From positions 13,284 through 77,283 of the forward strand of contig CAZDDI010000012.1 in NCBI GenBank assembly GCA_964504195.1: 64,000 nucleotides of DNA. The letters are read 5' to 3'. The translations under genes and the position numbers were made by a program. Source of the stretch: an uncultured Anaerolineales bacterium. Lineage in GTDB: Bacteria; Chloroflexota; Anaerolineae; B4-G1; SLSP01. Positions 1 to 64,000 of the stretch are shown here, piece after piece (positions within the stretch are counted from its first letter, which is position 1; every line of letters starts with the position of its first letter). Under the pieces are notes generated by a model. The model was given only the letters and a program-made list of their open reading frames with translations. It searched no databases and was not told where the DNA came from.

Positions 1-1149
1 CTGCGATTCGGCGATGAAATTACCCTGCGGTGCGCCAAAGCCGCGGAACGCTCCGCCGGGGATATTGTTGGTGTACGCGGCAATGACATCAGTTTTGACG
101 TTGGGGATTTTGTACGCGCCGTTGCAGGTGAGCAGCAGGTTTCCCATCACCTTGTTGGTGGTGTAGACGTAAGCCCCGGCGTCGGCGATAACCTCGATTT
201 CCGCCGCCAGTAGGTCGCCCTCTCGCGTGGCCGCCCAGCGCGCGCGCGCGAACACGCGATGCCGCTTGTGATGCCCCTTGATAGATTCCTCGCGCGACCA
301 GACGATTTTCACCGCCTTGCCGAGTTTCCACGTTGCCAGTGCCAGCACGATTTGCACCGACATATCCTCGCGCCCGCCGAATGCCCCGCCGATGGCCGGG
401 TAGATGATGCGGATTTGCTCCGCCGGCAGGTTCAGCGCATGCGCCACCTGATGCTGATCCTCGTGCGTCCATTGCCCGGCAACGACTATCGTGATGCGGC
501 CTTCCTCGTCGAGATACGACAGCCCCGCCTCCGGTTGCAGGTAGGCGTGTTCTTGCCCCGGTATCTCGTACTCTGATTCCACGATGACATCCGCCTGTGC
601 GAAAGCCAGTTCCAGGTTACCCTGGCGGATGCGCTGCCACGAGGCGATGTTGCTCTGGAAGACCAGCTCTGGGTGGATGGGCGTGCCGGGATAGGGCGGG
701 TGCAGGCACGGTGCGCTATCCTTGAGCGCCTCGCGCGGATCGCTGATGATAGGCAGGTCTTCGTAGGTCACGATGATTTGATCGCGGGCCTGCGCCGCCG
801 CTGCTTCCGTCTCCGCCACAATTGCCGCCACTTGATCGCCCACAAAGCGCACCACGTCTGTGCCTTCCTTGGGGCCGCCAGGGCCGCACAGCACCGGCTG
901 GTCGGGGTATTGCAGGCCATACTCGTTCACCGGCACATCCGCGGCGGTGAAGATGGCGACCACGCCGGGGACAGTCTCGGCGCGGCTGGTATCAATGCTC
1001 AGTACGCGGGCGTGTGGACGCCCCGCGAACAGGAGCTTCATGTAGAGTTGCCCTGTGATGTTGACATCGCTAGGGTATTGGGCTTCTCCGGTCACTTTAG
1101 CACGCGCATCCAGGCGCAAGGTACTCTGGCCGATGTAGTTTTCTGTCAT
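1..1149 (-). CDS. Xanthine dehydrogenase/CoxL-family molybdopterin-binding subunit (5' part; continues beyond the left window edge)
   Basis: Manual translation from ATG at 1149 (GGAGG upstream) gives MTENYIGQSTLRLDARAKVTGEAQYPSD...RPHARVLSID...VAIFTAADVP, typical of the XdhA/CoxL N-terminus. Not in the ORF track because the stop lies outside the window. Confidence 0.9.
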   Translation of the reverse strand, partial: MTENYIGQSTLRLDARAKVTGEAQYPSDVNITGQLYMKLLFAGRPHARVLSIDTSRAETVPGVVAIFTAADVPVNEYGLQYPDQPVLCGPGGPKEGTDVVRFVGDQVAAIVAETEAAAAQARDQIIVTYEDLPIISDPREALKDSAPCLHPPYPGTPIHPELVFQSNIASWQRIRQGNLELAFAQADVIVESEYEIPGQEHAYLQPEAGLSYLDEEGRITIVVAGQWTHEDQHQVAHALNLPAEQIRIIYPAIGGAFGGREDMSVQIVLALATWKLGKAVKIVWSREESIKGHHKRHRVFARARWAATREGDLLAAEIEVIADAGAYVYTTNKVMGNLLLTCNGAYKIPNVKTDVIAAYTNNIPGGAFRGFGAPQGNFIAESQ

Positions 1150-1161
1150 CTGTGCCTCCGG

Positions 1162-1230
1162 AAAATCTCAAATCGCAAATTACAAATCTTAAATGGCGAA
1201 TGGCGATCCAAAATCTAAAATCGAAAATCT
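1162..1230. repeat. Degenerate heptamer tandem repeat (AAATC(T/G)C / AAAATC type)
   Basis: aaatctc aaatcgc aaattac aaatctt aaatggc gaatggc ... aaaatct aaaatcg aaaatct, between two co-oriented genes. Confidence 0.8.
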
Positions 1231-2934
1231 ACAGCTCCAACGCCAGGATACGCTGTAAGCTGGCGACGGTGGCCGCGTAGGTGGGATCCATCCCGAAGTA
1301 TGAGAGATTCTGTGCGCCCAGGTTCTTCCCCTTGCTGATGGGCGTATCCGAAACGTAGTGCAACAACCCAATCTCGAACGGCGTCCGGTAGAGGTTGACG
1401 AACTCATCTGTGGGGTAGCGGCGCGGGCGGATGAACTCGTACACCGCCGAGAGATACGGGCCAGCCTCCATCTCCACATCCGTATAGCCTGCGTTGAGGA
1501 AATTGCGCATATAGGGCGTATTCTGCAAGAATGTCCCCCGTACCGTAATCGCTCGTTGATTGTCGAGTGCGTCTCCGTAGACCAGATAGCGCGTCACATC
1601 CGCTGCGCTAAAGACGTTGTTCACCAGATAGGTGTTGCCCGAATGCTCATCGTAGACGACGTTGGGGATCAGCACATCCCCGATGCGTCCGCTGAGTGTG
1701 GCCGCCTTGCCGATGACGTATAGCCCGCGCAGCTCGCCCGCGCTCGCCGCTACCCGTGAGAGCAGGTGATAGGCCGCAAAACCCAATGGGTAGTCAATGT
1801 TGAGGATGACCGCCTCGCTCTGCGCCAGCCGCGCGAGCGCCGGGGATTGCAGGCGGGGGTCCATCAGATCGGGGGATAGCCGTTTGAGTTCAATCAGCTG
1901 CGCTTCCAGGTCGAAGGTCTGGCTGCTGGGGATGCGCGTGATGCCCAGGCGGGCTTCCACCTCATCGCGTTGGGCGCGCAGGGCGCGGCCTGCCGGTGTG
2001 CTCATGTACTTCTTGAGCAGGTAGTAGAGGAAGTTGGCCCAACTGCTCGGTATTGCGCCCTGTTGGATGCGGGCGGCCTCCTCTTGGAGTGGCTGGTCAT
2101 CCAGCTGCGCCAGATAATCCAGCAGCGTGGCTTCATGTTGCAGCGCGAACCCGCTGAGCATGTTCACCAGACTGTGTGTATTGCTGGACACGAAGTACAC
2201 AGGCCGGTTGGAAAGATCAAACGGCGCAGAGCGGGTGACGTGCTGCCACCATTGCTGCGTCGCGCGGCGATAATCCACATAGGACCCGGCCAGCAGCCGA
2301 ATGGCAATGCGTTTGCGCTGGCGCGCGATAGCGTCGAGCAGCGTCGGCAAATCATCCGTCCACACTCGCTCCAGTCGCTCGAAGTTGGCGGATGAGAGGC
2401 GCAACGCTTTGCACAAATCGCGCCGCAGGTCGGGGTCAGCTTTGCTCGTAGTTGCCCAGTCCGTGATGCGTTCCGCCAGTCCCTCGCACATCCCGATCAA
2501 CGTGTGCATTTTATTCCACTCAATCTGGAAAGCGACAAGAATGGGTGCTAGGTCATCTACATCTGAGATGCTGGCGATATAGGCGGCCAGCGTTTCGTTG
2601 CCGTCGTAGAGCATCCGGCGACGACGCCCCGGCGCGCTGACCGGCTGCCAGGTCTCCACGCTCTCGAAGCCGCGCCGCCGGAACACTTCCTCGGTTTGGC
2701 CCAGTACCACCAGCCGCACGCCGCGGATACAGAAGGGCAGGCGCAGGCTGCTGTAGATGAACGCCGACATATCGGGTTTGATTTTGGCAGCTTTGGGGTG
2801 CAGCACGGAGTTGACCGCGATGTGGTTTTCTTCGAGCGTGCGAATCTGCACCTCTTCGGTGGTGCGCAGCAGCGTGTAATAGCTGCGCATGTAGAGGTTG
2901 ATTTCGTCGGCGCCGGCTTGCGGGAGCGTGCGTT

Positions 2935-2938
<4 letters not shown>
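1229..2938 (-). CDS. DUF6909-like protein with a C-terminal nucleoside phosphorylase/nucleosidase-like region
   Basis: Likely start MKRTLPQ at 2938 overlaps the upstream stop (ATGA). C-terminal motifs VIGKAATL..IGDVLIP, DVEMEAG, HYVSDTP. Confidence 0.7.
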
Positions 2939-4368
<1,430 letters not shown>

Positions 4369-4428
4369 GGTTTGCTCCTGAGTAGGGTTGAGTGTGCTGG
4401 AAATGGCAACGGTCTGGCGAGTTCTGGG

Positions 4429-4674
4429 TTAGAGCGTTGCTGCTACCTTATGTGTGTAATCAAAAATTGGGATTTCGATCCGCGTGACTGGTTCGAACCG
4501 CTGTTTGGCAAAGTTCATAATCTCATCCGTGTTTTCTGGCGAGTAGGTTTTCTCCCCGCAGACTGTGCATACTTTCGCTGGGACGTCTTTGATGACAAGC
4601 AATTGTTCACCGTGCTCGTAAATGAAAGTCACTTTTTTTGAGATGATTTTACCACCGCAGAAGACGTAACACAT
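4429..4674 (-). CDS. YgiT/MqsA-type zinc-finger protein (orphan antitoxin-like)
   Basis: 81 aa; ..FCGG..IKDVPAKVCTVCGE.. pattern. Confidence 0.75.
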   Translation of the reverse strand: MCYVFCGGKIISKKVTFIYEHGEQLLVIKDVPAKVCTVCGEKTYSPENTDEIMNFAKQRFEPVTRIEIPIFDYTHKVAATL

Positions 4675-4696
4675 ATTTGTACCAACTATAATTTAA

Positions 4697-6826
4697 TTAT
4701 TTGGGCTGCATCTCTTCAATTTTATGGCGCAGTCGGTCGGCTAACCAGTCTGCCCCTGTCCCGCCACTGGTAATGTAAAGTAATTGTCTTGCTCGAGTCA
4801 TTCCAACGTATAAAAGTTTGCGTTGTTGATCTATTAATTGTTGAGAATCTTCTCCTTGAGCGTCTATTTGTTCGTTTACATGGAATTCTTCTAGGCCGCT
4901 GATAAATACAATTTCGAATTCGAGTCCTTTGATGCTATGAAATGTACAGATTTTGACGGTTGGTTCAGTAATATCCAAGTCACCCTTGATTACTTTACAG
5001 GGTATGCCGTGCTTTTTGAGCTCCTGAGCAACTTTTTCTTGTCCAGCCCAATGCCGTCGAAGTATGGCTATGTCCTTTGGTAGATAGCCTTGTTGGAGTA
5101 AAGATAAAATTTCCCCAGCTATACTGTTACATTCTTGTTCAAGCGATTCAAAAGAGAATAACATGGGTATTGGGCCATGCCGGAATTCAGCATAATCCTT
5201 GTCCGGTTCTACCATGCTATCCCCAGCATCTTCTAATTCTGTGACTAATGTTTTGCTATCTCGGATGACTTCTAATGCTACTTCAATTATCTCTCGAGTG
5301 CTGCGATAGGAATGCCTAAGTATGTAACTATTCTGAGCTGTAATACCTAGCCCTAGTTCTTTCCATGTAAAGTCACGCCGGTATATTTTCTGCGCACCAT
5401 CACCTACGATAAAAACAAAATTCGTTTCTGGTTTCACCATCTTGAAAGCTGTTCTGAACCAGGTCGGTGCAAAATCTTGCGCTTCATCAATTAGCAGGGC
5501 GTGGTATTGTTTGTCTTCAATGATACCTTCCTCTATGGCTTGTAAAACCATTACCGGAATATCAGCCCAGTCACACATTTTGTTATGTGCCATACGCTCT
5601 TGATACTTGCAGAATATACTGTAAATGAGTAAACGTTTTTGTTGTTCGTCACGTCCTAATCCTCTTTCTCTTCCTACACGCTTAATCTTTTGTGGATCAG
5701 GATAGTCACTCCATTGACGATAGTCTATGCGCTCTTTGATCCAGTTAAATTCATCTACCAAGAACTGAGGGTCAAATTCAGTCACATTTACTTCTCTCAG
5801 AATGTTGTTAATAAGACCTATTTGACTGTTTTCGTTTTGTGGACTTCTGAATAACCCGTGACGCGTCAAAATATCTCGGCACCATTTGTGGAAATTAACT
5901 ATTTCTATGTTTCTATTGTTATTGTCATCAATTTGTCTGTATATTTGGCGCAAATATTGACTTAATGATTTGTTGTAAGTTAAAACTAAAATTTTCCAAT
6001 CAGGATTTTGTTCGCAAATAAAGCGCGCGCGAAAAAGCAATATAAGAGTTTTTCCACTTCCTACAACACCTCTTACAAGCTTTGCTTGTGGTTTTCGAGA
6101 CATTTCTTGAGCTTGTGGGGGAAGAAATGTGTCTATTCGAGCTATACCTACCTGATCAGGGGAAAGTGTATGTAATCGTCCTTGCGACCAAGGAACGCGG
6201 GTTTGAGGGTAAAGCATCCATTTCAGCGTATCCAATTGGAGGTGTGTCAAATTGGTATGAAACAGACATGTCTTACGGAAGCGTTCTACAATCTCATTAT
6301 TCAAGTCATCTTTTAGTATGATAAACTCTTCGTTGCACATCTTGTGCAATTCAAGATCAGAAGATAGCCAATCTTTACGGGTAATATTTGGAAATACAAC
6401 AAGAGCGGAAATTGAGAATGCAAGTTTACCTTTATGTTTTCCTTCTTTTCGAAGGAGCTTGTTGTAATTTTCTGGATCAGTATGCCGATAACGGTCAAGT
6501 TCATCTTTCAATGCGCGGCTTTGGTATTCGGCTTGTTGTTCTGGATTTGTTCTTGTTGCTAAACTGCTTCCCATGAAAATCTCAAACTTATCACGGTTAG
6601 CTGCATGAATCTTATCAATACTCCAATCTTTGACTTCTACAATCACCAGACCAATATCACTTCCTAGTGCTACAAAATCTGGACGCGCACTTTTTTTATT
6701 ACCAAATAAAGTGGGTTCGTACCAAACATAATATTCATGTGGTAAATGATGGTAGAGTGCATTGAATACAACGCGTTCACCAGCATTAGCGTTGTCAGGA
6801 ACGTGAGGGTAGTTCATTTGCGCCAT
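4697..6826 (-). CDS. NERD nuclease domain fused to UvrD-like SF1 helicase
   Basis: N-terminal GE..VF, PDFV, IVEVKDW; Walker A GVVGSGKT; DEAQD; TFHSIKGLEF; LYVGMTRA; AT-rich. Confidence 0.88.
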   Translation of the reverse strand: MAQMNYPHVPDNANAGERVVFNALYHHLPHEYYVWYEPTLFGNKKSARPDFVALGSDIGLVIVEVKDWSIDKIHAANRDKFEIFMGSSLATRTNPEQQAEYQSRALKDELDRYRHTDPENYNKLLRKEGKHKGKLAFSISALVVFPNITRKDWLSSDLELHKMCNEEFIILKDDLNNEIVERFRKTCLFHTNLTHLQLDTLKWMLYPQTRVPWSQGRLHTLSPDQVGIARIDTFLPPQAQEMSRKPQAKLVRGVVGSGKTLILLFRARFICEQNPDWKILVLTYNKSLSQYLRQIYRQIDDNNNRNIEIVNFHKWCRDILTRHGLFRSPQNENSQIGLINNILREVNVTEFDPQFLVDEFNWIKERIDYRQWSDYPDPQKIKRVGRERGLGRDEQQKRLLIYSIFCKYQERMAHNKMCDWADIPVMVLQAIEEGIIEDKQYHALLIDEAQDFAPTWFRTAFKMVKPETNFVFIVGDGAQKIYRRDFTWKELGLGITAQNSYILRHSYRSTREIIEVALEVIRDSKTLVTELEDAGDSMVEPDKDYAEFRHGPIPMLFSFESLEQECNSIAGEILSLLQQGYLPKDIAILRRHWAGQEKVAQELKKHGIPCKVIKGDLDITEPTVKICTFHSIKGLEFEIVFISGLEEFHVNEQIDAQGEDSQQLIDQQRKLLYVGMTRARQLLYITSGGTGADWLADRLRHKIEEMQPK

Positions 6827-6862
6827 GATGTTTTCTTCTTTTTTTACCCTTAATTTGTGCGC

Positions 6863-6977
6863 TTACAACTTCAAAACCAAGTGTAAACCAGTCCCTATTT
6901 GCTCTATCAAATTCTCTGGCGACTTACCAATGCGTTCTATCAAGAAGCGTTTATCCACTGTGAGCACTTGTGATACG
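6863..6977 (-). pseudogene. 3' remnant of a PemK/MazF endoribonuclease toxin
   Basis: Manual minus-strand translation TVSQVLTVDKRFLIERIGKSPENLIEQIGTGLHLVLKL* resembles the MazF C-terminus; no start codon or N-terminal half. Confidence 0.7.
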
Positions 6978-7005
6978 GTGTATGGTGATAATAGATTGCA
7001 AAGAT

Positions 7006-7350
7006 CTATTCTTCCAACTCAGCCAGTACTTTTTCCAATGCGATTTTCAGTGATGGTAAATCCTCTGTTGCAGTGAGCCATATTTGTTCAATGTCCACGC
7101 CAAAGTAATCGTGAATTAGCTTATCGCGCATCCCTGCAATATCTTGCCACGGCAGATAGCTATGTGCAGCTCGCAGCTCTTGTGAAAGCCGCTTGGTGGC
7201 TTCGCCCATGATTTCTATTTGTCGAATCACGCCATCTTGGAGCAAGGAATCTTGAATGAAAGCCATTTCGTCTTTGCCGTGTAGATACGCTGTTGCTTTT
7301 GCAACAGCATCAAGAATGTGTCGGAGATAAACCGAGTCGTCACGCTTCAT
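7006..7350 (-). CDS. HepT/DUF86 HEPN ribonuclease toxin
   Basis: IGEA-like motif (MGEA) and [16 protein letters not shown] (R-x4-H-x-Y). Confidence 0.9.
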
Positions 7351-7639
7351 AGATCACCTGCAAATCGCGCGCAATGCCCTCTCGCAGGTAGGGGCTAATA
7401 GCAGCTTCGGTGAGCAAATCCACTTTTCTTCCTAAAGCCTCTGAGAGTTGCCTCTCTAAGGCTACCATCTTTAACAAGCTAATGCGCTTGGAAAATCTGA
7501 CCACAAGATCAATGTCGCTATGTGCATCAGCTTCCCCTCGCGCCACAGAACCAAAGACGCCAATTTGACTCACATGGTTTTGGCGACATAGAGCAATCAG
7601 CGCATTTACATCAAAGGGTAATTTGCTCATCATGTCCAT
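7340..7639 (-). CDS. MntA-type minimal nucleotidyltransferase antitoxin
   Basis: VFGSVARGE...SDIDL...GRKVDL; overlaps the HEPN gene. Confidence 0.9.
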
Positions 7640-7670
7640 TGCTTGTCCTTAGCCATCACCTTCATAAAGT

Positions 7671-8603
7671 CTATTCTGTAACTTTTGCAAAAAGGGTCAA
7701 CTGATTTACTGGTTCTGGTTCAGGTTGCCCATACAAAGCTGCGACAGATTCTTCAAACCGTTTGAACGCATTCTCGTGACGGTGCAGGAACCAGCGTTTA
7801 TGGTTTTCCAGGTATTTGGCTCGAATGTCTGGCTGTCTCAAATCCAACGGGACTCTTTCCACACGCGGGTCAACACTATCGAATCCTGCAAACGGCACCG
7901 ATAACCGCTTGTGGGTGATGGCTACATAATCAGGATTGATCTCTATGCCAATGGCCTTGCGAGCAAGCTGCTGGCAGACGCGCAAAGTCGTACCGCTGCC
8001 GGAAAAAGGATCGAGCACCCAATCTCCTGCATCCGAAGAAGCCAGCACCATTCGCTCAATCAGACCTTCCGGTTTTTGGGTTGGATGATCCTGGCGATTG
8101 CCGTTGCAATAATGCACGTGGGAAAATTCCCAGACATCGCCTGGGTTTGCGCCACGCATATTGTTGCGTTCCCGGTAGTATTTTTGCGGCACGCGCACTG
8201 CATCCAGATTGAACTTGGCGGTTTGCGATTTGGTAAACATCAGAATATCCTCATGGCGAGGAGAGAATCCGCGCGTCTTGCCCATGCCCTGCGTATAGTG
8301 CCAGACTATCCAACTGTTGAAAAACATTTGTAACTCACGGTCGAGAATGTCGTAAAGGTACGAGATAAAGCGAAAGCCCATAAACACATAGAGTGTGCCG
8401 TATGGCTTCAAGAGCCTGTGCGCTTCGCTCAACCATGCCCGCGAAAAGGCAAGGTATTCATCGAAGCCTTTGATATCATGATTGTTTCCATAATCCTTGC
8501 CCAGATTGTAGGGTGGGTCGGCCACGATAAGATCTATAGAGCCGCTTTCAAGTGCTTTCATTTCTTGAAGAGCGTCTCCTGTGATGATTTGAATGTCACT
8601 CAT
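7671..8603 (-). CDS. Site-specific DNA amino-methyltransferase, beta class (orphan)
   Basis: DPPY precedes HPTQKP and DPFSGSGTT. Confidence 0.9.
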   Translation of the reverse strand: MSDIQIITGDALQEMKALESGSIDLIVADPPYNLGKDYGNNHDIKGFDEYLAFSRAWLSEAHRLLKPYGTLYVFMGFRFISYLYDILDRELQMFFNSWIVWHYTQGMGKTRGFSPRHEDILMFTKSQTAKFNLDAVRVPQKYYRERNNMRGANPGDVWEFSHVHYCNGNRQDHPTQKPEGLIERMVLASSDAGDWVLDPFSGSGTTLRVCQQLARKAIGIEINPDYVAITHKRLSVPFAGFDSVDPRVERVPLDLRQPDIRAKYLENHKRWFLHRHENAFKRFEESVAALYGQPEPEPVNQLTLFAKVTE

Positions 8604-8708
8604 CAGAGGTTTTCATATTGCATGGATAACTTCCCTATTGGTCTGTGTTTTGCTTAACCGCTTCATTTCCTTACCTCTAGTATACTCATTTTTGGCAGGC
8701 TTGCCAAT

Positions 8709-9473
8709 TCAGCGCACCAGCCATAGCATCAACCCGCCGCCGAGCGTGCATAGCACGAGCACGATCCAATCGCTGCGGCGCATGGCTAGCTCCCGCCAGG
8801 TGGTGCGCGGTGTGGCGCTATCCAGCCCGCGCGCGGCCAGCGCCAGCGTGAGCTGATCGCTCATGCGCAGCGTGCCGATGACGACGGCGACGAGCACGGG
8901 CAGGTAATCGCGCAGGCGGCGGATGAACGATCCGCTGGGCATCCACCCGCGCGCGGCCTGCGCCGCCCGCACGCTGCTGAAGAGATGGCTCAGCGCGGGG
9001 ATGAAGCGCAGCGTGAGACTGATGGTCAACCCCCAGGTGTAGGGCGCGCCCAGCCGCACGAACGCGCGCACCAGCGCGTGCTGCTCGGTGGTGAAGAGCA
9101 ATGCGCCGGTTACAAAGGTCATCGTTAGCGCCCGCAGCGCGAAGAGCAGGCCGGAGAGCAGCCCGCCGACGGTGAGCCGCAGCGGGCCGAGCGTCAGCAG
9201 CTCCGTCCCGCCCGGTGCAAAGAAGGGCTGGAGCAGCAGAATGAACAGCAACAGCACGCGCAACTGTCGCCAGAGCCACGCCAGGCGCGCGCTAGGAACG
9301 CCTGCGCCCCACAACAGCAGGTGCAGCGTCAACAAAAACCCGGCCTGGAACAAGGGGCGGGGGATGAGCAGTGCCAGCAGCACGCCCCAGAGCGCGCCCC
9401 ACAGCTTCACACGCGGATCGAGCCGGTGCAGCCACGAGCGGCCCGGCGCGTACAAATCCATCACCAGACTCAT
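8709..9473 (-). CDS. ecfT: ECF transporter transmembrane T component
   Basis: LHRLDPRVK, LRFIP, AQAARG, AARG motifs. Confidence 0.9.
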   Translation of the reverse strand: MSLVMDLYAPGRSWLHRLDPRVKLWGALWGVLLALLIPRPLFQAGFLLTLHLLLWGAGVPSARLAWLWRQLRVLLLFILLLQPFFAPGGTELLTLGPLRLTVGGLLSGLLFALRALTMTFVTGALLFTTEQHALVRAFVRLGAPYTWGLTISLTLRFIPALSHLFSSVRAAQAARGWMPSGSFIRRLRDYLPVLVAVVIGTLRMSDQLTLALAARGLDSATPRTTWRELAMRRSDWIVLVLCTLGGGLMLWLVR

Positions 9474-10960
9474 GCCAGCAGCTCCCCCGCCAATTGCCCC
9501 AACACCGTTGCTGCTGGCCTGTTGGCGAGGATCCGCCCGGCGCGCAGCGCGATAATCTCATCGCACCACGCGGCCAGCTCGCTTTCGTGGGTGATGAGGA
9601 TGATCGTCGTCCCGGCGGCCCGGCGTTCGGCCAGCCAATCGAGTAGTTGCGCCCAGCCGCGCCCGTCCAGGCCGACGGTGGGTTCATCCAGCACGAGGAT
9701 GGGCGTTTCCAGCGCGGCGAGCGCGGCCAGCGTCACCGCGCGGCGCGCACCGTAGCTGAGGATGGCCGGGGGCAGGGTCGCGCTTGCGCTCAGGTCGAAC
9801 CGGGCCAGCGCACGTTCTACGCGCGCGTCGGCATCGGGCAGGCGCAGGCAGCGCGGGCCGTAGGCTACCTCATCACGCACGGTGACGCCGAAAATCTGCT
9901 GTTCCGGGCGTTGGAAGAGGAAGCCCACCTGCCGGGCAAGCTCCCCCGGCGCTGTGCGGGCCGCATCGTGCCCCAGAATCGTCACTGTGCCGGAGATGGG
10001 GCGGAGCAGGCCGTTGAAGTGCCGCGCCAGCGTGCTTTTGCCCGCGCCGTTGACGCCGACCAGTGCCACGCAGCGCCCGCGCGGGATGGCGAGGTCAATG
10101 CCTTGCAGCACGGCGCGGCCATCGCCATAAGTGAAGCTGAGGTTGCGCGTGACGATAGCGGGTTCGTTCCCGGCGGGGTGGGGCGATGGAGGGACTTTCG
10201 GCCATCTGGTGCGGGGCAAGAGTATCCCGGCTTCTTCCAGGCGGGGTTCGGCGGCGAGCAAGTGCGCAGGGGGCTGCGGCGGGGTGAGCGTCCCGCTGAC
10301 GAGCAGCGATGCGCTATCGGCGAGCTGGGCGGTCTGTGGGCGGAGCGTGGTCAGCAGCAGCGTCGCGCCATCGTCGCGGAGCGCGGCGAGCGCAGTGAGC
10401 ACCTCGCGGCGGCCTACCGGATCGAGTCCGCCCAGCGGCTCATCGAGCGCCCACACGCGGGGGCGCATGGCCCAGACCGCCGCCAGCGCAAGCCGTTTCT
10501 GCTCGCCGCCGGAGAGCGTCCACGGCGCGCGCCCGGTGAGCGGCAGCAGCCCGAACTGCCGCAACGCCATGTTGACGCGCGGCCCAATGTCACCCGACGG
10601 CACGCCGAGTGTCTCCAGCCCCCAGGCGACTTCATCTTCAACCGTGGCGTTGAAGAGCTGGGTGGCAGCATCTTGGAACAACAAGCCGACAGCCCCGGCG
10701 GGCAGCGGCGCGGCGAAGGGGTCATGCCCGGCGATGCGCAGACTGCCGTTGCTCTGTCCGCCAGTGTAGCGTGGCGCTAACCCGGCCAGTAAGTAGCAGA
10801 GCGTGCTCTTGCCGCTGCCGCTGGCCCCCATCACCGCGTAAGCCTCGCCCGCTCCCACGCGCAACTCAAGCGCCTCAAAAAGCGGCGTTGCAGCAATCTC
10901 AGGCGTCAGCGGCGGGTAGGTAAAGCCTATCCCTTGCGCGGCAATGACCGGTTCAGGCAT
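9470..10960 (-). CDS. ECF transporter fused double ATPase
   Basis: Two ABC domains (GASGSGKS/LSGGE/LDEP; GVNGAGKS/LSYG/LDEPT); start at MPEPV inferred. Confidence 0.88.
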   Translation of the reverse strand: MPEPVIAAQGIGFTYPPLTPEIAATPLFEALELRVGAGEAYAVMGASGSGKSTLCYLLAGLAPRYTGGQSNGSLRIAGHDPFAAPLPAGAVGLLFQDAATQLFNATVEDEVAWGLETLGVPSGDIGPRVNMALRQFGLLPLTGRAPWTLSGGEQKRLALAAVWAMRPRVWALDEPLGGLDPVGRREVLTALAALRDDGATLLLTTLRPQTAQLADSASLLVSGTLTPPQPPAHLLAAEPRLEEAGILLPRTRWPKVPPSPHPAGNEPAIVTRNLSFTYGDGRAVLQGIDLAIPRGRCVALVGVNGAGKSTLARHFNGLLRPISGTVTILGHDAARTAPGELARQVGFLFQRPEQQIFGVTVRDEVAYGPRCLRLPDADARVERALARFDLSASATLPPAILSYGARRAVTLAALAALETPILVLDEPTVGLDGRGWAQLLDWLAERRAAGTTIILITHESELAAWCDEIIALRAGRILANRPAATVLGQLAGELLA

Positions 10961-11000
10961 ACAAGCCACAAGAGATTTCACCGCAGAGGGCAAAATCTTC

Positions 11001-11050
11001 TTTACGCATTACGTTTTACGCAGTACGGGCAATATGCGGACAAGGTTTTC
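11001..11050. repeat. TTACGCA-type repeat, dispersed (second copy at 44410-44460)
   Basis: ttacgcattacgttttacgcagtacg(g/a)gca(a/c)tatgcgg is shared by both sites. Confidence 0.8.
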
Positions 11051-11090
11051 ATGGTGTGCCCGCTCATGCGCGGCTGCGCCAGGCCATGCT

Positions 11091-11609
11091 TTACGCCGCG
11101 TTTCGGGTGTATTGGACGAGCGGCGGGTAGGCGCGTTTGACGGCCAGGTAGAGCGGAATCCCCAGCAGCCCGCCGCTAAATCCCTGGATGAGGTTGGGCA
11201 CGATTTCCGCTATCGCGTTGCCCATCCCCACCAGCAGGATTCCCGCCAGGAAGTACCCTCCGGCGACGATGAGCATACTGGCGATGACGGTCAGCGTCAA
11301 CTGGAGCGCGCCGCGCTGTTTGCGCACCAGCATGCCGATGGCCCAGCCTTGCAGCCCGTGAACCAGCAGCGAGAACAGTGCCCATTGCGCGTAACCGCTG
11401 GTGACATCGGCCAGGGCCGTGCCCAGCCCGCCGGCCACTGCGCCCACCCACGGCCCGAAGGCCAGCGCGGCGAAGAAGACGCCGGCATCGCCCAGATGGA
11501 TGTAGCCGCGCGCCGGGGTAGCGATCTGCACTGCGCGCGTCAGCACCAGAATCAGCGCCGCCATGAGCGCCGTCAGCGTCATCCGTCGAATGTTCAAGCC
11601 TTGAGACAT
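11091..11609 (-). CDS. ECF S component, HmpT/PdxU2-like (possible vitamin B6 or HMP uptake)
   Basis: GYIHLGD...FGP..GA.AGGLG.ALAD...GY..WA; hydrophobic 172 aa; RBS AAGGAG. Confidence 0.8.
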   Translation of the reverse strand: MSQGLNIRRMTLTALMAALILVLTRAVQIATPARGYIHLGDAGVFFAALAFGPWVGAVAGGLGTALADVTSGYAQWALFSLLVHGLQGWAIGMLVRKQRGALQLTLTVIASMLIVAGGYFLAGILLVGMGNAIAEIVPNLIQGFSGGLLGIPLYLAVKRAYPPLVQYTRNAA

Positions 11610-11713
11610 GACAACTCCTTACTTTATGTAATGAAGAGTGGTATGGCCAGAGACCGGCCAGAGCATGTTGGGGCTAACCGCCGACCGTGGCCTCTCAGAA
11701 ACACACCCTTATC

Positions 11714-11744
11714 AAAAGGCCCCCCCGCGTTAGCGAGAGGGCCT
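11714..11744 (-). terminator. Intrinsic terminator after tRNA-Leu
   Basis: Minus strand AGGCCCTCTCGC-TAAC-GCGGGGGGGCCT followed by TTT. Confidence 0.7.
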
Positions 11745-11750
11745 GGGTGA

Positions 11751-11832
11751 TGGGGAAGGCGGGACTTGAACCCGCACGCCTTGCGGCACATGATCCTAAG
11801 TCATGCTCGTCTGCCAATTCCGACACTCCCCC
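11751..11832 (-). tRNA. tRNA-Leu(TAG)
   Basis: GGGGGAG/CTTCCCC acceptor stem, anticodon arm CATGA-CTTAGGA-TCATG, long variable arm, GGTTCAAGTCC T-loop; CCA not encoded. Confidence 0.95.
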
Positions 11833-11841
11833 AACGCTTTG

Positions 11842-11869
11842 ATTATACCGCGAAGCGCCGTGAACGCAA
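11842..11869 (-). promoter_or_regulatory. Putative sigma70 promoter of tRNA-Leu
   Basis: TTGCGT-16 bp-TATAAT just upstream of the tRNA. Confidence 0.55.
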
Positions 11870-11871
11870 CC

Positions 11872-13299
11872 TTAAACGGCGGCGATATGTTCCCCGTAGG
11901 CCAGCAGCGCCGAGACCTCGTCTTGTGAGCGGCCTTCGGCATAGACGCGCAACACCGGCTCGGTGCCTGAAGGTCGGATGAGCAGCCAGGCGTCATCCGC
12001 GAGGATGTATTTGACGCCATCCAAATCGCTGATTTCGATCACTGTCTGCCCGGCGAGTTCCGCTGGTGCTTGCTCGGTCAAGCGGGCGACCATCTCTTTC
12101 TTGGGCACCGGGCGCTTGAGCGGAATATCGCGGCGTTCGTAGACTGTTGGGCCAACTGCGCGCTGAATGTCAGCAACCAGCTCGTGCAAGGGCACGCACT
12201 CGTGCGCCATGATTTCCAGAAGTAACATACCCATCAAGATGCCATCGCCTTCGGGGATGTGCCCTTTGATTGAAATTCCTCCGGATTCCTCTCCGCCTAT
12301 CAATACCTCGCCGTTGAGCATGTAATCGGCGATGTAATTGAATCCCACCGGGGTCTCGTGCAGTGGTAAATTGTAGCGTGTTGCCAGCCGGTTGATCATG
12401 CGCGTGGTGGAAACAGTTTTGACCACTGCCCCGCTCCAGCCGCGCACTTCGACCAGATACCGTAGCGCCAGCGCGAAGATGTGATGCGGATCTACAAAAT
12501 TACCGTGTGCGTCTAGCGCGCCGATGCGGTCGGCATCGCCGTCGGTTGCCAGGCCCACATCTGCATGATGGGTTTGGATCGCCGCACTGAGGGCTTGCAA
12601 GTAGTGCGCCATCGGTTCCGGGTGGATGCCACCAAAGCCGGGATTCATCTCTCCGCGAATCTCATACAGCTGACAGCGCGTGCGGCTGAGCAGGTCGCGG
12701 AAAGCGCCGCGCCCAGAACCGTACATGGCATCGGCTACCACGCGCAACTCTGCGCCAGAGACTACATCCAGGTTGAGCAGTTCGGAGAGATGTTGGTAGT
12801 AGGCCCAGGCCGGATCGAAGATACGCACCAGCTTCGTGTGTAACGCTTGCTCGTAATCCATTACATTGATACCACGCGCTTCGCGTTGACCGCGCTCAAG
12901 CTGCGCTTCTACTTGACGCGCTTGTTCGGGCAGCGCCGAGCCGCCGAATGCGGCCTTGAGTTTGAGGCCGTTGTAGCGCGGCGGATTGTGGCTGGCGGTG
13001 ATCATCACGCCGGCCTCCGCGACCTTGTCTACGATGGCGTAGGAAACAGCGGGGGTGGGGGCATCGGCGCGGGTGAGGTGCGCCACGATACCGTTACCGG
13101 CCATTACGCGGGCCACTTCGCGCGCGTAACGGTCGGAGAGAAAGCGGGTATCAAAACCTACTACCACTTCCGGTTGTGAGCGGGTGGCGTTCTCGCGCAC
13201 ATAATCGGCGATAGCCTGTGCCACCAGCCGAACATTCTCGAAGGTAAACGTGTCGCTGATGACTGCGCGCCAGCCATCAGTGCCGAAACGGATGGTCAT
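11872..13299 (-). CDS. Phosphoglucomutase/phosphomannomutase
   Basis: FGTDGWR, TASHNP, DGDADR, GGEESGG, RPSGTEP. Confidence 0.95.
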   Translation of the reverse strand: MTIRFGTDGWRAVISDTFTFENVRLVAQAIADYVRENATRSQPEVVVGFDTRFLSDRYAREVARVMAGNGIVAHLTRADAPTPAVSYAIVDKVAEAGVMITASHNPPRYNGLKLKAAFGGSALPEQARQVEAQLERGQREARGINVMDYEQALHTKLVRIFDPAWAYYQHLSELLNLDVVSGAELRVVADAMYGSGRGAFRDLLSRTRCQLYEIRGEMNPGFGGIHPEPMAHYLQALSAAIQTHHADVGLATDGDADRIGALDAHGNFVDPHHIFALALRYLVEVRGWSGAVVKTVSTTRMINRLATRYNLPLHETPVGFNYIADYMLNGEVLIGGEESGGISIKGHIPEGDGILMGMLLLEIMAHECVPLHELVADIQRAVGPTVYERRDIPLKRPVPKKEMVARLTEQAPAELAGQTVIEISDLDGVKYILADDAWLLIRPSGTEPVLRVYAEGRSQDEVSALLAYGEHIAAV

Positions 13300-13328
13300 G
13301 GGTTACTCCTCCGGGCAGAATGGGGTTT

Positions 13329-13390
13329 GCGTGAAACGTGAAGCGTGAAACATGAAGAAAATATCACGTTTCACGCTTTACGTTTTACTG
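13329..13390. repeat. GTGAAAC heptamer repeat hairpin
   Basis: gcgtgaaacgtgaagcgtgaaacatga ... tcacgtttcacgctttacgttttac (arms in inverted orientation). Confidence 0.8.
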
Positions 13391-13395
13391 GTATG

Positions 13396-13749
13396 TTATT
13401 GAATATGCGCTACGATGCGCGCCGTTTTCCACAGGTCTTCTAGCTGATAATAGGCGCGGGTCTCTGCATCGAACAGATGCGCGATGACGCCGCCATAATC
13501 CAGCAGAATCCAGCCGGAATCCGGTTGCCCTTCGATGCTCAGCGGCTGAATGGTTTTTTCCTCGACTTGCTTAAGCCCTTCTCGAATGGCATATTCAAGC
13601 GCATCCAGTTGCCGGCTGCTGTTGCCGGTGCAGATCACAAAGTAGTCGGTGATGGTGGTCGCGGTTTGTAAATCCAGCACCAAAATATCCTCACCTTGTT
13701 TATCTACGATGATGTCAGAAATCAAGCGTGCTAAAGTTAAGCTATCCAA
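13396..13749 (-). CDS. rsfS: Ribosome silencing factor RsfS
   Basis: DKQGEDI.VLD, DYFVICTG, WILLDYG.VIAH.F..R.YY.LE.LW. Confidence 0.93.
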   Translation of the reverse strand: MDSLTLARLISDIIVDKQGEDILVLDLQTATTITDYFVICTGNSSRQLDALEYAIREGLKQVEEKTIQPLSIEGQPDSGWILLDYGGVIAHLFDAETRAYYQLEDLWKTARIVAHIQ

Positions 13750-13775
13750 ACCCCCTCCTTATAAGAGTTAGAAAA

Positions 13776-14846
13776 TTATAACAGCCCTTTGACGATTTGT
13801 ACGGCACCTTGGATGAACTCGCGGTCATCATCGAGACCGGCGGCCTGGCTCGGCAAGGTTTCGCTCAGTGCCATGCGTACCAGATTGGTCAAGAAGATAG
13901 GTTCCAGGCCAGCAGCGTGGGCTTCCTCGCGCATTTGGAGCGTGCAGAAGGGACACATGAAGACCATTGCTGTCGCATCGTGATCGAGTGCATCCTGGAT
14001 GTTGCGGGCTTTATTGGCTTCGCCGACTGCATGTCCCAGATGCGGTGAAACAGGGCAACTGCAACAGAGCGCATCCATCCGGTCATAAGCGCGGGCAACC
14101 CGTTCCACGCCTATCAGGGTAAATAGTTCGTCTAAAATCGGATCCATCCAAGGCGTGTAGCGGCTCGAGCAGGGTTGCTGGTAGGCGATTTTGAGGTTGA
14201 GCGGGTGAATCTGTTCTGTGTGTGCCTTCAAGTAGTCACGTAGATACTCGATGTAGTGCTTGACCTTGAACGGCACGGGGATACCATATTCTAACGCTTT
14301 GGTCGTATAAGCACTGTAGCAGTCGTCGTGGAACATGATGATTTCGTTGTAGCCCGTTGCGGTCAGCGCGTCAATCCTAGCCTTGAGTGTGTCGCGGATG
14401 TAGGTTTCTTCGCCCACATGAATCCGGCCCAGCACACTCTCGAACTCCCCGCCGCGCAGGTATGTAGCGCCCTCGAACAGTTGTCCCTCGAATAGGTGCG
14501 GAATCACATCCACCATACAAATATTGATGGCCGGTTTGCCGGGTTCGCCAGGGATCACCTCGCCGGGACTTTTGTCAAGTGTGTCCACCAGCTGGTAGTA
14601 GGAGTCTGTTGTTTTGTACACACCGAAGCGTTCCTGAAGTTGTAGAATCAGGTCAAAGGGGTTGGCCCCCTTTTCACAATAGGCGTTGCATGCGACGCAG
14701 GTGACGCACTCGGTAAGAATCGCCGCTGCCTCGCCGTTCACCAATTGTCGAATTTGCTCGCCGCCGGTTTCATTGTTGTAAGCGGTGTACTTGCATAGTG
14801 CCAGACAGTCGCCGCAATAATCACACTTTGCTAGGTTGAAAGCCAT
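13776..14846 (-). CDS. Fe-S oxidoreductase with 4Fe-4S dicluster and CCG-like domain (HdrD/GlpC-like)
   Basis: CDYCGDCLALC, CVTCVACNAYC, YQQPC, LCC, CPFC. Confidence 0.75.
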   Translation of the reverse strand: MAFNLAKCDYCGDCLALCKYTAYNNETGGEQIRQLVNGEAAAILTECVTCVACNAYCEKGANPFDLILQLQERFGVYKTTDSYYQLVDTLDKSPGEVIPGEPGKPAINICMVDVIPHLFEGQLFEGATYLRGGEFESVLGRIHVGEETYIRDTLKARIDALTATGYNEIIMFHDDCYSAYTTKALEYGIPVPFKVKHYIEYLRDYLKAHTEQIHPLNLKIAYQQPCSSRYTPWMDPILDELFTLIGVERVARAYDRMDALCCSCPVSPHLGHAVGEANKARNIQDALDHDATAMVFMCPFCTLQMREEAHAAGLEPIFLTNLVRMALSETLPSQAAGLDDDREFIQGAVQIVKGLL

Positions 14847-14871
14847 GTGTATACCTCCAGATAGCCTTTTT

Positions 14872-15852
14872 CTAAACTTCCGCCAACGCTGTCAATAGTA
14901 GTGTGATGGCCTGCTCCACATCCTTGCTATCTATCATTTCCGAGGGGCTATGGATGTAGCGTGAGGGGATGCTCAGGCAGCCGCTCGGTACACCGGCCCG
15001 CGCCAGCTGCATCGCTGCCGCGTCGGTTGTGCCCCCTTCAAGAATTTCCAACTGGTACGGGATACCGGCCTTGCGTGCTGCCGCAATCAGCCACTCCCGC
15101 GCCATCGGGTGTGCAATCATACCGGCATCCTTGACCTTGACCGCCGGGCCTTTGCCCAACTCCACGGCCATCGGTAGCGATTTGGGCGTATCGCCGGTGG
15201 CAGTCACATCCACCGCAATCGCCAGATCTGGATCAATGGTATACGCACCGGTGCGCGCGCCGGTCAGGCCTACTTCTTCCTGCACGCTAAATAGGAAGTA
15301 CAAGTCGTAGGGCGAAGCTTTGAGCTGGCGCAATACCTCGATTAGCACATAGCAGCCGACGCGATCATCTAGTGTTTTGCTGATGATGCGTCGCCCTAGC
15401 TGTTCCAATGGGCGCACGAAGGCTGCCACATCCCCCACGCCTACCGGGGCATCGTCTTTGCCCGTCGCGCCTACGTCAATGTAAAGCTGCTCCAGTGTAG
15501 GTGGTTTCGAGGTATCCTCGCGCCGCTCCAGGTAAATGACGCCCTGCGCGCCATTGGCGAATCGCACGCGCCCGCCGATGCAGGTGAGCGGGTTGATGCC
15601 GCCCATGCGTGTGAAGCGCAGATAGCCCTGCGCGTCCACGTGTGTCACCATGATGCCGATCTCGTCTATATGCGCGGCTAGCACCACTTTCTTGCCCGCG
15701 CCCTGGCGGTGGGCGATCAGATTGCCCAGTGGCGTTACTTGTACATCATCAACCAGCGGCTCTACTTCCTGGCGGATCAGGTCGCGGATGGTGCTCTCGT
15801 GCCCGGAAGGGCCAAAAGTTTGCGTGAGTTTGGTTAGGAGTTCAAGATCCAT
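14872..15852 (-). CDS. M42 family aminopeptidase
   Basis: AAHIDE, LDDR, QEEVG, DVT, GGTTD, RYIH. Confidence 0.92.
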   Translation of the reverse strand: MDLELLTKLTQTFGPSGHESTIRDLIRQEVEPLVDDVQVTPLGNLIAHRQGAGKKVVLAAHIDEIGIMVTHVDAQGYLRFTRMGGINPLTCIGGRVRFANGAQGVIYLERREDTSKPPTLEQLYIDVGATGKDDAPVGVGDVAAFVRPLEQLGRRIISKTLDDRVGCYVLIEVLRQLKASPYDLYFLFSVQEEVGLTGARTGAYTIDPDLAIAVDVTATGDTPKSLPMAVELGKGPAVKVKDAGMIAHPMAREWLIAAARKAGIPYQLEILEGGTTDAAAMQLARAGVPSGCLSIPSRYIHSPSEMIDSKDVEQAITLLLTALAEV

Positions 15853-15867
15853 GCTATGTTCCTTCGA

Positions 15868-16926
15868 TTAATCTGCGTTAGGGTCCAAAATGTCAGGTGT
15901 TAGCTGCTCCAGCGCCGCGCGTACCAGTGTGTGCGTGTGCGTCAGGTCGTTTGGGTGCAACAACGCGATTGGGCCGTGGATGTATCGGCAGGGGACGGCT
16001 ACGGCGGCGCTAGGGACGCCGCCTCTGGCGATGTGTAGTGCGCCCGCGTCTGTCCCGCCGATGCCGGGCTGTTTGAATTGGTAGGGAATCCCACGCGCCT
16101 CCGCCACTTGCGTTAGATGGCGCACCAGGCGTGGCGCGGAGACGTGCGAGCGATCCATTACCGTGATGACTGCGCCCTTGCTGATTTCGGAGGTCGGGCT
16201 GATGTCGGTGCCGGGCGGCTTGGGCAGGTCATCGGCGATGGTCCCTTCCAGCGCCATTGCCATATCCGGCTCAATGCTGAATCCGGCCACGCGCGCGCCG
16301 CGTAATCCCACTTCCTCCTGCACGGTGAATACGCCGTACAGGTCGTAGGGGAGCGGCGGGCCTTGTAGCAGATGTACGAGCAGGGTGCAGCCAGCGCGAT
16401 CATCAAAGGCTTTACCTGCAACCAGCTGGCCTAGTTCGCGCGCTTGCGTGGCAAACGTGATGCGCGTCCCTACCGGCGCGAGGCGTATCGCCTCATCTTT
16501 GTTGCTCGCGCCGATGTCCACTGCTATACGATCCAGATCCGGGGCCTTCATGGCTCCGTTCGACAGGCGATGTACCGCTTTCTGGCCGATCACGCCGGGT
16601 AGTAAGTTCGGCCCCACGCGCACTTCCAGTCCGGGCAGCAGGCGGGTGTCTATTCCGCCGCAATTCTCGACGCGCAAGCACCCTTCGGACGTGTGGCCGA
16701 CTACCATCAGGCTGACTTCATCCATGTGGGCGGCGACCAGTACGCGCAACGGCAGCGCGCCCGTGCCGCGCTTGAGGGCGATGAGATTGCCTAGCGCATC
16801 CACGCGCAGCGATTCCACATGGCCTTCCAGCATGGGGCGTAACGCCTGGCGGACGCGAATCTCGTCACCGGACGCGCCGTGGATGTTGGAGAGTGTGAAC
16901 AGGGTTTCCAGTAAGGGCGTGGTCAT
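15868..16926 (-). CDS. M42 family aminopeptidase
   Basis: AAHMDE, KAFDDR, QEEVG, GGTD, RYIH. Confidence 0.92.
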   Translation of the reverse strand: MTTPLLETLFTLSNIHGASGDEIRVRQALRPMLEGHVESLRVDALGNLIALKRGTGALPLRVLVAAHMDEVSLMVVGHTSEGCLRVENCGGIDTRLLPGLEVRVGPNLLPGVIGQKAVHRLSNGAMKAPDLDRIAVDIGASNKDEAIRLAPVGTRITFATQARELGQLVAGKAFDDRAGCTLLVHLLQGPPLPYDLYGVFTVQEEVGLRGARVAGFSIEPDMAMALEGTIADDLPKPPGTDISPTSEISKGAVITVMDRSHVSAPRLVRHLTQVAEARGIPYQFKQPGIGGTDAGALHIARGGVPSAAVAVPCRYIHGPIALLHPNDLTHTHTLVRAALEQLTPDILDPNAD

Positions 16927-17978
16927 GCTTCATCCTCCCAGCGGGGCAAATCGGTGGGTTGTAAAGCGGCGACGTACTCGCAGAGTAGCCGCCCTGCGCG
17001 CTCCACATCGCGCAAGCTGAGCAGCTCCACCGGCTGGTGCATATAGCGGGCGGGGATCGAAATCAGCCCGCACGGGATGCCCTCACGCGCTACTTGAATC
17101 GCCCAGGCATCTGTGCCGCTGGAGCCGGGCAGCGGCTCGATTTGATAGGGAATTTCGCCAGCGTCGCCCGCTGCTTTGAGTTTCTCCACCACCTGCGGGT
17201 GGAAATTAGGACCGATGCCCACCGTCGGGCCTTTGTTGAGATCGAATGCGCCGGGGTCGCTATCGTCGTGCTGCTTGGCGAAGGTCACATCCAGCGCGAT
17301 GGCAATCTGTGGCGCGATGCCATAGGCGCTGGTGACGGCACCCTTGCATCCGACTTCCTCTTGCACCGTAGCGACCGCGTAGAAGTCCCAGCTGTGCTCA
17401 CGCTGCCGCAGCGCAGCCAATGCCAGCGTGAGCGCCGCTACCGAAGCGCGATTGTCGCACGCCTTGCCCGCCACGCAGCCGTTCTGCAATTCGATGAGCG
17501 GGCGATCAAACGTGATGGTATCGCCTACCCGCACGCGGCGGGCAACTTCTTCGGCAGGCAGCCCCACATCCACGAAGACCTTGTGCCAGGGCAGCGTCTC
17601 CTCACGCTCTGCGGGCGTGAGAACGTGCGGCGGGCGCGAGCCGATGACGCCGAGCAGTGGTTCCTCTGCATGGACGGTGACCGCCAGCCCCAGCAGCACA
17701 CGCCGATCCATGCCGCCTAGTGATCCGATTTGTAGGAAGCCATCTTCGCTGCCTTTGACAATGAGTGCGATTTCATCGCTGTGGGCTGCCGCCATCAGCG
17801 CGGGGCGGGGTTCCGGGCCGTTGCCGTGTTGTACGGCAATCAGATTCCCCAGCGCGTCGGTGCGGATTTCGTCAACGTAGGGCATCCACAGCTCGCGGAT
17901 GATGGCCGCGACATTGCCCTCGAAGCCAGAAGGCCCGGCGGCTTCGGTGAGTGTTTTGAGTAGTTCCAGGGTTTCCAC
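16923..17978 (-). CDS. M42 family aminopeptidase
   Basis: AAHSDE, KACDNR, QEEVG, DVT, GTD, RYMH. Confidence 0.92.
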   Translation of the reverse strand: METLELLKTLTEAAGPSGFEGNVAAIIRELWMPYVDEIRTDALGNLIAVQHGNGPEPRPALMAAAHSDEIALIVKGSEDGFLQIGSLGGMDRRVLLGLAVTVHAEEPLLGVIGSRPPHVLTPAEREETLPWHKVFVDVGLPAEEVARRVRVGDTITFDRPLIELQNGCVAGKACDNRASVAALTLALAALRQREHSWDFYAVATVQEEVGCKGAVTSAYGIAPQIAIALDVTFAKQHDDSDPGAFDLNKGPTVGIGPNFHPQVVEKLKAAGDAGEIPYQIEPLPGSSGTDAWAIQVAREGIPCGLISIPARYMHQPVELLSLRDVERAGRLLCEYVAALQPTDLPRWEDEA

Positions 17979-18033
17979 GCAAGCTCCTTTGCAAATGACA
18001 AATCAGCAAATCGCAAATCTTAAAATCGCGATG

Positions 18034-18573
18034 TTATGGTATCAGGCTGAGCGGGTTGACCGTTGGTGTGACCGTCACTGTCGCCGTGACGGTGGGGGAG
18101 GCCGTGACGGTGGGCGTGGGCGTCCAGGTAGGCGTCGGCGTCCAGGTGGGTGTGGGTTCATCGGTGGGTGTTTGCGTAGGTGTTGGTGTAGCCGTTGCCG
18201 TCTCTGTAGGTATGGGTGTAGCCGTTGCCGTAGCCGTGCTGGTTAGCGTAGGTAAGTCTGTAGGTGTGTTGGTGGGTGTATTCGTAGGCGTGGGCGTCTG
18301 CGTGGGTGTTGGTGTCGGTGTGAAAGTGGGCGGGAACCACTGTGTTGGTGTCGGTGGCAGCGTGCGTTCCGGTTGTGGCGTGCCTGGGCCTACCAGGTAC
18401 GGTGTTTCGGTAGGGGTAGGCGAAATCTGGGGCGTAGACGTTGGGGTGGGGGGATTTGATGTACCTGGATGGACGGCCAGCATAATGAACCCTGCGCAGT
18501 AGCAGGGAATCGTCGCTAAAATGATGACGATTAGGATGTTGTAAATGGATTTTCGATTGCTTCCAGGTATCAT
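18034..18573 (-). CDS. Membrane-anchored Pro/Thr-rich protein
   Basis: N-terminal hydrophobic segment with PCYC, then long (TP)n/(TA)n low-complexity tail. Confidence 0.7.
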
Positions 18574-18705
18574 CTTTACCCTTCCCCAAACCTAGTTGAT
18601 GCTTTGGAATCTATCTGAAAATTTGTGAAGGTGGTGGTGGAGCCTGTAGGAACCACTGTTGGGTCTTGGTAGGTTCGATCACCGGCGGAATCTTCGGATA
18701 GATAC

Positions 18706-18830
18706 TTTAATTCAGGTTGCCACCTGAGCTGATTCAGAGATTTAGAGTACAGATTTTACGGATCAGATAGATTTTTTTCTGGTTCTTATCAGTAAAATCT
18801 GTATTCTATAAAGATTCTTGCGAACAGGTA
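18706..18830. repeat. Dispersed ~125-bp repeat, copy 1
   Basis: Aligns by eye with 61476-61607 (same orientation) and 41149-41262 (inverted). Confidence 0.75.
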
Positions 18831-18934
18831 ATAACAGGGCCTCTCATCAGCGCAACAGTGTGTCAAGCACAAGCCATGATAGCAGCTTTCAGGCGGATGT
18901 CAAAGGGTGGTCGCCTTGTATGCTGGTGGTATGC

Positions 18935-18970
18935 AAAAAACGGCTGACCATCCAAAGGATGGTCAGCCGT
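18935..18970 (-). terminator. Intrinsic terminator of the sugar ABC operon
   Basis: CGGCTGACCATCC-ttt-GGATGGTCAGCCG followed by TTTTTT on the minus strand. Confidence 0.8.
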
Positions 18971-19038
18971 GTAGGTTCAGAGTGTAATCTGTGTTGGTTC
19001 AGCCGGACGTGTTGGGGGAATTGTGGCAACAAGCTGGG

Positions 19039-19881
19039 TTAACCCTTAACTCCGCCCATGGTCAGACCGGATTCCAGATACTGTTGCAAGCTCAGGAAAA
19101 CAATGAGGGTGGGGACAGAAATCAGTAGCGCGCCGGAGGCAAACAGCCCCCAGGGAACGGTACGGTCGCCAGCGAGTTTATTGAGGGCGACCGGTAGTGT
19201 ATACATGGCTTCTTTGCCTACCAGCATAACCTCAGCCATGATGAACTCGTTCCAGCCGGCCAGGAACCCGAACAGTGCGGTTACAGCGAGCGCGGGCCGC
19301 GCTAACGGCAGGGCGATCTGAATGAACGCCTGGATTGGCCCGGCACCATCAATCATCGCAGCTTCTTCCAGGTCAATAGGGATAGTATCAAAGTAACCCT
19401 TAAGATTCCAGGTGGTGAAGACTAGCGTGCCAGTGGCGTAAGCCAGGATCAATCCCCAATGGCTTCCAAAGAGTCCCAGTGAGCGTAAAATCTGCATGAT
19501 AGGAATCAATGCCAGAACGCCGGGGAAGGCTTGGATTGCCAGTAGCAAGACTAGCACACTTTCGCGGCCTTTGAAACTGAAGCGGGAGAATGCAAAGGCC
19601 CCCGTTGTTGCCAGCGAGACGCAAAAGATTGTAGTTAGCCCGGCTACGAAGAGGCTGTTTTTGAGCCAGGTGAAAAAGGGCTTTTCGAACATTAGCATGT
19701 TGAAGTTGTCCCAGGTGATTTCAGCAGGAATGAACATGCTCACCAAGTTTAGGGTAAGCAATCGCTGCCCAGGGCGTATTGCGGCTAATGCCACGAACCA
19801 GATTGGGTAGATAGCGATGATAGCCGCGAGAACGAGGATGGCGTAGAAGAGAATTTTTACCGGGGGGCTGAGGGTTTTCAT
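19039..19881 (-). CDS. Sugar ABC transporter permease (MalG-like)
   Basis: EAA motif IPIDLEEAAMIDGA; KGYFDTI; LTMGGVKG. Confidence 0.92.
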   Translation of the reverse strand: MKTLSPPVKILFYAILVLAAIIAIYPIWFVALAAIRPGQRLLTLNLVSMFIPAEITWDNFNMLMFEKPFFTWLKNSLFVAGLTTIFCVSLATTGAFAFSRFSFKGRESVLVLLLAIQAFPGVLALIPIMQILRSLGLFGSHWGLILAYATGTLVFTTWNLKGYFDTIPIDLEEAAMIDGAGPIQAFIQIALPLARPALAVTALFGFLAGWNEFIMAEVMLVGKEAMYTLPVALNKLAGDRTVPWGLFASGALLISVPTLIVFLSLQQYLESGLTMGGVKG

Positions 19882-21053
19882 TCGTAGGCTCCTTTTGTGA
19901 TGCGCGTCATGCGTAGACTAAAGAGGGTAGCGGCAAACAGCAGGATGAAAATGACCATCGCAAACGCACCTGCATCGGCATAGCGGTCTCCGCGCAACAA
20001 GGTTTTATAGCCGTAAATCATGACAAATTCTGTAGCACCCGGTTGCCCGGCCCCACGGATTGGCCCGCCGTCGGTTACCAGGTAGACGGTGTTGAACATC
20101 TGGAATGTGCTGATAGAACTTAGTACGATGGCTGGCATGACGGCAGGCCGCAGCAATGGGAGTGTGATGTTCTTCAATTTCTGCCACCAGGTTGCTCCAT
20201 CCACGTCGGCGGCCTCGTACTGGTCGGCGGGGATGGATTGGAGCGCGCCGAGGATGATGGTCATAAAGAATGGGTAGCTCAGCCAGAGATTGATGATTAC
20301 CACAGCCGCAAATGCCCAGACATCCACCTGGAGCCAGGCTGGCGGATTAGCGACACCCACACTGCGGAGCACCTGGTTGAATAGCCCCTGTTCTGTGCGG
20401 AAGAAGAATTGCCAAATCAGCGCCGTAATGTAAGATGGGACTGCCCAGGGGAAAATTAACAGCGTGCGCCAAGCACCTTTGTTTTTGATCTCGTCATTGT
20501 TGAGAATTAATGCGATGATTAACCCTACTATGAAGAAGAGGGGGATACATGCCGCCACATAGAGGCAGGTCCGGAACATGACAACGAAGAAATCGTTGGC
20601 GCGCATCAGCACGTTCAACGCCCCCTGCACATCGGCAACGTACCACATCGCCACGCTCGCGGCCATACTTACTAACCACCACCACCAGGTGTCTGGTGGG
20701 CTAAGGGATTGTTTCTTGGTGCGTGAAACGAGCCAATTGGTGATAATCAAGGGCAAAAACAGCAGTCCGAAACGTAACCAGGCGAGCAGTGCCGCCCCTT
20801 CTAGCAAGGGGCCAAACAGTTCGATGTAATTGCCGAGCAAAGGTTCATTCCAGCAATAAAATCGGGGGGTTTTAGGCACGCACTCCCAAATGTTGGCGGG
20901 GGCTTGCATATAAAAGCGGCTCCGGTTGGTCAATGAGATAAAGATGTTGTAACCAATAGGATAGAGACTTAACAGTGTGACGCCGAGGATAGTGGGGAGA
21001 ATGAAGAGCGCAATAATGAGCGTTTTCCTCCACCCGCGTATTGAGACACCCAT
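19878..21053 (-). CDS. Sugar ABC transporter permease (MalF-like)
   Basis: PWAVP, LQSIP..YEAADVDGA; start MGVS follows GGAGG. Confidence 0.9.
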   Translation of the reverse strand: MGVSIRGWRKTLIIALFILPTILGVTLLSLYPIGYNIFISLTNRSRFYMQAPANIWECVPKTPRFYCWNEPLLGNYIELFGPLLEGAALLAWLRFGLLFLPLIITNWLVSRTKKQSLSPPDTWWWWLVSMAASVAMWYVADVQGALNVLMRANDFFVVMFRTCLYVAACIPLFFIVGLIIALILNNDEIKNKGAWRTLLIFPWAVPSYITALIWQFFFRTEQGLFNQVLRSVGVANPPAWLQVDVWAFAAVVIINLWLSYPFFMTIILGALQSIPADQYEAADVDGATWWQKLKNITLPLLRPAVMPAIVLSSISTFQMFNTVYLVTDGGPIRGAGQPGATEFVMIYGYKTLLRGDRYADAGAFAMVIFILLFAATLFSLRMTRITKGAYE

Positions 21054-21174
21054 AGAGTCCTCCTTGATTAAAGATTTGTGGAAGGCAAAGCAACGCATGA
21101 AGACACACTACTTATTGTAAGCATTTCTACTGCATTTGCAAATCCGGGTTTGATGGGGGGCTTGCTGCTAATAA

Positions 21175-21257
21175 CACAAGCGCGTCCTAACCATTGAGGT
21201 GGTAGGACGCGCTTGTTAAATTAAAACTGGAGTGAGGAAGCCCTCACTCCAGTTTAG
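21175..21257. other. Two intergenic hairpins between the binding-protein and permease genes
   Basis: acaagcgcgtccta...taggacgcgcttgt and aaactggagtgagg-aag-cctcactccagttt. Confidence 0.65.
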
Positions 21258-21264
21258 AGATGAC

Positions 21265-22572
21265 TTACTGCATTCCAGCAACACAGGATTCGATGGCGCT
21301 TTGTGCGTCATCCATCGCTTCCTGCGGGGTCTGTATGCCGTTCCAGAGAGCGGTCGTGGCGTCGCCCACCGGGCCCCACTGGCAGTCAGCGAAGGGGTGG
21401 TTTGCCATCGGGGTACCGCGATTCAAAGATTCGCCGAACCCAGCAACCGAGTACAGTGCTTGTACTTCAGGATCATTCAGCGCCGCGGTATTGGCCGGGA
21501 TGGTCTTGTTGACCAGGCTCAGGCGCTTCTGCACCTCGGCGCTACCGAAGAATTGCATGACCTCGATGGTGGCCTCTGCGTTGCCGCGATCCACTGCATT
21601 TTGGGTCATCATGAAGACCTTGATGCCCACGAAGGGGCTGCCCATTGGGGCGATGCCGTAGTTGAAGCCGGTGGCTTCCAGGTCGGCGATGGCCCAGGGG
21701 CCGGTCCACCAGATGGCGGCTTGGCCTTCGGTGAGCATGGCCTGGCAGATTTCGTGGCTGGTCTCAGCCGGTGCAACTTGGCGGAATTCATTAAGCCACT
21801 CGGCGGCGGCGTAGCCCTCAGCGCTATTCATAAACGCATTGCCTTCGTCGTCAATGTAGCCCAGATACTCGCTCATGCCGTTGCCAAAGTAGATGGGGGC
21901 AACGTGATAAGCATCGGCGTTACCGAGGCCCTGATTGCACATGTAGTACAGGTCGGGGTTGTCGGCGCGGAAGGCTTCGGCCTTGGCGAGTAGGTCGTCA
22001 AAGCTGTCGGGGTTAGGCAGAGCAGATTCATCGAGCAGGTCAGCATTGTAGACCAACGCGATGCCTTCCTGCGCTTCGGGAATACCCCAGATCTCGCCAC
22101 TCCACACCATCGCATTGACTGCGGCGGGTTCGAAGGTGCTGTTGAGGTAGTTCATGTCAATCCAGGAATCCAGCGGGACGATGTAGCCGGCCAACGCATT
22201 GCGACCGATTGCATCTTGCGCCCAAGCCAGGATGTCGGGGCCTTCGCCCGCGGGGGCGGCTACGGCCAGGGAGTCCGAGAGGGCATCTACCTTTACCAGT
22301 TCGATCTGCACACACTCGTTCTCGGTGTTGAACTGTGCCGCAATGGCCTTGTACTCTTCTTCGTAGGCACCGGCCCAACCGTGCCAGACGGTCACGTTGA
22401 CGACCTCGCAACCTTCGACGGGGGGTTCTTGGGTGACGGGTTCTTGGGTCGCCGGAGCTTCGGTGGCGGGGACCTGGGTCGCTGGGGCGTCGGTGGGCTT
22501 AGGCCCACAGGCCGACAGCACTAGCCCGGCCAAAACCAGAACGGACAACAAAGTGAACAACTTTTTACTCAT
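21265..22572 (-). CDS. Maltodextrin-type ABC substrate-binding lipoprotein
   Basis: Lipobox LSAC, P/T linker, GEGPDI, TGPWAI. Confidence 0.9.
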   Translation of the reverse strand: MSKKLFTLLSVLVLAGLVLSACGPKPTDAPATQVPATEAPATQEPVTQEPPVEGCEVVNVTVWHGWAGAYEEEYKAIAAQFNTENECVQIELVKVDALSDSLAVAAPAGEGPDILAWAQDAIGRNALAGYIVPLDSWIDMNYLNSTFEPAAVNAMVWSGEIWGIPEAQEGIALVYNADLLDESALPNPDSFDDLLAKAEAFRADNPDLYYMCNQGLGNADAYHVAPIYFGNGMSEYLGYIDDEGNAFMNSAEGYAAAEWLNEFRQVAPAETSHEICQAMLTEGQAAIWWTGPWAIADLEATGFNYGIAPMGSPFVGIKVFMMTQNAVDRGNAEATIEVMQFFGSAEVQKRLSLVNKTIPANTAALNDPEVQALYSVAGFGESLNRGTPMANHPFADCQWGPVGDATTALWNGIQTPQEAMDDAQSAIESCVAGMQ

Positions 22573-22649
22573 CTTCTCCTCCTGCTAACTGAAATAGAAA
22601 GATATGGTTTGGGCGTGGGAACTCCACGCCTTTTTGGGACCGCAGTGTT

Positions 22650-22678
22650 ACTATATCATACCCGTTTATATTTGTCAA
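22650..22678 (-). promoter_or_regulatory. Sigma70 promoter of the sugar ABC operon
   Basis: TTGACA-17 bp-TATAGT with an extended TG. Confidence 0.75.
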
Positions 22679-22698
22679 GATAGCAATCTTTCAAAATG

Positions 22699-23526
22699 TT
22701 AGCAAACCGGTATGCGCGGCTCTTGCGGGGTGGTTTCGGGCAGCAGCGCGCGCGCAAACACCAGATAGCCGGTATGCCCTACCATGGTATCTGCTGGACG
22801 CAGGCGTCCGGGTGTGGGCTTGTAAGCGCGCAGGAACAGTTCTTCCACTTCAATGAAGCCGAAGTGGTTTTCTTCCAGGGCGTAAAGCAGCGCGACGATT
22901 TGATTGGTGGTAGGGACGAGCGCCCCGAAGAAGCCCCCGCCTTTCAGGGCCGCGTGTGCCTGCTGCAGGTAGTCGTGCGGCTCCCGCACGTCCAGGAATA
23001 GCGCATCTATATCGTGCTCGTCGAAGCCTTCTGCGATGTCCCGTACCTTGAATGTGACCCCCTCGGCTAATCCTACTGCCGCGAGGTTCTCGCGCGCCTG
23101 TTCTTGCATCTCGGCGCGCGCTTCGTAGGTGTAGATGTGGCCGTGTGGTAGCACCATCTGTGCCAATGCTAGCGTGAGCGCGCCGCTGCCAGTCCCCGCC
23201 TCCACCACCCGCGCGCCTGGTACAATGTTTAGCTTGAGCAACAGGTAGCCTATCTCTTTAGGGTAGACAATCTGAGTCTTCCGCTGGACGGAGCGGATCA
23301 ATTTTTCTAGTGACGGGGTGAGCAGCAGGTATGGATGGCCCAAATGGGTACGGAGGGTCTCGCCCCAGTGTAGCCCGATGAGCGCATCGTGGGCGATGAT
23401 GCCGCGATGGGTCTGGAACTGTGCGCCCGGTCTGGCGCGGATGAGAAATTCACGGCGGTCTTTTCCCACCAACAATACTCGGTCGCCCGCTTGAATGCGT
23501 GCGTTGCTTGCTTCTGTGTTTTCCAT
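22699..23526 (-). CDS. trmI: tRNA (adenine58-N1)-methyltransferase
   Basis: TQIVYPKE, VEAGTGSGALT, FLDVREP, HTGYL. Confidence 0.9.
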   Translation of the reverse strand: MENTEASNARIQAGDRVLLVGKDRREFLIRARPGAQFQTHRGIIAHDALIGLHWGETLRTHLGHPYLLLTPSLEKLIRSVQRKTQIVYPKEIGYLLLKLNIVPGARVVEAGTGSGALTLALAQMVLPHGHIYTYEARAEMQEQARENLAAVGLAEGVTFKVRDIAEGFDEHDIDALFLDVREPHDYLQQAHAALKGGGFFGALVPTTNQIVALLYALEENHFGFIEVEELFLRAYKPTPGRLRPADTMVGHTGYLVFARALLPETTPQEPRIPVC

Positions 23527-23649
23527 GATTTTTACGCTCCTTGATAAACCTGGCAGGTTTGTGAATTTCCAAACCTGGTTTTTCCATTTAGCCCAAATTG
23601 ATTATAATCAAGGTAACGAATACCTGCAACCGCGTAAAGGGGGTAAACT

Positions 23650-23991
23650 ATGGCGCAAGCCAAGGTAGATCGCATGGCGATAACGATTGTGGACGGGCAT
23701 CAAGCCCCAGCCTTGATGCGGGTGTTGCAAGCGGCTGGCTTCAAGACCACGCAAGTGGATGCGGTGGGGGGCTTTTTGCATGAGGGTTTGCATACCTTCC
23801 TTGTTGGTATGGAGCAGTCACAGATCGCTGAATTTGCGGCGCTGGTGCGGCGTTATTGCCCCAGCCGTACTCGCTATGTGCCCGTAGGCGTCGAGATGAC
23901 CTTGACCCCGGCTTATCCGTTGATGATTGAAGCGCGACTGGGCGGTGCTACGTTGTTTATTCTGCCGGTGGAGCAATTCTTGCAACTGTGA
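23650..23991 (+). CDS. PII-like cyclic-di-AMP receptor family (DarA/PstA) paralogue 1
   Basis: GGFLHEG, GGATLFILPVEQF. Confidence 0.75.
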   Translation: MAQAKVDRMAITIVDGHQAPALMRVLQAAGFKTTQVDAVGGFLHEGLHTFLVGMEQSQIAEFAALVRRYCPSRTRYVPVGVEMTLTPAYPLMIEARLGGATLFILPVEQFLQL

Positions 23992-24001
23992 GGTGATGAC
24001 T

Positions 24002-24268
24002 ATGAAATTGATGATTGCGATTGTGAAGGATGCCGACGCCTTACAGGTGACGGATCAATTGGTGGAGCAACAGTATCGTGTGACCCGCATCGCCAGCACT
24101 GGCGGATTTTTGCGTCGGGGCAATGTCACGCTGCTGGTGGGCCTGGAGGCCGAGCAGATTCCTGGGGTGTGTGATATTATCGCGGGCGCGTGCAGTGAGC
24201 CGGAACCTGGGCAATATAGAGCGACGATTTTTGTCCTACCGGCTGAAGATTTTCACCAAATCGGGTGA
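24002..24268 (+). CDS. PII-like cyclic-di-AMP receptor family (DarA/PstA) paralogue 2, short form
   Basis: MKLMIAIVKD.D, ASTGGFLRRGNVTLLVG, ATIFV. Confidence 0.85.
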   Translation: MKLMIAIVKDADALQVTDQLVEQQYRVTRIASTGGFLRRGNVTLLVGLEAEQIPGVCDIIAGACSEPEPGQYRATIFVLPAEDFHQIG

Positions 24269-25851
24269 TGCGTGTGGGGCGACGATTGAGCCGGTGGTCA
24301 TTACGCCTGCCATTTCTCCAGATGGATGGGCTGAGGGCGTTGTTCGTTGGTGGGCGTTGGAGCCAAAGTCTTCCCGCCCAGACGCGTGCTGCGTTGCGGT
24401 GGCTGCTGCTGGATGGGGTATTTGCCAGCATCAGCGATGGCATTATCAACACCTACCAATCCGTGTATTTGTTGGCGCTAGGCGCTTCACGCGGTGAATT
24501 GGGCGCGATGAGCGCGCTTTCCAATCTCGCTATCCCTCTGGCTATGTGGCCGGGGGCGCGTTTGGCGGCGCGTAGCGCTCAGTATAAGCGGGTTGTTATC
24601 CTGCCTGCGCTGCTGTCACGCTTGCTGATTCTGGGGTTGATACTGTTCCCTCTCTTTGGGCCATCACCCTGGCTCGTGTATATTGGCATTGGGCTGGTGG
24701 TGGTGCGTGCGTTCCTGGTGCAACTCTTCCATCCGGCCTGGACGGCTCTGTTGGGGAAGCTGACGCCTTTGCACGCGCGCGGACGCTACTTTAGTATGCG
24801 CAATATATTCATGGGAGCGGCAGGTTTTCTTACCCTGTTGTGTGTTGGGCCGTTGATTGATTGGCTTGGTGAGCCGACGGGGTATCAGTGGGCATTGGGA
24901 CTGGCATTGTTGTCCGGCTTGCTGGCGACGTATATGTTCAACCGTATTCCAGAAACCGCGCGCCCGGTACCTCCGCGTGTGCCGGGCCAATCGCGCGCTT
25001 TCTGGCGCGGCCTGAAAGCGCACCCGCGCTTCCTGGCCTTCTCGTTGATTTCTGGTGTCTGGAACTTCTCATTGCAAGTGGCCGGCCCTTTTTTCATGGT
25101 CTTTCTTGTCGAGCAAGTTCAGGCTCCCGCTGCCAGCATTGGGTTGACCGGTGCGGCGGCGAGTCTGGCGGCTTTACCGGGCCAGCGGGTCTTCGGTATG
25201 TTGAACGACCGCAAGGGTGCGCGATGGGTGCAGCGGCTGACCGGATTTATGATTCCGTTGGTACCGGCTGTCTGGGTGATGATCAGACAACCCTGGCAAG
25301 CGTATCCCATTCAAATTTTTAGCGGGTTCATGTGGGCGGGCTACAATCTGGCGGCCTTTAATTTGCTCCTGGAGATGACGCCGGATGAGGAGCGTTCTTC
25401 GTTCGTGGCCCTGTATCAGGCTGTGAGCGGGGTGTGCATGGCTGCTGGCGCGGCATTTGGCGGCTGGTTGGCCCAGACGCAAGGGTATAGCTACGTCTTT
25501 TTTGGTTCTGCAGGATTACGTTTTTTGGCGGCGCTGCTGTTTGCGGCGCTGGTGGCGGGCAGCCCGCAGTTGGGTGTGCCTCGGCTGCCGAAATTACCGG
25601 CGCTGCCGCGTCTGGCCTGGCGCGCGCGGCTGCATCTGGTTGAGGAACACTTGCGCTATGGGCTACAGTTGATTAGGGCCTGGTTACATCGGGCGCTTCG
25701 GTTAGTGCGAGCGTCTGTGCGTGGCTGGCTAGTGTTGGTGGGGGTGCGTGTGCGTGGCTGGCTTGCGCAGCGCCGCCGAGTGATAGAGGAGGAAGGTACA
25801 CAAGATGAACAACATGCCGACGGAACAACGGGCGTATCACGGGAAGATTGA
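24265..25851 (+). CDS. MFS transporter
   Basis: About 12 hydrophobic segments, RGRYFS.R; exact start uncertain. Confidence 0.8.
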   Translation: MMRVGRRLSRWSLRLPFLQMDGLRALFVGGRWSQSLPAQTRAALRWLLLDGVFASISDGIINTYQSVYLLALGASRGELGAMSALSNLAIPLAMWPGARLAARSAQYKRVVILPALLSRLLILGLILFPLFGPSPWLVYIGIGLVVVRAFLVQLFHPAWTALLGKLTPLHARGRYFSMRNIFMGAAGFLTLLCVGPLIDWLGEPTGYQWALGLALLSGLLATYMFNRIPETARPVPPRVPGQSRAFWRGLKAHPRFLAFSLISGVWNFSLQVAGPFFMVFLVEQVQAPAASIGLTGAAASLAALPGQRVFGMLNDRKGARWVQRLTGFMIPLVPAVWVMIRQPWQAYPIQIFSGFMWAGYNLAAFNLLLEMTPDEERSSFVALYQAVSGVCMAAGAAFGGWLAQTQGYSYVFFGSAGLRFLAALLFAALVAGSPQLGVPRLPKLPALPRLAWRARLHLVEEHLRYGLQLIRAWLHRALRLVRASVRGWLVLVGVRVRGWLAQRRRVIEEEGTQDEQHADGTTGVSRED

Positions 25852-26407
25852 TGCTGAGGATTTGGCGCGCGCGCTGGTGTTGACCTTCAACACCGGTGAG
25901 ACGCAAGCGCAATGGATGCGCGGCGAGGGCGGGCGCGCGGTGGTGCAAGTGCAAACGCGCCAGGTACGCCGGCGCGGGGCCACGTCGGCGCTAACCGTGC
26001 ATGTGGTCCCGGCCCCGCGTGGTGTGGTGGTGGCCGTGAGCGAGCAGGAATTGCTGGGCGTGGCTGCTGATTTGGCGCGCACCGGCGTCAGAGCGCTGAT
26101 GAATCCGTTGAGCGTGCTGGGCGAGATTGACGGGATCGCCCGCAACGTGCGGAGCCTCAACCTGCGCCAGGATGTGTGGAAAGCCGTGGATGCATTTTGT
26201 CGCAACGCCGGCGCGGCCACCGGCACGGGGCGCCAGGCCGAGATGGTGGTATGTGATTATTGTGGCACCCCCAACGATCTCGGCACGCTGAGTTGTCGCA
26301 GTTGTCGTGCGCCTCTGGCCGATGCGCAGCCCATCTCGTGTGGGCGCTGTGGCGCGCTCAGCCCGCCCCAAGCCCAGAACTGCGTCCAATGCGGCGCATT
26401 GCTGTAA
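25805..26407 (+). CDS. Double zinc-ribbon domain protein
   Basis: C-terminal CDYCG, CRSC, CGRCG, CVQCG. Confidence 0.75.
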   Translation: MNNMPTEQRAYHGKIDAEDLARALVLTFNTGETQAQWMRGEGGRAVVQVQTRQVRRRGATSALTVHVVPAPRGVVVAVSEQELLGVAADLARTGVRALMNPLSVLGEIDGIARNVRSLNLRQDVWKAVDAFCRNAGAATGTGRQAEMVVCDYCGTPNDLGTLSCRSCRAPLADAQPISCGRCGALSPPQAQNCVQCGALL

Positions 26408-26452
26408 ATTTCTAAAATCGCAAATCTAAAATCCAAAATCAGGGAGGTTCTC

Positions 26453-26848
26453 GTGGATAAGAAAATTCGGGTACTCATCGCCAAGCCCGGCCTTGATGGG
26501 CATGATCGCGGGGCCAAAGTAGTAGCGCGCGGCCTGCGCGACGCCGGCATGGAGGTCATCTACACCGGGCTACGGCAGACGCCCGCGATGGTAGCGGAAG
26601 CCGCCTTGCAAGAGGATGTGGATGTGGTAGGGCTTTCGATCCTCTCCGGCGCGCACCTGGCGCTCGTGCCGCGCGTGCTCGAAGAGCTGCGCGCGCGCCA
26701 GATTGAGGGCCTGCCGATGTTCGTGGGCGGCATCATCCCCCCCGATGATGTGCCGGTGCTCAAGGCGATGGGTGTGCAAGAAGTCTTTGGCCCGGGCACC
26801 ACCACCGAGACTGTGGTGAATTTCATCAATCAGGCAGTTGGAGCCTAG
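26453..26848 (+). CDS. Cobalamin-binding subunit of an acyl-CoA (methylmalonyl-CoA-type) mutase
   Basis: [29 protein letters not shown]. Confidence 0.93.
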
Positions 26849-27830
26849 CGTGGAGCTCGTCACCGCCGCTTTGGCTGGCGAACGGCGCGCTTTGGCACGG
26901 CTGCTTACCCTCGTCGAGAACGGCACGGCGGATGGGCAAACAGCCCTGGCCGTGCTCTATCCACACACGGGTCGGGCGCATGTCATCGGCGTCACCGGCT
27001 CGCCGGGTGCGGGCAAGAGCACGCTGGTGGGGCGGCTCGCTCGCGAACTGCGCAATCGTGACCTCACGGTGGCCATCGTGGCCGTAGATCCGTCCAGCCC
27101 CTACTCCGGCGGCGCGCTCTTGGGTGATCGCCTGCGGATGCGTGATCTGACCACCGATGCGGGCATCTTCATCCGCAGCATGGCCTCGCGGGGACATCCC
27201 GGCGGCGTAGCCCACGCCACCCGCGAGGTGGTGCAGACGCTCGACGCGGTGGGCTACCCGGTGGTCATCGTGGAGACGGTGGGCGCGGGGCAGGCGCAGG
27301 TGGATGTGGCGCGGGTGACGCATACGGTAGTGCTGGTGGAAGCGCCGGGCATGGGCGATGATGTGCAGGCGCTCAAGGCGGGCCTGATGGAGATCGCCGA
27401 TATTATCGTGGTCAACAAGGCCGACCGGCCCGAAGCCAAACTCACGTTGCGCTCGTTGCAGAGCGTGCATTCGTCGGTGGCTCCTGCAGGACACCATGGG
27501 CCGGGGGCCGGGGCTGAGAGCGATATGCCGCGCGCCGCGTGGGAAGTCCCCCTCCTGTTGACCAGCGCGTTGGAAGATACCGGGTTGAGCGAGCTGGCCG
27601 ATACGCTGGCGGCGCACCGGCGCTATCTGGAAGAGAGCGGGCAATGGGAGCAACGGCTGGCCGCGCTCGCCCGCGCCGAGGTGGAGACCTGGCTCCAGCG
27701 ACACCTGCTGGCCCTGCTCGATGCGCGGGTGGGCGCAGAACGCCGTGAGGCCGCCGTCGCCGCCGTGCTCCGCCGCGAGCAAGACCCCGCCTCTGTTGCG
27801 CGCGCTCTACTAGAAGAAGCGCTCGCATGA
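26838..27830 (+). CDS. meaB: Mutase-associated GTPase MeaB
   Basis: [36 protein letters not shown]. Confidence 0.93.
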
Positions 27831-27900
27831 CGACGGACGACCGACGACGGACGACAGACTACAGAACAAAACGTGGTCTGTCGTCGGTTGTCCATCGTCA
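27829..27900. repeat. GACGACG/GACGACC heptamer repeat hairpin
   Basis: gacgacggacgaccgacgacggacgacagac ... gtctgtcgtcggttgtccatcgtc. Confidence 0.75.
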
Positions 27901-27927
27901 AAAAATAAGTCACTGTGGAGGTCACTC

Positions 27928-28572
27928 ATGACATTACGACTCTGGCTTGTACGCCACGCCCAATCCACCTGGAACGCTGCCGGGCGGATGCAAGGCTGGG
28001 CCGATCCGCCGTTGAGCGATGTAGGCCGCGAACAGGCGGCCTTGGCCGCGGCGCGGTTCGCATCCGAGCCACTCACGGCGATCTACACTAGCCCGCAGAT
28101 ACGCGCCGTTGAAACCGCGCAGGCCATCGGCGCAGTGTCCGGGTGTGAACCGATTCTCGATCCACGCTTGCGCGAGATCGGCGTGGGACAAGCGGAAGGC
28201 TGCTCGTGGGACGATTGGGCGGCACGCTGGCCGCAAGTCGCTACCGCCATCGCGCGCAGCGAGTTCGCGCTGGAACACGTTCCCGATTCCGAGCCGCTTC
28301 CGGACTTTCTCGCGCGTGTGGAGGCGGTATTCGCCGACATCCATGTGCAGCACGTCGAAGGGAACATCGCCGTCGTAGCGCATGGCGGCGTGTTTCGCGC
28401 GTACTTCGGGCAGCTGCTTAAAACCGCGCAACGCTACTGCGCTACGCTCACCTTCGGTAATGCCTCGCTTTCGCTGGTGACGTTTGCCCCCGATTCCTGG
28501 GCAAGCGTGCGCTTCATCAATGATACGTCGCACCTGCAAAATGGAGCGGGAGAAGTGTTGCGTGATGCGTGA
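27928..28572 (+). CDS. Histidine phosphatase (phosphoglycerate mutase/CobC-like)
   Basis: LVRHA, SPQIRA, VAHGG, NDTSHL. Confidence 0.9.
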   Translation: MTLRLWLVRHAQSTWNAAGRMQGWADPPLSDVGREQAALAAARFASEPLTAIYTSPQIRAVETAQAIGAVSGCEPILDPRLREIGVGQAEGCSWDDWAARWPQVATAIARSEFALEHVPDSEPLPDFLARVEAVFADIHVQHVEGNIAVVAHGGVFRAYFGQLLKTAQRYCATLTFGNASLSLVTFAPDSWASVRFINDTSHLQNGAGEVLRDA

Positions 28573-28653
28573 TTTTTTCTTCACGTTTCACAAAATTCGC
28601 CATTCGCCATTCGCTATTCGCCATTCGCCATTCGCTATTTGAGATTTGAGATT
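28560..28653. repeat. Compound heptamer repeats (GTGATGC hairpin, ATTCGCC x6, GAGATTT)
   Basis: attcgcc attcgcc attcgct attcgcc attcgcc attcgct atttgag atttgag. Confidence 0.85.
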
Positions 28654-28668
28654 TGCCGGAGGTAAGCT

Positions 28669-29220
28669 ATGTACTACGACGGAACCCTGATCCGCTTGCG
28701 CCCCTCGGAGCGCGCCGATTTGCCGCTGTTTGCGCAGTGGCTCTCCAACCCGGAGATGCGGGATTACGTTACCGTGCGCTATATGTCCCTGGCATTGGAA
28801 GAGCACTGGTTCGAGGGGCTGCTGCCCGATGTAGGCGGCGTTGCGCCAAGTCGGTTACACTTTGTCATTGAGACGCGCGAGGCTGCCCGACCCATTGGCG
28901 TCACCGGGCTGGAAGACTTCAACTGGCGCGACCGGGAGGCCGAAGTGGGCATCATCGTGGGCGACCCGGAGTTCTGGGGGCGCGGCTATGGCAGCGACGC
29001 GATGCGCGCCATCCTCAACGTGGGCTTCAACTGGTACAACCTGCATCGTATCTACCTGCGCGTGGTGGATGATAACGCTCGTGCCATCCGCTCCTACGAG
29101 AAATGTGGCTTTACCCATGAGGGCCGCTTCCGCGAGGCCGTGTTCATTGATGGCCGCTATCACGATTATCTGGTGATGGGAATGTTGCAACGCGAATTTC
29201 AGGCGCAAGCCGAGGAGTAA
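28669..29220 (+). CDS. GNAT N-acetyltransferase (RimJ/RimL/SpeG-like)
   Basis: WGRGYGSDA, N.RAIRSYEKCGF..EG. Confidence 0.88.
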   Translation: MYYDGTLIRLRPSERADLPLFAQWLSNPEMRDYVTVRYMSLALEEHWFEGLLPDVGGVAPSRLHFVIETREAARPIGVTGLEDFNWRDREAEVGIIVGDPEFWGRGYGSDAMRAILNVGFNWYNLHRIYLRVVDDNARAIRSYEKCGFTHEGRFREAVFIDGRYHDYLVMGMLQREFQAQAEE

Positions 29221-29223
29221 CTA

Positions 29224-29814
29224 ATGAGCACCTTCAATCCACAGGTAGAAGCCTGGTTACGGCAGGCCTTCAAGTATTTGAACCGTTTTATGTTGTTGCT
29301 GTGGCGCTTGGGACTTGGCCCTTGGCTTAGCCTGTGGCCTGATGTGGGCGGGCGCATCATGGTGCTCACGCACACGGGGCGCAAAACCGGACGCCAGCGG
29401 CACACCCCGCTCAACTACGCGCTGGTAGATGGGGAGCTCTACTGCACCGCCGGGTTCGGCGCGATTGCGGACTGGTATCGTAATCTCAAAGCCACCCCCA
29501 ACGTCGAAGTCTGGCTGCCGGAGGGTTGGTGGGCTGGCGTCGCGGAGGAAATCGCGCCGGAAGACCCCGCCGTGCGGCTGGCGCTGATGCGCGCCGTGCT
29601 ACGGGGCAGCGGCATCGTCGCGCCACTGATGGGGGTCAGTCCCAGCCTGCCCGATGTGGAACTTGCCGAGCGCACAGCGGAGTATCGCCTGCTGCACATT
29701 CGGCGCGTTGCCGAGCGCACCGGTCCCGCAGGCCCTGGCGACCTCGCTTGGGTTTGGCCTCTGGCGACAGTCCTCCTCTTGCCGCTGGCCTTGCGGAAAC
29801 GAAAGCGGGGGTAA
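29224..29814 (+). CDS. Deazaflavin (F420)-dependent nitroreductase family protein
   Basis: LTHTGRKTG..R.TPL, DWYRNL.A.P.V. Confidence 0.82.
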   Translation: MSTFNPQVEAWLRQAFKYLNRFMLLLWRLGLGPWLSLWPDVGGRIMVLTHTGRKTGRQRHTPLNYALVDGELYCTAGFGAIADWYRNLKATPNVEVWLPEGWWAGVAEEIAPEDPAVRLALMRAVLRGSGIVAPLMGVSPSLPDVELAERTAEYRLLHIRRVAERTGPAGPGDLAWVWPLATVLLLPLALRKRKRG

Positions 29815-31233
29815 ATGACACATCAAACACGCTTGCCGCTTGTGCCCAACGCACCGGTTGCTGATGAGCGCAACTATCAAGCTGCCCTGAAAACATTGCT
29901 AATGGAGGATCTGGATTTTCACGATAAAGGCAGCAGTTACGCTTCACACAATTTCCACTCGTTCCCGGCTAAATTTCCACCACAGCTGCCGCGTAAGTTC
30001 ATTCAAGAGCTTACATCGCCAGGCGACTATGTTTATGATCCAATGATGGGGTCTGGCACGACGCTTGTCGAGGCATTGCTATTGGGGCGGTATGCAGTGG
30101 GCAGCGATATAGACCCGCTGGCGGTACGCATCGCCAGAGTCAAGACACAACCGTTGGAAGTTATCACTGCTAGTGAAGTTGGGTGCGAGGTTGCCCAGCG
30201 CGCCCGAAATCTGGTGAACCAACACAGCGCAACATTGACGCAGGAATTAACCAGCCGATGGGACAAGCAAACGCGGGATTTCGTCAACTATTGGTTCATG
30301 CCGCAAACCCAACTTGAATTGCTGGCCTTGCTTAAAGAAATTGTACAAATCCCCGACGCCACGTTGCGCGCTTTTCTGGAACTGGCTTTTTCCGCTGTGA
30401 TTATCACTAAATCTGGCGGCGTATCATTGGCGCGTGATTTAGCGCACACCCGCCCCCATCGCGCCAAGATCGTCAAGACACCAGAAGGAGCCGTGCTTAT
30501 CGCTGAACCAGGCGCGCAAAATTCGGCGCGCGCTCAATACACGACCAAAGTGCTGCGCTCCCCCATCACGGAATTTAGTAAACGCTTACAACTAAACCTT
30601 GACGGCCTCAGCGCGGCTACCTGGGCTGGTGGGGAGAGTCTTATCGTGTTTGGGAATGCTGAGCGGGCACCCCTTGCACCCAATTCGATAGATTTGATTG
30701 TCACCTCCCCCCCGTATGCTTCCAACGCGATTGATTATATGCGCGCGCACAAGTTCTCGCTGGTGTGGTTGGGGCATAACATTGATAGCTTGAGCGAAAC
30801 GCGCAGCCGTTATGTGGGTGGAGAAGCCATTTCAGCCATGCACTTTGAAACATTACCCCCTAAGACGCAAGCCCTGGTCAACCAGATTTTGCATCTGGAT
30901 CGTAAAAAGGGACAGGTTTTGCATCGTTACTACTCGGAGATGACCCGTGTGCTAGGTGAAATGTGTCGAGTGCTGAAACCGGGCAAAGCAGCGATTGTGG
31001 TTGTGGGCAGTTCGGTCATGCGTGGGGTGGATACAGAAACACAGTACTGTTTAGCCGAAATTGGTGCGCAGGTAGGCTTTGCAGCTTCATATATCGGCGT
31101 GCGCCAATTAGACCGTGACCGGCGCATGATGCCTGCTGGGAATCGGATAGATCACACTTCGCAGATTCAACAACGGATGCACGAGGAATATGTCATAGGA
31201 TTTTACAAGCCTGAAGAGGTAGGAAAAGTATGA
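29815..31233 (+). CDS. DNA amino-methyltransferase, probably N4-cytosine, alpha order
   Basis: H.FPAKFPP, DPMMGSGTT (motif I) before TSPPY (motif IV). Confidence 0.85.
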   Translation: MTHQTRLPLVPNAPVADERNYQAALKTLLMEDLDFHDKGSSYASHNFHSFPAKFPPQLPRKFIQELTSPGDYVYDPMMGSGTTLVEALLLGRYAVGSDIDPLAVRIARVKTQPLEVITASEVGCEVAQRARNLVNQHSATLTQELTSRWDKQTRDFVNYWFMPQTQLELLALLKEIVQIPDATLRAFLELAFSAVIITKSGGVSLARDLAHTRPHRAKIVKTPEGAVLIAEPGAQNSARAQYTTKVLRSPITEFSKRLQLNLDGLSAATWAGGESLIVFGNAERAPLAPNSIDLIVTSPPYASNAIDYMRAHKFSLVWLGHNIDSLSETRSRYVGGEAISAMHFETLPPKTQALVNQILHLDRKKGQVLHRYYSEMTRVLGEMCRVLKPGKAAIVVVGSSVMRGVDTETQYCLAEIGAQVGFAASYIGVRQLDRDRRMMPAGNRIDHTSQIQQRMHEEYVIGFYKPEEVGKV

Positions 31234-32090
31234 CTGATATAAAAATGTTGCGCAGCGCTTACCATCAGCAAATTTGCGGAAAAATTATCCGTATCACTGA
31301 AAGAGATGGCAAGAAGTACCCCAACTTTGCGGATGGCGGCAGTTTGACCAGTACCAAAATTGCCTGGGGCATTCTTGAGCATTTGCAATACGCGCGCAAC
31401 CCGGAATCTATATCGGGCCAGACTTCTGGCGGGCGTTTCGAGGTGCTTACCTGCAATTTTCTGGAAGCAGCTTTCAACTTGTTACGTCCTTTACGCCCTG
31501 GAGAATGGCGCTATTCCACGCGTCTGACAATTTCTCAATTCGATCAGTATCGGCATCTCGAAGAACTTGAAGCCATTGTCCGTGAGGATGATACATTAGC
31601 TTCGGCTTTGGGTTTGGATTACATCGTAAAGCCGGATATTCTTGTAGGGCGTGTGCCAGTTTCAGATGCGCAACTCAACGCTGAGGGGGTGCTCTTGGAT
31701 GCAAAAACGCACCTGGCTTCTTTGACACCGCTGCGCGCGGCCAATTCCACGTCACCTTTACCCATTCTACACGCCAGTATTTCCTGCAAATGGACGTTGC
31801 GCAGCGACCGGGGACAGAATGCACGCACTGAAGCGTTGAATCTGATCCGCAACCGCAAAGGACGCGCGCCGCATATTGTAGTTGTGACCGCAGAACCCAT
31901 GCCTACCCGCCTGGCGACTCTGGCGCTAGGCACAGGCGATTTGGACTGCGTCTATCACTTTGCGCTTAACGAGCTCCACGCGGTTGTGGCAGAAATGCGG
32001 AACGAGGATCAATTGGAGATGCTCAACTTGCTGATTGATGGCCGTCGCTTGCGCGACATCAGCGATTTGCCGTTCGATTTAGCGATATAG
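31230..32090 (+). CDS. NgoMIV-family type II restriction endonuclease
   Basis: GQTSG..FE, LRPG.W, KPDI, HASISCKWTLRSDR.QN, ALNLIRNRKG, LGTGDLDCVYH. Confidence 0.88.
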   Translation: MTDIKMLRSAYHQQICGKIIRITERDGKKYPNFADGGSLTSTKIAWGILEHLQYARNPESISGQTSGGRFEVLTCNFLEAAFNLLRPLRPGEWRYSTRLTISQFDQYRHLEELEAIVREDDTLASALGLDYIVKPDILVGRVPVSDAQLNAEGVLLDAKTHLASLTPLRAANSTSPLPILHASISCKWTLRSDRGQNARTEALNLIRNRKGRAPHIVVVTAEPMPTRLATLALGTGDLDCVYHFALNELHAVVAEMRNEDQLEMLNLLIDGRRLRDISDLPFDLAI

Positions 32091-32144
32091 TTATTCTTCG
32101 GCCTTCAGCAATAGCGCTAGCTGTTGGATTTTGTTGGGCATACA

Positions 32145-34310
32145 TCACGGTTGTATGCTGATTTGTCCCAGCCAGATGCTATCTCCCACTGCTTGTCCCG
32201 TGCGCGTGACCGGTTGCCGTGCTCCGGCAAAATCGTACATCCCCGCGATGAGTGTGTAGTGTCCGGGCGGTAAGTCGTCGGGCAATAGCACCCCGTAGCG
32301 GTCGTGGAGCTGCTCGCCGGGCTGCCAGCTATCGGTGGGGCGGAAGCCGCCGAGCGGTTCGGCATCGGCCTGGGCGACGAGTACGCCGTTTTCTGCGAGC
32401 AGATGGACGAAGACTTTGAGCCGCGCGCCGGGCGCAGCGAGTGCGTTCCAGAATAGTGTCATGGGTATGATGTCGCCGGGCGCGTAGGTGGCTCCCCCCA
32501 GATCGGCCCCTTCGAGTAGTACCGTCTCCCCCAATTGTGCCGTCGTTGCAATCGTGGGGGCGGTGGGTAGCGGCGTCACTCCGTAACGCGCCAGGCGTAC
32601 CTTGCCCACCCATATATCTGTCGCTTTGTAGGCCTGCTGCGCCAGCTCCAGCTCGATGTGCCGCCCCGGATCGGATTCCGCATCCCCCCAATAGAGGACG
32701 AAGAGCTGCCGGTGTCCGGCGATGGTCTCGCTAACCCAGGTGGCGGCAGCCTCGGGGGCGGGGTGGTAGGGCGCGGGGTAGACGGGCAGCGGGCCGCGGT
32801 AGTAATAGGTGAAGACTTCCCACTGATTGGGCGCGTTGAGCAGAATGGCGTCACCCGGCTGGCCGGCGGCGATGGTCGCCGCTAGTCCCCGGTAGTCGTC
32901 GCGGGCGTAGGCCGGATCGTCAAACAGATGCTGCAGCGCCGTAACCTGCGTGGGCAGCAGCGCCAGCAGCAGGAGTGCGGCGAGCCAGCGCCGCCACCCC
33001 GCGCGGGCCAGGGGGAGCGCGAGCAGCACGCCCAGCGGGGCTACAGAGATCATCAGGAATTTGAGGTAGGCGGGCCGGTAGATGCCGAGCGCGGCGATGA
33101 GGGCGGCGGGCAGCAGTGCCATGAGCGCGGCGGCCCAGGCGATGAAGGGGCGACGGGAGCGTGTCAACATGGTGAGCGCGAGTAGTCCCAGCGCGGGCAG
33201 CAACAGGTAGGGCGCGGCTTTTGCGGGCAGGGTGATGCCCGCTAGCAGGGTGCGCGCCATCGCGCCCACTGCGCCGGAAGCGTCCAGATCGGGCGGACGC
33301 CAGCCGGAGGCGCGCAGGGCGATGGGCGTCCAGGGCAGGAAGGCTAGCCCGGCCAGCAGGTGCGCGGCGAGCCAGTGGGGGAGACCCTTCGGCAGGCTCA
33401 GGGGCCGAGAAAGCGAACTTACTGAATCCCCGGTGGGTGAGCCTGTCGAACCCCCGGTGGGTGCGTTGTGTGCGCGCCCCTTCGGCAGGCTCAGGGGCCG
33501 AGAAAGCGAACTTACCGAATCCCCGGTGGGTGAGCCTGCCGAACCCCCGGTGGGTGCGTTGTGTGCGCGCCTCTTCGGCAGGCTCAGGGGACGGGGGGGA
33601 ACACTTGCCGACCCGGTGGGTGAGCTTGCCGAACCCCCGGTGGGTGCGTTGTGCGCGCGCCCCTTCGGCAGGCTCAGGGGCCGAGAAAGCGAACTTGCCG
33701 AATCCCCGGTGGGTGAGCTTGCCGAACCCCATAACCAATCCACTCCGAAAGCCAGATTCAGCCCGGCGAGGGCGAAGACAAAGGCGTATTGGGTATACAG
33801 CCCCAACGCGACGGCAGCCGCCAGGGCTGCGGCGTGCTTCCAGGAGGGGGCGGCGATCAGCTGTGTGCCGCTCCAGAGGGCCAACGCGCCCGCCAGCCCC
33901 AGCAGGGCGTACATGCGCGCTTCCTGGCTGTAGTAGACGGCGAGGGGGTTCACGGCTACGAACAGCGCCGCGCCGATGGCTGCCGGATCGCCGCCGGCTT
34001 TGCGGCCTAGCGCTGCCGCGAGCGCAACGGTGAGCCAGCCGCACAGTACGGAGAAGGCGCGGAGGGCAAACTCACTCTCGCCGGTGGCTGCGCGCCACGC
34101 ATGGAGGAGCAGGTAGTAGCCGGGCGGGTGAATATCGCCCGCCGCCCCGGCGATGATGAGTGACAGTGGGCGTTCTACCAGACGTGCGGTGTTGCCTTCA
34201 TCGTTCCAGAAGGATTGGGCATCCAGGCAGTGGAAGCGCAGCGCGGCAGCCAGTAATAGGATGAGCAGCAGGAGCAGGCGCAGGGCGACCCGCAAACCGG
34301 ATGATCCCAT
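32145..34310 (-). CDS. GT39/PMT-like membrane glycosyltransferase with an in-frame repeat insertion
   Basis: QSFWNDE, DIHPPGYY, YYSQEARMY; C-terminal KVFVHL...W.PGE...GMY domain. Confidence 0.85.
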   Translation of the reverse strand: MGSSGLRVALRLLLLLILLLAAALRFHCLDAQSFWNDEGNTARLVERPLSLIIAGAAGDIHPPGYYLLLHAWRAATGESEFALRAFSVLCGWLTVALAAALGRKAGGDPAAIGAALFVAVNPLAVYYSQEARMYALLGLAGALALWSGTQLIAAPSWKHAAALAAAVALGLYTQYAFVFALAGLNLAFGVDWLWGSASSPTGDSASSLSRPLSLPKGRAHNAPTGGSASSPTGSASVPPRPLSLPKRRAHNAPTGGSAGSPTGDSVSSLSRPLSLPKGRAHNAPTGGSTGSPTGDSVSSLSRPLSLPKGLPHWLAAHLLAGLAFLPWTPIALRASGWRPPDLDASGAVGAMARTLLAGITLPAKAAPYLLLPALGLLALTMLTRSRRPFIAWAAALMALLPAALIAALGIYRPAYLKFLMISVAPLGVLLALPLARAGWRRWLAALLLLALLPTQVTALQHLFDDPAYARDDYRGLAATIAAGQPGDAILLNAPNQWEVFTYYYRGPLPVYPAPYHPAPEAAATWVSETIAGHRQLFVLYWGDAESDPGRHIELELAQQAYKATDIWVGKVRLARYGVTPLPTAPTIATTAQLGETVLLEGADLGGATYAPGDIIPMTLFWNALAAPGARLKVFVHLLAENGVLVAQADAEPLGGFRPTDSWQPGEQLHDRYGVLLPDDLPPGHYTLIAGMYDFAGARQPVTRTGQAVGDSIWLGQISIQP
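33385..33730. repeat. Tandem REP-like palindromic repeat inside a CDS (units 93, 93, 90 and ~70 bp)
   Basis: Units start at 33385, 33478, 33571 and 33661 with c(c/t)cttcggcaggctcaggg and contain the inverted partner tgagcctg(t/c)cgaa. Confidence 0.9.
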
Positions 34311-34318
34311 CACGTGGC

Positions 34319-34933
34319 TCAGCCTTCGAGTGCTGCCAGCACTTTGGCGGCGAGAATGCTGCCCCGGCGCTCGATGGTAGGCGGGTCGGTGAGGCAGTTG
34401 ACGATGGTAGAGGGGATGCCGAGGGCGCATGGGCCGCCATCGAGGATGAGCGCGACTTTATTCCCCATTTCTTCGACTGCTTCTGCGGCGGTGATAGCTG
34501 GGGGATGGCCGGGACGGCTGGCCCAGCTGACGACGACCGCGCCGCCGAGCAGTTCGAGCAGCGGCCAGAGGGCGGGGGTGTTAGGGTGACGTAGTGCGAC
34601 CCGTGTCGCTTTCAGGTCTGGGGGCAGGTCTGGCCCAGGCGGGAGGATGAGCGTAAGCGGCCCCGGCCAGTAGCGTTGCGCCAGTCTTTGTGCGGCGCGG
34701 CTGGGTCGGGCCAGTGTCTCCAGCAGAGCTGGGTCAGAAATTAGCAGCGGCAATGCCGATTCGGGACGCCGCCCTTTGATTTCGTATAGGTGTGCGATAG
34801 CGCGTGCCTCTAGCCGGGCGGTTATGCCGTAGACGGTTTCGGTGGGGAGGATGACCAGCTCGCCGTGGCGCAACAAATCGGCGGCGCGCGCGATGGCTTC
34901 GGGGTGGTGCAGGGGCAGCACGGCGGCGCTCAT
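34319..34933 (-). CDS. tsaC: L-threonylcarbamoyladenylate synthase (Sua5/YrdC)
   Basis: PTETVYG, KGR, WPGPLT, PSTIV. Confidence 0.88.
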   Translation of the reverse strand: MSAAVLPLHHPEAIARAADLLRHGELVILPTETVYGITARLEARAIAHLYEIKGRRPESALPLLISDPALLETLARPSRAAQRLAQRYWPGPLTLILPPGPDLPPDLKATRVALRHPNTPALWPLLELLGGAVVVSWASRPGHPPAITAAEAVEEMGNKVALILDGGPCALGIPSTIVNCLTDPPTIERRGSILAAKVLAALEG

Positions 34934-35739
34934 GGGTATGCCCCGCTCAGCACGAAACGCTCCAATGCAGCGGCGGCTCCGTCTGCTTCTAGCGGTGGGG
35001 CGACCCAATCGGCAGCGGCGCGGACGGCGGGGATGGCGTTGCCCATCGCTACGCCCACACCGGCCCAGCGCACCATCTCCAGGTCGTTTTCGTGATCGCC
35101 AACGGCCATGACCGCTGTGCGGGGGATGTGCAGATGCGCGGATAGCCAATCCAGCCCCGCGCCTTTGTTGGCGCCGGATGGCACGACTTCAATGAATAGG
35201 GCGTGCGAGCGTACCACATCAGCTTGTCCGGCCACCCAGCCGCGTAAATCCTCGCCGATGGCAGGGATGGCGGTGGCTTCGGCCATCACCAGGACTTTAT
35301 CGGCCTGATGGGTTGCCAGGACGCTCTTCCAGGGTTCGCCCACTTTGCAAACCTGACCCAGTAAATTTGTATCAAAGGTCTCCGGTGGGTAGCGTGCAGA
35401 GAAGAAGAGCTGCCCGTCGGCGTAGAGGATGACGCGAAGATGCTGGGTCTCGCAGTGGCGCAGTACGTTCAGAGCGAGCGAAGTGGGGAGCGTGCGGCGG
35501 TAGCGTGGTGCGGGATCGGCAGGGGCTTGAATCCAACCGCCCTGGTAGCAGAGCAGCGGCGCGGTAATGCCCAGCGCTTGCGCGAACGGGCGCGTGGCGG
35601 CGAACATCCGCCCGGTCGCCAGTGTGACCAGCACGCCCGCAGCCTGGGTCGCCGCGATAGCTTGCCGCACCGGCGCGCTGATGCGCTGGTCGTTGTCCAT
35701 CAATGTTCCATCAAGGTCGAATGCTACAAGTTGGATCAT
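34930..35739 (-). CDS. Cof-type HAD-IIB hydrolase
   Basis: FDLDGTL, ATGR, NKG, GD.END..M. Confidence 0.92.
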   Translation of the reverse strand: MIQLVAFDLDGTLMDNDQRISAPVRQAIAATQAAGVLVTLATGRMFAATRPFAQALGITAPLLCYQGGWIQAPADPAPRYRRTLPTSLALNVLRHCETQHLRVILYADGQLFFSARYPPETFDTNLLGQVCKVGEPWKSVLATHQADKVLVMAEATAIPAIGEDLRGWVAGQADVVRSHALFIEVVPSGANKGAGLDWLSAHLHIPRTAVMAVGDHENDLEMVRWAGVGVAMGNAIPAVRAAADWVAPPLEADGAAAALERFVLSGAYP

Positions 35740-35740
35740 G

Positions 35741-36136
35741 TCAGATTGTTGGTTGTTGATCAGATACGATAGTGGCGCGTTGCATAGCACTATCCAATTC
35801 TTCTAATCCAAAAGGAATTGTGCAGTATTGATGTAAAGGTGGCGCATATACTTCATCAAAGCAGTCATTGCTTTCTGTTTGTCTGATAAGTGTGATAGAT
35901 GGGAATTTACCTTTAATAATCCCTATCAAGCCGGGTGTTTTACTATCCCTGGTCACGCCCCACTCTGAAACTGTAATCAGGCCGCATAATGGTTGGGTCT
36001 GGATAATCAGCCGCGCTTCTTCCGGTGATTCGACGTGTAACACGGCAAATCCTTTCTGTTCCAAAAATACTTTGAGAATGTTTCGCCATGCATCGGGAAT
36101 AGCGAGTAGGAGGTGAGTGTGGGTCGGAGCATTCAT
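35741..36136 (-). CDS. Hypothetical protein, possibly a degenerate receiver (REC)-like fold
   Basis: LK.FLEQKGFAV...S.EEA...PF..EEL pattern without a clear phospho-Asp; lower GC than neighbours. Confidence 0.5.
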   Translation of the reverse strand: MNAPTHTHLLLAIPDAWRNILKVFLEQKGFAVLHVESPEEARLIIQTQPLCGLITVSEWGVTRDSKTPGLIGIIKGKFPSITLIRQTESNDCFDEVYAPPLHQYCTIPFGLEELDSAMQRATIVSDQQPTI

Positions 36137-36182
36137 GGTTTTTGCTTCGAGCCTCTGTTCAAATCAAAGTGACAGGCGATAC

Positions 36183-36452
36183 TTACCATACGCCACGATC
36201 CTCAAGCACGATTTCTGATAGGGGTTTGCCGAAAGGGCTACCTAAAAGATCGACCAAACGCTGACGTGCTTCTACCGAGACTGGGTCAGGGGGGATTGGC
36301 TCATCAGACTTAGATTGGGTTAGCCGGGCAGCCGCCAGGATTTGCCCAATGCGCGCGGTTTGGGTTTTCGGCATGTTTTTAACAATTATCTGGATATGCA
36401 CTTGTTGATGCTCGCGCAATTGCAGTGGTCTCAACGGATATAACGTGCCTTG
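36183..36452 (-). pseudogene. 5'-truncated AF2212/DUF104-type antitoxin
   Basis: The frame reads QGTLYPLRPLQLREHQQVHIQI...GKPLSEIVLEDRG right up to the upstream gene's stop; the usual MxxIxAIYE start is missing. Confidence 0.55.
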
Positions 36453-36453
36453 C

Positions 36454-37353
36454 TTACTGCAACAACAAAATTGCGATGACTGCTACCCATAGGGCGGCCT
36501 GGAGGAACAAGTTCCCGATCCACAGGAAATAGGCGGCGACGCGTTCGCGGGTGTAGAGGAATAGGCCGAGTACGCTGTTCAGAATCAAAAAGAGCAGGCC
36601 GATGAGGGCCAGGTAGAAGATGCGCGCGGCTTCGGTGAGCATGAGCGGAGCACCCTCGTCGGTGAAGCGTAGGGCGATTTGCGGCGGTAGGGCGGGATAA
36701 CGCCAGGCCAGCACACCTACCAGTAGTAGTAGGAGCAGCCCGCCGCCGCTTAAGGCGGCCAATGCCGCGTGATCCTGCCAGATAGGCCAATCCAGAAAAG
36801 CCGGATGGCTGGATTGTTCGACCACTTCTTGGGTAGGTCCCATCGCCCGCCGCTCTTCTAGAGCCTCCCGGAAGCCGTCCAAATCGGTGGGAGAGAGGGC
36901 GTAGGCGAGCGTCTCGGTGCGGACGATGATCTGCTGTTTGGCACCGGCGACGGCGTAGAACAGGATGGGTGCGAGGCCCTCGGCCTCGCCTGTGCCGACG
37001 AAGTGGCCGGGGAAGTACAATCCTTGTCGTAGGCGGATGTTTTGTAAATCCGCGCCGGAGAGCACCTCGCGCACGGAGGCGAGCGGGATCTGATGCCGGT
37101 TGTTGCCCCAGGTGATGGCGATGGCGTTGCGATCCATCGTGTAACTGGCGTTGAGCAAGCCCCATAGCCAGTAGGCCAGCATGAGCGCCGCCAGTAGCGC
37201 GCCAACCGCTAACACGCTCACGATAAATGTCAGTAGATTCACCGGTTGTAAGACCGCGATAACGATCAGGCCCGCCATCATCAATAGTAGCATGGCCTCT
37301 ACCGCCAGTCCCACGCGCCAGCCTGTGCGAATATCCAGTTCCCAAACGGTCAT
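36454..37353 (-). CDS. Membrane protein with bacterial PH-like domain
   Basis: Two N-terminal TMs, a soluble region (Y.MDR..I.I.WG, YALSP.D...F), further C-terminal TMs. Confidence 0.65.
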   Translation of the reverse strand: MTVWELDIRTGWRVGLAVEAMLLLMMAGLIVIAVLQPVNLLTFIVSVLAVGALLAALMLAYWLWGLLNASYTMDRNAIAITWGNNRHQIPLASVREVLSGADLQNIRLRQGLYFPGHFVGTGEAEGLAPILFYAVAGAKQQIIVRTETLAYALSPTDLDGFREALEERRAMGPTQEVVEQSSHPAFLDWPIWQDHAALAALSGGGLLLLLLVGVLAWRYPALPPQIALRFTDEGAPLMLTEAARIFYLALIGLLFLILNSVLGLFLYTRERVAAYFLWIGNLFLQAALWVAVIAILLLQ

Positions 37354-37354
37354 A

Positions 37355-37960
37355 TTAGAGTTCCTGGCGGGATTCCAGCGCCCGCGTTAATGTGACTTGA
37401 TCGGCGTATTCGAGATCGCCGCCGGCGGGCAGCCCGCGCCCTAGCCGGGTGACGCGCACGCCTAGTCCCTTGAGGCGCGGTAGCAGATAGGCCGCTGTGT
37501 AATCGCCCTCGTTGGTGGGATTGGTCGCCAGCAATACTTCGCGTATCCCGCCCGCACGGATGCGGGCTTCGAGCTCGGCTACGCGCAAGTCTTCGGCGAA
37601 GATGCCTTCGAGTGGCGAGAGCGCCCCATGCAACACATGGTAAACGCCGTGATATTGCCCGGTGCGCTCCAGCGAGAGTAAGTCCATAGGCTCTTCGATT
37701 GCGCAGACGGTGGTGTGGTCGCGGGTCTCGTCAGCGCAAACCGGGCAGGGATCGGACTCGGTCACGTTGTAGCAGATGGAGCAGAAGCGTGTGCGCTCGA
37801 CCAGAGATTGCAGACTGTCGGCTAGGCGCAGGGCCAGCTCCGATTTGCCGCGCAGCAGGTAGAACGCCAGCCGCGAGGCGGTTTTCGGGCCGACCCCAGG
37901 CAGCTCGGAGAAGGTTTCCACCAGCCGGGTTACGGCAGGAGGGATGGCTGCTTCAGCCAT
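37355..37960 (-). CDS. recR: Recombination protein RecR
   Basis: LPGVGPKTA.R, C..C.N....PC.VC, YHVLHG.LSP, DLEYAD. Confidence 0.97.
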   Translation of the reverse strand: MAEAAIPPAVTRLVETFSELPGVGPKTASRLAFYLLRGKSELALRLADSLQSLVERTRFCSICYNVTESDPCPVCADETRDHTTVCAIEEPMDLLSLERTGQYHGVYHVLHGALSPLEGIFAEDLRVAELEARIRAGGIREVLLATNPTNEGDYTAAYLLPRLKGLGVRVTRLGRGLPAGGDLEYADQVTLTRALESRQEL

Positions 37961-37963
37961 AGA

Positions 37964-38314
37964 TTAGAACAGGCCGGGGAGGCTCAAGCCGCCGGTCAGC
38001 CCAGCCATTTGGTCAGCCATGAGCGCCTGGGCTTTTTGGATCCCCTCATTGACAGCGGCCACGAGCAGGTCTTGCAGCATATCCAGGTCTTCCGGGTCTA
38101 CCACTTCAGGCTTGAGCGTGATGCTCTGCACTTCCAGCCCGCCGCTGATGGCGATTTCCACCATGCCGCCGCCGGCGGTGGCCGTGACCACTTGCTGGGC
38201 AGTCTCCTCTTGCATCCGTTCCATTTCCGCCTGCATCTTTTGCACCTGGCGCATCAAGTCGTTGGGATTCATCCGTCCACCACCGCCACCGCCCATCATA
38301 CGATTTTTAGCCAT
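37964..38314 (-). CDS. ebfC: YbaB/EbfC nucleoid-associated protein
   Basis: QKMQ, AGGGMV, DPED.DMLQDL..AAVN; lies between dnaX and recR. Confidence 0.95.
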   Translation of the reverse strand: MAKNRMMGGGGGGRMNPNDLMRQVQKMQAEMERMQEETAQQVVTATAGGGMVEIAISGGLEVQSITLKPEVVDPEDLDMLQDLLVAAVNEGIQKAQALMADQMAGLTGGLSLPGLF

Positions 38315-38382
38315 GATCTGTTCTCCTCATTAAAATAGCAAATCTCAAACTACAAGTTACAAGCTACAAGCAACAAGTTTCT

Positions 38383-40023
38383 TCACGTTTCCATATCCGC
38401 CACGGCCCCCAGTTCCTCCACTGCGCGGCGCACCAGTTCATCCTCTAGCACGTCGGGCGGTTCTTCGGGGGGCGGGGGCGGTGACGCTTGGCGTGGCGCG
38501 GCTGGGGCGGGTGCAGAAGCCGCTGCCTGCCATTCCTTCTCCAGCACACAGCGCACGCGCACAGGATGGGTGAAGACTGTGGCCAGGGCATCTTCCACGG
38601 CCCGTCGTCCGTTATCTTCATCAATTTTGTTCCGGTGGAAGGCGTGTTTGAACCCCAGCACCAAGCGGCCTTCGGCGTCGGTCGCTAGCGGCGTCGCGTC
38701 ACGCAACAGTGCCGAAAGGGACAGATTGACCGGGCGCACCAGATCAATCACCTCACGCCACCGTGGGGCCACATCAGCGAGTTGTAGCGCTGCACCGGAT
38801 TTTGGGGCGGAGGTCGCAGCCGGGGACGGGGCTGCCGGACGCTGCGGCGCAGGTGTGGCAGCAGTTGGCGGCGTGGGCGCTCGTGTGGGCGGTGGTGCTA
38901 CTGGCGCGACGGCTGGTGCAGCGGGCGCGTTCGCCGTTGCTGGTAGCGCCCGTTCCAGCGAGGCTTCCACGAAGGCCAGCTCCAGCGGTAGCTGCGGTTG
39001 CCAGCCACTGCCACGCTCCCCGGCCACCGCGCTGAACAGGCGCACCGCCTCGGTCAGCCGTTCCGGCGCAGCCTGACGGGCCAGCTCTTGCAGGCGCGGG
39101 CGCTCCTCGGCGGTTGGATCGGGCCAGGTATCGCCCGCCCCCAGGCGCATCAGCAGCAGGCCGCGCAGAAAATCGGCCAGCTGGCGAGCCAATTGGCGCG
39201 GATCCGCGCCCCCATCGGTCGCCCGGTTGAGGATGCGCAGCCCCGCGTTGACATCGCGCGCAATCCATGCCTGAATCAGCTCCAGAATCACATCGCGACG
39301 CTCCGCCCCCAACATCAACCGCACATAATCGGCGGTCACATCGCCTCCGGCGGACATTTGATCCAGCAGACTGATGGCATCGCGCATCCCGCCGCCCGCC
39401 GCGCGCGCAATCAGCTCCAGTGCCTCCGGCTCAGCGGTAATCTGCTCCTGCGCGACGATCTTTTGCAACTGTTCCAGCATCGCCTCCAGCGGAATCCGCC
39501 GGAACTCGAACCGCTGGCAGCGCGAGAGCACGGTGGGTAGAATTTTGTGCGCCTCGGTAGTCGCCAGAATGAAGATGACGTGCTCCGGCGGCTCTTCCAG
39601 AGTCTTGAGCAGCGCGTTGAAGGCGGAGGTGGAGAGCATGTGGACTTCATCCACCACATAGACCTTATAGCGGCTCTGTGTGGGGCGGAAGCCCACCTTT
39701 TCGAGCAGCTCGCGGACGTTGTCCACACCCGTGTTCGAGGCCGCGTCAATCTCGATCAAATCCATCAGCCGCCCCGCGTTCACCGCCGCGCAGATTTCGC
39801 ACGTATTGCACGGGCGCTCGGCGACGGGCGCCAGGCAGTTGACGGCCTTCGCGACCAGCCGCGCGCTGGTGGTCTTGCCGGTGCCGCGTGGCCCAGCGAA
39901 TAGATAGGCGTGGTGGATGTGTTCCAGACGCAGCGCGTTGCGTAGCGTTTGGACAATATGTTCTTGTCCCACCACTTCATCGAAGGATTGTGGTCGCCAT
40001 TTGCGGTATAATGCTTGTGCCAT
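38383..40023 (-). CDS. dnaX: DNA polymerase III subunit gamma/tau
   Basis: LYRKWRP, GPRGTGKT, EIDAASN, DEVHML, SRCQ. Confidence 0.97.
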   Translation of the reverse strand: MAQALYRKWRPQSFDEVVGQEHIVQTLRNALRLEHIHHAYLFAGPRGTGKTTSARLVAKAVNCLAPVAERPCNTCEICAAVNAGRLMDLIEIDAASNTGVDNVRELLEKVGFRPTQSRYKVYVVDEVHMLSTSAFNALLKTLEEPPEHVIFILATTEAHKILPTVLSRCQRFEFRRIPLEAMLEQLQKIVAQEQITAEPEALELIARAAGGGMRDAISLLDQMSAGGDVTADYVRLMLGAERRDVILELIQAWIARDVNAGLRILNRATDGGADPRQLARQLADFLRGLLLMRLGAGDTWPDPTAEERPRLQELARQAAPERLTEAVRLFSAVAGERGSGWQPQLPLELAFVEASLERALPATANAPAAPAVAPVAPPPTRAPTPPTAATPAPQRPAAPSPAATSAPKSGAALQLADVAPRWREVIDLVRPVNLSLSALLRDATPLATDAEGRLVLGFKHAFHRNKIDEDNGRRAVEDALATVFTHPVRVRCVLEKEWQAAASAPAPAAPRQASPPPPPEEPPDVLEDELVRRAVEELGAVADMET

Positions 40024-40175
40024 AAGCGCCTCCCAGCGTTGCTTAGTCTATCACGGATAGCAAAGGAAGCAAGTGTACTTTGGCTTGCTTCTTGTGGGGT
40101 CTATGCTAAAGTTAGACTGGGATGTGGCACATGATTGCCCTGAGCGGTATTACTGACACTTTGAAGGAGGTATAG

Positions 40176-40547
40176 ATGAACGAGTTGCTCCCCTTGAGAA
40201 AAAATGACGCAGTTTCAACTGAGACAGAACAACAACGGTTACGGATGTTGACTACCCCGTTATCTTTGCGTGGCTGGCCCGTGTGGATGGTTTATCTGTT
40301 GGCGCTTCTGGGGCTTATTTACATCTTGAACCCTACGGCTGGCTGGGATTTTATCCCGGATTTCATTCCGGGCATCGGCAATCTGGATGAAGGGGTTGCC
40401 GTGATGATGCTATGGTATGGATTGGTTGAGTTTTTCGAGGGGCGGCACTATCGGCCGGCGACGCAAGAAGAAGCTGTAGAGGCGGAGTGGGAAGAACTTG
40501 CCCCCGAAACCGCAGAGACTCCAGAACCTTCGGAAATGACTGAGTAA
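40176..40547 (+). CDS. YkvA/DUF1232 family membrane protein
   Basis: YILNP...DFIPDFIP.IG.LD. Confidence 0.75.
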   Translation: MNELLPLRKNDAVSTETEQQRLRMLTTPLSLRGWPVWMVYLLALLGLIYILNPTAGWDFIPDFIPGIGNLDEGVAVMMLWYGLVEFFEGRHYRPATQEEAVEAEWEELAPETAETPEPSEMTE

Positions 40548-40565
40548 CCGTAGAGGAGGTCCACG

Positions 40566-40871
40566 ATGAGCTTGCAGGCGACATTGCGTGAACAGATTCT
40601 GATGAAGTTGGTTGCGGTGATTGATCCGGAAACGGGCGTGGATGTGTTGCGGATGCAGCTGGTACAGGACTTGGAGGTGGATGAGGCCATCGGAAAAGCA
40701 ACCTATACCTTCCGGCCTTCTTCGATGTTGTGTCCACTGGCGACAAGCCTGGCGCTGGACATCAAGAAGGCGGTGGCTGCAGTGCCGGGGATTGTGGAAC
40801 AGGAGATTGCGGTGACGAATTATGTGCGTGCCGAGGAACTCACGCAGCTGATTAATCAGCAGGCTGTGTAA
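40566..40871 (+). CDS. DUF59/SufT-like Fe-S assembly protein
   Basis: L..VIDPE.G.D, CPL. Confidence 0.8.
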   Translation: MSLQATLREQILMKLVAVIDPETGVDVLRMQLVQDLEVDEAIGKATYTFRPSSMLCPLATSLALDIKKAVAAVPGIVEQEIAVTNYVRAEELTQLINQQAV

Positions 40872-40897
40872 ACGTATGTTTTCTTGAGGTGCTGGTT

Positions 40898-41131
40898 ATG
40901 CCGATTTATGAATACACTTGTCAGGATTGCCAGAATCATTTTCAGGCGCGGCGTGCGATGCGTGATGCTGATGCGCCGCTTGCCTGTCCCCAGTGCGGTG
41001 CGAAGCGCGCCAAACGGGGGCTATCGCTCTTTGCTGCGCATAGCAGTAGCGGGAAGGCTCTCGCTGGGGGTGGGGCCTCATGCGGCTCGTGCAGCAGTTC
41101 CAGTTGTGGCTCTTGTGGGCATAAACATTGA
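40898..41131 (+). CDS. FmdB-family zinc ribbon protein
   Basis: MPIYEY.C..C...F, CP.CG, Cys-rich tail. Confidence 0.85.
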   Translation: MPIYEYTCQDCQNHFQARRAMRDADAPLACPQCGAKRAKRGLSLFAAHSSSGKALAGGGASCGSCSSSSCGSCGHKH

Positions 41132-41148
41132 GTAGATACCCAGGTTGT

Positions 41149-41262
41149 TAGCAGTTCGCCAGAGTCTTTATAGGACACGGATTGGTATGGATTTTACGGA
41201 TAAGAATTGTAAGAAATCCGTGTTCTAAATTTTAAATCTGTCCAGGTGACGCTCGAGTTAGA
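41149..41262. repeat. Dispersed ~125-bp repeat, inverted copy
   Basis: gccagagtctttataggacacggat is the near reverse complement of atccgtgtcctataaacattctggc at ~61575-61599. Confidence 0.65.
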
Positions 41263-41268
41263 CAATAA

Positions 41269-41302
41269 ACAACCCTCCCGCGAGCAAGCGCGGGAGGGTT
41301 GT
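41269..41302. terminator. Hairpin between convergent genes (probable bidirectional terminator)
   Basis: acaaccctcccgcg-agcaag-cgcgggagggttgt. Confidence 0.7.
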
Positions 41303-41332
41303 GTGCCTGAGAACCTGTCCGAAAATTCCGCC

Positions 41333-41440
41333 GATGGTCGAACTGTCGAAACCGGTGGCTGAGGCCTTCGGCAAGCTCAGTCACCGGAGCAGCCCGGTGG
41401 CTGAGCCTGTCGCAGCCGGTGGCTGAGCCTGTCGCAGCCC
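41333..41440. repeat. Intergenic cluster of the same REP family as 33385-33730
   Basis: ccttcggcaagctcag and ccggtggctgagcctgtcgca x2. Confidence 0.75.
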
Positions 41441-41489
41441 AACCACCGCGTGAAACGTGAACTTAGTTTCACGTTTCATGTAGCATGTT

Positions 41490-42038
41490 TTACCGTTCCG
41501 GGAACGCCAGTTCTGCCCCCTTGCGCAGCGCGAGCTTGTTAGGCTCTAGCCACTGCCGTTGGCGATCCGAAAGGTGCTTCTCCAGCTCGGTCTCCAGTGA
41601 GGCGATCTTCACAATGCCCGTCGCCGCGACGAGCATCCCCAGCGCGACGAGATTCGCCATCCGCACGTTGCCCAGCTCGGTAGCGATGTCACTCGCCTTG
41701 AGTTGCAGCACACGAATGTCGGAGCGCACGAACTGCTTCGGCGCGAGCGAGGCATTGACCACCAGCAGACCGCCCGGCTTTACCAGCGGGCCGTACTTCT
41801 CCAGCGAGGGCAGATTGAGCGCGATGGCCGCTGTCGGATTGCGCACAACCGGCGCGCCGATCTCTTCCTCGGAAACGATCACGGTACAGTTGGCTGTGCC
41901 GCCGCGCATCTCTGGTCCGTAAGACGGGATCCAGGTCACATACAAATTCTCCGCCAGCCCGGCGTAAGCCAGCAGCTGTCCCGCAAAGAGCGCGCCTTGA
42001 CCGCCAAACCCTGAGATGATGATGTCTTGGTGTCGCAT
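41490..42038 (-). CDS. 2-oxoacid:ferredoxin oxidoreductase gamma subunit
   Basis: GFGGQG, PSYGPEMRGG, N.VALG. Confidence 0.92.
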   Translation of the reverse strand: MRHQDIIISGFGGQGALFAGQLLAYAGLAENLYVTWIPSYGPEMRGGTANCTVIVSEEEIGAPVVRNPTAAIALNLPSLEKYGPLVKPGGLLVVNASLAPKQFVRSDIRVLQLKASDIATELGNVRMANLVALGMLVAATGIVKIASLETELEKHLSDRQRQWLEPNKLALRKGAELAFPER

Positions 42039-42047
42039 CGCCGCCTC

Positions 42048-42836
42048 CTATACCTTGAGCGCCGCTACTGCGTCGCTAACTTTAGTATTACCCAACGGGA
42101 ACTCCGGGATCATGTTCTCTTTGGCCCACTGCATCGCGTCCCAGGGGTCCACATGCCAGTTGGTCGGGCAGGTGGAGAGCACCTCTACGATGCTGAACCC
42201 CAGCCCTTGTTGCTGCGCCATGAACGCCCGCTTGATGGCTTTCTTCGTCTTGTTGATGCCGGGCAGGTCGAGCGCGGATTGGCGCGTGGCATAGGCTACC
42301 GCCGGGATCGCGGCCATGATCTCGCTGATATGCACCGGCACACCGGCGATACGCGGATCGCGCCCGAACGGGCTGGATGTGGTCTTCTGGCCCTCCAGCG
42401 TGGTGGGGGCCATCTGCCCGCCTGTCATGCCGTAGATGGCGTTGTTGACGAAGATGGTGGTGATGAGCTCGCCGCGATGCGCCGCGTGGATGATCTCGTT
42501 CGTGCCGATGGCCGCCAGATCGCCGTCGCCCTGATAGGTGAACACGATCTTGTCGGGGTTGACGCGCTTGATGCCGGTCGCCATCGCGGGCGCGCGCCCG
42601 TGCGGCGCTTCGGCAAAGTCCATCTTGAAGTAGTAGTAGGCCAGCACCGAACAGCCCACCGGCGCCACGCCGATGGTCTGCTCGCGCACGCCCAGCTCAT
42701 CCAGCACTTCCGCTACCAGCCGGTGGATGACGCCGTGCGTACAGCCGGGGCAGTAGTGCGTGCTTTTCTTCGTCATTGAGTCTGGATACTGATAGATCAG
42801 TTCCATGTTTTCGGGGATTTGCGCTACATCGCTCAT
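42048..42836 (-). CDS. 2-oxoacid:ferredoxin oxidoreductase beta (TPP-binding) subunit
   Basis: [25 protein letters not shown]. Confidence 0.93.
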
Positions 42837-43894
42837 TTCCCAGTACCCCCTTCCATATCCTTAACTGCGGCCAGAATCTCATCCACCATCGGGACAATGC
42901 CGCCCATCCGCCCATAGAACTTGACGGGCGTTTTGCCCAGAACGGCCAATTGCACATCCTCCAACATCTGCCCGGCGCTCATCTCGGAGACGAGGACGCC
43001 GCGCACCTGCCCGGCCAGCTCCGCAATGCGCGCCGAGGGGAACGGCCAGAGCGTCTGCGGGCGCAACAAGCCCACTTTGAGGCCCTGCTTGCGCGCCTCG
43101 CGCACCACCGAGAGGCAAATCCGCCCGACGGTGCCGTAAGCCACCAGCAGCAGCTCGGCATCTTCGGTTTGATATTCCTTCCAGCGCACTTCATTTTTCT
43201 GGATTTCCGCCAGCTTCGCCTGGAAGCGCAGGTTGGTCTTCTCCAACCCTTCCGGCGAGAGATCAAGCGAGGTGATGATGTGCTGCTCGCGGCCCACCGC
43301 GCCGGTCAGCGCCCAGTCCGGGCGCGGACGGGGGAACGGCTGCATGGGGGGCAGCTCGGCGGATTCCATGATCTGCCCCAGGCTGCCATCCCCGGCGATG
43401 AGAACGAGCGTGCGGTACTTCTCGGCCAGGTCGAAGGCCAGCCCCATCATGTCAATGATCTCCTGCACGTTGGCGGGAGCCAACACGATGGGGTGGAAAT
43501 CGCCATGCCCGGCGCTCTTCGTCATGATAAAGTAATCGCTCTGCGAGGGCTGGATGTTGCCCAGGCCCGGCCCGCCGCGCTGCATGTTGACCACTACAGC
43601 GGGCACATCCGAGCCGGCGATGTAGGAGAGGCCCTCGGCCATGAGGCTGAACCCCGGCCCAGAGGTCGAGGTCATCGTGCGGACGCCGCAGCAGGCCGCG
43701 CCGTAGACCATGTTGATCGCGCCCAGCTCGCTCTCGGCCTGGATGAAGACGCGGTTCTCCTCCACCATGCGCTTGGCGAGGTGCTCCAGCGCCTCGCTCT
43801 GCGGGGTGATGGGATAGCCGAAGTAGGCTTCCAGACCGTAGCGCAGCGCGGCTTCAGCGAAGGCTTCGTTACCCTTGAGTAATTCGCGTGCCAT
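42833..43894 (-). CDS. 2-oxoacid:ferredoxin oxidoreductase alpha subunit (VorB-like)
   Basis: [31 protein letters not shown]. Confidence 0.93.
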
Positions 43895-43903
43895 AGCGCC
43901 CTC

Positions 43904-44146
43904 CTATGCCGGCGCCGCCGCGCGGACGCGGCGTTCGCGGTAGACGGTGAAAATCACATCGGGGCAGATTGTCGCGCACGACGCGCACCCGATACACTTA
44001 TCCATGTCCGTTACCATCACCGGGTGATACCCCTTGGCGTTGAACGCCTCAGGGGAAAGCACCAGGATTTTGGAAGGGCAAACATGGGTACACAGACCGC
44101 AGCCCTTACAGCGGTCAACATCAATGACCACCATTCCTTTAGCCAT
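43904..44146 (-). CDS. 2x[4Fe-4S] delta subunit/ferredoxin
   Basis: CKGCGLC..VCP, CIGC.SC..ICP; RBS AAGGAG. Confidence 0.92.
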   Translation of the reverse strand: MAKGMVVIDVDRCKGCGLCTHVCPSKILVLSPEAFNAKGYHPVMVTDMDKCIGCASCATICPDVIFTVYRERRVRAAAPA

Positions 44147-44491
44147 ACACAAAGCTCCTTTCAAAATGTGATTGAGCGAAAAGACGAGAAAGCGAAGGGA
44201 GATGAAGGTTGCGCCGTTCGCAGTAGCACAGGATTTATCCTGTATCTCCGCTATGGCCGGTCTCTGACCGTGCCCGCGCATGTGCTTGATTTCAACTTGC
44301 TCGGCGTGGATTGCCAAATCCACGCCTTTGGCCTACCAAGTATCTGGTAAACCGCTAGATTTGGCAATCCAGCGGGAGCAAGTGGCAGGATTATTTTCTT
44401 GGAATCCCCTTACGCATTACGTTTTACGCAGTACGAGCACTATGCGGGTCAGGCTTTCATTTGCGCATGACCTGCCATGCGCGGATGCGGA

Positions 44492-45304
44492 TTACAGCTC
44501 CCCATGCCAGATGTAATACCCCAGGTGGCAGTACTCTGCAAATCCCATGCGCCGATACATATTTTCGCCCTGGCGCGTGGCGCTGAGAACGCCTATGCGA
44601 TAGCCCAGCGCGCGCGCATCGCGTAGCGCAGCCAGAGTAATCGCCGTGCCTACACCTTGCCGTTGCGCCTGGGGGAGGGTACTCACAAACCCGATTCCGG
44701 CAACGCCAACATCGAGCAGGAGCGAGGCGGTGGCGACTGGCGTGCCATTGTGCCGTCCCAGATAATGCCGCCACGGGGCATCGAATCCCAGCGTGTTAAA
44801 CAGGTCGAAGAGCGCGTCTCCGGCAAAATCGGGCCACCGGAACACTTTTTGGAAGACCTGAATCCAGTGTTTTAGGGCTGCGCTATCTTGGACCTGCTCG
44901 ATGACTAAGCCGGATGGCGTGGGTTGCTCTTCCTCTAGGCGATGTAAATCAACCGCCATGCCAGTGAAATCTGTTGCATGGATTAACTCATGCGCTATTA
45001 GATATTCCTCAAGATTTACCGGGCGGCTGGTTGGCCCAACAAACCAGCTCATGGGTAGTTCCTGCGCTTGAAAATCCAACAATCTTTCTTTGATTCGTTG
45101 TTCGGCGATGTCCGCAGGCAAATGCGTGCGGAGGACGCTGTTGAAGGTGAAATGTGGAATGGGTGTTTTTACCCACATCATCTCTGGTTCGTGATAGAGT
45201 GCGGCTTGCGGCAAGTGCGCAAAACTGGCAAACATTTGGCAATTGTTCAGTTCTATGGCGGCGGCGATAGTTAAGGGGGAGAAGTCGTTTAATATCTCAC
45301 TCAT
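44492..45304 (-). CDS. GNAT N-acetyltransferase
   Basis: V.TLP.AQRQGVG, Y..MGF; start at MSEIL inferred. Confidence 0.82.
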   Translation of the reverse strand: MSEILNDFSPLTIAAAIELNNCQMFASFAHLPQAALYHEPEMMWVKTPIPHFTFNSVLRTHLPADIAEQRIKERLLDFQAQELPMSWFVGPTSRPVNLEEYLIAHELIHATDFTGMAVDLHRLEEEQPTPSGLVIEQVQDSAALKHWIQVFQKVFRWPDFAGDALFDLFNTLGFDAPWRHYLGRHNGTPVATASLLLDVGVAGIGFVSTLPQAQRQGVGTAITLAALRDARALGYRIGVLSATRQGENMYRRMGFAEYCHLGYYIWHGEL

Positions 45305-45463
45305 GATGACTGTCCTGGATGGTGTCCTGATTAGGGCGCCTAAGCAGGCGGTTATGTAGAGATCTGCGGAACCTGTTTGTCTCGTTGTGCAATACTCGGC
45401 GTGGATTCTTGAACCCACGCCGAGCATTGTTCCGTCACTTTTACTTGTTTCCTGTCTATTGTG

Positions 45464-46618
45464 TTACGCTCCCACCATCTGCGTGACCAGCGTAAGCAGC
45501 ACGCCCCCGGCGATGACCGATCCCAACTGTCCGGCGGTGTTCGCGCCCATGGCGTGCATCAACACGAATGTGGAGAAATCTTCATCGGAGGCGACTTTCT
45601 GCACCAGCCGCCCCGCCATCGGGAACGCGCTGATGCCCGCCGCGCCAATCAGCGGATTAATTTTCTTGCCGGAGAGCACATAGAGCAATTTGCCGAACAG
45701 CAAGCCTGCCACTGTATCCAGGGCAAAGGCCAATAGCCCCAAGAGCAGAATGAACAGGGTTTGCAGGTTCAAGAATTGCGCCCCTTGCATGGTGCTGCCC
45801 ACTACCAGTCCCAAGAAAAGGGTGGAGACGTTGATGATCTCTTGCTGCGCGGACTTGGAGAGGCGATCTACCACGCCCGCTTCTTTGAGGATGTTCCCTA
45901 GCATGAGCGTGGCGATCAGCGGGGCAGCCTGCGGCACCAGAATCCCCACGGCGATGGTGACGATGATCGGAAAGAGGATGACCACGCGCTGCGAAACCGG
46001 GCGCGGGGCGTATTCCATCTTGGTCAGGCGCTCTTCGCGGGTGGTCATCAGCCGCATGATAGGTGGTTGGATGACCGGTACGAGGCTCATGTAGGAGTAG
46101 GCCACCACCGCGATAATCCCTAGCAGGTGTGGCGCGAGTTTGGCGCTGACGTAGATGCTCGTCGGGCCATCAATCGCGCCGATGATGCCGATGCTGGCAG
46201 CTTCGGGTAGTCCAAATCCCAGCGACGGGAAGAGCTGGCCCAAGACCAGGGCCAGCGTGAGCGTGCCGAAGATACCGAACTGCCCCGCCGCGCCCATCAA
46301 TGCGAAGACGGGCTGCGCCAATAGCGGGCGGAAGTCCATCATCGCCCCTACGCCGATGAAGATGAGCAGGGGGAACAGCTCGTTGGCAACGCCGGCCTCA
46401 TACAATACCGCCAACATCCCGTGCTCCTCAGCGTTGATCATGTACGAGAGCGGCAGGTTGCCGATGATGACGCCCAAGCCGATGGGCAACAACAAGGTTG
46501 GCTCATACTCTTTGGCGATTGCCAGGTAGATGAGCACGCCGCCTACGGCCATCATCACCACGCTCTGCCAGGTGATGGCGAACAGCCCTTCGAACAGTGC
46601 ATGTAATATCTCGTTCAC
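45464..46618 (-). CDS. Na+-translocating decarboxylase beta subunit (OadB/MmdB/GcdB)
   Basis: EP.LLLPIG, IGIIGAIDGPT, AYSYMSLVP, HAMGAN. Confidence 0.95.
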   Translation of the reverse strand: MNEILHALFEGLFAITWQSVVMMAVGGVLIYLAIAKEYEPTLLLPIGLGVIIGNLPLSYMINAEEHGMLAVLYEAGVANELFPLLIFIGVGAMMDFRPLLAQPVFALMGAAGQFGIFGTLTLALVLGQLFPSLGFGLPEAASIGIIGAIDGPTSIYVSAKLAPHLLGIIAVVAYSYMSLVPVIQPPIMRLMTTREERLTKMEYAPRPVSQRVVILFPIIVTIAVGILVPQAAPLIATLMLGNILKEAGVVDRLSKSAQQEIINVSTLFLGLVVGSTMQGAQFLNLQTLFILLLGLLAFALDTVAGLLFGKLLYVLSGKKINPLIGAAGISAFPMAGRLVQKVASDEDFSTFVLMHAMGANTAGQLGSVIAGGVLLTLVTQMVGA

Positions 46619-46682
46619 CGGTGCTTGTCTCCTCGGAAAATCTGCAAATCAGCCAATCTCAAAATTTAGTGCTGAGATTGTT

Positions 46683-46750
46683 AGCCACGAATTTCACGAA
46701 TGGACACGGAAGTCTGAAATGAATTCGCAAAATTTATGTAATTCGTGGCA
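46683..46750. repeat. CACGAAT-type palindromic repeat
   Basis: gccacgaatttcacgaat ... aattcgtggc; related copies at 52590, 52722 and 59152. Confidence 0.8.
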
Positions 46751-46763
46751 GGTTCTGGTTAAT

Positions 46764-47609
46764 TCAACTTGGGCCACCTATGCTTAGGGCCGGCGCTGCG
46801 TTTGTGTCGCCGTCGGGCGCTGTAGCGTTTTCCGTTGGCGCGGCGATGCTACAGCGCAACAGGTGCATTGGGCGGGCGATCTCGAACCCTAGGTGTTGGT
46901 ACAGGCGGATGGCGGGCGCGTTGCTCTGATAGACCATCAGAAATACGCACAAATCCTGCGCGCTGAGCGCCTGCACCAGTGCCGATGTCACGGCTGCGGC
47001 ATAGCCGCGCCCCCGGTACGCCGTTCGCGTCACGATGTTGCCGATCTCCGCCGCGCCGGGCAATTGCAGATGCGTAGTCGCCATCGCCAACAGCGTGCGC
47101 CCTTCCCAAATCCCGAAGGCCGGGCCGCTCGCCAGCGGATCCTTCTCGAAAGCCTTGAGCGCCTCGGCTGCGGCCAGCGCGCGCATAGCGGGCAGGTCTT
47201 TTTCGTGCAACGCCACCGCCGTGCCCGTGTCCAGCTCCGCCGCATCCCCGCGGAATACCATCTGCCATTCGGGGATGTCCTCTAAAATGGTGAAGGCCGC
47301 GCTGACCACCGCGCGTTGCTCCTCATTGACCAGTAGATAAGCTTCGGAGCCGGGATCGGAGAGGAACGAGGCGTAATTCGCCAGCAAATCGGCGGAATCG
47401 CCCAGAAAAGCAAGTGCTGGTAGCGTGTACCGGTGACAGCTTGCCACCGACATCGCCGGGGAATGCGCAATATCGCACTCCTGCGCCAGCGTGGTCACGT
47501 CTGCTACAAAAGTGAAATGTGCCAGCGTCCACTCCAGGTCTTGTGTCAGGGCCTGGATTTGCTGGGTCAGCGGCGAGGCAACCCGCTCGGCGAACTCTGG
47601 CGTACTCAT
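46764..47609 (-). CDS. GNAT (FR47-like) acetyltransferase
   Basis: EIGNIVT..YRGRGYA, N.PAIRLY..LGF. Confidence 0.82.
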   Translation of the reverse strand: MSTPEFAERVASPLTQQIQALTQDLEWTLAHFTFVADVTTLAQECDIAHSPAMSVASCHRYTLPALAFLGDSADLLANYASFLSDPGSEAYLLVNEEQRAVVSAAFTILEDIPEWQMVFRGDAAELDTGTAVALHEKDLPAMRALAAAEALKAFEKDPLASGPAFGIWEGRTLLAMATTHLQLPGAAEIGNIVTRTAYRGRGYAAAVTSALVQALSAQDLCVFLMVYQSNAPAIRLYQHLGFEIARPMHLLRCSIAAPTENATAPDGDTNAAPALSIGGPS

Positions 47610-47612
47610 CGC

Positions 47613-48035
47613 TTACTCGATTTTGAACAGGGCTTCGCTGTGCTGCACCTGTTGGCCCACGTTGATGAAAACCTGCGTGACTTTACCGGCGGACGTGGCG
47701 CGAATCGGGTTATTCATCTTCATCGCTTCCAGTACGCACAGCTGATCGCCGTACTTCACCGTATCGCCCACCTTCACATCCACGCTCAAGACGACGCCAG
47801 GTAGGGGGGCCGTGACCTGGCCGGGCACACCGGCAGCTACTGGCGCGGCCAATCCGGATGGCGCAATGGGGGCGACTACCGGCGGCGCTGCTGGCGTTGC
47901 GCCTGGCATGGGGCTGGTATCTACAATGACGTCAAACGCAACCCCGTCTACGATGGCGCGCACCGGTCGTTTGTAGGGCTGGGGGACTTCAACGCGATAA
48001 GACTGCTCGCCAATTTTGATCTGATAAACAGGCAT
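47613..48035 (-). CDS. Biotin carboxyl carrier subunit
   Basis: APLPG, LEAMKM; Ala/Pro linker. Confidence 0.93.
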   Translation of the reverse strand: MPVYQIKIGEQSYRVEVPQPYKRPVRAIVDGVAFDVIVDTSPMPGATPAAPPVVAPIAPSGLAAPVAAGVPGQVTAPLPGVVLSVDVKVGDTVKYGDQLCVLEAMKMNNPIRATSAGKVTQVFINVGQQVQHSEALFKIE

Positions 48036-48062
48036 GGTATTTTCTCTCCAGCTGTATGAATG

Positions 48063-48407
48063 TTAGCGGCGCGCACGGCGCGATTGGTGTTGCGTGAGCC
48101 GATTGAGCGCCTGGTTGCGGGCGTATCCACTCCAGCCCTGGGCTGCACTTGTGGGGGCGGGGGCCACGACGGCAGGTTGCGCGGTCGCCAGCGCGACGGC
48201 TACGGCTGCTACAGCCGCCAGCTGGCGCGCATCCGGCAACGCTGGCGTGGGGGCTGCATCTAGGGCCGCGTCCATCGCTGATTCCGGGGCATCTTTGAGG
48301 AGCGCGGTGAGGGCGTACATCCCCAGCACCAGGGCGCCCAGAGTGGCAAAGGTGACGCCCATGCCCCATACCGTGACTACTAAAGCTTGTTGTAACAGTT
48401 CGGCCAT
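48063..48407 (-). CDS. Decarboxylase gamma/delta subunit (OadG/MmdD-like)
   Basis: GMGVTF..L TM segment, AVAAVAVA, C-terminal W..R. Confidence 0.8.
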   Translation of the reverse strand: MAELLQQALVVTVWGMGVTFATLGALVLGMYALTALLKDAPESAMDAALDAAPTPALPDARQLAAVAAVAVALATAQPAVVAPAPTSAAQGWSGYARNQALNRLTQHQSRRARR

Positions 48408-48419
48408 GTTCTTCCCCTC

Positions 48420-49961
48420 TTATGCCGGCATAATGCCGTGCTTGCGTGCTGGGGCCTTGCTTACCTGCTCACGCAGCATCCCTAGCGCCTGGATGAGCAC
48501 CGGGCGGGTCTGCGCCGGTTCGATGACGTTATCGAGGATGCCATAGTGTGAGGCCAGGTAGGGGTTGGCGAACTCCTCGCGGTAGGCGGCCACCAGCTCG
48601 CGGCGTTTGGCTTCCGGGTCTTCCGCAGCGGAGATTTCGCGGCGGTGGAGGATATTCACTGCGCCCTCCGGCCCCATCACGGCGATTTCGGCGGAGGGCC
48701 ACGCCAGGTGCAGGTCGGCCCCGATGCTTTTGCTGCACATCACCACATACGCGCCGCCGTAGCCCTTGCGCGTGACGATGGAAATTTTGGGGACGGTGGC
48801 CTCGACGTAGGCGTAGATAATCTTCGCGCCGTGGCGAATGATACCGCTGTGCTCCTGCACCACACCCGGCAGGAAGCCCGGCGAGTCCATCAACGTCACC
48901 AGCGGGATGTTGAACGCATCGCAGAAGCGCACGAAGCGCGCGATTTTGTCGGAGCTGTTGATGTCGAGTACGCCGGCCATCACCATTGGCTGCTGCGCCA
49001 CCAGGCCTACCACGCGCCCATCGAGCCGGGCCAGCCCTACGATGGCGCTCTGCGCCCAGCCGGCCTGCACTTCGAGGAACGAGCCTTGATCCACAATCGT
49101 CACGATGACCTCGCGCATATCGTAAGGCACGTTGGGGTCTTTGGGCACAATCGTGTTGAGCCGCGTTTCGATGCGTGTAGGGCTGTCGGTGGGGGCAACG
49201 TAAGGCGGGTCTTCGAGGTTGTTGGCGGGCAGGTAAGAGAGCAGTTGCCGCGTCAACGCCAGTGATTCTTCTTCCGTGTTGCCCATGAAATGCGCCACAC
49301 CGCTCACCGTGCAGTGGACGTGCGCGCCGCCCAAGCCTTCCTGATCAATCACCTCGCCGGTCACGCTCTTCACTACATCTGGGCCGGTGATGAACATCAC
49401 GGAACTCTTATCGGTCATAATGATGAAATCCGTGAGCGCGGGGCTATACGATGCGCCCCCCGCGCACGGGCCAAGCATCACGGAGAGTTGGGGGATGACG
49501 CCGGACGCTTGCGCGTTGCGTTTGAAGATCTCGCCGTACCCGTGCAGCGCTTGCACCCCTTCCTGGATGCGCGCGCCGCCGGAGTCCATCAGGCCGATGA
49601 TGGGCAGGCCATGCTGCATCGCCAGATCCATCACCCGGCAGATTTTCTCCGCGTGCTGCAATGAGACCGAGCCGCCGTAGACGGTGAAATCCTGCGCAAA
49701 GACGAGTACATTACGCCCACCGATTTGCCCATAGCCGGAGACCACGCCATCGCCTAGCGCCGGGGCGTCCTGGCTGGGGCAGACGACGAAAGGCTGTAAC
49801 TCTTGGAACGTGCCAGGATCGAGTAGCTTCTCCACGCGCTCGCGCGCGGTCATCTTGCCCTTGGCATGTTGTTTCTCGATGCGCTCCACGCCCCCGGCCA
49901 GGGTCGCGGCCTCGCGCATCGCGTGTAATTTTTCGAGACGCGGGTCTTGTGTGTCGCTCAC
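48420..49961 (-). CDS. Acyl-CoA carboxyltransferase (methylmalonyl-CoA decarboxylase alpha-like)
   Basis: GKMTARER, DSGGARIQEG, GPCAGG, RK.YGGAY, KHG.MP; GTG start follows GGAGG. Confidence 0.92.
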   Translation of the reverse strand: MSDTQDPRLEKLHAMREAATLAGGVERIEKQHAKGKMTARERVEKLLDPGTFQELQPFVVCPSQDAPALGDGVVSGYGQIGGRNVLVFAQDFTVYGGSVSLQHAEKICRVMDLAMQHGLPIIGLMDSGGARIQEGVQALHGYGEIFKRNAQASGVIPQLSVMLGPCAGGASYSPALTDFIIMTDKSSVMFITGPDVVKSVTGEVIDQEGLGGAHVHCTVSGVAHFMGNTEEESLALTRQLLSYLPANNLEDPPYVAPTDSPTRIETRLNTIVPKDPNVPYDMREVIVTIVDQGSFLEVQAGWAQSAIVGLARLDGRVVGLVAQQPMVMAGVLDINSSDKIARFVRFCDAFNIPLVTLMDSPGFLPGVVQEHSGIIRHGAKIIYAYVEATVPKISIVTRKGYGGAYVVMCSKSIGADLHLAWPSAEIAVMGPEGAVNILHRREISAAEDPEAKRRELVAAYREEFANPYLASHYGILDNVIEPAQTRPVLIQALGMLREQVSKAPARKHGIMPA

Positions 49962-50071
49962 GGTTCCTCCTGAAAATGCTGTTTCAACGATGATGCTATG
50001 TGGTACACGGGGATTATCAAAGTTTTTCAACAGTGCTGAAAAATAAATTGCGTTAATCAGAACTTGTCATT

Positions 50072-50108
50072 GAAAAGAGGCTTCGGGAGCTTGCCGAAGC
50101 CTCTTTTA
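50072..50108. terminator. Bidirectional terminator-like hairpin
   Basis: aaaagaggcttcgg-gagcttg-ccgaagcctctttt. Confidence 0.75.
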
Positions 50109-50169
50109 ATTCTATCTTCTGCGGGGATATACCCCAAGTGTGAAGTGTCATTGTCGCCAATGATGATGT

Positions 50170-50664
50170 TCACCTAAGCCCGGTCTCGATCTCCAGGAGG
50201 GTTTGATCGAGTGCCTCCAGAACTTCTGGGGGTAAGGAGACCTCAACCGGTAGCGATACTTGCAGATGGTAGCTGGTGGAGATCGGTATGGTCATCTGTA
50301 CCGGGATTTCCAGGATAAGTTGTAGGGGAATGTTGGCGCGAATGGGCACGGTGACATTTTGCGGCCCTAGCAGGGGCACCGCAATCGTGGTGTTGACGAT
50401 GGTATCGAGCGCATAGGTGGTATCTATCGGTACGGAGAAGCTCTGGTTGATGGGGATCTCGACCGCGAGTGGCAACACCTGATCCACTTGTACCATGGTA
50501 GTGAAAGGTTCCATCGTGAAGTCGCTCAACGCCGCGCGCGCGGATACAACTGTATCGAATGCAGCCGCTTTGAAGCTCAGCAATTGCCAGACCACGAAGG
50601 CGTTAATTGTCAATGACAGTAGCAGTCCCAGAGCCAAAATCACGAGAGCGATACGTGTTTTCAT
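50170..50664 (-). CDS. Hypothetical membrane-anchored protein with a beta-rich I/P/V segment
   Basis: N-terminal TM, repeated VPID/IPI motifs; RBS GAGGAG. Confidence 0.65.
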   Translation of the reverse strand: MKTRIALVILALGLLLSLTINAFVVWQLLSFKAAAFDTVVSARAALSDFTMEPFTTMVQVDQVLPLAVEIPINQSFSVPIDTTYALDTIVNTTIAVPLLGPQNVTVPIRANIPLQLILEIPVQMTIPISTSYHLQVSLPVEVSLPPEVLEALDQTLLEIETGLR

Positions 50665-51085
50665 GGTAATTCTCCTCATTAAAATGGCAAATCTTAAATC
50701 AAAACAGACTCAGTAGATTACGAAATACTCCAAGGGGATTCCCAGCTCCCCGTCCGGGGCTGGATTTGGCGATCCAGCCTGAGCAATCTGTGATCTACTG
50801 AGGCTGAGTAGTTACAATCCGCGCTCTACTGAGACTTGAATTTTCGGGGTGCTTTTCGAGCTAACGAGGGTATTATAGAGGGTTTTGGACATAGGGCAAT
50901 CGCAGCGGGGAGCGTCATTGCTTCCAAAAGGCACTTTCAGGCCCAAATTTTATTCGCAGCAGAATTTCCCCGCTTGCCTGCTCGCGTGGACTTGTCTCCC
51001 GTGGGCGCATGGATGCGCGTCCCTGAAACACAAAACGTGAGGCCACCTGCATGCCTCACGTTTCGCTATGACTTCCGACCACGTT

Positions 51086-51481
51086 TCAATCCAGTGCATC
51101 ATAAGGCGGCGGCTCGGCCTCGGCGACCTTGACCAGCGCCTGTTCAAAGCGCGCGCGATTGCCTGTGTGGGCACGTTCCTGGACGTAATCCTCTTTTGCA
51201 ATTTGCGTGAACGCATCCGGTCTTTGTTCGGCGATGCGCAGCAAAGCCAGCGCGGGGCCGCTCGGTTTGCGCCGCCCCTGCTCCCAATCCTGCACTGTGC
51301 GCACGCTGACGCCCATCAGCGCGGCAAAGGCCGCTTGCGATAGTTGCAGGTTGGCGCGAATGACTTGCGGCGGCGCTGGCTCGCGCAGCGTGTGTGTCCG
51401 CAGAACCTTCTCGCCGGCCTTATGTGCTTTGATTTCCCGAATGCCTTCGAGGATTTCTTGTGCAATATCACGTTCAGTCAT
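51086..51481 (-). CDS. HigA/NadS-type HTH antitoxin with an extra C-terminal tail
   Basis: IR..LQLSQ..FA..MGVSVRTVQDWEQGRR.PSG.A. Confidence 0.85.
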   Translation of the reverse strand: MTERDIAQEILEGIREIKAHKAGEKVLRTHTLREPAPPQVIRANLQLSQAAFAALMGVSVRTVQDWEQGRRKPSGPALALLRIAEQRPDAFTQIAKEDYVQERAHTGNRARFEQALVKVAEAEPPPYDALD

Positions 51482-51785
51482 GGTCAATCTCCCTCGCTAT
51501 TTGACGCAATACATGGGCGGGGATAGTGGCTGTTTCATTTTTGCTGTAGATGGTCAACAACCAGATCTCATCCTCCGAGCGCTTGAAGTAGTAAATCACT
51601 CGCACCCCGCCGCGTTTACCGCTGCCCGCCATTCTCCAACGCAGTTTACGCACCCCGCCTGAACCTGGCACGACGTTACCGGCGGCTGGATATTGGAGCA
51701 GGAAATTCTGCAATCCGGCATATTCGTCTTCCGATAGATACGCATAGACATATTTGGTGAAGGCTGAGGCTTCGATGAATTCCAT
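51474..51785 (-). CDS. RelE/HigB2-family toxin
   Basis: MEFIE...F, G..VPGSGGVRKLRW...GKRGG.RVIYY, LLTIYSK. Confidence 0.9.
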   Translation of the reverse strand: MEFIEASAFTKYVYAYLSEDEYAGLQNFLLQYPAAGNVVPGSGGVRKLRWRMAGSGKRGGVRVIYYFKRSEDEIWLLTIYSKNETATIPAHVLRQIAREIDHD

Positions 51786-51791
51786 ATCTCT

Positions 51792-51820
51792 ATTATACGG
51801 CTAAGCCGTATACATGGCAA
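51792..51820 (-). promoter_or_regulatory. Promoter and palindromic operator of the higBA-like operon
   Basis: TTGCCA-17 bp-TATAAT; palindrome TATACGGCT-A-AGCCGTATA at 51794-51812; ATG 6 nt after the -10. Confidence 0.75.
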
Positions 51821-51839
51821 GTGTGTGCCGAATATCCCG

Positions 51840-51950
51840 CGCCGCCGCATGGATGCACGCCCCCAACCGTAACCGCCCCGCGCCCGCCCACGTGGATTCG
51901 TGGCCCCATGCGTGGACGGCCCCCCGCCCGCGCATGGATGTGCGCCCCAA
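51840..51950. repeat. Cluster of CGCATGGATGCGCGCCCC-type REP-like repeats
   Basis: Four degenerate copies; related copies at ~51005, ~52675 and ~52805. Confidence 0.7.
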
Positions 51951-52033
51951 AGCACAGCCCGCCGTATCGCGGGGAAGACGGCGGGCTGTGGTGATGACTG
52001 AACACGCTGCGTTTAAGGCGCGGAGGTTATTTC

Positions 52034-52258
52034 TCACTCACCCAAAAACTCCTCGACGGTCAAACCGATGTCTTTGGCAATTTGCCGCAGCAGAATGGGC
52101 GAAATATCGCGTCCGCCGTGGAAAGGCACGGTTGTGCAGCGCCCGTCTGGATGCCGGTATTGAATGTGCGAGCCGCGTTGACGCACAACCTCGAACCCAA
52201 GTCGCTCCAAAATCCGCATCACTGCGCGGGGTTTCAAGACCGGATATTTCTTCCCCAT
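52034..52258 (-). CDS. hicA: HicA-family mRNA interferase toxin
   Basis: LERLGF..VRQRGSH..Y.HPDG..TTVP.H, L.QI. Confidence 0.9.
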   Translation of the reverse strand: MGKKYPVLKPRAVMRILERLGFEVVRQRGSHIQYRHPDGRCTTVPFHGGRDISPILLRQIAKDIGLTVEEFLGE

Positions 52259-52259
52259 C

Positions 52260-52469
52260 TCACCCCACCATAATCGTTTGCGTCCCGACAAACTCCGTTT
52301 CTAAGACCGGCTGCCCATCCTCTAGCAACATCTCGATAACCTCGTGGAGGTTCTGATAAAGTTCATCCAGCGTCTCGCCTTGCGAGTGCGCCCCCGCGAA
52401 GTTCGGCACATAACCAACGTACAGGCCAGTATCGGAACATTTTTCGACAACAGCAGTAAAGAACATCAT
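52260..52469 (-). CDS. hicB: HicB-family antitoxin (short)
   Basis: YVGYVP...GAHSQGETLDEL..NL.E. Confidence 0.9.
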   Translation of the reverse strand: MMFFTAVVEKCSDTGLYVGYVPNFAGAHSQGETLDELYQNLHEVIEMLLEDGQPVLETEFVGTQTIMVG

Positions 52470-52558
52470 AGTGGCACCTCCTACAAGGACTCTCTGCTCT
52501 TTACACTCATTATAGCATAACCTGCCGCGCCACGCGCGCCGATTTCAGCCTTCCGCCC

Positions 52559-52846
52559 CCAGCCGTGACCGGCCCAGCACATTCTCTTAGCCACGAATTT
52601 CACGAATTAACACGAAGGCCATTGACTCAATTCGTAAAATTCGTGCAATTCGTGGCAAAATCTCCCCCCGCCAGCGCATGGATGCGCGCCTCCAGCCGTG
52701 ACCGGCCCGACCCGCCCTCTTAGCCACGAATTTCACGAATTGACACGAAGGCCATTGTCTCAATTCGTAAAATTCGTGTAATTCGTGGCAAAATCTCCCG
52801 CCAGCGCGTGGATGCGCGCCCCCAGCCGTGACCGGCCCGACCTGCC
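52559..52846. repeat. Tandem ~130-bp composite repeat (2.2 copies)
   Basis: Units start at about 52559, 52692 and 52821 with ccagccgtgaccggccc; each full unit has a CACGAAT palindrome and a REP-like motif. Confidence 0.85.
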
Positions 52847-52861
52847 CCTGTCGGAAAGAGT

Positions 52862-52917
52862 TCAAGCAAAGGCACCAAGCTGCAAAGATTTCTTGGCGAC
52901 TTGGTGCCTTTGCTTGA
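52862..52917. repeat. 18-bp inverted repeat hairpin downstream of AIPR
   Basis: tcaagcaaaggcaccaag ... cttggtgcctttgcttga. Confidence 0.75.
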
Positions 52918-52965
52918 GATGGCCGCCTTTTGTGATACGGTTGCGTAGACTTGTCCTCCACAAAT

Positions 52966-54642
52966 TTACCACAATTGATCTATATATGCCTCAATACAAC
53001 TACATTTGTTATTATTTTTAAATATGTTTGCCAAATAAGATTCTGAATATTTCTCATTAACTGCTTTTATAGCTAGTTCAACTGCTTTAGCAGTAATGTT
53101 AGGAATGGCTTTCAATATTTCATTGATATCCAAATTAGGATCATCCAGGCCTGAAAGATCTAAGTGCCTAAACACTTGCCGAGCCAAAAAACGATTTCCA
53201 TGAACAGGCAACATTGCATCACGTCCGTGATAACTACCTTGCTGATTCTTTAGTTCAATATCCACTGCACGATGCATTTGAACTAATCGCCATAGTCTAG
53301 TGCTAGAAACATTAGGATTAAACAAAGCTCTATATGGAGCTTTCGTAACATCTTCCCACAACACACCAATGCCTTTTTTCGCTTGCATAGCATAAGAGAG
53401 CTCAGAATGAGCACTTGCAAGTACCACAGTAGCTTCTGTTAAATCAAATCCTTTACTTGGTTCATCAATACTATATCCAGATTTATAAACATATGTGATT
53501 CCCTCAAGTTGTAATTCAGTTCTCAAACGTTCTTGTTGTGTATCAAGTGAAACAAAGTCTCGCTTCTCTATGCGATTTTGAGTATTTGTAGCCCGTGTTA
53601 CACGAACTGAAAAATCAGTTGGACACCCTTCGAGTGAGATAAAGCGAACCATTACAGATGCTCTTGCAACACTAGTAGGATCCTTATCATTAGCTTTAGC
53701 GATTGCTCCTACCGTTTGAGCTCCATTTACAATACTCACATCCGTACATTCAAATACCCCACTATCTCGTGACGGACCACCTAAAGGTTTCTTCTTTATA
53801 GCGCTACACAATGCTGTTATGCCATTGTTAAAATACCAGAAATTTTCCGGCTCCTTAGATAATGTTTGAGTAATATCTTGGTTAATGTTACTATCAGCAA
53901 GGAAAGAACGTATATTTGGAGCAAATAGTTTTGAATGATAGGTGTACCAATTTGCTATCTCACTTGCAGAAATACGACCATAATATGCAGGAAAGGGCTC
54001 TTCCATATATCCCCAATCACGCAATACAATTTCAAAGTTTATCGGAGCCCCAAGAGCTCCAGTTGCAATAATATGATGCAATTGACTTTGTTTAAATGTG
54101 CGCAATTCCATTACATCAGCAGAATCATTCATGTCATACAGAAAGTCGTTTAGATCTCGTAATATTTCTTCACTTAGATTTGATTGTCCTGTATAAGCTA
54201 ACACTAGAATTATTCTAGTATTTGCGTCAGCTAAAGCTGTTTCGATCTCTTTCTGATGTTTGTTTACTTTTTTATTGAAACGATCTAGTTTTATGGTGAT
54301 TAAATCCTTAACTCCCTGAATAAATTTCTGCGCATCGCCTCTTTCTATGCTACCTGCGCCATCGTGACGCCATTTTGATTGAACCAAGTATAAGGTTTTC
54401 TTAGACTCATGAAAGAAGATCGCGTCTAGCCCATTATCATGAAACCCATCAGTAACACTAGCAGCAGCTTGTATTGGCTCCACGTTGGCATCGATATGAA
54501 TTACGAATGCCGCAAGAGAACGCGAAAGAAAAATGGATTCATAATCTTTAGCTGATTTTTCTGTGCAATCGGTCATATCTATTTGTTCATGAAACAACGA
54601 AGTAAGATGGGCCTTAATTTGATTAACATGAATAACGCTCAT
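52966..54642 (-). CDS. AIPR family (abortive infection phage resistance) protein
   Basis: D.GLDA, QSKW, NIR.FL, FWYFNNGIT, IVNGAQT, TNTQN; strongly AT-rich. Confidence 0.9.
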   Translation of the reverse strand: MSVIHVNQIKAHLTSLFHEQIDMTDCTEKSAKDYESIFLSRSLAAFVIHIDANVEPIQAAASVTDGFHDNGLDAIFFHESKKTLYLVQSKWRHDGAGSIERGDAQKFIQGVKDLITIKLDRFNKKVNKHQKEIETALADANTRIILVLAYTGQSNLSEEILRDLNDFLYDMNDSADVMELRTFKQSQLHHIIATGALGAPINFEIVLRDWGYMEEPFPAYYGRISASEIANWYTYHSKLFAPNIRSFLADSNINQDITQTLSKEPENFWYFNNGITALCSAIKKKPLGGPSRDSGVFECTDVSIVNGAQTVGAIAKANDKDPTSVARASVMVRFISLEGCPTDFSVRVTRATNTQNRIEKRDFVSLDTQQERLRTELQLEGITYVYKSGYSIDEPSKGFDLTEATVVLASAHSELSYAMQAKKGIGVLWEDVTKAPYRALFNPNVSSTRLWRLVQMHRAVDIELKNQQGSYHGRDAMLPVHGNRFLARQVFRHLDLSGLDDPNLDINEILKAIPNITAKAVELAIKAVNEKYSESYLANIFKNNNKCSCIEAYIDQLW

Positions 54643-54770
54643 AATTATCCTTTCGTGATGTAGAGATTAGTATATAAAATAGCAACTTATTAGCAATAGA
54701 CGAAAAATAACTTTCCCAAATTACCCCCGAAAACCTGGGGAAATGGTCTAAAATGGGGGAACTTATTTTT

Positions 54771-54905
54771 AACTTTAGGTTCCGCTAAGTTGAAAATGCC
54801 ACTGCATATGGTTTTCGTGCTTATCAAAACACTAGATATGGCACATCAAATTGTACAAGAACATCGAAAACAGCCTAAAAACTCATTTTAGCGGAACCTA
54901 AAGTT
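54771..54905. mobile_element. MITE-like 135-bp element with perfect 18-bp terminal inverted repeats
   Basis: aactttaggttccgctaa (54771-54788) / ttagcggaacctaaagtt (54888-54905); no ORF inside. Confidence 0.6.
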
Positions 54906-55000
54906 TTAACCATTCCTAAACAAGTATATAAAATACTTGCTCTTGGAATTCAGGAAGCAGACTTGTCGCCTGCTCCCTCTCTCCCATCCCCTATAACAAA

Positions 55001-57211
55001 TTATAGCACACCTCTCCCCTTCAACACCTTCACCATCGCATTGACCACATGGATGCCCTTCGTCCCGCGCCCGAACGTCGCATCCAGGCCCGTCTCGGCG
55101 GCCATCTCGCGGTTCACCTGCGTCCCGCCGGCAATCAGGATGATCCTATCGCGGATGCCGCGCTCCACGCACAAGTCCGCCAGCCGCCGCATCTGCGCGC
55201 GATGCACGTCGTTGTGGCTGATGATGGTGGAAATCAAAATCGCGTGCGCGCCGGTCTCGATAGCGGCGTCAATCAACTTGCTCACCGGCACGGAGGTGCC
55301 CAGGTAATGGTACTTCACGCCGTACTTCTCGATGCCGCCGTGCTTGATGTCGAGGATTTCGCGCAAACCCACGCTATGCTCGTCCTCGCCCACCGTCCCG
55401 GACACCACCGTGAGGCCCACCTGCTTCACCGCCGCGCGCAGCTCCTCTTCCGGCAGGATCACCTCTTTCTCCGGGATTTTGAGCGTGGTCACGTCCACAT
55501 CGAAGCCCACCTTGCCCTTCACCTCCACAAAACAGCCCTCGGCGGGGTGCATCACTTGGAGGTTGACCACCTGCGGGTCGGCGAGGCCCATCCGCTTCGC
55601 CATCTCCACGCCGTAGGCGGCGGCGAAATCCTCCGCCAGCGGCACGAAGAATTGCAGCAGCACAGTCCCATCGCCCGCCCATTCCGCTTCCGGCTTCACC
55701 AGCGTGCCCTTGCGGTAGGGATAGGTCGCCTCCAGCCGCTTGTCCGCGCTGTCCTCTGGATCGAGTTCATCAATGTAGACGATTTTTTCCGGCTTGCAGA
55801 GCGTGCAGCCGCCGATGAGGTCGCAGGCATGGGCCACGCCCGCCGGGAGATGGTTCTGGCCGAAGTGGTCGCACACGGGCGCGAGATAGTCCGGGTCGCG
55901 GGCCACGATGCTATCCGCTGCCACGCCGCCCTTCCCGTTGCGGGCGATGCCGTCGCCGTTACGCTCCGGGTACTTGCCCGAATCCACAAAAAAGCCCTTT
56001 TCCACCGCCGCAAAATACCCGCCGATTTCGAGGATTTCTTCCAGGAAGGCTACAGCGCGCACTTTGAGATCGCGCACCATCTCACCCAGCGGCCCCTCGT
56101 GGTTGATGCTCAACAGCTCCTTGATGCCATCGAGCGCGGCCCAGGTCTGCTTGACGGTCTGCACGCCGCGAATGTTGTTGTAGTGCCAGGGCACGTTGCG
56201 CCCCTCGTCGGGCGTGATGGTGCTCTGGATGTCCGCGCTGGTGAGCATGGAAATCAGCGTATCCACCGTGTGCGTGCGGATGGCCTCCTCGATGTCGGCC
56301 TCGATGTACCGCGTGTTCTGCTGCGCGCGCATCTTGTACTCGGAGAACACATCGCGCAGGGCCACCGCGTAGGGCAGGTCGTACCAGAGTTTGGGCGCGG
56401 GCGGCGCGTCCGGCGGCACGGTGGAGAGGCCGATGAGTTCCTTATCCATCCCTACGGCTACGGAGAAGGCGCAGTTGATGCCATGCTGCACCATCAGTTC
56501 GGGCATCACCAGCCAGCCGGCCTTGGCGGTGGCGTTGGCGTTGTGCGCGCCGTCAATCTGGAAGATGCGCGCCCCGGCCATCACTCGCTTGGCTTCGGCG
56601 GCGTCCACAAACGAGCGGTACATATTCACGTTGCGGTACAGCACGTTGTACTGTGGATCCTGGTGCGCGCCGTTGATGCCCTCCTCGGCGAAGAGCACGG
56701 CCACTTCCGGCCCGGCCACGCCGGAGACGTAACTGTGAAAGTTGATAGGGCGGCCCACCTCGTCCTCGATCATATCGCACGCCTTGCGGCTGGCGCGAAT
56801 CTGCTTGCGCGTAATCGGCACGCCGCCCACGCCCTCCGGCGTCCCTTCGAGCAGCCCGTCAATGTGACTCTGGCCCGTCGTGCGGATGACCATCAGATGG
56901 TCGGCACCGTGCCAGGCCGCCATGCGCATCCGGCGGATATCATCCTCGAAGCGCCCGGAGGCAATCTCGGTGGTGACAACGCACGCAGGCTGCGGGTCAA
57001 TATGGTCGAAATACTTGGAGGCGGGCAGGCCGATGCTATTCTTGAGCGGCGTGGACATATCGCGGAAATGGAACGGCCCCATCTCCACGCCCTCTGCGGG
57101 CACCTCCCGCCACGTCCACCCCTTCCGCTGCGGGTGATAATCTTCCAGGTCGGTCAAAATTTCTTCGATGTCTAACTTTTGCTTGGGATCAAGTTGTTTG
57201 GTCATAGTCAT
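55001..57211 (-). CDS. oraE: D-ornithine 4,5-aminomutase beta subunit (PLP/B12)
   Basis: EIASGRFEDDIRRMRMAAWHGADH, HQDPQYN, GEDEHSVG.REI.DIKHGG. Confidence 0.95.
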   Translation of the reverse strand: MTMTKQLDPKQKLDIEEILTDLEDYHPQRKGWTWREVPAEGVEMGPFHFRDMSTPLKNSIGLPASKYFDHIDPQPACVVTTEIASGRFEDDIRRMRMAAWHGADHLMVIRTTGQSHIDGLLEGTPEGVGGVPITRKQIRASRKACDMIEDEVGRPINFHSYVSGVAGPEVAVLFAEEGINGAHQDPQYNVLYRNVNMYRSFVDAAEAKRVMAGARIFQIDGAHNANATAKAGWLVMPELMVQHGINCAFSVAVGMDKELIGLSTVPPDAPPAPKLWYDLPYAVALRDVFSEYKMRAQQNTRYIEADIEEAIRTHTVDTLISMLTSADIQSTITPDEGRNVPWHYNNIRGVQTVKQTWAALDGIKELLSINHEGPLGEMVRDLKVRAVAFLEEILEIGGYFAAVEKGFFVDSGKYPERNGDGIARNGKGGVAADSIVARDPDYLAPVCDHFGQNHLPAGVAHACDLIGGCTLCKPEKIVYIDELDPEDSADKRLEATYPYRKGTLVKPEAEWAGDGTVLLQFFVPLAEDFAAAYGVEMAKRMGLADPQVVNLQVMHPAEGCFVEVKGKVGFDVDVTTLKIPEKEVILPEEELRAAVKQVGLTVVSGTVGEDEHSVGLREILDIKHGGIEKYGVKYHYLGTSVPVSKLIDAAIETGAHAILISTIISHNDVHRAQMRRLADLCVERGIRDRIILIAGGTQVNREMAAETGLDATFGRGTKGIHVVNAMVKVLKGRGVL

Positions 57212-57294
57212 AATACCTCTATTGGTGAAAGGGTGCGTGAAACATGATGCGTGAAACGTGAAGATTTCTCTGATCACGTTTCACGTTTCACGCA

Positions 57295-57648
57295 TCACGC
57301 AAATAGCCCCTGCAAGGCTTCCTTGTCTTCCAGAATAGCCGCCGCCGCCGCGCGCACATCCACCCCGCGCTTCTCCGCGACCTTCAGCACCACATGGCCC
57401 GCGCCCTTGCCGAGCAAGCCCGCCTCCAGCACGCGGCTCACCACACCCTGCGAGCTGACGCTATCCACGCCCATCCGCAGCAGCACCGCCCGCTCAATCG
57501 AGGGCGACGTGTGCGTCTGAGCCAGCTCCACGATAGGCACCATCATCTCATTGCAGAGCTCCCAGAAACGGGTCTTCAGTTGCTCGTCGCTCAGCTGCTC
57601 CAGCCGCGCGCGCCGTTCTTCAAATTTGGCGATACGATCTTGAGTCAT
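57295..57648 (-). CDS. oraS: D-ornithine 4,5-aminomutase alpha subunit
   Basis: FE.RR..L..LSDE.L..RFW.L, HTSPSIER.VLLRMG, LLGKGAG. Confidence 0.93.
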   Translation of the reverse strand: MTQDRIAKFEERRARLEQLSDEQLKTRFWELCNEMMVPIVELAQTHTSPSIERAVLLRMGVDSVSSQGVVSRVLEAGLLGKGAGHVVLKVAEKRGVDVRAAAAAILEDKEALQGLFA

Positions 57649-57723
57649 AAAAATCGCTCCTATGTTCAATGATTTCTTGTTGAAGTCTTGTAGTCAGGTA
57701 GTCGCTAGTCAGAGACTACCTGA

Positions 57724-59130
57724 CTACTCGACTACCTGACTTCTTACCCAGTCCACCGATTTCTTTATATCGGCGGCCAGGAACGCATACTCAACTTCCG
57801 TCCACTCCGCCACCGGCAGCGCATTCGCCGCGTTCTTCAGATACGAGTGCCGCAGCTTGTCCATATCCTGCACGCGGCCCTGCACCTGCTCCAGCCGCTC
57901 CGGGATGACAATGCTCTGCCCTGGGACATTCTCTTTCGGGTCGCCGCGCCGCACTTCGATGCCGTTGGCGCGCGCGAAGGCGAGCTGGCTGTTGTGATGT
58001 TTGCCCGCGCCGGTGTACTCGGTCTCCTGCACCACCACCAGCTGGTCTTCCCGCATCTGCCGCGCCAGCGTGACCGCCGCCGTGAGGCTGATGTTGCCCG
58101 CCGGCCCGCGCTCGATGCCCTCCAGCTTGGTGAGCAGCTCCGTGATGTAGAACACCTCACCCTGCGACACCAGCTGGTACTCGTCCATGTAGCGCAGGCT
58201 GCGCGCCGCGTTGCGCGGCACATCCACGCGATCGGGCCAGGTGGCGAACGGCACGCCGAAGCCCGTATGCCCGGTGGTGAACGACTTGCGGTTGAAGTCG
58301 CGGTCGGAGGCCATGTGCAACCCGCTCAAATCCACCGAGCAGGCCACGATGCGCGCCTCCGCACAGCCCGCCTCAAGCAGCCCCCGCGCCGTGCCGGTGA
58401 GATTCCCGCCGCCCGCGTGCGTAATCACCACCGCGTCGGGGTCTTTGCCGTAGCGCGCGCGCACCTGCTCCGCAATCTCATAGCCCAGGCTCTCCACGCC
58501 GCGAATGCCGAACGGCGTGTAGAGGCTGGCGTTGAAGAAGCCCGTCTCCTCCAGCGTGCGGAGCAGCATATAGAAGAGCTCCGGCCCGACGGAGAGCTTC
58601 AGCACCTCCGCGCCGTAAGCCTCGCACTTGCGCCCCTTCTCCACGATTTCCGGCTGTCCCACGCCCCGGCTGTCGAAGACCTCCTGCACGATGATGGCCT
58701 TCAGTCCGCGCTGCGCCGCCTGCGATGCGACCGCCGCACCGTAGTTGCCGCTGGTCGCGGCAATCATCCCCGCGTAGCCCTTGAGCTGGGCCTGATACGC
58801 GCTAATCGCGGCGCGGCGGGCCTTGAAGCTGCCGGAGGCGTTCGCGGCCTCGTCCTTGAGCAGAATCGTCGCGCCCATGCCCGGCGCGGAGATGCGGCGC
58901 ACAGCGGCGGTGAGATTGCGCAGCTCGAACAGCGGCGTATCGCCCACCTTCGTCTCCCGCTGAATGCGGCGGATGTCGTCCATCGTATAGCCCGTCTCGC
59001 GCATCATGCCCTCGTAATCGAAGGCAATGGTGCTCTGGATGTAATCGTCGTAATCAATCCCCAACGAGCGCTTCATAATCTCATTCTTGCGCGCCATCAC
59101 AGCAGCGTAGGATGTATCGTAAGTTGTCAT
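57724..59130 (-). CDS. ortB: 2-amino-4-oxopentanoate thiolase beta subunit
   Basis: KDEA.N.SGSFKARRA, ATSGNYG, GLHMASD..FN.KSFTTGHTG, QETEYTGAGKH. Confidence 0.93.
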   Translation of the reverse strand: MTTYDTSYAAVMARKNEIMKRSLGIDYDDYIQSTIAFDYEGMMRETGYTMDDIRRIQRETKVGDTPLFELRNLTAAVRRISAPGMGATILLKDEAANASGSFKARRAAISAYQAQLKGYAGMIAATSGNYGAAVASQAAQRGLKAIIVQEVFDSRGVGQPEIVEKGRKCEAYGAEVLKLSVGPELFYMLLRTLEETGFFNASLYTPFGIRGVESLGYEIAEQVRARYGKDPDAVVITHAGGGNLTGTARGLLEAGCAEARIVACSVDLSGLHMASDRDFNRKSFTTGHTGFGVPFATWPDRVDVPRNAARSLRYMDEYQLVSQGEVFYITELLTKLEGIERGPAGNISLTAAVTLARQMREDQLVVVQETEYTGAGKHHNSQLAFARANGIEVRRGDPKENVPGQSIVIPERLEQVQGRVQDMDKLRHSYLKNAANALPVAEWTEVEYAFLAADIKKSVDWVRSQVVE

Positions 59131-59217
59131 AATTTTACTCCTCGGAAATGCAGCCACGAATTACACGAATTAACACTAATTTTTTAACAAATTCGTAAAA
59201 TTCGTGCAAATTCGTGG

Positions 59218-59505
59218 CTAAAGCTCTTCCGCCTCCGTGCCAATCGTGAGCAGCTCCGGCACGGTCTCGCCGAAGCTGTGCGCGTAGCCGGGATTCACCA
59301 CCCGCAGCGTGCCGCACATCTCGCGCCCGATGATGGTGCGGATGGTCGCATCCTGCCCCAGCTCCGCATCTTCCGCCAGGAAACCCGCCACGCGCAGCAT
59401 ATACGGCGTCGCCTTCGTCTCCGGCGGCAGCGTCGGCGCGCGCTCTTCCGGCGTCAACACGGTTTGTTCGATTTCAACCCATGTGCCAGTAGAAATAATC
59501 GTCAT
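59218..59505 (-). CDS. ortA: 2-amino-4-oxopentanoate thiolase alpha subunit
   Basis: WVEI...L.PEERA..LP.ET..P, I.T.IGR, NP.Y.H.FG..VPEL. Confidence 0.92.
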   Translation of the reverse strand: MTIISTGTWVEIEQTVLTPEERAPTLPPETKATPYMLRVAGFLAEDAELGQDATIRTIIGREMCGTLRVVNPGYAHSFGETVPELLTIGTEAEEL

Positions 59506-59581
59506 AGTTCCTCCCCATGCGTGATGCGTGAAACGTGAAACGTGACCAGAAAATCACGTTTCACGCATCACGTTTCACGTT

Positions 59582-60622
59582 TTACGCCTTCCGGCTATAC
59601 GCCGTCTCCCCCATCAACGCCGCCGGCACGGGCAAATCAATCATCCGCTTCAGCCCCGGCGTGGCGGCGACGACGTGCGGGATCATGTTGACTGTGATGC
59701 CCATCGTGGCGATGCCGCCCGCGATTTCGGGCTTCACGGCCATGTGGATTTCCGGCTTGCCGTAGATGTTGATGTAATCGCCGGTGTCCTGGTTCTCCAG
59801 GTGCGGGTGAATCTGCTGCGGATGCACCAGCTTGATGACTTCCTTATCGCCGCTGTAGCCGATGCCGATGTGGGAACAGCCCGCCACCATACCCGGCTCG
59901 ACAACGACGTGCGGTGTCTCGCGGCGGACGTTGCTGATGATGGGTTCACGGCTCTGCTCGATGCGATCCACGCCCAGGCCCAGCGCGTCGCTAATCATGT
60001 GGATGGATTCGGGGAAGCCCACATGCCCCACGATGGAGCCATCCGCCACGCCCGCGCGGAACGCTTCGGGCGTCGTGCCCACGCCCTGCGTGCGCATCAC
60101 GGTCGGGCCGTAGGGGCTGAGGTCATTCACGCGCGAGGCCTCGATGCGCTCGACGGTGTGATTGCCGCCGGTGAGGACGACCACGAGCAAATCCAGCACG
60201 AAGCCGGGGTTGACGCCCGTACCCAGGACGGAAACGCCGTGCTTCAGCGCCAGCGCGTGCAGCTCATCGGCCAGATCGGGACTCTGCGCCCAGGGGTCGG
60301 CCATCTCCTCGGCGATGGAGACGCAGTTGATGCCCGCCTCGATGATTTTGGTCAGGTCGCCCATCTGCTCCGCCACCCACGAGGTGGTGGCGATGACGAC
60401 GATGTCCACAGCGTCCTTATCCAGCACCGTTTCCGGCTTGTCGGTCACGGTTACGCCGAGCGTCTTGCCGACTTTCAGCACCTCGCCCAAATCCTTGCCG
60501 ATGTAATCGGGCCGCGCATCCACCGCCGCCACGATCTGCAAGCCGGATTTCTCCAGCATCAGCCGGGCCATCCCGCTGCCCATCGCCCCCAAACCCCACT
60601 GCAACACACGAATCGGTTTCAT
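59582..60622 (-). CDS. ord: 2,4-diaminopentanoate dehydrogenase
   Basis: WGLGAMG, LGTGVNPG, SRVNDLSPYG, GHVGF.ES, HPQQ; first gene of the ort/ora operon. Confidence 0.92.
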   Translation of the reverse strand: MKPIRVLQWGLGAMGSGMARLMLEKSGLQIVAAVDARPDYIGKDLGEVLKVGKTLGVTVTDKPETVLDKDAVDIVVIATTSWVAEQMGDLTKIIEAGINCVSIAEEMADPWAQSPDLADELHALALKHGVSVLGTGVNPGFVLDLLVVVLTGGNHTVERIEASRVNDLSPYGPTVMRTQGVGTTPEAFRAGVADGSIVGHVGFPESIHMISDALGLGVDRIEQSREPIISNVRRETPHVVVEPGMVAGCSHIGIGYSGDKEVIKLVHPQQIHPHLENQDTGDYINIYGKPEIHMAVKPEIAGGIATMGITVNMIPHVVAATPGLKRMIDLPVPAALMGETAYSRKA

Positions 60623-60768
60623 CTTCAAGCTCCTTTGGTAAATTTTTAATACATCTGATATGTTTCTGAGTAACCGACGACCGGAGACATACGACCGAAT
60701 TCACTCGGCAAAGTCCACTCATCGGTCAAATTGAAAATTGTTACCCGGTAGCAATTTGAGCCGCTGGA

Positions 60769-61332
60769 TTACTCTGCATATTTGGCATTTTTCTTCTTGA
60801 CGCGGCGTTTTCTAGGCTCGTATTCCTGCCAATGGATGCGGTGTGCGTCATGCTTGGTATGCGGCGATTTTTCCTCAGCCGGATACCCCACATACACCAT
60901 CCCCAGCGGCGTGACCTCTTCGGGAATGTTCAGAATCTCCTGTACCGGCTTGATGACGCTAGGGAGGGGGTAAATACCGATCCATACACTGCCGAGGCCC
61001 AACGCGGTCGCTGCCAGCAGGATATTTTCGATAGCCGCGCTGCAATCCTGAATCCAAAAATGCTGGGCGGCAGAATTGTGGGCAATCTTGAGATTACCAC
61101 AGACCACAATCGCCGCTGGGGCATTGTAACGCGCAAATTTCAACTTGGCGCGCAGTGCATCGAGTTTTTCCTCTTCGGTGATAACGATAAATTCCCAGGG
61201 CTGGCTATTGCAGGCGGTCGGCGCGGCCATCCCAGCTTGCAGGAGCATCTCCAGTATCTCCGTGGATACTGGCTGCGCCTGATAGTGCCGGATGCTGCGC
61301 CGGCGGAGAAAGAGTTGGATGGATTCGAGCAT
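60769..61332 (-). CDS. Nitroreductase family protein
   Basis: RRSIR, AAPTA.N.QPWEF, ENILLAA..LGLGS.WIG. Confidence 0.92.
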   Translation of the reverse strand: MLESIQLFLRRRSIRHYQAQPVSTEILEMLLQAGMAAPTACNSQPWEFIVITEEEKLDALRAKLKFARYNAPAAIVVCGNLKIAHNSAAQHFWIQDCSAAIENILLAATALGLGSVWIGIYPLPSVIKPVQEILNIPEEVTPLGMVYVGYPAEEKSPHTKHDAHRIHWQEYEPRKRRVKKKNAKYAE

Positions 61333-61475
61333 CAGAACGTCCTCACTAAGCCTGCCACTTCGCGCCGGATAAACTCGTGGCGAAGCGATTCCTTTGAAAG
61401 AGAGTCTAAGGGCAATCAACTTAAAGGAAAGCCCAAAATGGCCGGTTTTAATGGTCTATTTGTCACATTGGTGTA

Positions 61476-61607
61476 TTTAACTCAAGTTGCCACTTGCTGA
61501 TTCAAAGATTTAGGATGCGGATTTTATGGATCACACGGATTTTTTGCTGGTTCTTATCGTAAAATCTGTGTAAATCCGTGTCCTATAAACATTCTGGCAA
61601 ACAGGTA
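61476..61607. repeat. Dispersed ~125-bp repeat, copy 3
   Basis: tttaa.tca.gttgccac.tg..ctgattca.agattt...ctggttcttatc..taaaatctgt...ctataaa.attct.gc.aacaggta shared with 18706-18830. Confidence 0.75.
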
Positions 61608-61684
61608 GCCCCAATTTATCTTTGCCCCTGTGCAAGTGCGCGTGGTCGCAAAACTTTGGCGTGTACTAATTTATAATATAAGTA

Positions 61685-61713
61685 TTGACTTTATATTATA
61701 AATACACTATAAT
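61685..61713 (+). promoter_or_regulatory. Sigma70 promoter of the secreted protease gene
   Basis: TTGACT-17 bp-TATAAT; RBS AAGGAGG before ATG 61755. Confidence 0.75.
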
Positions 61714-61754
61714 TATCTGTATAATCTCCATTTGAACCGATAAGGAGGCTAACC

Positions 61755-63620
61755 ATGGTCAACATACTGGACAACAGCCGTCGCAATGCCCACCCCGTGT
61801 TATGGGCCGTGCGTCTGGCATTTTCACTGGTATTGGTGATGGGGCTGATCTGGGGAGACGCAACCTGGGCATATAAGGTTAACAGCGCACCCAACCCACC
61901 CCCTCACATCACAAGCCTCGCACAAATCCCCATCGCCGTACACCGTCGCGCGGCACAACACCTGGAGGAAATGCGTGGTAGCGAGATGGCTCCAGGGTGG
62001 GAATATGCCATTCTGGAAGATAATGTGCGCTATCTTTTCCGCCCCGATGATCAACAAAACCCGGCGTATTACGAAATTTCGGTCATCATAGTAGATGAAA
62101 CTGGGAAACCTACCCCTGCCGGCTTCATCATCCTCGCCGCCAACGAGAACGATGTTCCTATTCCCCACTGGGATTTTACCGGCGACTCGCCCACCCGCAT
62201 TCTTGATCTGGAAGCCGAAAGCCCCATTCAGACTTACTATAAACTGGACACACTCTCGTATGTCGCAGAAGATAGGTACGGCAACATTATAGCCCGCCTG
62301 GGGCAACTTCCGCCTAAGATCGAAGGCATGGACATGGCCTGGCTGGATCAGGAGCAGGAACTGGGCGAATCCACCTGGATTCCTGACACCACCATCCCCG
62401 ACGACCAGGGAGCCGGCACAATCAGCGGCACATTAATCATCTCCGGCACGGTCACGCCGCCCGCTGAATTGAAGATTTCCGGATGGGAATCTTGGCAAGA
62501 GCTAAAAGCCGGTTACTCGGAAAGCTACGGCGTTTTTCTGGAGCAACAACGGCGTGAAGCCAGTGAGTTTTGGCAAGGAGAACAGGCCGATCTGGAGCAT
62601 GGCGTTGTCCTTGTCAAGGAACAAATTTATGATATGGCGCTGTTATGGGCCGGGCCGGATGTGACGCTCACTGGCCCTGGCGTTGCCTACATCACCACAC
62701 AGGTAATTTCTCAGGGCGTTGATTTACCCGAGTTTTTCAGGGTTGTCGTCGCCAGCAATGTACCGGTCGGGTTGACGCCCTTTACAGCAACTGTGTCCTA
62801 TGACAATAACGTACAAGAAACAGTGCGTTTCCAGATCATGGAACAACATCACATTTACCTCCCCTCAGTGCTCTCCAGCCATAATGGCAGCGCAGCAGCC
62901 AGATCGCTGGCAATAGCCGGAGAAGCAAGGGGATATACATCTGATACGATTAGGGCCAATTGGAGCAGTTGGAATGTTTTCTGGGCTGGCACACACGCTG
63001 CGCAGCGACAGTACAACCAGATCTCGGCTGGCTCACCGCCCAACACTTCCGGCTGTTGGAGCGGCTGTGGAGCCACGGCCTGGGGGATGCTGTTCGGATG
63101 GGCGGATAACCAGGCTGCCAGCGGCAATCCTTACTGGGCCGGGCGTTGGGGTCTCTACCGGCAGAACGGCGGTTACGGCGCGAATGTAGTTGCGCCGCAA
63201 AATATGGATACAGGTGTGCGGAATATGATTTGGGAGATCCGCGGGCGCATCAATACTTTCTGTGCCTTCGGCAGTGGGGCAACGGCACCCTGGAATATGG
63301 GTCAAGCCGCCGGTTACTTAATCAACCGCTCAGGAACCAGCCTTTCCACCCACTACAACGTCTTGGGAATTCACACGGGCGGGTTGCGTGATCGGGCGCG
63401 CGATTCCATCATTTACCGTGGCACCCCGGCCATCATCGGTACAGGGTGGCTCACTCACTACCCATTGGCCTACGGCTACCGCTGGCGTTCGCGACGCCGC
63501 TGTTTCATCGCCTGCTGGACAGAATACGACCGCCAGTTTTATGTTAATCAAGGGTGGGGTGGCAATGGAAATGGTTGGGTTTCCGCCGGCACATGGTTCG
63601 CTGGCGAGATTCGACCTTAA
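61755..63620 (+). CDS. Secreted papain-fold cysteine protease, streptopain (C10)-like
   Basis: Signal peptide; prodomain-like GFIILAA...VPI; SGCGATAW, THYPLAYGY, YVNQGWGG.GNGW. Confidence 0.7.
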   Translation: MVNILDNSRRNAHPVLWAVRLAFSLVLVMGLIWGDATWAYKVNSAPNPPPHITSLAQIPIAVHRRAAQHLEEMRGSEMAPGWEYAILEDNVRYLFRPDDQQNPAYYEISVIIVDETGKPTPAGFIILAANENDVPIPHWDFTGDSPTRILDLEAESPIQTYYKLDTLSYVAEDRYGNIIARLGQLPPKIEGMDMAWLDQEQELGESTWIPDTTIPDDQGAGTISGTLIISGTVTPPAELKISGWESWQELKAGYSESYGVFLEQQRREASEFWQGEQADLEHGVVLVKEQIYDMALLWAGPDVTLTGPGVAYITTQVISQGVDLPEFFRVVVASNVPVGLTPFTATVSYDNNVQETVRFQIMEQHHIYLPSVLSSHNGSAAARSLAIAGEARGYTSDTIRANWSSWNVFWAGTHAAQRQYNQISAGSPPNTSGCWSGCGATAWGMLFGWADNQAASGNPYWAGRWGLYRQNGGYGANVVAPQNMDTGVRNMIWEIRGRINTFCAFGSGATAPWNMGQAAGYLINRSGTSLSTHYNVLGIHTGGLRDRARDSIIYRGTPAIIGTGWLTHYPLAYGYRWRSRRRCFIACWTEYDRQFYVNQGWGGNGNGWVSAGTWFAGEIRP

Positions 63621-63635
63621 CTACAACTACAACTA

Positions 63636-63676
63636 AATGCGGGGCGACACGCTTTCATAGCGCGTCGCCCCGCATT
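63636..63676 (+). terminator. Hairpin after the protease gene
   Basis: aatgcggggcgac ... gtcgccccgcatt. Confidence 0.6.
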
Positions 63677-63844
63677 CATGTCACCATTGCGAGCCACGTC
63701 TCTGCGAACGCCCCGTTCGTCTGTGAACGGCGCAATCTCAACCGCAGACGGTTCGTAGCACGATAATGAAAATCAAGAAAATGAACCGGAAATAAAACCA
63801 TTTGCAAGAATTACTTCTTAAAAAATTACAAATTGAGAATTTTA

Positions 63845-63996
63845 CCCCACCCCCTTGCCCCTCCCCACGCCGCTGTGCGGCGCGGGGGAGAAGAATAACG
63901 GGGTTTTTGGGCGGCGGCTTCGCCGCCCAAAAACCCCACAAAAAAAGCCCCCCTTTCCCCCGCTTGCGGGGGAAAGGGGGCAGGGGGATAGGGGGT
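63845..63996. repeat. Cluster of G/C-run palindromic REP-like hairpins
   Basis: ggggtttttgggcggc-ggcttc-gccgcccaaaaacccc; cccctttccccc-gcttgc-gggggaaagggg. Confidence 0.75.
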
Positions 63997-64000
63997 ATCA

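Follow-up and report, generated by a model that had tools for sequence, protein, structure and literature searches.

Toxin-antitoxin and defence units past oraE in an Anaerolineales genome: a possible case of ordinary repeated insertion at a hotspot

How do several defence and toxin-antitoxin (TA) units come to stand in a row on one strand, with the same short GC-rich motif at their boundaries? The question arises at a locus in a 64,000-nt stretch (the window) from an uncultured Anaerolineales bacterium, where an AIPR/AbiU-like gene, hicAB, higBA and then a gene encoding 169 aa lie downstream of oraE on the minus strand (Table 1). The source organism is a sludge bacterium, and oraE is an ornithine-fermentation gene. 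The original prediction had read the locus as an integron-like but mechanistically different stacking of gene cassettes at hairpin sites, perhaps by a HUH/RAYT-type enzyme.

Table 1. Features of the variable region past oraE, in window positions
Feature	Position	Strand	Remarks
Dispersed MITE-like repeat	50705-50802	.	ends actcagtagat...atctactgag; left edge of variable region
Motif copy A	50975-51023	+	box-like CGCGTGGAC, spacer, GCGCATGGATGCGCGTCCC; no tail; likeness to other copies stops at 51023
Likely terminator hairpin 3' of higA	51033-51063	-	aaacgtgaggc...gcctcacgttt; by reading; missed by consensus scan
HigA/NadS-type HTH antitoxin	51086-51487	-	133 aa; Pfam HTH_3 1.5e-08; HTH_3/MqsA-like
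HigB/RelE-type toxin	51474-51785	-	103 aa; end overlaps antitoxin start; Pfam RelE PF06296
higBA promoter	51792-51820	-	TTGCCA-17-TATAAT; 11/12 positions in promoter scan
Motif copy B	51835-51888	+	CCGCATGGATGCACGCC with tail cccccaaccgtaaccg
Box CACGTGGATTCGTGGCCCCATGCGTGGACGG and motif copy C	51890-51948	+	no tail
Hairpin 3' of hicA	51955-51990	-	cacagcccgccgt...acggcgggctgtg; by reading; part scanned as terminator-like
HicA toxin	52034-52291	-	Pfam HicA_toxin 5.5e-22; ORF from TTG start
HicB/UPF0150 antitoxin	52260-52469	-	69 aa; Pfam UPF0150 8e-08, HicB_lk_antitox 9.3e-07
Motif copy F, decayed	52530-52575	+	core lacks TGGATG, ~14 nt inserted; tail intact
133-nt tandem duplication	52554-52847	+	TRF period 133, 2.2 copies, 90% matches; repeat search 91%
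CACGAATT palindrome, copy 1	52587-52659	.	fold -21.3 kcal/mol, z -7.41
Motif copy D	52664-52717	+	"complete" site with tail
CACGAATT palindrome, copy 2	52720-52792		
Motif copy E	52794-52847	+	"complete" site with tail; adjoins low-GC island
Hairpin 3' of AIPR gene	52862-52917	-	27-bp arms; repeat search, 89% complementary
AIPR/AbiU-like abortive-infection gene	52966-54642	-	Pfam AIPR 5.7e-38; PADLOC AbiU E 8.5e-31
~75-nt segment	54699-54772	+	common to upstream region of low-GC GmrSD_N gene, C10:375-455
135-nt inverted-repeat element	54771-54905	.	second copy in low-GC island, C4:95671-95814, 75%
oraE terminator hairpin and 3' UTR	54944-55000	-	AIPR island begins directly beyond; C1-copy homology begins here
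OraE, D-ornithine 4,5-aminomutase E subunit	55001-57277	-	Pfam; conserved hotspot flank

The predicted arrangement of same-strand units with a recurring boundary motif was borne out, with the Pfam- and PADLOC-assigned genes on the minus strand and five exact copies of the motif, GCRYGGATGYRCGYC, on the plus strand. The TA units also have promoters of their own, as had been claimed: that of higBA carries the palindrome tatacggcttagccgtata within its spacer (by reading), and TGcTATAAT lies upstream of hicB at 52517-52509, again by reading, the promoter scan making no call. Each unit is self-contained, with a promoter and a hairpin terminator, and composition differs between them, the GC profile giving 35-40% for the AIPR island (~52860-54950) and 52-60% for the TA pairs. 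Two assignments are below the model cut-offs, namely the NCBIfam NadS match of HigA (49.1 bits, cut-off 60) and the Pfam RelE match of HigB (23.8 bits, cut-off 27); HigB nevertheless shares 66-75% aa identity with its partners in homologous pairs from three other genomes. HicA more probably starts at the ATG near 52258. An independently assembled contig of another run, X3 (1436 nt), matches 51835-53270 with 0 differences; it covers five motif copies (B, C, F, D and E) together with hicAB and the 3' end of the AIPR gene.

Truncated or chimeric TA genes at 6863, 36183 and 51086 had been proposed as scars of the stacking process, which was not borne out. Neither 6863 nor 36183 has a motif copy; HepT/MntA (7006-7639) is intact; Pfam gives no match in 36183-36434. 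HigA, at 51086, is not truncated and instead has ~35 additional C-terminal residues relative to all four homologues compared, which end near residue 97-98.

Within the window, the five exact motif copies (51007, 51847, 51932, 52676 and 52806) are joined by others at up to one mismatch to make nine, against a shuffle mean of 0.72; 0 of 100 shuffles reached nine. Copies at unit boundaries comprise five on the same strand and one decayed. The tail that had been noted after many copies, ccagccgtgaccgg, does follow four of the six (B, F, D and E) but is missing after A and C. Read along the plus strand, the copies form a half-site pattern: A and C consist of box and motif, B and F of motif and tail, and D and E of a box-like sequence, motif and tail. 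The similarity of A and C ends 0-3 nt past GCGCGYCCC, at the start of the higA and hicA terminators. This half-site reading is not clean, because the left flanks of B and F weakly resemble the terminus of the palindrome described below. The motif is itself a palindrome of 6-2-6 shape, and the term "hairpin sites" overstates it, since its own stem is 5-6 bp and only in two of the six copies is the fold stronger than that of shuffles (z < -2). In copy C, the box pairs with the left motif half as a 10-bp inverted repeat, with a fold of -16.7 kcal/mol (z -2.31).

The predicted ~130-bp tandem units were recovered as the 133-nt duplication, each unit of which runs from tail through CACGAATT palindrome to motif. 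Their description as empty slots did not survive, as their content is a dispersed palindrome with 72 clusters in this genome and matches in many genomes of the class. It also lies between core genes at 46686-46747 and 59155-59206 of the window, and occurrence of repeats at core-gene junctions is what the original prediction had itself named as contrary to it, so that this part of it is refuted on its own terms. At the left edge of the variable region, the MITE-like repeat recurs ~10 times on other contigs, in part or in full (81-91% identity), and its terminal repeats are also found on MITEs on contigs C29, C41 and C51.

The motif, in contrast to a REP, is rare. The genome-wide map gives 6-7 copies in 4.9 Mb rather than the hundreds that the label "REP-like" would imply; five of them are at the locus, where the five exact copies fall within 1.8 kb. 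Exact pattern matches number 10 across the genome, and only that at C1:259749 was read as sharing flanks with the locus copies. Searching the 17-mer at up to one mismatch gave seven, four at the locus and one each on contigs C1, C6 and C58; the one-mismatch copy at C6:107703 is not adjacent to TA genes. The motif was not found in the 60 relatives searched, and species-representative genomes show no more than isolated matches here and there, which speaks against a repeat of the whole lineage. Nine loci of homologous TA pairs in other genomes have no motif, tail or box, apart from one spurious box-like match. At the locus, each TA pair is bracketed by same-strand copies of a repeat otherwise almost absent from the genome, and to this extent the original prediction is supported.

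The second locus, on contig C1, provides further evidence. There the order is an element with a tyrosine recombinase (PF00589, 2e-35) and inverted-repeat ends, box and motif, a second low-GC defence pair (HEPN and GmrSD_N/NsnA), and 670 nt that duplicate the 3' end of oraE, terminator included. Copy C is 93% identical over 51904-51947 to C1:259721-259764. The C1 cargo begins directly past the motif and stops directly past the oraE terminator; the AIPR island likewise ends against the oraE terminator, but begins after a tail. Both cargos have the motif on one side only. The Xer-like recombinase lies ~0.9 kb from this only other clear motif copy; its highest scores are with the XerC and XerA models, each under its cut-off (178.7 bits against 335). 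The claim that no integrase is present accordingly holds for the contig of the window (C12), on which the Pfam search placed none of the genome's 14 PF00589 matches nor its single PF00239 match, but not for the genome, which encodes this recombinase and an integron integrase at C26:1647-2591.

Comparison with relatives identifies the DNA past oraE as variable. Five other genomes, out of 144 in the order, carry oraE and were compared; OraE is 90-94% identical (aa) across four relatives. The site is empty in one of the five (G034), where 72 nt separate oraE from a MutL-like gene, and different DNA occupies it in the other four, with restriction-modification or TA genes in two. G448 has a D12 methylase and a SacI-like endonuclease after oraE, G018 an AF2212-like antitoxin and PIN toxin plus a second small module, G512 0.75 kb with a small ORF, and G005 other DNA. 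The second module in G018 is flanked by a 50-nt direct repeat (45/50 identical) of the MutL gene 5' end, and G448 retains a direct repeat (28/35 identical). This indicates that integrase-less, repeat-flanked modules recur at the oraE junction. No excised or empty form of the locus itself was seen, the low-depth contigs of four runs having no joint inside 50700-55000 and the relatives compared belonging to other genera.

The explanation that we tentatively prefer is serial Campbell-type insertion of integrase-less modules at this hotspot, in which the motif would be the crossover sequence that each insertion duplicates. The two TA pairs would most likely have entered as small circular modules without an integrase, either site-specifically, by an enzyme acting in trans, or at a short stretch of homology. 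A short array already in place, its unit a palindrome plus GC-rich site, would have served as target, and each entry would have duplicated ~20-35 nt around GCGCATGGATGCGCGCC, which would account for the same-strand copies that bracket higBA and hicAB. The half-site pattern agrees with the prediction for a complete site that takes up an insertion and has its core duplicated. Sites D and E may be unoccupied copies that owe their number to the 133-nt tandem duplication. The most recent arrival would be the low-GC AIPR unit, which adjoins the oraE terminator directly; since it has no second motif on the oraE side, its entry was probably of another kind, for instance an exchange by way of the conserved flanks. 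Against the insertion reading stand the failure to see an excised or empty form, the homologous TA loci without motif, the one-sided motif of the AIPR and C1 cargos, and the C6 copy away from TA genes. The anatomy, the scarcity of the motif, the C1 locus and the variability of the site in relatives are observed; we infer the circular intermediates, the crossover point and the enzyme, for which the Xer-like recombinase beside the C1 copy is a candidate on a single association.

A close parallel is tandem accretion of integrase-less islands (CIMEs and IMEs) at one att site, known from the Dehalococcoides ssrA islands and reviewed for ICESt1-type elements (PMC5704250). The available text of PMC3146451 describes islands in tandem, 15 of which lack an integration module, with 20-bp direct repeats at their borders, and so offers a precedent within Chloroflexota. 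As far as the accessible text of these two sources goes, the likeness extends to small units lined up next to a conserved gene, with same-strand direct repeats of ~20-50 nt at their ends, often no recombinase of their own, and the older units further from the gene. [quoted passage not shown]

The main rival, which we consider rather unlikely while giving it real weight, is a BIME-like mosaic intergenic repeat. Motif, box and CACGAATT palindrome would be lineage-typical repeat pieces that multiplied on the spot, through gene conversion, slippage and tandem duplication, where the DNA was variable to begin with; cargo genes would have come by unrelated routes (flank-homology exchange, illegitimate recombination), and the motif would mark boundaries merely because it fills every spacer. 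The box derives from a class-wide repeat family: the 37 nt at 51891-51927 match a tandem-repeat unit of G180, which belongs to a different family, at 95% identity, and the box resembles the arms of MITEs in this genome. The palindrome is likewise class-wide and forms 115-nt tandem arrays without inserted genes in genome G254; the 133-nt duplication is such an array. Spread of the repeats may accordingly have had nothing to do with that of the genes. Furthermore, oraE and its C1 copy share a 310-nt tract with 0 mismatches, which indicates active gene conversion, and the palindrome-like left flanks of B and F, though weak, also fit. Against the mosaic, higBA, hicAB and the C1 pair, which are unrelated, all start a few nt from the same motif edge, which would be unexpected from random arrival; the near-absence of the motif from relatives and the repeat-flanked modules of G018 and G448 at the same junction weigh in the same direction.

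An integron-type array, an attC-like cluster without its own integrase served in trans by the C26 integron integrase, is very improbable. The enzyme is convincing (TIGR02249, 432.7 bits, cut-off 265), the locus lacks an integrase, as do clusters of attC sites without one, with an IntI encoded elsewhere in the genome, and small units stacked in one orientation with a recurring separator resemble cassettes. Chromosomal integrons commonly carry TA cassettes. The boundary repeats, however, are 17-50 nt with a 5-6-bp stem and, by reading, lack the RYYYAAC and GTTRRRY boxes of attC; two to three copies separate neighbouring units, where a cassette has one site; promoter and terminator come with every TA unit; and intI lies on another contig beside groEL, so that the array adjoins neither intI nor attI. 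A crude attC scan found no match here, but it also missed the attC-like palindrome beside intI and so carries no weight.

It would be equally surprising if host or element Xer-type recombinases shuffled Xer-site-flanked modules here, as with the pdif modules of Acinetobacter plasmids. The affinity of the C1 recombinase to Xer models is in keeping with this, as are, in the available text of PMC6449649, small modules that include TA pairs and have short recombinase-type sites and no recombinase of their own. The same text gives pdif sites as 28 bp (11-6-11), in inverse orientation around modules on plasmids, whereas the copies here are all direct, 6-2-6 and chromosomal.

Finally, the HUH/RAYT-type single-strand transposase of the original prediction is hardly credible: although the motif has a small hairpin, resembles short GC-rich palindromic intergenic mosaics adjoining terminators, and the genome has one RAYT-like gene (C26:8864-9517, NF047646 78.1 bits, cut-off 80), the REP on either side of that gene is another one, GCAGGATGAATCCTGCGCTAC, whose 38 copies include none in 50990-54905 and a single one on the contig of the window (44223-44243), the 3.3 kb around the RAYT gene hold no motif copy, the motif has far fewer copies than the tens to hundreds of a REP/BIME family, and in four of its six copies the fold is not stronger than that of shuffles (z < -2).

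The locus also resembles core defence hotspots without identifiable mobility genes, P. aeruginosa cDHS1/2 (PMC10250203) and E. coli hotspot #37 (PMC10121019), which in the available text share a constant core flank, cargo that varies between genomes and the lack of a mobility gene at the locus itself; the present hotspot is far smaller, and its repeat-bounded modules hint at a mechanism. The DNA just past the oraE terminator would be a variable site at which self-contained TA and defence transcription units accumulate serially, and the locus looks like the product of ordinary repeated insertion rather than of a new integron-like machine.

The region between the 169-aa gene and oraE, which encodes the E subunit of D-ornithine 4,5-aminomutase, holds three units on the same strand, as the original prediction described: a higBA pair, a hicAB pair and an AIPR/AbiU-like gene (see table). 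In the source assembly, G000 (4.9 Mb, 137 contigs, 57% GC; C numbers denote its contigs, with the window at C12:13284-77283, G numbers other genomes, L numbers fetched stretches and X numbers sequencing runs), the flanks of the region have 61-66% GC and the TA pairs 52-60%, and the GC profile places the AIPR unit in a low-GC island of 35-40% at ~52860-54950. A promoter scan scored the higB promoter (TTGCCA-17-TATAAT) at 11/12 and a promoter-like site at the AIPR gene at 9/12, and the hicB -10 element reads TGcTATAAT, so that each TA unit carries its own -10, as predicted. Hairpins lie 3' of each unit (51033-51063, 51955-51990 and 52862-52917). On these sequence features, the three are predicted to be separate transcription units, each with its own promoter and hairpin.

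Genes at the oraE junction and copies of the dispersed palindrome in the window
Feature	Position	Strand	Basis or setting
169-aa gene	50170-50679	-	flank of region
HTH antitoxin + HigB/RelE-like toxin	51086-51785	-	Pfam
HicB-HicA	52034-52469	-	Pfam
AIPR protein	52966-54642	-	Pfam; PADLOC AbiU (8.5e-31)
oraE	55001-57277	-	flank of region
CACGAATT palindrome	46686-46747		between oadB and GNAT gene
CACGAATT palindrome	52587-52792		in 133-nt tandem duplication
CACGAATT palindrome	59155-59206		between ortB and ortA

HigA, in the region 51086-51195, runs ~35 residues beyond the point where all four homologues compared stop, and near 51193 the higBA pair loses its DNA similarity to other genomes. Together these suggest that the 3' end of the gene is of other origin. 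Upstream of the AIPR gene (54655-54960), none of 400 genomes of the class had a match. A ~75-nt segment there (54699-54772) is common to the AIPR island and to C10:375-455 (L123), where a 606-aa GmrSD_N gene lies 6 nt upstream of hypF; both are low-GC single-gene defence islands, and the orientation of the segment relative to the adjoining gene differs between them. Next, at 54771-54905, comes an inverted-repeat element of 135 nt whose terminal stems are 19 bp long. Its 75% copy (C4:95671-95814, L135) sits inside a low-GC island and adjoins an MntA-like nucleotidyltransferase gene. This element was rejected as an attC site: it is bounded by AAC...GTT here, but by TAC in the C4 copy. A search of 50600-55100 against Rfam gave just two sub-threshold chance matches.

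The unit boundaries carry a short GC-rich motif, GCRYGGATGYRCGYC, with five exact matches in the window, all on the + strand (copies A to E, at 51007, 51847, 51932, 52676 and 52806), and a decayed sixth copy, F (52530-52575). Allowing one mismatch gives nine matches in the window, a number reached by none of 100 shuffles. Copies A and C, together with a copy on contig C1, consist of a left box plus the motif, and all similarity is gone 0-3 nt past GCGCGYCCC, the point at which higA, hicA and the C1 cargo begin, 3' end first. Copies B and F consist of the motif plus a right tail and flank higBA and hicAB on the promoter side. The higBA pair is bracketed by A and B, and hicAB by C and F, as same-strand direct repeats, which bears out the proposed stacking of repeat-bounded units; only one side of the AIPR unit carries a motif repeat. 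Copies D and E, on the + strand, show a box-like left part overlapping the end of a palindrome, then the motif, then the tail CCAGCCGTGACCGGCCC. To the left of B and F, too, the flanks bear a weak likeness to the palindrome terminus, so a half-site reading of the copies is not clean.

The motif palindrome, GCGCAT-GG-ATGCGC, has a stem of its own of just 5-6 bp. The box CCATGCGTGG is an inverted repeat of the motif's left half, CCGCGCATGG, in both C and the copy on C1, and the two fold together (z -2.31 and -1.69); the six copies tested, from the window and C1, gave fold z-scores of +0.49, +1.31, -2.31, -1.11, -2.27 and -1.69. The 3' end of oraE shares just a 9-mer, CATGGATGC, with the motif.

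The motif had been labelled a REP, a dispersed repeat, and its genomic distribution speaks against this. The pattern has 10 exact matches genome-wide, five at the locus and one at C1:259749; the remaining four lie, by our reading, in coding-looking sequence without flank similarity. The 17-mer at ≤1 mismatch has seven: four at the locus, one each on C1 and C58, and one at C6:107703, which is intergenic, upstream of an exported-looking protein, with no TA genes there. Motif plus tail was found in none of 60 relatives. Among species-representative genomes, a 23-nt degenerate form matched 95 stretches, with a single match in each of the 80 listed, all from unrelated GC-rich taxa; these were taken as chance. 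Because it was not found in the 60 relatives and has only single scattered matches in the one-genome-per-species collection, the motif is a local repeat and not a REP.

The HUH/RAYT enzyme proposed to serve these sites is not supported either. The only Y1_Tnp match in the genome is a RAYT-like gene of 217 aa (C26:8864-9517; 78.1 bits against the REP-associated tyrosine transposase model, cut-off 80). It is flanked by a different repeat, the REP GCAGGATGAATCCTGCGCTAC, at C26:8552, 8581 and 9535, and the stretch around the gene (L004) holds no motif copies. The GCAGGATGAATCCTGCGCTAC REPs around the gene (C26:8552-9555) are often in inverted pairs. This REP has 38 genome matches at ≤3 mismatches, the sole one on C12 being at window 44223-44243. 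In a REPtron the repeat is dispersed and flanks its RAYT gene; the motif does neither.

The statement that no integrase is present holds for C12, which carries none of the genome's 14 tyrosine-recombinase (PF00589) and one serine-recombinase matches, but not for the genome, since these include an integron integrase. This gene (C26:1647-2591, 314 aa; TIGR02249, 432.7 bits, cut-off 265) adjoins groEL and constitutes a likeness to integrons; the difference is that the array lies on another contig, away from intI and attI. Accordingly, no complete integron (intI, attI and promoter beside the array) was found. To the left of intI lie a MITE, a ~260-nt GC-rich palindromic element (C26:875-1119, ends GCCTAAC.../...GTTCAGC; a 96-98% copy at C11:39492-39770) and an alpha/beta-hydrolase gene, after which the contig ends in an IS fragment; Rfam gave no match on C26:700-1700. 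An attC site is an imperfect palindrome of ~57-141 nt with RYYYAAC and GTTRRRY ends, one per cassette. By reading and folding, the motif copies span 17-50 nt, have a 5-6-bp stem, lack RYYYAAC/GTTRRRY boxes and occur two to three per junction. A crude attC scan returned zero matches everywhere, including its control, the attC-like palindrome beside intI, and was therefore uninformative.

The two tandem units described as empty slots are a 133-nt tandem duplication (52554-52847; 2.2 copies, 90% matches) around a ~73-nt CACGAATT palindrome (fold z -7.41) that is dispersed in the genome (96 seed matches in 72 clusters) and also occurs between core genes in the window (see table). Many of its copies in G000 take a ~125-nt MITE form with the ends taccgtaca...tgtacggta. 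When 50960-52960 was compared with genomes of the class, 141 of 401 (G000 and 400 others) were matched, and among the matches listed most fell on the palindrome. One of the 141, G435, is flagged unpublished and supports no other statement made here. In G254, five 115-nt tandem units of palindrome and AT-rich spacer stand with no genes inserted (L120; G254:C102 2746-3269). Across many genomes of the class the family is 78-90% identical; its members may be MITEs, tandem arrays or solo copies lying shortly upstream of genes. The outward ends of the palindrome, TTGCCA, resemble a -35 box, and it has no Rfam match. A second defence cluster in the window (4697-8603), with a NERD-UvrD helicase (709 aa), an intact HepT/MntA pair and an N6/N4 DNA methylase, is adjoined by neither the motif nor this palindrome.

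The box likewise belongs among the repeat families that include the palindrome and the MITEs: over 51891-51927 it matches a 50-nt tandem unit of G180 at 95% identity, and CCCTATTCGTGGACGGCCCA forms the arms of MITEs in G000. The G180 locus (G180:C147 4607-5161, L118) is a composite GC-rich intergenic array in mirror arrangement, with units of 48 nt (2.7 copies), 27 nt (7 copies) and 50 nt (3.6 copies), the last containing the window's box at 92-95% identity.

The only other clear motif copy lies on C1, where the order over 257.7-262.5 kb is a recombinase element, box plus motif, HEPN and GmrSD_N genes, a MITE and a copy of the oraE 3' end. The tyrosine recombinase (330 aa) has XerC and XerA as its best models, all below cut-offs, and matched seven loci in a metagenome collection, all just 26-36% identical and thus uninformative. 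Around it stand 3 + 4 + 5 copies of a 19-22-nt repeat, ATTTCACAGTTTTTGAGACT, in inverted arrays that look like the ends of an element, and the box plus motif follows directly past the last of them. The element spans ~2 kb (C1:257742-259733; L005 7743-9734) with a nested 394-nt derivative inside, and a decayed second copy lies at C42:25660-26180. The cargo is a pair of 35-42% GC, HEPN (RiboL-PSP) and GmrSD_N (PADLOC NsnA, 8.9e-64). An inverted repeat upstream of GmrSD_N was discarded as an att/attC site, since it is a MITE derived from the IS at C5:38103-39707.

The oraE terminator forms the exact end of both low-GC cargos; the pair on C1 starts right past the motif, and the AIPR unit past the tail of copy E. 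On C1, this terminator and the oraE 3' end are present as a 670-nt copy fused to an aminotransferase fragment. Comparison of window 54951-55620 with L005 11785-12454 gave 16 differences in 54951-55055, none over the 310 nt of 55056-55365 and 16 in 55366-55620. The mismatch-free tract is a product of gene conversion, so both loci belong to one genome. It begins just past the 9-mer shared by oraE and the motif, yet a single 9-mer is within chance, and the 9-mer was not retained as an att core.

Comparison with relatives indicates that the oraE junction behaves as a hotspot. The gene was found in 4 of 40 further genomes from the family and in 5 of 144 from the order, and in the four relatives compared at the DNA level (G034, G448, G018 and G005) similarity to the window ends at the oraE stop codon, with no synteny past it. 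In G034, 72 nt separate oraE from a MutL-like gene (PF13941) and racemases, an empty state. In its congener G448, a D12 methylase and a SacI-like endonuclease, a restriction-modification pair, are inserted. G018 carries an AF2212-like antitoxin with a PIN toxin, followed by another small module. In G512 the junction holds a small ORF in 0.75 kb, and in G005 it holds other DNA, without a MutL gene over 3.6 kb. The same core flank is thus combined with differing cargo and an empty state, G000 contributing AIPR and two TA pairs here and GmrSD_N plus HEPN at the C1 copy. The second G018 module, which by eye looks like a putative phd/doc remnant, is ~650 nt long, lacks an integrase and is flanked on each side, at the oraE-MutL junction, by the initial ~45 coding nt of the MutL gene (a 50-nt direct repeat, 45/50 identical; G018:C380, L133, 1637-1686 and 2335-2384). 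G448 retains the repeat (28/35 identical). The MutL-like and racemase genes that come after oraE in relatives lie in G000 on C22 (57396-59032), where the contig stops ~310 nt upstream of the MutL gene, which suggests that the ornithine operon is split or rearranged.

Read data were limited to Logan contigs of depth ~2-8 from X3, X4, X5 and X7, and in these low-depth contigs no joints were found in 50700-55000. X5 lacks cover over 53015-54218, which proves nothing at this depth. One X3 contig departs from the window at 50705, inside a dispersed MITE, and is probably a repeat-induced path.

The reading we tentatively prefer, at a little below an even chance, is that the units would have entered a small array of sites by serial Campbell-type insertion. 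It is favoured over amplification of a mosaic repeat because three unrelated cargos begin at the same motif edge, because the motif hardly occurs outside cargo junctions, and because relatives repeatedly carry direct-repeat-flanked modules at the oraE junction. The main rival, in which a mosaic repeat was amplified locally and the genes came by unrelated routes, is less probable, though the tandem duplication and the kinship of the box with dispersed families speak for it. The mechanism is an inference, as neither excision products nor an empty allele nor a working recombinase were observed. A more ambitious version is improbable: the GC-rich site (box, GCGCATGGATGCGCGCC and tail) would serve a dedicated capture system of Anaerolineae-type bacteria as its attachment site, with the predicted Xer-like recombinase of C1:257.7-259.7 kb acting in trans. 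From its own inverted-repeat-ended element, this recombinase would insert and excise tiny promoter-bearing TA/defence modules at site arrays. If true, it would be a functional analogue of the integron built from unrelated parts.

Serial insertion also has to be set against known systems. In the available text of PMC6449649, pdif sites are 28 bp, built 11-6-11, and lie in inverse orientation around modules; the motif is instead a 6-2-6 palindrome with all five exact copies on the + strand. As in CIME/IME accretion, same-strand direct repeats bound the TA units here; the target-gene-end repeat expected of it is absent here (9-mer only) and present in G018. No integrase-bearing sister element was found at the oraE junction in five relatives; a tyrosine recombinase element does abut the C1 motif copy. 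Published analogues, as far as the available texts describe them, are the tandem ssrA islands of Dehalococcoides, some without integration genes (PMC3146451), CIME accretion (PMC5704250) and defence hotspots in which no mobility genes are visible (PMC10121019; PMC10250203), the former of the last two noting hotspots without an identifiable mode of mobilisation.

How tiny defence and TA units enter chromosomal hotspots without a mobility gene is an open question in the defence-island literature. The locus offers a compact case: its modules measure 0.7-2.1 kb, their junctions are bounded by repeats, the site is empty in one relative, and a second junction copy adjoins a recombinase. Under the modest reading, it would add one more instance of hotspot accretion, from a phylum that has received little study.
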